From: Azolla caroliniana | Taxonomy: Eukaryota > Plantae > Polypodiophyta | DNA length: 23,083 nucleotides | Direction of reading: 5' to 3' | Assembly: GCA_043228905.1 (NCBI GenBank) | Contig: JBHGNT010000489.1 | Location: 1 to 23,083 of the forward strand | Shown: piece after piece, positions 1 through 23,083 of the stretch | Layout of the letters: every line of letters starts with the position of its first letter | Numbering within the stretch: the first letter of the stretch is position 1 | The notes under the pieces: generated by a model | Told to the model about the DNA's origin: nothing | What the model saw: the letters and a program-made list of their open reading frames with translations, nothing else | Databases searched by the model: none | Program-made: the position numbers and the translations under genes

Positions 1-1
1 C

Positions 2-271
2 GATTCTTTCCTTTTTGTCTCCTGTAAATGGCTTAACGACAAATGATGGTTCACCTTGTCGCTCATCAGGTCTATTAGTCTCACGTTGTAGACTAATGAC
101 ACGTGCCTCAAGAGCACTCTGAGATTGCCGAAGTTCGTTCATCTGTTGAGCGGTGAAACTAAGGTATTGGGTTATTTGTGCCAAATACATCTCAGTGGAC
201 ATTTGTCCAGGAGGATTCCCTTGAGTTCCTTCCGCTTGAGCGGATGACATCGGGTCGTTAATTTGAGCCAT
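2..271 (-). CDS. gag: N-terminus of a probable Gag protein (partial, runs off the window)
   Basis: Hand translation from ATG 271: MAQINDPMSSAQAEGTQGNPPGQMSTEMYLAQITQYLSFTAQQMNELRQSQSALEARVISLQRETNRPDERQGEPSFVVKPFTGDKKERI. 90 codons with no stop; a coiled-coil-like stretch precedes a KPFTGD motif resembling the start of gypsy capsid domains. Absent from the ORF track because there is no stop in the window. Confidence 0.6.
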   Translation of the reverse strand, partial: MAQINDPMSSAQAEGTQGNPPGQMSTEMYLAQITQYLSFTAQQMNELRQSQSALEARVISLQRETNRPDERQGEPSFVVKPFTGDKKERI

Positions 272-283
272 TAAAGATTATTT

Positions 284-1845
284 CTGGAAAAGAAATAGGA
301 TAAGGTCAGAGAGATAGTCATAACATCATGTCGTGATGTAAACATATCATGGGCAAACATTAATCGATATCGTGATCTCACGTCAATACCCCTCTAGACG
401 TATGAGATGAGGTTCAAGATCAGGTTACTATGGTAACACAAAGGTGTTTTAAAAACCATGGGGGTGACAAATAAATGTCTTTCCCTGATCTCTATATCGA
501 TTTTTTCATGGTGGCTCCCCGAGGCTCAACCATGTATGTTCGCGTCATGAATAGTTTATACACGAAACAAATGTTAACAATAAACTATGTTTCAGTGCCC
601 ACATATGTGGTTTCGGCTCTTTAAGTCCTATTACGAGGACCCCGAGGTGCACTTAGACCTTAAGTCTAAACATGTGTTATAGTCATATGTATCAAGGATG
701 TTGTATGGTCTTGGTCATATTTGAACTCGAGACCTCGAGAAGAAATACATTAAACACTTGAGCCAACCAAGTAAGTTGCTCTTCTCGAATGCTTAATGTT
801 TGATGCGTATAAGAGATATGCGAGGCAATTGATCATATATGTTTTTTTTAAAAGAACATATATGTCAAGGGTCCTTATTTCGCCCTCATTTACCAAAACT
901 ATGTTGGTACGTTACCTAACCTCAAGTCTCGTAATTACGATGGCATACGCCAAATTGCAACCTAATGGTCAAGCCAAATGAGCCTTCGTTTCGTAATAGG
1001 CCCACGTGGCCCATCACATGGTCACGTCATTACGAATGCCTCTCGTAAGAACAAGATCATGGTGGCATCGTATCCATGTAACGAGGGAGGGATGTTGGAT
1101 ACGTGCGTCATTTGAGCGACCTCACTTGAAGTGGGTCAAGCCCTACGTACTCAACATCATTATGGCTATTGGCGTTTCTTTACGTAACGAAATCAAGGTC
1201 ATCAACGGGGTTGTCAACAATAAAAAATTGTTGAAAAAGGGATGGTGACAACGCCATTCTCACAAAAATGTGAGGACGGCCACCAACATCCTTTTCCCGA
1301 CAAGGACAACTTTCGATATAATCACGTAATAATGAATATACACATATGTTTACTTATCACATATATACGATCAAATACGTATATATGTGACCACATATGC
1401 CTATATTAAACATATCGTTATATTAAATAGCCACAAATGATGTGATCGAGATACGTAATCGAGGTATATACCTCTACGCACACGAAACATCCTCAAATAA
1501 GAGATCATCGTAATACGCAATTGAGGTATTGACCTCTTACGCATACGAAACCAACCGCATATCGTTTACAACAAATCAAGCTATTAAACTCATACGCAAA
1601 CGTAACATATGTTCGTGAACGTAATACGTAATTGAGGTATTAACCTCGTACGCATACGACACTCATCACATATTATTAATATGTCAAACGAGGTATTGAC
1701 CTCGTGCACATATGTAAACGTTTTAGATAATCAATTAAAGACCACTACAACATCATTGACTTAATGAAAAAAAATTACATATAAACTAAACACATGATTA
1801 GATGGGAGAAGAGAGAATAGAAAAAAAAATTCTGGAAAGAGTTAC
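284..1845 (-). other. Putative intron in the 5' leader of element C
   Basis: Acceptor CTGAC-cttatcctatttcttttcCAG ending at 284, 12 nt before the ATG; candidate donor TTG|GTAACT at 1845. The donor choice is uncertain. Confidence 0.45.
1451..1715. repeat. Degenerate ~55-60-bp tandem repeat with a GAGGT-N4/5-ACCTC hairpin core
   Basis: Units like tacgtaattGAGGTattgACCTCgtacgcatacgaaac near 1451, 1511 and 1621, with a partial unit near 1689. Confidence 0.6.
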
Positions 1846-1949
1846 CAAAGTTCTTTGTTGATCGTTGTCTGGATCAAGGCCGACCGCACATCGATCGATC
1901 ACCATCAATCAAATGACAAATGAAAAACAAAGAAATATTAGTACATAAA

Positions 1950-1959
1950 TCTGATACCA
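1950..1959 (-). promoter_or_regulatory. Primer-binding site, tRNA-iMet type (element C)
   Basis: Minus strand TGGTATCAGA, 2 nt after the LTR end. Confidence 0.8.
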
Positions 1960-1961
1960 AA

Positions 1962-2399
1962 TATTAGAGATCTAAGTACTAAAGTAAGCTTACGATAAGG
2001 ATAAAGTAATGATAGGTAGAAAGGAGAAAGAGAAAGAAGGGTGTCGATCCACCCGACCACCCCCAAGCGAAGGGATCAAGACGGACTCGAGCCTCGATCG
2101 GCGTCCCATACCACCGTCGTGGCGTCGAGTCGTACCTGGTGCTGGCGCGCTCGCTACAAGAGTTGACCCACCACAAGAGCAGAGTCTCGATGTAGTCAAA
2201 AGATGATCCAATGAGGGTAGCTAGGCCTCTTATTTATAGCGATACCCAAGGCCCCCAGGCAAGTTCACACTTGACCTAATGGGTTGTCTCAATCCCGAGG
2301 ATTAAAAGTAATCCTCCCCTTCTTTACACTCTCGTTTAACCCTCACACTTATCCACGTGTATAGAATACTACGGTAAATTCTCACCACGGGATATTAAA
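1962..2399 (-). repeat. 5' LTR of element C (~438 bp, termini mutated)
   Basis: Plus strand TATTA...TAAA, each one substitution from TGTTA...TAACA; minus-strand TATA GCTATAAATA at 2231-2240; adjacent to the PBS. Confidence 0.65.
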
Positions 2400-5300
2400 T
2401 GGTCATGCCCGTAACACTAGCACTTTTAGATTCCGGAGCTAATTCATGTTTCATGGATCGAAATTTTGCCCAAGCTTCTCAGATATCCTTAAGAAAACTT
2501 CCTTGTCCCGCATCTGTAGTAGTCATTGATGGTTGTCCCATTGCTTCCGGGAATATTGTAGAAGAATCAGAACCCATTCAAGTTGTCCTAGGTAGTTTTG
2601 TGTGTGTAATATCATTTAATATAATTAGTAGTCGAGAGCATCCCATTGTCCTAGGATTACCTTGGTTTGAATTACATAATCCAGCCATAGATTGGAGAAC
2701 AAGAGAAGTCTGATATCGACCACCCCAAGAATCAACTCACCAAGTTTCGACCATTTCACTCCATCAACTACGCGAAGGACCCAAGGAGGCAATGTTCCTA
2801 TTTGCAATATCAGTACATCCTTCCAGCACTATTAAGAAGGACTACTCAGTACAACTTCCAGCAAAATATCATCCTTATGCCGATGTATTTGACAAGGTAA
2901 AAGCCGGTACCCTTCCTCATCACCGTCCCTATGACTGTCCCATCGATTTACAACCAGGAACCGAGCCACCATGGGGACCAATTTACAACTTGTCACCCAC
3001 CGAGTTAGAAGTCCTTCGAGCCTACATAGAGGAGAACTTGGCAAGCGGGTTCATCCGCCATTCGAAATCTCCGGCCGGTGCACCCATCTTCTTTGTCAAG
3101 AAGAAAGATGGCTCACTTCGTCTTGTCGTTGATTACCACGGATTGAATAAAGTCACCATCCGGAATAGGTATGCACTTCCTCTTATATCAAGTCTTTTAG
3201 AGCGAGTTAATGGTGCCAAGTTTTTTACTAAAATCGACCTACGAGGAGCGTATAACCTCGTGCGGATCTGACCGGGAGATGAGTGGAAAACCGCCTTTCG
3301 CACGCGGTATGGGCATTTCGAGTATACTGTTATGCCGTTTGGCCTAACCAATGCACCCGCAGTCTTCCAACACATGGCAAATGATATATTCAGAGACCTC
3401 TTGGATATCTGTTTGATCATTTATCTGGATGATCTATTGATTTATTCAAAGACCCAGGAAGAGCACGATTCTCATGTACTATTAGTACTAAAGCGACTCC
3501 GCGAGAATGGCCTTTATGCCAAGCTAGAAAAATGTACCTTTGACTGCAAGCAAGTGGAATTTCTAGGCTACGTCATCTCCTCAAAGGGCATCGCCATGGA
3601 TCCAGCTAAAATCCAAATTGTACTAGAGTGGCAAATTCCACGGTCGGTACGAGATGTACAATGTTTTCTAGGTTTTGCTAACTTCTACCGTAAGTTTATA
3701 CATGATTAATCGAAGATTATTTTACCTCTCACACAACTTACGAAGAAGGGCAAAGCATTTCTTTGGTCCATAGAAGCAGATATGGCTTTTCGGCATCTTA
3801 AGAAAGCCTTTACATCAGCACCGATTCTAGCTCATGTGGATACAAGCAAACCATTCATCATGGGGGCCGACGCATCAGATTTCGCCCTCGGTAGCATCCT
3901 TTCTCAACAAGGCGATAAAGAAGAGTTGCATCCGGTGGCTTTCCATTCGCGCAAATTCGATGTCGCAGAAATCAACTACGAAATACATGACAAGGAGTTA
4001 TTAGCCATCGTGGATTCATTTGTACAATGGCGGCATTTCTTAGAGGGCTCTCCACATCAGGTCATTGTCTTTAGCGATCATAAAAATCTTGCTTATTTTC
4101 AGAACGCTCGCGTAATAAATCGACGGCAAGCTCGGTGGGCGCAATTCCTCACGCGTTTCGACTTCAAAATCACATATCGACCGGGGAAGTAGCAAGGAAA
4201 AGCAGATGCACTATCACGGCGTTCATATCTTGCACCTCGTCCTGGTGACGCAATATTTGATAATCAAAAGCAAGTAATCTTGGGACCAACACGATTGCAC
4301 ACAACGCGGATTTTTCACACCCCGATGGATTCACGGATTACCGATGACATACGTGCAACCTTGAAGACGGATAGTTTTGCTCAAGACATCCTGGCGCACA
4401 TTGATACTTCTCGGGCATCCTGTTCTCAGTCTCAACAACCAGGTATTGACTACCGACAATTCGAATATCATGATGGTTTGTTATTCTTTAAAAAGCGCGT
4501 ATATGTCCCCGATTGCTCCTGTCGCCTTCAAATCGTCCAACATTGTCACGACACCCATACGGCGGGACATTTCGGTAGTACTAAGACATTGGAGCTAGTG
4601 CAGCGATCTTTTTGGTTGCTCCACATGCGCCGTTTTGTCGACGACTACGTTCGGACCTGTGATGCTTACTGTCGAGCAAAGATGCCACGACACCATCCAT
4701 ATGGCTTGTTGGAAACCTTACCGATTCCAACTAAGTCGTGGCAGTCTATTTGTCTTGATTTTATCACAGATCTGTCGGTCTCGAAGGGGTTCGATGCTAT
4801 CCTAACCGTCGTCGATCGATATATGAAGATGGCACATTTTGTGCCATGTACTAAAGCCATCACTAGCGAGGAAACCGCCGCTCTTGTTATGCGTGAGGTA
4901 TTTCCGCATCATGGCCTCCCAGACAGTATTATCAGTGACCGAGGCCCGCAATTTGTCTCCAAATTTTGGCAGCATCTCTTCAAGATGCTCAAGGTCTCCT
5001 GCAACCTCTCCTCCAGCTACCATCCTCAGACCGACGGGTAGGCGGAACGAACAAACCAAACGCTGGAGCAATATCTCCGGTGTTTCCTGAGTTATCAACA
5101 GGACGATTGGGCCGAGATTCTCCACTTTGCGGAGTTTGCGTATAATAATGCTATTCACTCCTCGACTCGGGTCTCCCCATTTTTCGTTTATACCGGTTTC
5201 CATCCTCGCTGGTCAGTGATCGACACTCCGGAGCTACCTACCAACCCTCGTGCCGAGGATCATATGGAGAGGCTACGCAAGATCCAGATGGATCTCTCTA

Positions 5301-5836
5301 CTCACCTTCGTCATGCTCAACACACACAGAAGACTTATGTGGATCGTCATCGGATTCCCTCCTCTTTTGCCATTGGAGATCAAGTATGGCTCTTACGTCG
5401 TCACATCAAGACTACTCGACCGTGCGACAAGTTGGATTATCGACGACTCGGTCCCTTCCGTATTACGGGTAAGATTAATGATGTCACCTTCCGCCTTGAT
5501 CTCCCTCCACAGCTTCAGATACATCCGGTTTTCCATTGTTCTCTTCTTGAACCTTATAAAGCAAACACCATTCCCGATCGTGTGACACCACCACCGCCCC
5601 CGCTGGAGTTGGACGCGGGTCCGGAGTATGAAGTTGCTGCCATCCTCGATTCCAAACTTGTTCGCAACAAACATTATTACTTGGTCGATTGGCTCGGTTA
5701 TAGTCCGAGCGAACGTACTTGGGAACCCGTCGAGCATGTTGCCAATGCACAAGATCTTCTTGCTGATTTCCACTGAAAGTATCCGGACAAACCCGGTCCG
5801 CAATTAGCGCCGACTCGTTCCACTCGTCGTCCTTAA
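2400..5836 (+). pseudogene. pol: Chromovirus pol polyprotein with six in-frame stops
   Basis: Six ORFs in one frame: protease ALLDSGA; RT ([17 protein letters not shown]); RNase H (DAS, EIHDKELLAI, DHKNL); integrase (H..GH zinc finger, D,D,E core, GPF); chromodomain EYEVAAILD...YLVDWLGY...TWEP. True stop TAA at 5834-5836. The ATG at 2399 is a junction artefact. Confidence 0.95.
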
Positions 5837-5847
5837 GAGGGAGATAG
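5835..5847 (+). promoter_or_regulatory. Polypurine tract of element A
   Basis: AAGAGGGAGATAG immediately before the LTR's TGTCA. Confidence 0.9.
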
Positions 5848-6271
5848 TGTCATGATATGGCAAGACTCGAACCCATGACCTTATGCTACATGGGTCGAGC
5901 TCTTACCATTAGACTATGAATTGTAATTTGTAGGATATTATTTTCATTTATACTTTATTATAGAAAATTGATGTATATTCCAAATCTCTCTGGAACATTC
6001 TAGAAGCTTCAGGATTATTCCTAAAAACACTATAAAAGGAGGCACAAGGCATTGTTTTGAAGCAAATTGGTTCAACACCAGTCTTAAGCCTCTTAGCCGA
6101 TTTGTAATTATCTTTCATATAATATAAGAGTTGCTGTCATCATCCTATCTCTCTCTCTCCTCTTCTCACTTCCTCTCTCTCGGGAATCTTACGCAGTCCT
6201 GTCCTCTTAGTACTAATAGTACTACTCTTCTTAGTACTAATTCCATCTCTGCTTTAGTACTATTCCTGACA
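5848..6271 (+). repeat. 3' LTR of element A (424 bp)
   Basis: TGTCA...TGACA termini, TATA CTATAAAAGG near 6030, TTCTAGAA motif; follows the PPT. Confidence 0.88.
5857..5923 (-). promoter_or_regulatory. tRNA-like Pol III A/B-box module inside U3 of LTR A, antisense
   Basis: Minus strand TAGTCTAATGG (5916-5906) and GGTTCGAGTC (5873-5864), starts 43 nt apart; no complete cloverleaf. Confidence 0.6.
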
Positions 6272-7990
6272 CGTGGATGGTGCCGAGGACTCTGTTGCTC
6301 CGATGGTCGCGTCTCCCATTTCTGTTTGCATTCACACCACATTGTTTTTGTTGGCTGTATCTATCCATTCTTTGGCTGCTTGCCGGACTTCATCCTGTAC
6401 TTGCCATGGGGTGGCCTGGGCTTTACTGCGTGTTGTGACATTTTGCATGTCGGCCATAATACTATTCACGACAGGAGACTTTCCGCAGTCTGTTGTTGGG
6501 CATTGCGTAGTGACCAGGTTGGTTGCACTTGAAGTAGGTAACGGCGGCCGAGTTGCTGGTGCCAGCCTGATCTATGTGTGTGGGGGGGTGCGATTGATTC
6601 CCAGCCTCGTGTGTTGGTGGGTTGGTCCAGGGCGTGTTCGAGCTGCGCGGTTCATTTCGCGGGGGGTCCCGATGACGGTTGTCGTTATTCCTTCTGTTGT
6701 TGCGCGATCCTCAGTGAGAGTTGCGCCGATCATTACGAGAATTTCTCTGATCGTATCGGTGATCCCGATCATCTTCATTCCGATCATAATCATCGTTTGC
6801 CCGATACTGGTCATCGTGATAGCGATCACGGCGGTCGTCCGATCTCCATCGGTTGTCGTTTCGGTAACGGTCGTCATCCCGACGATAATCGTCGTCACGG
6901 CGCCGTCTATTCGGCGATCGGGGTCGTTGGTTATCCTGGTTCCGGCAGGATTGTCGCTCGTCCTGACGAGAGTATGTATCCCCGGGCTCGATCTGGCGAA
7001 CCGGGGCCGTCGTTGTGCGGTTGAGCATATTGTAATCACATTGCTCGACAGTGTGAGATCGGGACTGGCAGATCAAACACTATGGCCAGTGAGGACATTC
7101 GAGGGCCAGATGGCCCGATCCCGAGCAAACTGTGCATTGGAGGGCTTGGCGAAAGCGATTGTCCTCCTGGGGAAGGGCGCTTTGCAGTGAACTCATAGAG
7201 AAAGTCATGCTTTGCTAAGTCCGATCGAGGGCGAGGACGCGCGCTATGACTTGCTCGATCGTTTGGTTGGCAAAATTAGTAAGTGCGAGAGTCGTCCGTA
7301 GAGGCTCCCGTAAGCTAGACAGGAATGTGTCCGGAATGTGCTATGCAGAGACATCGTCGGCCACTTGTTTGTAGAGATCCCGGAACTGGATCGTGAACTA
7401 TGCGACCGTCTCGTGCGGTTCTTGTTGCGTGGAAAAGAACTGTCGGAGCAATTCTCGTTTGGGCACCTCGCGATGGAACAGTTCTAGGAACTGCGTGCGA
7501 ACGTCGTGGAAGGTGACAAACTCCCCTACGTCGAAGTGAGAATACCATCGCGTAGCTGGTCCATCGAGAGATAACTTAAACTCGGCAATTTTTGAGGCCT
7601 CGATTTCGGCAGGCGAGAATCGCTGTGTTGAGTGGTTGACCTGATAGGTGGACATGAAGGCACGGATGTGCAACTCCGCGTCGGGGTTGTCGGTGTATCA
7701 TGGGTAAGGATACGACATGGTATCGAATTCGGAATCTTTCGTTAAAACCAGAAAAGGGTTAGGGTCAGGGTGGGTGACCTCTGGAGGGCTTGGTGGAGAG
7801 GTTGGTGTGGAATCAAATCGCGACCAAGTAGCAGGTGGCGAGGATTGCAACCGGTGAGCCTCCGATATTTCTTGAAAAGACTGGTCCGTGACCGCCGAGT
7901 CGGAAGTTCCTTCGACTGGCTCAGGGCGTCGTCCAGATGGCCGAGACCGCTTGGTGCGATTGGGCGCCGTAATGGTGGCTGAAGGTTGTC
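6272..7990 (-). pseudogene. gag: gag relic of element B (non-chromovirus gypsy related to element E)
   Basis: HIRAF...SKIAEFKLSLDGPATRWY parallels E's HVHAF...SKIAEFGVTLEGPAARW; zinc knuckles CTVCSGSGHLALEC and CLICQSRSHTVEQC; R/D-rich tract; degenerate third knuckle FKCNQPGHY; several stops and frameshifts. Confidence 0.88.
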
Positions 7991-8024
7991 TTCAACGTAG
8001 TTCGCTGTGATCTCACAGCTATAA

Positions 8025-8036
8025 CCGGGCGTGCCA
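8025..8036 (-). promoter_or_regulatory. Primer-binding site of element B, tRNA-Arg type
   Basis: Minus strand ...GGTTAACA caatt TGGCACGCCCGG, directly upstream of gag. The tRNA assignment is from recalled plant tRNA-Arg 3' ends. Confidence 0.8.
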
Positions 8037-8053
8037 AATTGTGTTAACCATTC

Positions 8054-9206
8054 TGTTGGAGACACCTTTGATATGCCTACAAGCTATTGGTATCAAGGGA
8101 AGTGTAACATGAAGACTTGGGCACGAAGGTGTCGTTAGGGGAAGAAAATGGAGAGCATACCCGGAATAGAGCCCGGGTCGTATACGTAGTTGATGTTGGG
8201 AGACAGGTCCCTCCGGATGGGAAGGGAGAAGAACAGTGCCGACGAACAATCTCGGCCGAGGCCGAAACCGGATGAGGAGTACCTGGCTACGGATAGCCGG
8301 ATGGTGCAGGCCCGGTGTGAACTGGATGAGGAGTACCCGGCTACGGAGAGCCGGATGGTGCAGGACCGGTGTGAACCGGATGAGGAGTACCCGGCTACGG
8401 AGAGCCGGATGGTGCAGGCCCGGTGTGAACCGGATGAGGAGTACCCGGCTACGGAGAGCCGGATGGTGCAGGCCCGGTGTGAACCGGATGAGGAGTACCC
8501 GGCTACGGAGAGCCGGATGGTGCAGGCCCGGTGTGAACGGGATGAGGAGTACCCAGCTACGGAGAGCCGGATGGTGCAGAACCGGTGAGAACCAGATGAC
8601 GAGCACCCAGCTACGGAGAGTCGGATGGTGCAGAACCAGTGAGAACTGGATGAGGAGCACCCGGCTACGGAGAGCCGGATGACGCAGACCCGGTGTGAAC
8701 CGGAGGAAGAGACATATTCGTAAATATGTTTCTGAGAGCCCATCGAGGCTACATTTGTAAATAGCCGAAAAGTCATATTAGTATAAATATGACTTAGGGC
8801 AAACTTTTAGTGTTGTTGTTGTCATTTTCTTGTTGGTGCAAGAAGAAGAGAGAGCACGTAACAGTGTACAGAGAGAGAGAGAGAAAGAGGTCGATGCCTC
8901 TGTTGTAACGGCCGCCTGTGGCGAAGATCCTGAGCACGAGGTCGTTGCCTTCGTGAACTCACTGTTTTGTACATTCCAACTTAGTGATAGTTTACAACCT
9001 GTGGGCTGCCGTGGTTTTTCCCTCTTTGGGTTTTCCACGTAAACATTCTGTGTACCCTTTTCTCTCCTTTGTGTCGTGTGTTTTCGTTTCCTGTTTCCTG
9101 TGTATGAAAAGAAGCTTGGTTGAGGCCGAGCATTGGGTATAAGGAGCGTTGAGTTCCCGTCAAGAGTTGAGACCTTAGAAATGATGGCACACAGATGGGA
9201 ACAACA
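8054..9206 (+). mobile_element. Element G: solitary Copia-type LTR (~1.15 kb)
   Basis: TGTTG...CAACA termini, TATA GTATAAATA near 8781, GA tract, Copia-like motif CCGTGGTTTTTCCC...GGGTTTTCCACGTAAA near 9009-9043. Flanks CATTC and AGAGC do not form a TSD. Confidence 0.7.
8268..8699 (+). repeat. 8 x 54-bp tandem repeat in U3 of LTR G
   Basis: Unit CCGGATGAGGAGTACCCGGCTACGGAGAGCCGGATGGTGCAGGCCCGGTGTGAA. Confidence 0.95.
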
Positions 9207-9473
9207 AGAGCAAGTAGATATGTATTATTGCAAATAGTTAACGATGATTACAAAAAAAACGGCCCACAGCTGGTGACCTTACAAAGCTCTTATAACTATG
9301 AAACGACCTCGCCTAGGCTCTAGATATCTTCCCCCTTTTCCGAGGTACGCAGACCTCGGTTTATATACTTTTTTCTTCATCCAGAGCCCAGCGGTCGGCT
9401 GACTGTGAGGCTCGAAACTCGGCGTTTACCTAACTCTACCTTACCTACTCGCCTTACCTACCGACGTATTACA

Positions 9474-9914
9474 TTTAATTAATTTATATTTCTGGCCTAT
9501 GGACAAAAACGAGGCTAGGAACTCTAGATGTTTTGAGCGACATGAGGGCATGAAGACAGAAATAAAGATCAAGGCGACAAAGATGAGGCGAAACGAGAAT
9601 ACTAGATTGATGTGTCAATGAATGGTGTTGAATCCCTTGAAAGGGACCAAGGAGGTTACAAGTATTTATACTGTGAGTCGAACTACATGCATTAGAATAT
9701 TCGGGAGAATATTCTAGAACCCTCTAGAACCTTCTAGTTCTAGAACTTTCTAAAAACTCCTAGAACTTGAAATAGATACTACTAATAATCTACTAAGATA
9801 TACATAACATGACCATATATTTGGATGTGTTGGTTAGAACACAACACTTGACTATATACAAGAGGCCAAGGGTTCAAATCTTGTCATCATGTCTGTGACA
9901 TTATCCTCCTCTTT
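9474..9914 (-). mobile_element. Element D: chromovirus-type 3' LTR (left end truncated or uncertain) plus PPT
   Basis: Minus strand AAAGAGGAGGATAA (9914-9901) followed by TGTCACAG at 9900; shares TTCTAGAA repeats, the TTCAACACCA motif and the B-box with LTR A; TATA GTATAAATA near 9665. Confidence 0.72.
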
Positions 9915-9980
9915 ACGGTTGCCTTATCAAAAGTGTGTTGTAGGGGTGAGCTGAAAGAGAAAACCTTAGTACGTTGAGGT

Positions 9981-10611
9981 GTGAGTGACCATGTGCAGTC
10001 CTCACCAGAAATAGGAGCACGGGTGAACGCGAGCAACCATGTGTGGTCCTCACCGGAGACTGCACACCAATGTGAGCGTGGGCAACCATGTTCAGTTCTC
10101 ACCGAAGACTGGAACACCAACATGAGTGTGAACGACCATGTGTGGTCCTCATCAAAGACTGGAACACTAACATGAGTGTGATCGACCATGTGCGGTCCTC
10201 ACCGGAGACCGAAACACCAACATGAGTGAACGACCATGTGTGGTCCTCACCAAAGACAAGAACACCAACGGACGTGAGCGACCATGTGCGGTCCTCACCA
10301 AGAACTAGAACACCAATGGATGTGAGTCACCATGTGCGATCCTCAGAGGAGACACGAACACCAACGGACATGAGCGACAATGTGTAGTCCTCACCAGAGA
10401 CACAAACACCAACGGGCGTGAGAGACCATGTACGGTCCTCACCGGAGACACGAACACCAACAGAAATGAGCGACCATGTGCGGTCCTCACCGGGAACTGG
10501 AACACCAACAGACGTGAGCGACCATGTGCAGTCCTCACCAGGAACTGGAACACCAACGGGCGTGAGCCACCATCTGCGGTCCTCACTGGAGACACGAACA
10601 CCAACGAACGT
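9981..10611. repeat. ~13 x 48-bp tandem array upstream of element D's PPT
   Basis: Unit GAGCGACCATGTGCGGTCCTCACCGGAGACTGGAACACCAACGGACGT; cut at 10611 by F1. Confidence 0.92.
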
Positions 10612-11697
10612 TGTCGTGATGTGGCGTGCTCGAGAGTGGGAAAAACCGGCGAAAGGGGGAGTCAAAAATGTGCATGTGCAATGTGTGTGCACACAAAGGC
10701 GATTAGTTGTGCATATGCAAACTAAAAGGGAAAAGAAAGGGTAGAAAGGATGTATAGAAGCTCGTGCAAAAAGTAAGAGAGAGGAGAGATAAAAGGTAGA
10801 GGGGAGACAGGCTAAGAATTTATAGAGATAGAATTATATATTATATAAGAGAGAGTTAATGGGCTAGTGGATAGTCACATTGACTTCTAGCTAGAGGTGC
10901 ACGGTTAAAAATTTAAGGAATTTTATTCCTTTTTTGCATTAAAGACAAAATTGGCAACCCCTCCTTTCTTTCTTTTTTCTATAAAAGGAGGTCGAGGGGG
11001 GTTCATTCGGGAGGACGTTTTGGGAGGAGGAGACTATCGTCTCTAAGGGCATTTAGTATTTATGTTTTGATTGAGCCGGTGGTTAGCTAGAAGTTGCTAT
11101 TGTAATCAAACCTTATTTATAAAGGGGCCGCTTGCGTTGGAGTTGAGCACGTATTTACTCCTTTGGCCGATATCATTCGTCTTCCTTCTTTCTTTTTTTC
11201 TTGTTCGTGTCTTCCTTGTACGTTCGGCCATCTTATGACGAGGGACCGTTTCAAGCGTGCCCATGCACCTCTCCTCCTCATAAAGACGTACAAGCATTCA
11301 TGTTTGTGTTATCGTCCCCTTTGATTCGTAGAGAGGATTCGTAGAGAGAGTTCGTAGAGTGGGTTCGAAGAGAGGATTCGTAGAGAGGATTCATAGAGAG
11401 GATTCGTAGAGAGAGTTCGTAGAGTGAGTTCGTAGACAGGATTCGTAGAGAAGATTCGTAGAGAGGATTTGTAGAGTGAGGATTCGTAGAGTGAAGATTC
11501 GTAGAGTGAGGATTCGTAGAGCGAGGATTCGAAGAGACAATTCATAGAGAGAATTCGTAGAGTGAGGATTCGTAGAGTGGGTTCGAAGAGAGCTTTATAT
11601 TTATAAGATTTAAAAGTAATAAATAAATATTTATTTATTTATCCCTTGAGTACTCCCTAGTCCAAGACCCTCGTGGTCCCGCCCAAGTAACATACGT
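10612..11697 (+). mobile_element. F1: LTR-like unit lacking its last 18 bp
   Basis: Starts TGTCGTGATG, TATA TATAAAAGG near 10980; colinear with 11698-12142 and 22021-23061. Confidence 0.75.
11323..11592. repeat. 13-15-bp minisatellite GATTCGTAGAG(TG)AG
   Basis: About 20 imperfect tandem units, present in F1 but not in F2. Confidence 0.9.
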
Positions 11698-12276
11698 TGT
11701 CGTGATGTGGCGTGCTCAAGGGTGGGAAAAACCAGCAAAAGGGGGGGTCAAAAATGTGCATGTGCAATGTGTGTGCACACAAAAGCGATTAATTGTGCAT
11801 ATGCAAAATAAAAACGAAAAGAAAGGGTAAAAAGGAGGTATAGAAGCTCGTGCAAAAAGTAGGAGAGAGGAGAGATAAAAGGTAGAGGGGAGACAGGCTA
11901 TGAATTTATAGAGATAAAATTATATATTATACAATAGAGAGTTAGTGGGCTAGTAGATAGTCACATTGACTACTAGCTAGAAGTGCACAGTTCGAATTTG
12001 GACTTACACTGCAGCGTGATTTAAGGAATTTAATTCCTTTTTCCTTGAAGACAAATTTGGCGACCCCCCCTTCTTTTTTTCATATAAAAGGAGGTCGAGG
12101 GGGGCTCATTCGGGAGGACGTTTTAGGAGGAGGAGACTATCGCCAATTTTCCTTCGAAGCTCTTCATCTCCTTATTCACCGCTTCTCTTCATCTCATACC
12201 CCTTCATCTCCCCATCATCACGTGCTCGTCTTATTCGCGTCGGCACTCGAATTGCTTGTGAGCCCAAGCTTCGTTT

Positions 12277-12710
12277 TGTTAACTCTTCGGGCCGGACAAT
12301 GGCCTAACACAGGGTGTCTACGTGAGACACTTCACCAAAGGGTGTTACGGCAACCGGATTAGACTTCAACGCTTAATCCGACTTAGTTAAGTTACTTAGT
12401 AGGATCGTCTTTCATAACACGCGTAAGATATAACAATTAAGACAGAATGGCAATTAACACAGAGAGATAACAACACTTAAGCTTTCATTAATTAACCGCG
12501 AACTATTACATTGTATCCGGGCCTTTAAATAGGTTTCCGGTCTGTATTACAAAACGGTGCCATCCGCACCTGTTCGGGATCGGTCCGGATCCGGAACGGC
12601 ATACCGATTCCGGTCTGTCCGTCCACACTCATAGCTTAATTACAACCACATTCCTACTACTTAATTAGCTCTCCGTTTCCCACTCTGGACTCCTTTGCCG
12701 GCCGGTAACA
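12277..12710 (-). repeat. 3' LTR of element E (434 bp)
   Basis: TGTTA...TAACA termini; about 15 mismatches to the other LTR by eye; minus-strand TATA-like CCTATTTAAAGG near 12522-12533. Confidence 0.95.
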
Positions 12711-12712
12711 CA

Positions 12713-12729
12713 TGGCACGCCCGTGGGAC
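12713..12729 (+). promoter_or_regulatory. Inverted tRNA-Arg primer-binding site at the position of the PPT
   Basis: TGGCACGCCCGTGGGAC, 2 nt from the LTR; first 11 nt identical to element B's PBS but on the strand opposite gag-pol. Confidence 0.8.
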
Positions 12730-12764
12730 AGTACCTTGTACGTCAAATCCACAACCGACCCTTG

Positions 12765-15747
12765 CTATTCTTCGTCCAAAATGTCCAGAATGCTTTGTTC
12801 GAGAGGCTCCAATGGTTCATCTGGAAGTGGTTGTTGTTGTTATTGTTGCTGCTCTGTTGCTGTCTGCTGCGGCGAATCCGTTGGTGGTTGTTGCGGCTGC
12901 TCCTCCGTTTGTGGCTCTGACCCCAGCATCTCCGTCGTTGCTCCCTGCGTCAAAGTGGTCTCCGGTTGACTGGTTCCCGGCTAGCCCTCAACCGGCGACG
13001 GTTCCTCATCACTAAGGTTAACCGTTGTCGCTTCCCGTGCTTTTTCTTCCCGTACCCGGGACCGCTCGTAGCTTTCATACTGGATTTGAGCATCCAGCCT
13101 ATCATCGTCCAGCTGAGCTACGAGCTGCCTGACCTACGCCAGTTGTTCATCTGCCAGGAATTGGAAGTCGTCGACCAGCTCGTCCCGTATGGCGGTGAAG
13201 TCCTCGAAAGTCAACGTATAACAGTCATCTCCTTCCTTCCGCCGGTTTGCCACATCCGCTCGTAGCAACTGGAGTTCCGCCGCGTTTTGTGCCCACTTTG
13301 TCCACCATTTTACGGAGCTTTCATCAATCAAGTGTTTCGTCTGATCCAGCCATGCCCGGAGGATGGACTGAATCCGGCTCGTTCCCAATTGCGATTTTGT
13401 TTCCACCGCTTGCCGTTCCTCCTTCAGTTGTTTGATGATTTTGACGTTGTCCTCCGCCTGCGCCTTGTAATGCGTCAATTGCCTTTGATATGTACTTTGT
13501 AATTTCTGCAATATTGTTGACGCTCTCTCTTTGTCTTCCTGCTGCTGCCTCTGGAGCTCCATCCGGACCTTCTCCACCTCTTGTATTTTCCGCTTGTTCG
13601 TCGGCGATCGCCGTCGAGGCCCGATCAACTGCCTGTTGGAGCTCGGCCATCCATTCTTTATGCTCCGTTTCCAGCCGTTTGTAGTCCCAGTGCAGGTGCT
13701 TAAAATCATCCATCTTTTGCTTGAGCCATGCGTTGATCTGACGACGGGCCCGGTCCTCGCGGTCCTTCTGCTGGCGGAGCTCTTCCTTTAGCCGTTCAAT
13801 CTCTGTTTCCGCCGTTTTCCACAGCTTGTCCTTTTCCTGCAGCACTTTGTCTTTCTCCTCCTTTAGCCGGTCGTATGCTTGATGGCCTTTCCGGAGGCTC
13901 TCCTCTGCCCGGCGAAGGTTCTCAGCAGTCTTCTTTAATTCGGCTTCGGCCGCCGTCTTCAATTCTCGTTCACGGCTCCTTAGCGCTTCTTGTGCGGCAA
14001 GTTCCTCTCTCAATTCCGCAAGCTCTCGAGCTTGCGCCGCATCTCTCGCCGGAACGGTTTCCGTTGCCGGGGTCTTATTGCTATGTACAGGTCGTTCCGT
14101 TTCTTTATTCTGTACACTTACCGGAGTCACCGGTGATTGGATCCGTATTTTGGCCATCTCTGTCGTGACCTGATCCAAATCTTTTTCAAGGCACCGGATT
14201 CTGGACCGGGCCATCTCTAGTTGTTCGGTTGTGACGAGCAACCGTTCGCTTTGCGTTCTTTCTTCCGCCTCTATATACCCCACTGCTCCGGCTATCTGTT
14301 CGCCTATCCACCAGAGCCACAGGCTACCGGTGCCTTGTTGTGCTTGCATGGAGGTTTGATGGATGGGCTCACTTGTAGAGGGGTGGTCCCGCCTGGTTGC
14401 ACGGAGTTGCAGTTCCTTTTCTGCCCGTGGACCAACCTACTGTCCTGGTTCCCCTTGCGCTTCTTCTTGGCTGACCGAGGGAGGCTGCAGTGACCTTTTC
14501 GGCTCGGGCGGGATGGGGCTTGCCGGTGTTGCCGGTGGTGCCGGGGCTTCTGTTTCCGGTGCCATCTGCACCGGTTCCGGTTCCTTCCCTGGCGTAGGAG
14601 TCTCAGTATGGGGAGCCGGTGTTCCCTCTGTCTGAGGGTCCGAACGTTTCCCGGCTGCCTCAACGGTCCTTGCCGACAACCGTCGCTGGAGGTGCTCCAT
14701 AGGCTCCTCCTCTATTTCCTCCTCCTCAGCTCCGGCATTGAGTTTTGCCGCCAAGGGGTCCGCTTCTCGATTCACCGGTCGGCGGAGTGTGACCTTTACA
14801 GGCCGTGCCGGTGGTTCCTCCTGCGCCTCCATTGGGCGCTTCCGGCTGCCGCTTCCTGCTGCCGCCTGTTCTGCATCCGCCACCTTTCCCTTGGTGGCCT
14901 TCGAGGCCAACAGCTGTTGCCGTTTGGAAGCCGTCCTTGGTGTGCCGTCCGGCACTCTTCCTCGCTTCTTGGGCTGGACGGTCTGAACGGGTGGCACCAG
15001 CAAGGTGAGCCACTGCGTTACGGCGTGCCATATCCTTCGTCCGTCTCGGCCTTCTTTGTCGTCTTTGCCTCTGACGATCTTGATCGCCGCACACAACCCG
15101 TCTGCAATCAATACCGGCCAATCCACCTTGATCCCTTCATAGGTGGCGATGATCATCCCTGCCCGGTTCTGCGGCATGACAGGGGGTCTAGGGTATATGT
15201 GGCCGTATTCATGGAGCACACGAGCAATTTCGCGGAACAGCATATCTCCGCCGCCCTGTGTCCGGTAGCCCTTGCTAGCTAGAGAGTACTCACCAAAATA
15301 CCTGATGAGTTGCTCCGGGGTTGGATTGTCGATCGTGAGTATGCCTCCCTCCGGAAGGCCTGTTAACGCTCGAATCGCCTTTGCCGTTATGACCTCTGTA
15401 TCGATTTCCTTGATCACTTTGTCGGCTTCTTTGTGTGGAGGTACTTCCATCATCATCAAGAAGCCCTCGAGCCCGTGTTGCTTCAGCCATGTCTTGGCGG
15501 CTTCCGATAGCGTTTGCGGGTCCATCTCTGTGTCGGGGTCTAATTGCGATGACGAGGATGGATGGTGATGAGAGCGGGGTTGAGAAAGAGAGAGTTCAGA
15601 AGGCGGGGGTTCTCTATGCGCAGGTTCTCGTCTGATGATCTTGTAGCGTTTCGGTGCTTCTGTGCTCCTGGGTTCGCGAAAGTAGAGGGTCTCTACGCGC
15701 AATGGTTTTTGTCTGTGCATTCTGGCACCTTTTTCGAGTTTGTGCAT
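12765..15747 (-). pseudogene. Extra ORF (~990 codons) downstream of pol: helical N-terminal domain, P/E-rich linker, long coiled coil, acidic Q-rich tail
   Basis: ORFs 14437-15747 and 13324-14349 are in frame; one frameshift near 13600 leads into 13134-13709, which continues in frame through stops to ...SILDILDEE* at 12765. Confidence 0.75.
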
Positions 15748-15931
15748 ATCGCGTACTTAAAATAGCATTATGTCCTGTGGTGGCGCTTTAAATGCCCACT
15801 ACGTACCTTTTCGCTCCACGCTCTTTCATCCATTCATTCCTCGCTTTTGCATGACTTTTTTTTCTTTTCTTTTTTTTTCAGTTATTATTATTATTAGTGT
15901 GACGTCACATGTCCGTTGGTCCTCCCGGACC

Positions 15932-18900
15932 CTAACCGGCCTCATTCTCTCCGGTTCCCGGCTTGCCGTCTTTGCCGTCTTGGTGGTTGCCGTCCGTCCT
16001 TTGCTCAAACGGGTTCTTAGGCATCGGTCCTCTATATGCCTTTAACCGGAATCCGTTGACCCATTTGCCCAGCACTTCGCCGGCAAGTGTCCCCAACTGG
16101 TAGGACCCATTATACTCCCGTGTTAGCCAATATGGTCCGGTCCATCTAAACCTTAGTTTACCCGGCATCTTGCCCATCCGGGTTTGGAATACTAACACTG
16201 GTTTGCCGATTGCGAACATTTTTTCGTTACCTTTCCTGTGCCGGTCGACGAATGCTTTCCGTCGTCGTTGCTCCAATTCTAAATGTAGGATGTTGGCCAA
16301 CCGTTGTTCCTCCAGCTCACACAGCGCTGTCAACCTTATTGTCTCTGACTCCTTCTCGTTCAGCCGTTCTCGTAGCTGGATCCGTAAGCTAGGTACTTGA
16401 AATTCTACCGGCATGACCGCCTCGAGTCCGAACGCCAACCGGAACGGTGTTGTTCGGATGCTCGTTTTGTATGCCGTCCGGTATGCCCAAAGCGCGCTAT
16501 GTAGCTTTGTGTCCCAATCCGTCCGGTTCTCGTTGACGATCTTCCGAAGGATGTTCTGGAGCGTCTTGTTTGTTGATTCCGCTAATCCGTTCGCCTGTGG
16601 ATAGTAAGGTGTGCTTCGTTTGTGGACCACGGCATAGAAGGTCGTTAGGCTTTCCACTACTTGTCCGAGAAAGTGCCCCCCTTGGTCACTTATCAATTCA
16701 ATGGGGCATCCGTAACGGCACCAGATGTACTCATATAGAAACTTTGCCGTTGACGCAGCGGTGTTATCCCGTAAAGCTTTGGCCTCCACCCATTTCGTGC
16801 AGTAATCCGTAGCAACGATAACGTACCAATTACCCGTTCTCATTGCCGGTGGCTTGAACGGTCCTACAAAGTCCAGCCCCCACTTTTGGAATGGCTCGAG
16901 TGGTAGTACCGGCTGGTGTGGCATACGAGCCTGCTCCGTTGGCTGGCCCATTCTCTGGCATAGGTCACATTCTTTTGCGTATCGTACCGCATCTCTTAAT
17001 GTCGTTGGCCACCATAGGCCACTTTGCCATATTTTTCTGGTTGTCGCATCTCCGACATAGTGACCTCCGGCAACTCCGCAGTGGGCTTCCCTCAGTATCA
17101 GTTCCTTTTCATCGCTGCGCACCGCCCGTCTCCATATGCCGTCAGTGCCCTTGTGGTACAGTGTGTCTTGCAGTAAACAGAAATGTCGGCTTTGTACCGC
17201 CAGGCGTTTCCGTTCGTCCCGGTTCAGCTCTTCCGGAGGCAGTCCTGTGCTCAGAAACTGGTGCATATTTGTGAGCCACTTGTCTTCCTGGGCCACTGTC
17301 TCATCTGTTGCCGTCTCCGAGTGACTCGAAACAGCTCCGCATCCGGAAACTCATCCGGTACTCCGTCACCCGTCTCTCCGGACTCTAATCGGCTTAAGTA
17401 ATCCGCTACGGCATGCTGTATACCAGGTCGGTGGAATATTTCAAACTCGAACTCCTGTAACAATAAGGTCCACCGGGCCAATTTGCCGGTGAGTGACGCT
17501 TTGGACACCAGGTAAAGGAGTGCCGAATGATCTACATGGAAGGAAAACTAACTTCCCAATAAATAGTGCCGAAACTTTGTCACACTGTAGATCATTCCTA
17601 GAGCTTCCCGTTCCGTAGTAGAGTAGTTCCATTCTGCTTGGGATAGCTTCCGGCTGGCATAGTACACTGGCCGGTACCACTTTGGTTCCGTAAGCTGCAT
17701 CAGTACGCTTCCAATTGCGATGTCGGAGGCGTCCACGAAGACGTGAAATTCTTTACTCCAATCTGGAGGTTGTACTACCGGTGCCTGCGACAATAGTACC
17801 TTGAGGGCCTTATACGCCCTATCCTCATTATCGGTCCATTGGAATGGTGTCCGATGTACGGCGGTATGCAACGGTGTAGCCAGGTCGGCCAAGTATCGGA
17901 GCATCCGGCTGTGCCACCGGATCTGGCCTAAGAACCGGCTCAATGCCTTTGCCGTTGCCAGCGCCGGTGCTTCTAATATGGCTTTCACTTTGTCCGGGTC
18001 GACTGCAATACCTTCCTGGCTCACGATATGTCTTAATAAAGTTCCACTGGACACGCCAAATACACACTTTGCTGGATTCAAGCTTAGCCGGTACGCTCTA
18101 CACTTTTCTAGACAAAGACGGAGGTACTGAAAATGGTCCTCCTCCCGGCTATAGACAGCGAAATCGTCAAGGAAAACCTGCATAAAAGCCGGTATATATT
18201 CACCAAAGATTTCCATGATGATTCGTTGAAACGTTGCCGGTGCCGTTTTGAATCCGAACATCATCACCACGGCCACAAACACCCCCCATTCGGTGACGAA
18301 TGCCATTTTCTCCAGGTCGTCGGGGCGCATCCGGATCTGATTATACCCGCTGAATCCGTCTAGGAAGCTATAGACCTCATGGCCGGCGACGGCATCCAAC
18401 ACTCCATCTGTGAACGGAAGTGGAAACGCATCCGTTACCGTAGCCGCATTGAGTTTCCGGTAGTCCACGCAAACTCGAATTTTTCCGTTCTTCTTTGGTA
18501 CGACTACGATGGGGCTCAGCCATGTCGCTTTCTTTACCGGACGGATAAAGCCAACTCTTAGCAGTTTGTCGATTTCTTCCTTGACCTTGGCAGCATAATT
18601 GGGATTCATCCGGTACCGTCTTTGTGCCACTGGTTTTGTGTCCTTGCTCAAGTGCACTTGATGTTGGTATAACTGAGGGTCGAGTCCTCGCATATCTTTG
18701 TATGACCAGGCAAACACATCCCGGAATTCCGTGAGAAGTGTTATCATCGCCTTTTTGTCTTCGGACTTCATCTGCTTGGCGATGTGCACCAGTTTTGCTT
18801 CATCCGTGGTGCCTAAATTCACCTGTTCTAGTTGCGATGCTTTTACGCGCTGTGAAACGGCCATTTCCCGTTCCAACGCTTCCTGCGCTTGCCGTAACTC

Positions 18901-21354
18901 CCGGATTGCGTCTTTATCCGGTTCTGCTTCCGCCTCTTCCAGTTGCGGTAAGTATGGTGCTACGGCTTCGGCAATGTCAATTTCGAAGAGGGGTATGATA
19001 TTCAGGTTTTCCTGCAGGTATTGAGCTTCTTCTTCGTCCGCTAACCCTTCTAGCATGTTGACGCATTCCGCATACAACGATGTACATTTCTTGCCAGTGC
19101 TCGTCCTTGGCTATGTTGGTACCCGTACCTTGGCTTTTCCTCCCCGGAAGGTAATTATATTTTTTCGCCAATTCTGTTTGATATGTGCCGTTTTCAACCA
19201 TGGCCGCCCCAACAATAGCGGGTATGCGCCTTGTGCCTGTAATTGTAGCACTACGGCCGAGATGTGAAATGTATGCTCGCCGACGGTGACTTCAAATTTC
19301 CGTATTAATCCTGTCGGCCGCACTGAGCTTGTATCGGCCATCCGCAACCAGAACGGACACGGCTCCCACTCGTGGATTCCTAGGTCCTCACACGTCCGGA
19401 AGCTTATTACATTTACCCCGGAGCCTCCGTCTATAACTGTGCCGGGGAGTTCTTTCCCTTTTACAATGGCAGTGATTACCGGACTGCTGGTGTCTACCAC
19501 TGTTGGTCCCTCCTCCGGATTCGAGAAGAGTACCGGTGCCGGTGATGGTTCTCCTGCCGTCATGGCCGTCTTCAGTCCTTCCGTGAATCTTGGCACGAGT
19601 TGTAGGAGTCTTCCTAGTGGTAACGTAATCTGGCATTCTTGCAACGCCTGCCATGTCTCGTTCTCGGAGTGACTACCGCCGGCAAGCCCTGCGGTGTTCT
19701 CCTTTTGCTGCTGTAAGTCTGTGACATTCTGCTCGTTTTCTTTCTTTACCCATTCCGTTGCTTTTTTCCGGATGGTCTCCTGTGTCTCCCATTCTTTGGC
19801 CATGCCCTTCGACCTTGTGGTCACCTACTGCAGGTCTGCCACCTCAGGGACTACCATATTTACCGCCGGTCGTTTTTCATAGCTCTTCACCGGGCATTGG
19901 TTACTATAATGGCCTTCCTGTCGGCAGTAATAGCAGTAGGCTTTCCGGGCATTGCTAGATTTGGCATTGTCTGTTGTACCCGGGGCAGGTCCTACGGTAC
20001 GCGCGGGGTTTTGTACCGGTTGGCTACTTGGAGCTCCTTGTTCCGGATCCCGGGGGTAGCCGCCCTTTTTAAAATGCCGTTTTTTGTTATAGCTCTTCTT
20101 ATTACGGTACTCTTGACGGGGTTGCCCGTTATATCTACCGTATTCCTCCCATTGTTGACGATACCCGGGGGAGTGCTCCCGGTCGTACTGTTCGTATCGT
20201 CTATTGTAATCCTGGTACCGATTATGCCGGTCATAGTTCTCTCACTGATCACCGTACCGGACATCATTTTCCCGTTGATCGCCATACCGGACATCATTTT
20301 CCCGTCGCTCGCCATACCGGACATCCTGTGCTGGTCGGTCACGGTCCATTCGCCGCCAGTGTTCGTCTTCTTCATCCCGGCTGCTACGTGGCTCAATTTG
20401 TCGGACGGGTGGTGCTTGCCGAGTCAACAGATTATACTCGCACCTATCCGTCATATGGCTCTTGGATTGACAGATTACACATTGCGTCCTCATAGTGCAT
20501 TCTAGAGCCGAGTGTCCGGAATTCATGCAGGTTGTGCACTGTATTCCTTGCCGAAACCGGAGGTCTTCATCGGACGGTAACGCCCGTTGAAGTGCGCCTA
20601 GTGTGAGCCAGGAGCTTGTCTTTTCCATCTCTTTCACTCGGTCAATGACCTGGTCGATGGTACTTGTGCGGAAATCGATTACCGTGCAAACCGTGCGTAG
20701 GGGTTCCCGGAGCACGTTTAGGAATACCGTCCGTAATTCCTCCTCCGGGGGTGCACGGGCAAGCTGACTATGCATCCGTTGAAACCGGATGACAAATTGG
20801 GGAATGCTCTCCCCTGCCTCTTGCCGGATGGTATAAAATAAGCCTACCATTACGGTCTGATCCACCTCCTTTTGAAAAAAATGCATGAATTTAGCTTTTA
20901 AATCTGCAAAGGTGTTGATGGTAAATGGGTCCTGCGTCCGGCGCCATCTTGCTGCTGGTCCCTCCAATGTGACACCAAATTCCGCTATCTTAGAGTGTTC
21001 TTCTTCTTCTGGGGTCAATCGCTAGGACACATGGTTGGCTTCCCATGTCTATTCAAAGGCGTGCACATGAGCTTCCGCGTCCGGATCATCTCTATACTTG
21101 GAGTACTGGAACGGCATGTCGTCGTTCGGTATCGGTGCGCGGGCTGGTAGTGTTGGTGCTCGTTCCGGAATTTTCTCCAGTGTCGGTGGTCTTTCCCGAT
21201 TTGATTCCAGTGTCGGTTGTTTCTCTTCCTTTGGTGACGGAGGCCTCTCCTCTTCGACTTCCGGTGTCAAAGGTCGTTCTTCTTCTGCTGGCACTTCTGG
21301 TTCCGGTGTCGGTAAGGTATCCGATCCTTCGTCTTCCGGTCCGTCCGTCCACAC
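15932..21354 (-). pseudogene. gag-pol: gag-pol polyprotein of element E (single frame, about six stops, one frameshift near 17310)
   Basis: Capsid domain; three CCHC knuckles (CTTCMNSGHSALEC, CVICQSKSHMTDRC, CYYCRQEGHYSNQC); protease VIDGGS; RT FLDD; RNase H DAS/ERE/DH; integrase HHCC, D,D,E core and GPY motif. Confidence 0.95.
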
Positions 21355-21442
21355 TCATAGCTTAATTACAACCACATTCCTACTACTTAATTAGCTCTCC
21401 GTTTCCCACTCTAGACTCCTTTGCCGGCCGGTAACACATGGC
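21334..21442 (-). repeat. Internal 103-bp copy of the LTR U3 tip plus 6 nt of pre-3'-LTR sequence, replacing the PBS
   Basis: 21334-21436 matches 12608-12710, and CATGGC at 21437-21442 matches 12711-12716. Confidence 0.92.
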
Positions 21443-21451
21443 CAAAAACTG

Positions 21452-21885
21452 TGTTAACTCTTTGGGCCAGACAATGGCCCAACACGGGGTGTCTACGTGA
21501 GACACTTCACCAAAGGGTGTTACGGCAACCGAATTAGACTTCAACGCTTAATCCGACTTAGTTAAGTTACTTAGTAGGATCGTCTTTCATAACACGCGTA
21601 AGATATAACAATTAAGACAGAACGGCAATTAACACAGAGAGATAACAACGCTTAAGCTTTCATTAATTAACCGCTAACTATTACATTGTATCCAGGCCTT
21701 TAAATAGGTTTCCGGTCCGTATTACAAAACGGTGCCATCCGCACCTGTTCGGGATCGGTCCGGATCCGGAACGGCATATCGATTCCGGTCCGTCCGTCCA
21801 CACTCATAGCTTAATTACAAGCTCATTCCTACTACTTAATTAGCTCTCCGTTTCCCACTCTGGACTCCTTTGCCAGCCGGTAACA
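21452..21885 (-). repeat. 5' LTR of element E (434 bp)
   Basis: Direct repeat of 12277-12710; followed on the minus strand by CAGTTTTTGGC, a truncated PBS start. Confidence 0.95.
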
Positions 21886-22177
21886 CGTTTGTTCGACATT
21901 GCTCCACCCCGTTCGTCGTTGCGAGCCCGTGTGCTCGCCGTTCGGGTGGTCGTGGTTCGTTTGGATTGGCATTTTGGTGGTGCTTGTGTGTTCATCTTCG
22001 CCGTGTTTGGATTTGCCTTTGTCTCTAAGGGCATTTAATCTTTATGTTTTGATTGAGCTTGTGGTTAACTGTAAGTTGCCATTGTAAACAAAACCCTATT
22101 TTATAAAGGGTCCTCTTGCGTAGGAATTGAACATATATTTGTCTCTTTGGCCAATATCATTCCTGTTTCTTTATTCG

Positions 22178-22808
22178 TGTCTTTCTTGTACATTCGGCCG
22201 TCTTGTGACGAGGGGACCGTTCGGGCTTGCCCATGCACCTCTCCTCCTCATAAAGGCGTACGAGCATTTGTGTGTGTGTTTGTGTCTTCCTTGTACATTC
22301 GGCCGTCTTGTGACGAGGGGACCGTTCGGGCTTGCCCATGCACCTCTCCTCCTCATAAAGGCGTACGAGCATTTGTGTGTGTGTTTGTGTCTTCCTTGTA
22401 CATTCGGCCGTCTTGTGACGAGGGAACCGTTCGGGCTTTGCCCATGCACCTCTCCTCCTCATAAAGGCGTACGAGTATTTGTGTGTGTGTTTGTGTCTTC
22501 CTTGTACATTTGTCCGTCTTGTGACGAGGGGACCGTTCGGGCTTGCCCATGCACCTCTCCTCCTCATAAAGACGTAAGAGCATTTGTGTGTGTGTTTGTG
22601 TCTTCCTCGTACGTTCGGCCGTCTTGTGACGAGGGGACCATTCGGGCTTGCCCATGCACCTCTCCTCCTCATAAGGCGTACGAGCATTTTGTGCATGGGT
22701 TTTGTGTCTTCCTCGTACGTTCGAGGTCTTGTGACGAGGGAGCGTTTGAGCGCGCCCATGCACCTCTCCTCCTCATAAAGACATACAGACATTCGTGTTT
22801 GTGTTATC
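22178..22808. repeat. 6 x ~105-bp tandem repeat in F2
   Basis: Unit GTGTCTTCCTTGTACATTCGGCCGTCTTGTGACGAGGGGACC...GAGCATTTGTGTGTGTGTTT; single copy in F1 near 11207-11310. Confidence 0.93.
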
Positions 22809-23083
22809 GTCCCCTTGTGCATTCATGTTGCGTGGTCATCTTGCTTGTACCTGTTTGGTTACTTGGCTCGTACGATGATCTCGGAAGGTCGACGAGTCGT
22901 GATCAATGAGAGCCACCGGCCTCACAAAGCAAAGGGCAACGAGACCTTGCTCGGGAAGGGGTCGGGAAGTAGTATTGTCGTAAAGCAAACCTCGGGTCTT
23001 CTCTATCCCTTGAGTACTCCCTAGTCCGAGACCCCCGTGGTCCCGCCCAAGTAACACACGTGCGCGAAACTTCGTGACAACGC

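Follow-up and report, generated by a model that had tools for sequence, protein, structure and literature searches.

A tRNA-like sequence occupies the position of the polypurine tract in an LTR retrotransposon of Azolla caroliniana and in related elements

The stretch of DNA analysed here (the window, 23,083 nucleotides of a contig of Azolla caroliniana) carries on its minus strand an LTR retrotransposon, referred to as E, in which a gag-PR-RT-RH-INT region is followed by an extra ORF (table 1). Its two LTRs differ at 15 sites and the AAACG target-site duplication (TSD) is found on both sides; the matching LTRs and flanks indicate that E is a single integrated unit. In the Pfam domain search of the coding region neither a chromodomain nor an archaeal RNase H (aRH) was found, and no Pfam family reached the cut-off in the extra ORF, which is 61–62% identical to that of the related locus L011. 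Among named sequences, those closest to the E reverse transcriptase (RT) come from Adiantum, a fern, and Riccia, a liverwort (about 45–56%). A second element of the window, relative B, shows 43% identity to E in gag, and its 3′ end lies outside the window.

Table 1. Features of element E, and the primer-binding site of relative B, in the window
Feature	Position	Strand	Remark
Left target-site duplication AAACG of E	21886..21890	-	
5′ LTR of E, TGTTA...TAACA, TATA-like CTATTTAAAGG near 21706	21452..21885	-	434 bp
CAGTTTT-TGGCCA-TG: 5′ spacer, 6 nt matching tRNA CCA from both sides, 3′ spacer	21437..21451	-	
Second LTR start, 103 nt, breaking into the gag leader at a short repeat GGACCGGAA	21334..21436	-	
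gag (Retrotrans_gag, zf-CCHC), protease, RT, RNase H and integrase of E	15935..21333	-	interrupted by stops and frameshifts
Extra sense ORF of E, broken, partly coiled-coil-like	12765..15756	-	stop codon 12767-12765
GTGGATTTGA, resembling the tRNA-Arg(UCU) T-arm 5′ strand and T loop	12743..12752	-	
GTAC-AAG-GTAC hairpin where the tRNA T loop would sit	12731..12741	-	
GTCCCAC-GGGCGTGCCA, sense copy of a tRNA-Arg(UCU)-type 3′ end minus one base, at the PPT position	12713..12729	-	17 nt
Spacer TG (other strand: CA after TAACA)	12711..12712	-	2 nt
3′ LTR of E, TATA-like motif at about 12531	12277..12710	-	434 bp
Right target-site duplication AAACG of E	12272..12276	-	
Relative B: spacer CAATT and PBS TGGCACGCCCGGT after the LTR end	8024..8041	-	

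The polarity of the LTRs of E is minus, as the first-pass annotation had proposed. In detail, a TATA-type motif on the coding strand was found at LTR positions 159–219 in nine of the 15 LTR sequences examined and is missing there in five, while a TATA motif on the opposite strand is absent from the LTRs of E, L011 and L008. The motif is palindromic in the LTRs of L003 and L007, and L037 has the palindromic form only. Plus-oriented LTRs were therefore dropped for E, being contradicted by the strand of the TATA motif. The extra ORF or its stop region extends in sense up to the 3′ motif described below in loci L011, L022, L033, L041 and L047. Together with the minus polarity, this places the motif before U3, in the position of the polypurine tract (PPT).

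On the minus strand of E, the sequence entering the 3′ LTR reads GTCCCACGGGCGTGCCA (12729–12713), followed by TG (12712–12711) and by the LTR from 12710. The CCA end of this motif precedes the LTR by exactly 2 nt (12712–12711), just as had been noticed initially. In the 15 nt that precede the 3′ LTR there are 8 purines in E and 9 in the distant relative L051. In contrast, among nine control gypsy elements with clear LTR pairs (two of them belonging to one family), at least 12 of 15 are purines in seven, and 9–10 in the other two. In all 18 sequences compared, the best 12-nt purine window of the 62 nt upstream of the LTR holds 8–11 purines and is located 23–50 nt away from the LTR. A chromovirus within the same window keeps its PPT at 5835–5847. 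Thus, the lack of a PPT in E, a further point of the annotation, is upheld by the comparison with these controls, and the observation at the 3′ site is confirmed: the PPT is absent and a tRNA-like stretch is in its place. Based on the missing PPT, E is filed as a variant of Ty3/gypsy rather than as a canonical member. Apart from this, the weak purine runs of the two remaining controls (L069, 12617–12631, and L072, 12726–12740) belong to gypsy elements that are unrelated.

The motif had been described as an inverted match of 12 nt to the primer-binding site (PBS) of B. The match is real, with a length of 11 nt (8036–8024). Its exact 10-mer occurs twice in the window, at the PBS of B and at the 3′ site of E. 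A scan of the window for this 10-mer is by itself not significant (three matches with at most one mismatch, equalled by 15 of 100 shuffles); its significance comes from the fixed position beside the LTR, since the chance of an 11-nt match within 0–7 nt of an LTR is ~2e-6. The motif was correctly seen at the PPT position but is longer than first stated, and it also includes the hairpin and the T-arm-like half listed in table 1.

The resemblance to the 3′ end of a tRNA-Arg, also put forward at the outset, was borne out, in the form of tRNA-Arg(UCU), by comparison with a tRNA-Arg(TCT) on a viral contig, a proxy that may not equal the tRNA of the host; a plant tRNA-Arg(UCU) sequence was not found in the literature searched. 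This proxy ends in GTGGGTTCGAGTCCCAC-A-GGGCGTG-CCA, and the motif of the elements equals the 3′ end of this viral-contig tRNA without the variable base. The upstream half has the form GTGG(G)ATT(C/T)GA in the elements and is parted from the 3′ half by a hairpin at the position of the T loop. A tRNA gene was called by ARAGORN in neither the window nor any of 23 element loci, and Rfam gave no match at 12650–12850; on these negatives, the motif is not a tRNA gene and this candidate was ruled out.

The hairpin was examined in 16 of 23 junctions, near-duplicate and truncated rows being excluded. Its 4 bp are paired in 95% of the cells of this alignment. One pair is G-C in eight rows and A-U in seven, and there is an additional C-G to U-A change; the shuffle control for the pair counts ignores the relatedness of the rows. 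The T-stem-like helix is paired in 71%. RNAalifold favours a different fold of the same alignment, without two-sided changes.

The 3′ junction of E recurs outside this copy. Contigs from four of the 24 listed runs, belonging to four studies, were placed on both E junctions (two runs of organism A, one of organism B and one leaf metagenome). In these runs the bin with the motif has a summed contig depth 7–25 times that of the adjacent internal bins, which is not a copy number; it is the deepest bin in three runs and the second deepest in X1. Within 12681–12744 there were no substitutions among the 40 rows listed of 92, and the starts of other LTRs join the same motif as loose ends.

A metagenome scan with a 17-letter pattern (LTR start, spacer and proximal 10 nt of the motif) retrieved 48 loci, in which the conservation of the proximal 10 nt is by construction. 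The distal seven letters lie outside the pattern and read GTCCCAC, or a variant with up to three mismatches, in 22 of the loci: GTCCCAC in 13, GTCCCAT in five, GTTTCAT in two, ATCCCAC in one, and cut by the contig edge in one. None of the 22 has the full spacing of the tRNA. The remaining 26 were set aside: 25 are chance matches and L024 is a junction of the 5′-PBS type; in a further motif-pattern search three of four matches were chance bacterial ones. Judged by LTR start and upstream DNA, the 22 loci fall into at least six groups, between which identity is mostly 45–65% (shuffled sequences: mean 54%, maximum 62%). As some loci are nearly identical and contigs may be chimeric across the motif, it is the groups that count and not the rows. 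The spacer differs in L039, with 5 nt between CCA and LTR. The group of L003, L007, L015 and L020 has no pol of its own within its short contigs, and the pol matches in L011, L012 and L034 were assigned to neighboring elements. Among viral contigs neither a copy of the motif nor a close RT was present, and the related search gave distant RTs only.

Several minor features of these loci can be added. The LTRs of L003, L007, L015 and L020 share U3 but come in two versions with different ends (374 and 493 bp), after which different PBSs follow, and L020 carries an antisense stretch resembling the extra ORF. In L008 (1671–2872, oriented) a 1.2-kb imperfect inverted repeat bears two head-to-head 3′ motifs, being either real or an assembly artefact. 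In the window, a repeat starting with TGTTACTTGGGCGGGAC (23061–22999 and 11697–11635, minus strand) resembles the LTR start of L023 and L037, both of which bear the 3′ motif; it is possibly a further family of the E lineage.

A distant relative with a comparable 3′ end is L051, one of the eukaryotic contaminants picked up by the RT profile scan of prokaryotic assemblies. It is a 13.7-kb element with LTRs of 1.65 kb, a gag, and a pol fused to a long extension; its RT is 65% identical to that of E, and its pol extension is weakly similar to the extra ORF (22% over 281 aa, E 0.04). No aRH was matched by Pfam, and the LTR has a TATAAAA-type motif on the coding strand. In L051 the 3′ LTR is preceded, in this order, by GGGTT, a hairpin of 8 bp with an unrelated sequence, CCACCAGGTGTGCCA / CTCCACCAGGTGTGCCA and a spacer of 2 nt. 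Aligned in register with the viral-contig proxy tRNA, this site agrees with it at 13 of 18 letters (P ~3e-5). L051 is a single copy on a contig chimeric with bacterial DNA, its LTRs are 93.5% alike and its flanks (CAATA/ATATA) are unmatched.

A quick RT tree with 55 rows, built without REXdb references, groups E with L051, P0001, P0005 and P0007 (99% SH-aLRT), apart from the aRH-bearing clade, the chromoviruses and a clade with two PITA proteins. L052, L054 and the stretches of G002, G003 and G005 were also considered as informants of the 3′ end, and none reaches a 3′ LTR of the E lineage. In L054, a relative with 57% identity over 200 RT residues, a PBS of the TGGCGCCG type is located at 479–503 and the contig stops before the 3′ end. 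Contaminants of this kind are many in the RT scan (245 RT stretches); L051 and L052 are chimeric contigs in bacterial metagenome-assembled genomes, where bacterial genes are joined to plant-like retrotransposon DNA.

The same junction in four runs, the 22 loci in at least six groups and the related form in L051 show that the 3′ feature of E is common to its lineage and not an accident of a single copy. A one-off rearrangement in this copy of E, which the annotation had named among its refuting cases, or an assembly artefact is therefore a negligible explanation, even though the 5′ end of this very copy is rearranged.

At the 5′ side, a tRNA PBS follows the LTR in L011, L041, L003, L007, B and L051, and it is replaced in E. 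L011 and L041, whose LTRs are ~75% similar to those of E, have a CAGTTTT spacer and then the PBS TGGCGACCA(C/T), an arrangement matched by two contigs of run X4 and five of run X5. The PBS is likewise TGGCGACCAC in L003 and L015, and it is TGGCACGCCC in L007 and B. That of L051, TGGCGACTCCGCTGGGGA, is the exact reverse complement (18 of 18) of the plant iPBS primer 2395, as this primer is given in the available text of PMC11680832. Hence, three types of 5′ PBS accompany a single, UCU-like kind of 3′ site. The proposal of the annotation that the same tRNA serves both ends in E is not supported on this point: the PBSs of L011, L041 and L051 correspond to other tRNA ends, and the PBS changes while the 3′ site stays UCU-like. 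The PBSs of the TGGCGAC type presumably match other tRNA-Arg species.

In E itself the letters TGGC are indeed present after the 5′ LTR (21444–21441), where they had been taken as a mirror of the PBS of B, but they are part of an LTR–LTR junction and no intact PBS exists. The inner LTR piece of 103 nt agrees with the 3′ LTR at three sites and with the 5′ LTR at one. TGGCCA can be divided between a PBS, which begins with TGGC, and the 3′ motif, which finishes in GCCA; were it a random internal deletion, both breakpoints would fall so near the two CCA positions with a probability of ~3e-7. CAGTTTT-TGGCCA-TG is likely a fossil end-to-end cDNA junction, as judged from one event: a linear cDNA joined end to end and later recombined into the E locus would directly explain it, and the inner piece siding mostly with the 3′ LTR fits a recombined LTR–LTR junction. 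If this reading of the single event is right, the left end of the cDNA would have reached at least CA-TG, within the CCA of the motif. The junction does not separate a tRNA primer from a primer of element RNA. As a side observation, the LTR of L039 also breaks off at the GGACCGGAA repeat.

The starting point for the interpretation is given by the observed anatomy and polarity of E, the conservation of the 3′ site over unrelated LTR groups and in a distant clade-mate, the covarying hairpin and a 5′ PBS that corresponds to different tRNA ends. As U3 begins 2 nt after CCA with no adjoining purine run, the primer of the plus strand must end at about CCA. This primer defines the start of U3, so that it should be either a host tRNA annealed there or element RNA surviving there. 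The balance of the evidence tips slightly towards the former, that is, a host tRNA-Arg (or a 3′ fragment of it) which would anneal to the minus-strand DNA at the 3′ site of E and prime the plus strand.

According to this reading, the minus strand would begin in the usual way, from a first tRNA at the 5′ PBS. RNase H would then clear the RNA, self-folding of which may help, and the minus-strand DNA would expose TGGCACGCCC-GTGGGAC, the looped-out hairpin and a second short site. A second tRNA, which would end in GGGCGUGCCA, could pair on either side of the hairpin and be extended through TG-U3-R-U5. Both tRNAs would be removed by RNase H and integrase would trim after TAACA at each end, both ends reading TAACA-CA. 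The one-base gap would be inherited, because the internal site is always copied from the genomic RNA and never from the tRNA.

Predicted structures are consistent with such priming. When the 3′ end of the viral-contig proxy tRNA is cofolded with the minus-strand site of E, 17 bp are formed, the hairpin is looped out and ~9 further bp follow; a similar three-way junction with a looped-out hairpin is predicted for L051 (the energies use RNA parameters for an RNA–DNA hybrid). The constancy of a UCU-like 3′ site next to a varied 5′ PBS, and the letters matching CCA from both ends in the E junction, would also point to a tRNA. On the contrary, C>T changes are tolerated in the distal 7 nt (seven of the 22 loci, with GTCCCAT or GTTTCAT) though they break the pairing with the tRNA.

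Taken as a whole, the reading that we hold to be just on the probable side is that of a land-plant Ty3/gypsy clade without a PPT, in which host tRNAs would start both strands, often a pair of distinct tRNA-Arg species. A split site with a three-way junction would catch the second tRNA, the two cDNA ends would be mechanistically symmetric, and TGGCCA would be a fossil of two tRNA-defined ends.

The strongest rival, which seems rather unlikely, is a primer provided in cis: the tRNA-like RNA of the element would refold into a hairpin resistant to RNase H, be held by its last 10 nt and be cut after CCA, acting as a tRNA-mimicking substitute of the PPT. For each of the 18 sequences the plus-sense RNA of the motif region is predicted to fold into a hairpin (-12 to -24 kcal/mol) and, with RNA parameters, it is more stable than the minus-sense fold in 17 of them, an advantage that suits this rival and tRNA priming equally. 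GTGGGAT pairs fully with GTCCCAC in the E group, the C>T changes leave G-U pairs on the plus strand, and no second tRNA would have to be packaged. However, C>T is also the usual decay of methylated DNA, and a GC-rich 10-mer of mixed composition is an ordinary substrate of RNase H. Moreover, the long stem is weak in L051, where GGGTT and the tRNA register are nevertheless kept, and a likeness to a tRNA end, beyond that of any hairpin, is not obviously required.

Explanations beyond these two and an antisense reading are, even taken together, distinctly unlikely. Among them, the motif could have another role (in packaging or dimerisation, as a small-RNA decoy, or as a captured piece of tRNA), with the plus strand starting from an unspecific RNA remnant. 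The hairpin could serve as a protein-binding site and two of the nine controls show that purine runs may be weak; still, a fixed LTR boundary is not expected from unspecific priming, and CCA lies 2 nt from U3 in E, in the 22 loci (where the scan pattern fixes it) and, independently, in L051. This role is thus considered improbable.

Slightly less probable again is a reversed or two-way logic of the LTRs, in which an antisense RNA begun in the 3′ LTR would use the site as its first-strand PBS. The opposite strand does read as a textbook TAACA-CA-TGG PBS, and its match to the tRNA is 17 of 18 as compared with ~10 nt for the E-type 5′ PBS. Against this, the TATA evidence given above for the coding strand (nine of 15 LTRs, none opposite in E, and the TATAAAA-type motif of L051) and the PBS upstream of gag in L051 and B speak for the sense direction. 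As the other end is also devoid of a PPT, both strands would still need priming of the tRNA type.

A pairing of the 3′ motif with the 5′ PBS, circularising the RNA or self-priming the minus strand, had been offered in the annotation as an alternative and is very improbable. PBSs of the B type (B, L007) do form 10–11 bp with the motif (-23 to -25 kcal/mol), but those of the E type (L011, L041, L003, L015) reach only -8 to -10 kcal/mol and that of L051, where PBS and 3′ motif lie within one element, -16 kcal/mol with its own motif. This poor pairing removes it as a general function, it was rejected for the E type on these energies, and it leaves the priming of the plus strand unexplained.

In the canonical cycle the minus strand starts from a tRNA at the PBS, and the plus strand from a PPT that lies just upstream of U3 and resists RNase H, as outlined in the available text of PMC5371799. 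In the parts of PMC5371799 and PMC10886601 consulted, Ty3 and Ty1 have bipartite tRNA sites engaging the T arm, and the PBS of Ty3 is not copied from the tRNA. As far as these descriptions go, Ty3 has its second tRNA site within U3, on the strand that also carries the PBS, and its plus strand starts from a PPT, whereas in E the site is on the opposite strand, at the position of the PPT, which is absent. tRNA-derived sequence inside LTR elements, as in E, is also known from the Helenus and Ajax TRIMs; in Helenus, unlike E, it lies within the LTRs as a Pol III promoter and both PBS and PPT are kept (PMC10886601, text as available).

The following comparisons with plant lineages refer to the portions of PMC6317226 consulted. 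E is a non-chromovirus Ty3/gypsy element; like the plant elements of this kind (Athila, Tat = Ogre/Retand/TatI-III, Phygy, Selgy), it has no chromodomain and an extra ORF 3′ of pol. Its 5-bp TSD is shared with Athila, Ogre and Retand and differs from the 4-bp TSD of Phygy and Selgy. The PBSs of the E relatives, which we take to be of arginine type, are as in Ogre, Retand and TatIII. With Athila, E has in common the lack of a chromodomain and of an aRH together with the 5-bp TSD, but the PBS of Athila is Asp/Asn/Ala whereas those of the E relatives are of the TGGCGAC or TGGCACG type. Tat elements carry an aRH; E and L051 have no Pfam match for one, and membership in Tat was rejected. Phygy has a 4-bp NCGN TSD and no extra ORF, as opposed to the 5-bp TSD and 3-kb extra ORF of E, and on these two characters membership in Phygy was rejected too. 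With respect to the tRNA-Trp PBS of Phygy, the isotype comparison of relevance is the label R or W, which the consulted part of PMC4724089 gives to a human look-alike of the TGGCGACCAC PBS, identical to the TGGCGAC type in its first 11 letters.

The self-priming chromoviruses Tcn1 and Tf1 have a chromodomain, which E has not. Like the primer in cis considered above, Tf1/Tcn1 and TAR use an element-encoded RNA; theirs serves the minus strand and is cut from the 5′ end of the RNA, whereas a primer in cis would concern the plus strand (PMC6317226, same portions). In those portions the PPT is given as the general case and no lineage without it is recorded, and nothing on such an arrangement was met in the available text of PMC11963269. 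A PPT-less LTR element primed by two tRNAs was not described in the literature searched; Repbase and most subscription papers were outside this search and an earlier description may exist.

The use of a tRNA at the PBS and of a PPT for the plus strand is a near-universal rule of LTR elements and retroviruses. An element-encoded, tRNA-like primer is found in Cer7 of Caenorhabditis elegans, for the minus strand. If either of the two leading mechanisms holds, the rule is broken and E represents a new variant of LTR replication, with a bearing on the choice and removal of primers by RNase H and on the origin of the PPT. The one-base gap of the element is a natural barcode, by which tRNA and element RNA can be distinguished at circle junctions or at the ends of the cDNA. 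These families are present in high copy, and annotation software that expects a PPT would overlook them or give them the wrong orientation.

Concerning the rest of the window, the chromovirus mentioned above is a separate element (2399–5850, plus strand) with PR, RT, RH, INT and a chromodomain (coding to 5776) and an ordinary PPT. Its 3′ LTR interrupts the gag-pol region of B near 6260, and its RT is 80% identical to that of the element in L034. Tandem arrays are located at 8158–8751, 9981–10657, 11310–11592 and 22122–22816, with units of 54, 48, 13–15 and 105 bp, respectively, and the 105-bp unit has a single look-alike at 11187–11323.
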